A stretch of 7,388 bases of DNA, taken from the IMG/VR virus record IMGVR_UViG_2663762839_000012, one strand, 5' to 3'. A program made the position numbers and the translations under genes. The DNA comes from a virus. Its lineage: Duplodnaviria > Heunggongvirae > Uroviricota > Caudoviricetes. The notes below the pieces were generated by a model. That model ran no database searches and had not been told where the DNA came from. It saw nothing but the letters and a program-made list of their open reading frames with translations. Shown here in pieces: positions 1 to 7,388 of this stretch (positions within the stretch are counted from its first letter, which is position 1; each line of letters opens with the position of its first letter).

Positions 1-6178: not shown

Positions 6179-6384
6179 AATGTTTTCCCATATTCAGTGT
6201 TGCTGATTTGTATTATCTGAAGTTGCTTTTACGTTAATTTGACGCAGATCAATTAATACGATACCTGCGTCATAATTGATTATTTCTCGTGGTTTGATGG
6301 CGTACACACATGTTGTGATAAACCTTATATAGATGATAATCATTATCATTTCGTGGGTCCTTTCCGGCGATCCGACCGGTTACG

Positions 6385-6396
6385 GGGCGGCGACCT
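6385..6396. other. cosN: 12-nt lambda cohesive-end sequence GGGCGGCGACCT (terminase nicking site), with lambda right-end homology and the cosQ region upstream (about 6230-6384)
   Basis: GGGCGGCGACCT at 6385-6396 is followed by CGCGGGTTTTCGCTATTTATGAAAATTTTCCGG..., which matches the start of the lambda genome as I recall it. The preceding ...GATGATAATCATTATCATTTCGTGGGTCCTTTCCGGCGATCCGACCGGTTACG matches the lambda right end. Nu1 starts 189 bp downstream, as in lambda (191). Confidence 0.9.
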
Positions 6397-6436
6397 CGCG
6401 GGTTTTCGCTATTTATGAAAATTTTCCGGTTTAAGG

Positions 6437-6553
6437 CGTTTCCGTTCTTCTTCGTCGTAACTTAATGTTTTTATTTAAAATACCCCCTGAAAAGAAAGGA
6501 AGCGACAGGTGCTGAAAACGAACTTTTGGGCCTCTGTCGTTTCCTTTCTCTGT
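6437..6553. promoter_or_regulatory. cosB: terminase small-subunit binding elements R3, R2 and R1, with an IHF site (I1) between R3 and R2
   Basis: R3-like CGTTTCCGTTCTTCTTCG (6437-6454); AT-rich IHF-like segment CTTAATGTTTTTATTTAAAATACC (about 6461-6485); inverted R2-like GAAAGGAAGCGACAG (6494-6508); R1-like CGTTTCCTTTCTCTG (6538-6552). Spacing mirrors lambda cosB. Confidence 0.75.
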
Positions 6554-6573
6554 TTTGGGCCGTGGAATGAACA

Positions 6574-7119
6574 ATGGAAGTCAACAAAAAGCAGCTGGCT
6601 GACATTTTCGGTGCGAGTATCCGTACCATTCAGAACTGGCAGGAGCAGGGAATGCCCGTTCTGCGAGGCGGTGGCAAGGGTAATGAGGTGCTTTATGACT
6701 CTGCCGCCGTTATAAAATGGTATGCCGAAAGGGATGCTGAAATTGAGAACGAAAAGCTGCGCCGGGAAGTTGAAGAACTGCGGCAGGCCAGCGAGACAGA
6801 TCTCCAGCCAGGGACTATTGAGTACGAACGCCATCGACTTACGCGTGCGCAGGCCGACGCACAGGAACTGAAGAATGCCAGAGACTCAGCTGAAGTGGTG
6901 GAAACCGCATTCTGTACTTTCGTGCTGTCGCGGATCGCAGGTGAAATTGCCAGTATTCTCGACGGGATCCCCCTGTCGGTGCAGCGGCGTTTTCCGGAAC
7001 TGGAAAACCGACATGTTGATTTCCTGAAACGGGATATCATCAAAGCCATGAACAAAGCAGCCGCGCTGGATGAACTGATACCGGGGTTGCTGAGTGAATA
7101 TATCGAACAGTCAGGTTAA
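6574..7119 (+). CDS. Nu1: Terminase small subunit (181 aa), lambda gpNu1
   Basis: Translation MEVNKKQLADIFGASIRTIQNWQEQGMPVLRGGGKGNEVLYDSAAVIKWYAERDAEIENEKLRREVEELRQ...LLSEYIEQSG is essentially identical to lambda Nu1 as recalled, with an N-terminal winged-HTH DNA-binding region. Stop TAA at 7117-7119. Confidence 0.97.
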   Translation: MEVNKKQLADIFGASIRTIQNWQEQGMPVLRGGGKGNEVLYDSAAVIKWYAERDAEIENEKLRREVEELRQASETDLQPGTIEYERHRLTRAQADAQELKNARDSAEVVETAFCTFVLSRIAGEIASILDGIPLSVQRRFPELENRHVDFLKRDIIKAMNKAAALDELIPGLLSEYIEQSG

Positions 7120-7388
7120 CAGGCTGCGGCATTTTGTCCGCGCCGGGCTTCGCTCACTGTTCAGGCCGGAGCCACAGACCGCCGTTGAATGGGCGGATGC
7201 CAATTACTATCTCCCGAAAGAATCCGCATACCAGGAAGGGCGCTGGGAAACACTGCCCTTTCAGCGGGCCATCATGAATGCGATGGGCAGCGACTACATC
7301 CGTGAGGTGAATGTGGTGAAGTCTGCCCGTGTTGGTTATTCCAAAATGCTGCTGGGTGTTTATGCCTACTTCATAGAGCATAAGCAGC
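7094..7388 (+). CDS. A: Terminase large subunit, lambda gpA, N-terminal 98 codons only (continues beyond the window edge)
   Basis: GTG at 7094 overlaps the Nu1 3' end by 26 nt, as in lambda. Translation (M)NISNSQVNRLRHFVRAGLRSLFRPEPQTAVEWADANYYLPKESAYQEGRWETLPFQRAIMNAMGSDYIREVNVVKSARVGYSKMLLGVYAYFIEHKQ matches the lambda gpA N-terminus. It is absent from the ORF track because it has no stop inside the window. Confidence 0.95.
   Translation, partial: MNISNSQVNRLRHFVRAGLRSLFRPEPQTAVEWADANYYLPKESAYQEGRWETLPFQRAIMNAMGSDYIREVNVVKSARVGYSKMLLGVYAYFIEHKQ

Follow-up and report, generated by a model that had tools for sequence, protein, structure and literature searches.

A lambda-type cos region with Nu1 and the start of A in a cryptic prophage remnant beside the Escherichia coli aceBA genes

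The 7,388-nucleotide stretch of viral-record DNA analyzed here (the window) ends in a segment (cosQ-cosN-I2-cosB, Nu1, and the first part of A) that very probably is the module for packaging initiation from a lambdoid prophage with lambda specificity and that persists within a cryptic remnant. The remnant adjoins the E. coli aceBA genes and is in an ordinary, long-known state, comparable to that of DLP12 in E. coli K-12. We call it cryptic because the holin is absent, the lysozyme residues E35 and D44 are deleted, and the Q/early-gene region has been replaced by the aceB upstream region, and it is this loss of essential lytic functions that marks a defective prophage. The initial annotation, in which a decayed lysis region adjoins a lambda cos with terminase, was correct in substance.

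For placement of the cos subsites, we combined the annotation of the phage 434 record with the coordinates of the Feiss laboratory (PMC9026076, PMC4856287), in which I2 spans about bp 18-50 and R3 spans bp 50-65. The following features were located.

6328-6566, plus strand: complete lambda-specificity cos, equivalent to lambda bp 48446-182 by alignments, the 434 annotation, and literature coordinates
6355-6361, plus strand: cosQ, GGGTCCT
6383-6398, plus strand: cosN, 16 bp, the same as in lambda, DE3, 434, and DLP12
6385-6396, plus strand: 12-nt cohesive end within cosN, GGGCGGCGACCT
about 6402-6433, plus strand: I2, identical to lambda
6434-6449, plus strand: R3, 16/16 against lambda
6458-6470, plus strand: I1, 13/13 against 434
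6492-6507, plus strand: R2, 15/16, inverted, with the G6502 variant
6535-6550, plus strand: R1, 16/16

Window position 6385 pairs with base 1 of the 434 virion sequence, no indels occur between cosQ and Nu1, and cosB has the order R3-I1-R2-R1, with R2 inverted and the distance from cosN correct. The assignment of 6355-6361 uses what we take to be the exact lambda coordinate of cosQ. The cosQ motif GGGTCCT was invariant across all aligned relatives, and the homology of one of them (L014) starts at cosQ, a conserved element of 7 bp (PMC4669245). cosQ, cosN, I2, R3, I1, and R1 are base-identical to those of functional phages, and the sole deviation among the defined cos subsites is one R2 position, an A-to-G substitution at 6502. 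We considered whether G6502 was private to the window and rejected this, as four IMG/VR contigs share the same G; in the 55-kb contig L032, the variant stands alongside full-length Nu1 (181 aa) and A (641 aa). Position 6502 corresponds to bp 55 of R3, at the edge of the segment contacted by TerS (bp 55-63), and the change could lower terminase binding at R2, a site less critical than R3 (PMC9026076). Judging from its sequence, we infer that the cos site would still be a competent substrate for a terminase of lambda specificity.

Homology to lambda restarts at 6044, and the DNA left of this point is unrelated to the lambda bor-lambdap78-lambdap79 region. Identity was 95.3% between 6044-7388 and the lambda prophage copy in DE3 (alignment), 96.3% between 6187-7388 and lambda (megablast), and 98.3% between 6385-7388 and the left end of phage 434, in agreement with the earlier description of cos, Nu1, and the start of A as near-identical to lambda. 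Relative to lambda, a 7-bp insertion at about 6319-6325 lies outside functional cos. The terminase genes follow directly.

6574-7119, plus strand: gpNu1, terminase small subunit, 181 aa, full length; Pfam PF07471 (Phage_Nu1), 336 bits, profile positions 1-164 of 164
7094-7388, plus strand: 5' end of the terminase large subunit gene A, 98 codons plus 1 nt, running past the window end

Strong divergence of cosN, cosB, or Nu1 from lambda, which would have spoken against the initial reading, was not found: cosN is identical, and Nu1 shares 179 of its 181 residues with lambda and likewise 179/181 with 434. Because T75A and I132L are the only differences from lambda, the TerS recognition helix (residues 17-24) and wing (residues 31-39) of the winged helix-turn-helix (PMC9026076) are unchanged. 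All 98 visible residues of gpA are identical to those of lambda and 434; these amount to 98 of 641 codons (15%), and the gpA ATPase and nuclease domains (PF05876 and PF20454) lie past the window. Of the intact cos and terminase proposed initially, every defined cos subsite and a full-length Nu1 are therefore present, but an intact terminase is unproven because the window stops at codon 98 of A. Close relatives vary in this respect, A being intact in L032 and the terminase genes being deleted in L030 and L031.

Public assemblies contain the exact Nu1 protein in 46,895 indexed blocks, and the DUF826, Nu1, and DUF3950 proteins are all very widespread in public sequences. A lambda-type cos was present in 3,968 of 5,426 complete E. 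coli genomes; with this cos type in 73% of genomes, phages of lambda specificity, resident or incoming, are common. We regard the window as one more case of a very common state of the E. coli chromosome, with little significance beyond bookkeeping.

The remnant is a natural mosaic, in which a late region of the Stx-phage type is joined to a lambda-type cosB/Nu1/A module. One of the joints falls within a gene on the opposite strand.

5978-6178, minus strand: DUF3950 (YlcI/YnfO family) gene, 66 aa; Pfam PF13132; contains the crossover zone 6024-6073

The position of the joint depends on which relative serves as the reference. Against L015, which has an HK97-type terminase, it lies at 6024-6073, inside the DUF3950 gene: identity to L015 was 2,489/2,492 over 3582-6073 and 92/115 over 6074-6188, with no homology beyond, and L019 is near-identical to the window from 6024 on. 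Against L035, L037, and L019, which carry non-lambda cosB/Nu1, the joint lies at about 6426-6433, the boundary of cosN and cosB. A mosaic joint, as had been predicted between 4930 and 6230, exists, and the restart of lambda homology at 6044 lies at the far right of that interval. Both places, the DUF3950 gene and the border of cosN and cosB, are classical boundaries of exchange, and the window exemplifies them. The same mosaic was found in IMG/VR contigs L029 and L030 at 99.8-99.9% identity and, by this comparison, is not new to the strain carrying the window. The 66-aa DUF3950 protein was considered as a marker of the mosaic lineage and rejected because the differences from L015 are synonymous.

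The DNA left of cos is a shortened, decayed Stx-type late region with the following features.

3235-3504, plus strand: DUF826 gene, 89 aa; Pfam PF05696, 126.9 bits; first surviving prophage gene
3576-3581, no strand: deletion scar, 756 bp lost, with 6-bp microhomology GGGTAT; the missing DNA corresponds to L015 bases 10348-11103
3582-3972, plus strand: GH24 (P21/T4-type) lysozyme remnant, longest ORF 3610-3972; Pfam PF00959, profile positions 27-125 only
4063-4095, plus strand: terminator-like hairpin, 13-bp stem plus T-run, 3' of the lysozyme remnant
4129-4311 (60 aa) and 4326-4457 (43 aa), plus strand: small hydrophobic ORFs, gene calls in L015, L017, and L035
4454-4927, plus strand: Rz spanin, 157 aa; Pfam PF03245, 168.9 bits
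4680-4865, plus strand: Rz1, embedded in Rz, 61 aa; Pfam PF06085, 69.9 bits
4951-5175, plus strand: 74-aa ORF, conserved gene call in L015 and L035
5520-5846, plus strand: TonB_C-domain protein, 108 aa; Pfam PF03544, 54.9 bits; accessory gene

The DUF826 gene has 100% nucleotide identity to L015 and others and is flanked in relatives by DUF1378 and the holin. The 756-bp deletion took out the holin and DUF1327 and, from the lysozyme, the 57 N-terminal codons; its scar recurs in IMG/VR contig L028, whose left side is phage DNA, not aceB. What is left of the lysozyme lacks the N-terminal membrane domain and the catalytic residues E35 and D44, and by comparison with the L015 lysozyme (177 aa), its E-8-D-5-T motif has been reduced to T50. 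Exact protein look-ups with two versions of the truncated lysozyme returned no matches. Rz has 83% nucleotide identity and 108/154 amino acid identity to lambda Rz, and together with the GH24 lysozyme fragment and the two small ORFs, this bears out the earlier view of the lysis region as non-lambda. Pfam scans gave no match for the 60-aa and 43-aa ORFs (4129-4457) or the 74-aa ORF (4951-5175); across all phage-side ORFs, the profile scan detected only DUF826, lysozyme, Rz, Rz1, TonB_C, DUF3950, and Nu1. The TonB_C-domain protein is probably a lipoprotein, as its translation begins with a signal-like N terminus that ends in Cys (LVMGC). Two Chi sites, at 3857 and 4495, are both correctly oriented. 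In an Rfam scan of the window, the sole match was the REP-derived naRNA4 in the aceA-aceK spacer.

To the left of DUF826, relatives carry DUF1378, a SASA esterase, tRNAs, a methylase, and Q, whereas the window continues into the chromosome.

3228-3230, no strand: chromosome/prophage junction, from the aceB upstream region to prophage DNA, with a 3-bp exact overlap AAA

The junction lies 110 bp before the aceB ATG (3120), and at base level phage identity is exact from 3228 and chromosome identity is exact up to 3230. A 12-bp microhomology suggested here by BLAST coordinates was rejected on base comparison, which shows just 3 exactly matching bp and an imperfect agreement of 9/12. After the mosaic had formed, the remnant underwent no fewer than two illegitimate deletions or rearrangements. 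One put the aceB upstream region in place of all prophage DNA left of DUF826, and the other removed the holin and the catalytic N terminus of the lysozyme; the 756-bp deletion and replaced left arm uphold the initial picture of cos beside a decayed late region.

An 81-bp junction query gave no full-length match in 5,426 complete E. coli genomes, and a 35-mer covering the junction had no match in GTDB representatives, IMG/VR, or JGI metagenomes. Strains with a chromosomal match ending at 3230 had no insertion there, metA following as normal, and for AceB, the 24 longest contigs examined all showed the normal metA-aceB context. A chimeric assembly, in which an aceBA contig was misjoined at 3228-3230 to a contig of a perhaps more complete prophage, would account for a junction found in no other sequence searched, for an exact overlap of just 3 bp, and for the phage DNA left of 3228 in L028, which shares the holin deletion. 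However, 3 bp is too short for a join by a k-mer assembler and typical of illegitimate recombination, and the internal 756-bp deletion, confirmed independently by L028, proves the prophage defective in any case. We therefore consider a misjoin quite improbable, and the conclusions on cos and Nu1 are unaffected by it.

The late genes of lambda rely on pR' and Q antitermination. With Q, pR'/qut, and a functional lysis cassette lost, the element is presumably inert by itself, and Nu1 and A would therefore not be expressed at late-gene levels. A crude consensus scan found promoter-like sites at chance level, which, with the missing Q/late-promoter region, suggests that no promoter drives Nu1 and A. 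Packaging in cis, which the initial annotation had left open should the head genes persist, is unlikely: with Q and pR' gone, expression in cis is not to be expected, and the hairpin at 4063-4095 and the chance-level promoter scan point the same way. These observations also bear on whether the right arm might be complete (A, W, B, C, Nu3, D, E ... J), making the element a left-arm-deleted prophage that still cuts its own cos and fills heads. Nu1 is intact, its exact sequence is very common beside complete lambda-type head and tail modules, the 98 visible A codons contain no lesion, and Nu1 and A are both full length in L032, which shares the R2 variant. Yet the pR'/Q region on which the late genes rely has been replaced by chromosome, the terminator-like hairpin remains in place, both holin and lysozyme have been destroyed, terminase genes are deleted in the closest relatives (L030 and L031), and A of DLP12 ends at codon 103, just five codons beyond the window end. 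On balance, a complete and self-packaging right arm is unlikely.

Cutting in trans is a different matter. Packaging initiation requires cosN and cosB, termination requires cosQ and cosN, and passive prophages between two cos sites are packaged by helpers (PMC4669245). Through recombination, lambda acquires R, Rz, and nu1 from DLP12, all functional in lambda, and 10 of 19 recombination junctions adjoin cos (PMC3945230). By analogy with DLP12 (PMC3945230), cutting of the window cos by a helper of lambda specificity is plausible. The terminase of a co-resident or superinfecting phage with this specificity would, together with IHF from the host, bind R3-I1-R2-R1 and introduce nicks into cosN at 6384/6385 and 6396/6397; it would then stay on the cosB side (right) and move the DNA rightward, away from aceBA. 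Productive packaging requires a further cosQ-cosN downstream (PMC4669245), and a transducing particle would form only if such a site lay roughly one lambda genome length away in the same orientation. A likelier outcome would be a double-strand break that stimulates recombination left of cos, alongside homologous exchange of cos, Nu1, and lysis DNA with incoming lambdoid phages. We think it very doubtful that a promoter-less, competent chromosomal cos of this kind, next to core metabolic genes, serves as a fixed launch site, cut repeatedly by lambda-specificity phages and giving rise to rightward one-way packaging or to a recombination hot spot on the aceBA side directed by the Chi sites at 3857 and 4495. 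If it did, the rightward packaging would be a cos-phage analogue of lateral transduction.

On the surface, a cos in the chromosome that lacks autonomous functions recalls the strategy of cos-type PICIs of E. coli such as EcCICFT073, which have a lambda-like cosN and need helper terminase and capsids (PMC6739421, PMC9026076). The element might then be a cos-type PICI or a similar satellite of phages that evolved for mobilization by a helper and is not a decaying prophage. PICIs are organized elements with int, regulation, and replication genes and with Rpp, a protein that redirects TerS to a site specific to the PICI. All of these are missing from the window, and a Pfam scan of its phage-side ORFs found no integrase, AlpA, primase-replicase, or Rpp-like gene. 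Its genes are ordinary lambdoid late genes with random-looking deletions, sibling copies carry different and unrelated deletions, which is a pattern of decay, and its cosB is of the phage lambda type, unlike PICI cos, for which a wholly different sequence is proposed at the cosB position. A satellite origin is thus extremely improbable and was rejected, as no PICI genes were found among the phage-side ORFs and cosB is of the lambda type. Helper-packaged passive prophages are likewise chromosomal, carry a lambda-like cosN, and depend on helper terminase and capsids (PMC4669245).

Among named systems, lambda and 434 carry the same module as part of a viable phage, which the window does not. IMG/VR contig L030 belongs to the same lineage as the window because it is 99.8% identical to 4796-7086 and shares the G6502 R2 variant. 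In L030, however, the C terminus of Nu1 is fused to a J/side-tail-fiber remnant, followed by tfa and a Pin invertase, whereas the window has an intact Nu1 and a normal beginning of A. L030 presumably resembles Qin of K-12, where Nu1 is joined to tail-fiber, tfa, and pin genes.

The closest counterpart is DLP12 of K-12, whose layout ylcI-cos-nohD-aaaD' has the same order and orientation as the window. Both have lysis genes, an opposite-strand DUF3950 gene, a lambda-type cosQ-cosN-cosB, a 181-aa Nu1 homologue, and a 5' part of A; identity between DLP12 and 6033-7388 is 95.0%, NohD differs from the window Nu1 by one residue, and cosQ, cosN, R2, and R1 have the same spacing. The A stump of DLP12 is nonfunctional and ends at codon 103, whereas A in the window is visible to codon 98. 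DLP12 keeps Q (quuD), holin, lysozyme, Rz, and bor, whereas in the window Q and the holin are lost and the lysozyme is dead. The region from lysis to DUF3950 is of the Stx-phage type in the window (TonB_C gene, small ORFs) and of the bor-ybcV-ybcW type in DLP12, and the chromosomal sites differ, the window lying upstream of aceB and not at the DLP12 location. DLP12 exchanges its cos region with lambda to give functional recombinants (PMC3945230), and cryptic lambdoid remnants in this way form a reservoir from which incoming phages can draw packaging and lysis modules (PMC3945230).

Window positions 6044-7388 share 95.3% identity with the lambda prophage copy in DE3, and 6385-7388 align with bases 1-1004 of phage 434 (98.3% identity), so that the cohesive end starts at 6385. 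Using the annotation of the 434 record and the Feiss-laboratory coordinates, which place R3 at bp 50-65, I2 at about bp 18-50 and the complete cos at lambda 48446-182 (PMC9026076, PMC4856287), we located the following cos and terminase features:

6328-6566: complete cos, equivalent to lambda 48446-182
6355-6361: cosQ, GGGTCCT, unchanged in all relatives
6383-6398: cosN, identical; the cohesive end GGGCGGCGACCT occupies 6385-6396
about 6402-6433: I2, identical to lambda
6434-6449: R3, 16/16 against lambda
6458-6470: I1, 13/13 against 434
6492-6507: R2, 15/16
6535-6550: R1, 16/16
6574-7119: Nu1 (small terminase subunit, TerS), full length, differing from lambda only by T75A and I132L
from 7094: A (large terminase subunit), 98 visible codons, as in lambda gpA

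The spacing between cosN and cosB is critical (PMC9026076), and we found no insertions or deletions between cosQ and Nu1. One base alone is changed within the subsites, a G at 6502 in R2; its counterpart in R3 is bp 55, on the margin of the segment contacted by TerS. Transitions in R3 are reportedly more damaging than those in R2 or R1 (PMC9026076). The G6502 variant is not private, since four IMG/VR contigs have it, including L032, a 55-kb contig with a 181-amino-acid Nu1 and a 641-amino-acid A. Neither Nu1 substitution affects the recognition helix or the wing, and public assemblies contain the exact Nu1 protein in 46,895 indexed blocks, usually beside complete lambda-type head and tail modules. 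The initial annotation had described cosN, cosB and Nu1 as near-identical to lambda, to be checked by BLASTN; the alignment bears this out, and both cos and Nu1 are intact at the sequence level. The window stops at A codon 98 and the dead A stump of DLP12, a cryptic prophage of E. coli K-12, reaches codon 103, so that an intact A and a stump look the same over the visible sequence.

Left of cos, the window carries the following features, of which positions 1-3230 are E. coli chromosome (99.8% identity to strain 14EC033):

left end of the window: aceA-aceK spacer with REP elements
185-1489, minus strand: aceA
1519-3120, minus strand: aceB
110 bp ending at the junction: aceB upstream DNA
3228 onward: lambdoid prophage DNA
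4063-4095: terminator-like hairpin with a 13-bp stem

In a base-level comparison, chromosome identity stopped at 3230 and phage identity started at 3228, leaving a 3-bp overlap (AAA); a 12-bp overlap suggested by BLAST coordinates was rejected on this basis. Prophage DNA starts 110 bp in front of the aceB ATG and takes the place of metA and of the aceB-metA intergenic DNA beyond that point. No second instance of the junction at 3228-3230 was found in 5,426 complete E. coli genomes, GTDB representatives, IMG/VR or JGI metagenomes, and this unique putative junction with the aceB upstream region is the sole oddity specific to the locus. The IclR and IHF sites that regulate aceBAK lie upstream of aceB, in the affected region, so that glyoxylate-shunt regulation may be altered in a strain with the junction, as may metA linkage. 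The aceA-aceK spacer contains two REP/BIME-type repeats (27-82 and 125-180; 89% mutual identity) and, on the minus strand at 81-158, an Rfam match to naRNA4 (RF02564; 81.8 bits). The aceK start codon begins exactly at window base 1, suggesting that annotated features set the limits of the window; speculatively, the right end at 7388, 98 codons and 1 nucleotide into A, might be another such limit, for example where an A' pseudogene ends.

The phage DNA next to the junction derives from a late region of a different type. Positions 3228-3581 are 100% identical to the late region of the E. coli prophage L015/L017, and 3582-6073 match it at 2489 of 2492 positions. The gene order in L015/L017 is DUF1378, DUF826, holin, DUF1327, lysozyme, 60-amino-acid ORF, 43-amino-acid ORF, Rz/Rz1, 74-amino-acid ORF, TonB_C protein and DUF3950. 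Missing from the window are 756 bp of L015 (10348-11103); six bases of microhomology, GGGTAT, mark the site at 3576-3581, and this deletion takes out the holin, DUF1327 and lysozyme codons 1-57. The full-length lysozyme has an E35-8-D44-5-T50 motif; the remnant begins at G47 and so lacks E35, D44 and the membrane segment at the N terminus, and only Pfam profile positions 27-125 are covered. The identical scar is present in the IMG/VR contig L028, whose left flank is phage DNA rather than aceB, so the deletion is natural and distinct from the event that made the chromosome junction. Where relatives have Q and the late-promoter region, the window has chromosome. The lysis region had been called non-lambda and decayed, and we agree: it has a GH24 lysozyme, extra small ORFs and an Rz matching lambda at 83% of nucleotides and 108/154 residues, and the cassette is, as read from these lesions, dead. 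The 60- and 43-amino-acid ORFs (4129-4311 and 4326-4457) are small and hydrophobic, lie between lysozyme and Rz, match no Pfam family and are conserved, as called genes, across many prophages of Stx type or associated with Shigella. Shortly upstream of cos, 5520-5846 encodes an accessory TonB C-terminal-domain protein of 108 amino acids, probably a lipoprotein; a weak promoter-like site lies nearby at 5460-5487, and such sites showed no excess over shuffled-sequence expectation.

A mosaic joint had been proposed between about 4930 and 6230. Lambda homology is absent over 4906-6043 and back at 6044, and a joint does exist, although its position differs between relatives. L015, in which an HNH/HK97-type terminase follows, is ~99.9% identical to 6073, 80% identical over 6074-6188 with differences at every third base, and then shows no identity; the related sequence L019 is near-identical to the window from 6024. 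The crossover zone relative to L015 is thus narrowed to 6024-6073, within the DUF3950 gene. Relative to the L035/L037 prophages, the joint is at about 6426-6433, the cosN/cosB boundary: identity holds at 99.7% from 3576 to 6425, cosQ and cosN included, and divergence begins only at the start of cosB, these prophages having a different cosB and Nu1. Following the same cosQ-cosN, L019 (13800-13950) has a non-lambda cosB with CCGGACATG repeats and a 169-amino-acid Nu1, and L035/L037 (about 9580-9750) a non-lambda cosB with GGTTGTTGTT repeats and a 168-amino-acid Nu1. At least three cosB/Nu1 types occur naturally after one shared cosQ-cosN. The cosN/cosB border is a classical packaging-specificity module boundary (PMC4669245), and these types, together with the window, form a natural series of specificity swaps at this border. 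The window's own combination is not new: L029 (99.9% over 5134-7302) and L030 (99.8% over 4796-7086), both IMG/VR contigs, have it too.

Lambda late genes require pR' and Q acting in cis. Because this region is replaced by chromosome, Nu1 and A of the remnant would be silent and would not be switched on even by a helper's Q. Packaging initiation requires cosN and cosB, and termination requires cosQ and cosN (PMC4669245); the cut leaves terminase on the side of cosB, from which it packages to the right, and exposes the cosQ-side end to nucleases (PMC4669245, PMC4856287). Under these rules, a lambda-specificity helper could cut at the remnant cos and package DNA away from aceBA. A particle would be completed only with a second cos about one genome length downstream; without one, the main outcome would be a zone of break-stimulated recombination left of cos, and such recombination near cos has been proposed for DLP12 (PMC3945230). 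The plus strand has two copies of Chi (GCTGGTGG), at 3857-3864 and 4495-4502 (0.26 expected; 2 of 200 shuffles reached two). RecBCD responds to plus-strand Chi sites when it arrives from a break on their right-hand side, and both would be oriented for such a break, e.g., at a cut cos.

Near-identical siblings with the R2 G variant bear different, independent deletions. In L031 (1904-3273), a fusion at Nu1 residue ~131 leads into the final 320 residues of A; in L030 (1855-2684), the Nu1 C terminus is fused to the remains of a J/tail-fibre gene, and tfa and pin come next; and in L029 (2128-2589) a different deletion has joined a SASA esterase gene with the 74-amino-acid ORF. Nu1 and A are intact in L032. 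Taken together, the sibling lesions read as a pattern of decay. In the IS-rich 4.5-4.7 Mb genomes L034, L036 and L042 (about 9916), a late region 99.8% identical to window 4711-6263 ends at the equivalent of 6263, about 90 bp short of cosQ, with IS-family transposase genes slightly beyond; these copies apparently have neither cos nor terminase genes.

The 239-bp cos is common: 3,968 of 5,426 complete E. coli genomes have a match to at least 80% of its length, and a single genome can have as many as eight such places. Around cos, DLP12 is laid out like the window (ylcI-cos-nohD-aaaD') and is 95.0% identical to 6033-7388; its NohD and the window's Nu1 are one residue apart. The overall proposal of an intact cos and terminase beside a decayed late region with possible helper-dependent packaging stands as an observation for cos, Nu1 and the late region, and is supported in part as an interpretation. 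De Paepe et al. found high-frequency recombination of lambda with the DLP12 region, 10 of 19 junctions adjoining cos, and the R, Rz and nu1 genes of DLP12 work in lambda (PMC3945230). We regard the locus as an ordinary DLP12-like cryptic lambdoid remnant with a cos and Nu1 of lambda specificity that are intact in sequence.
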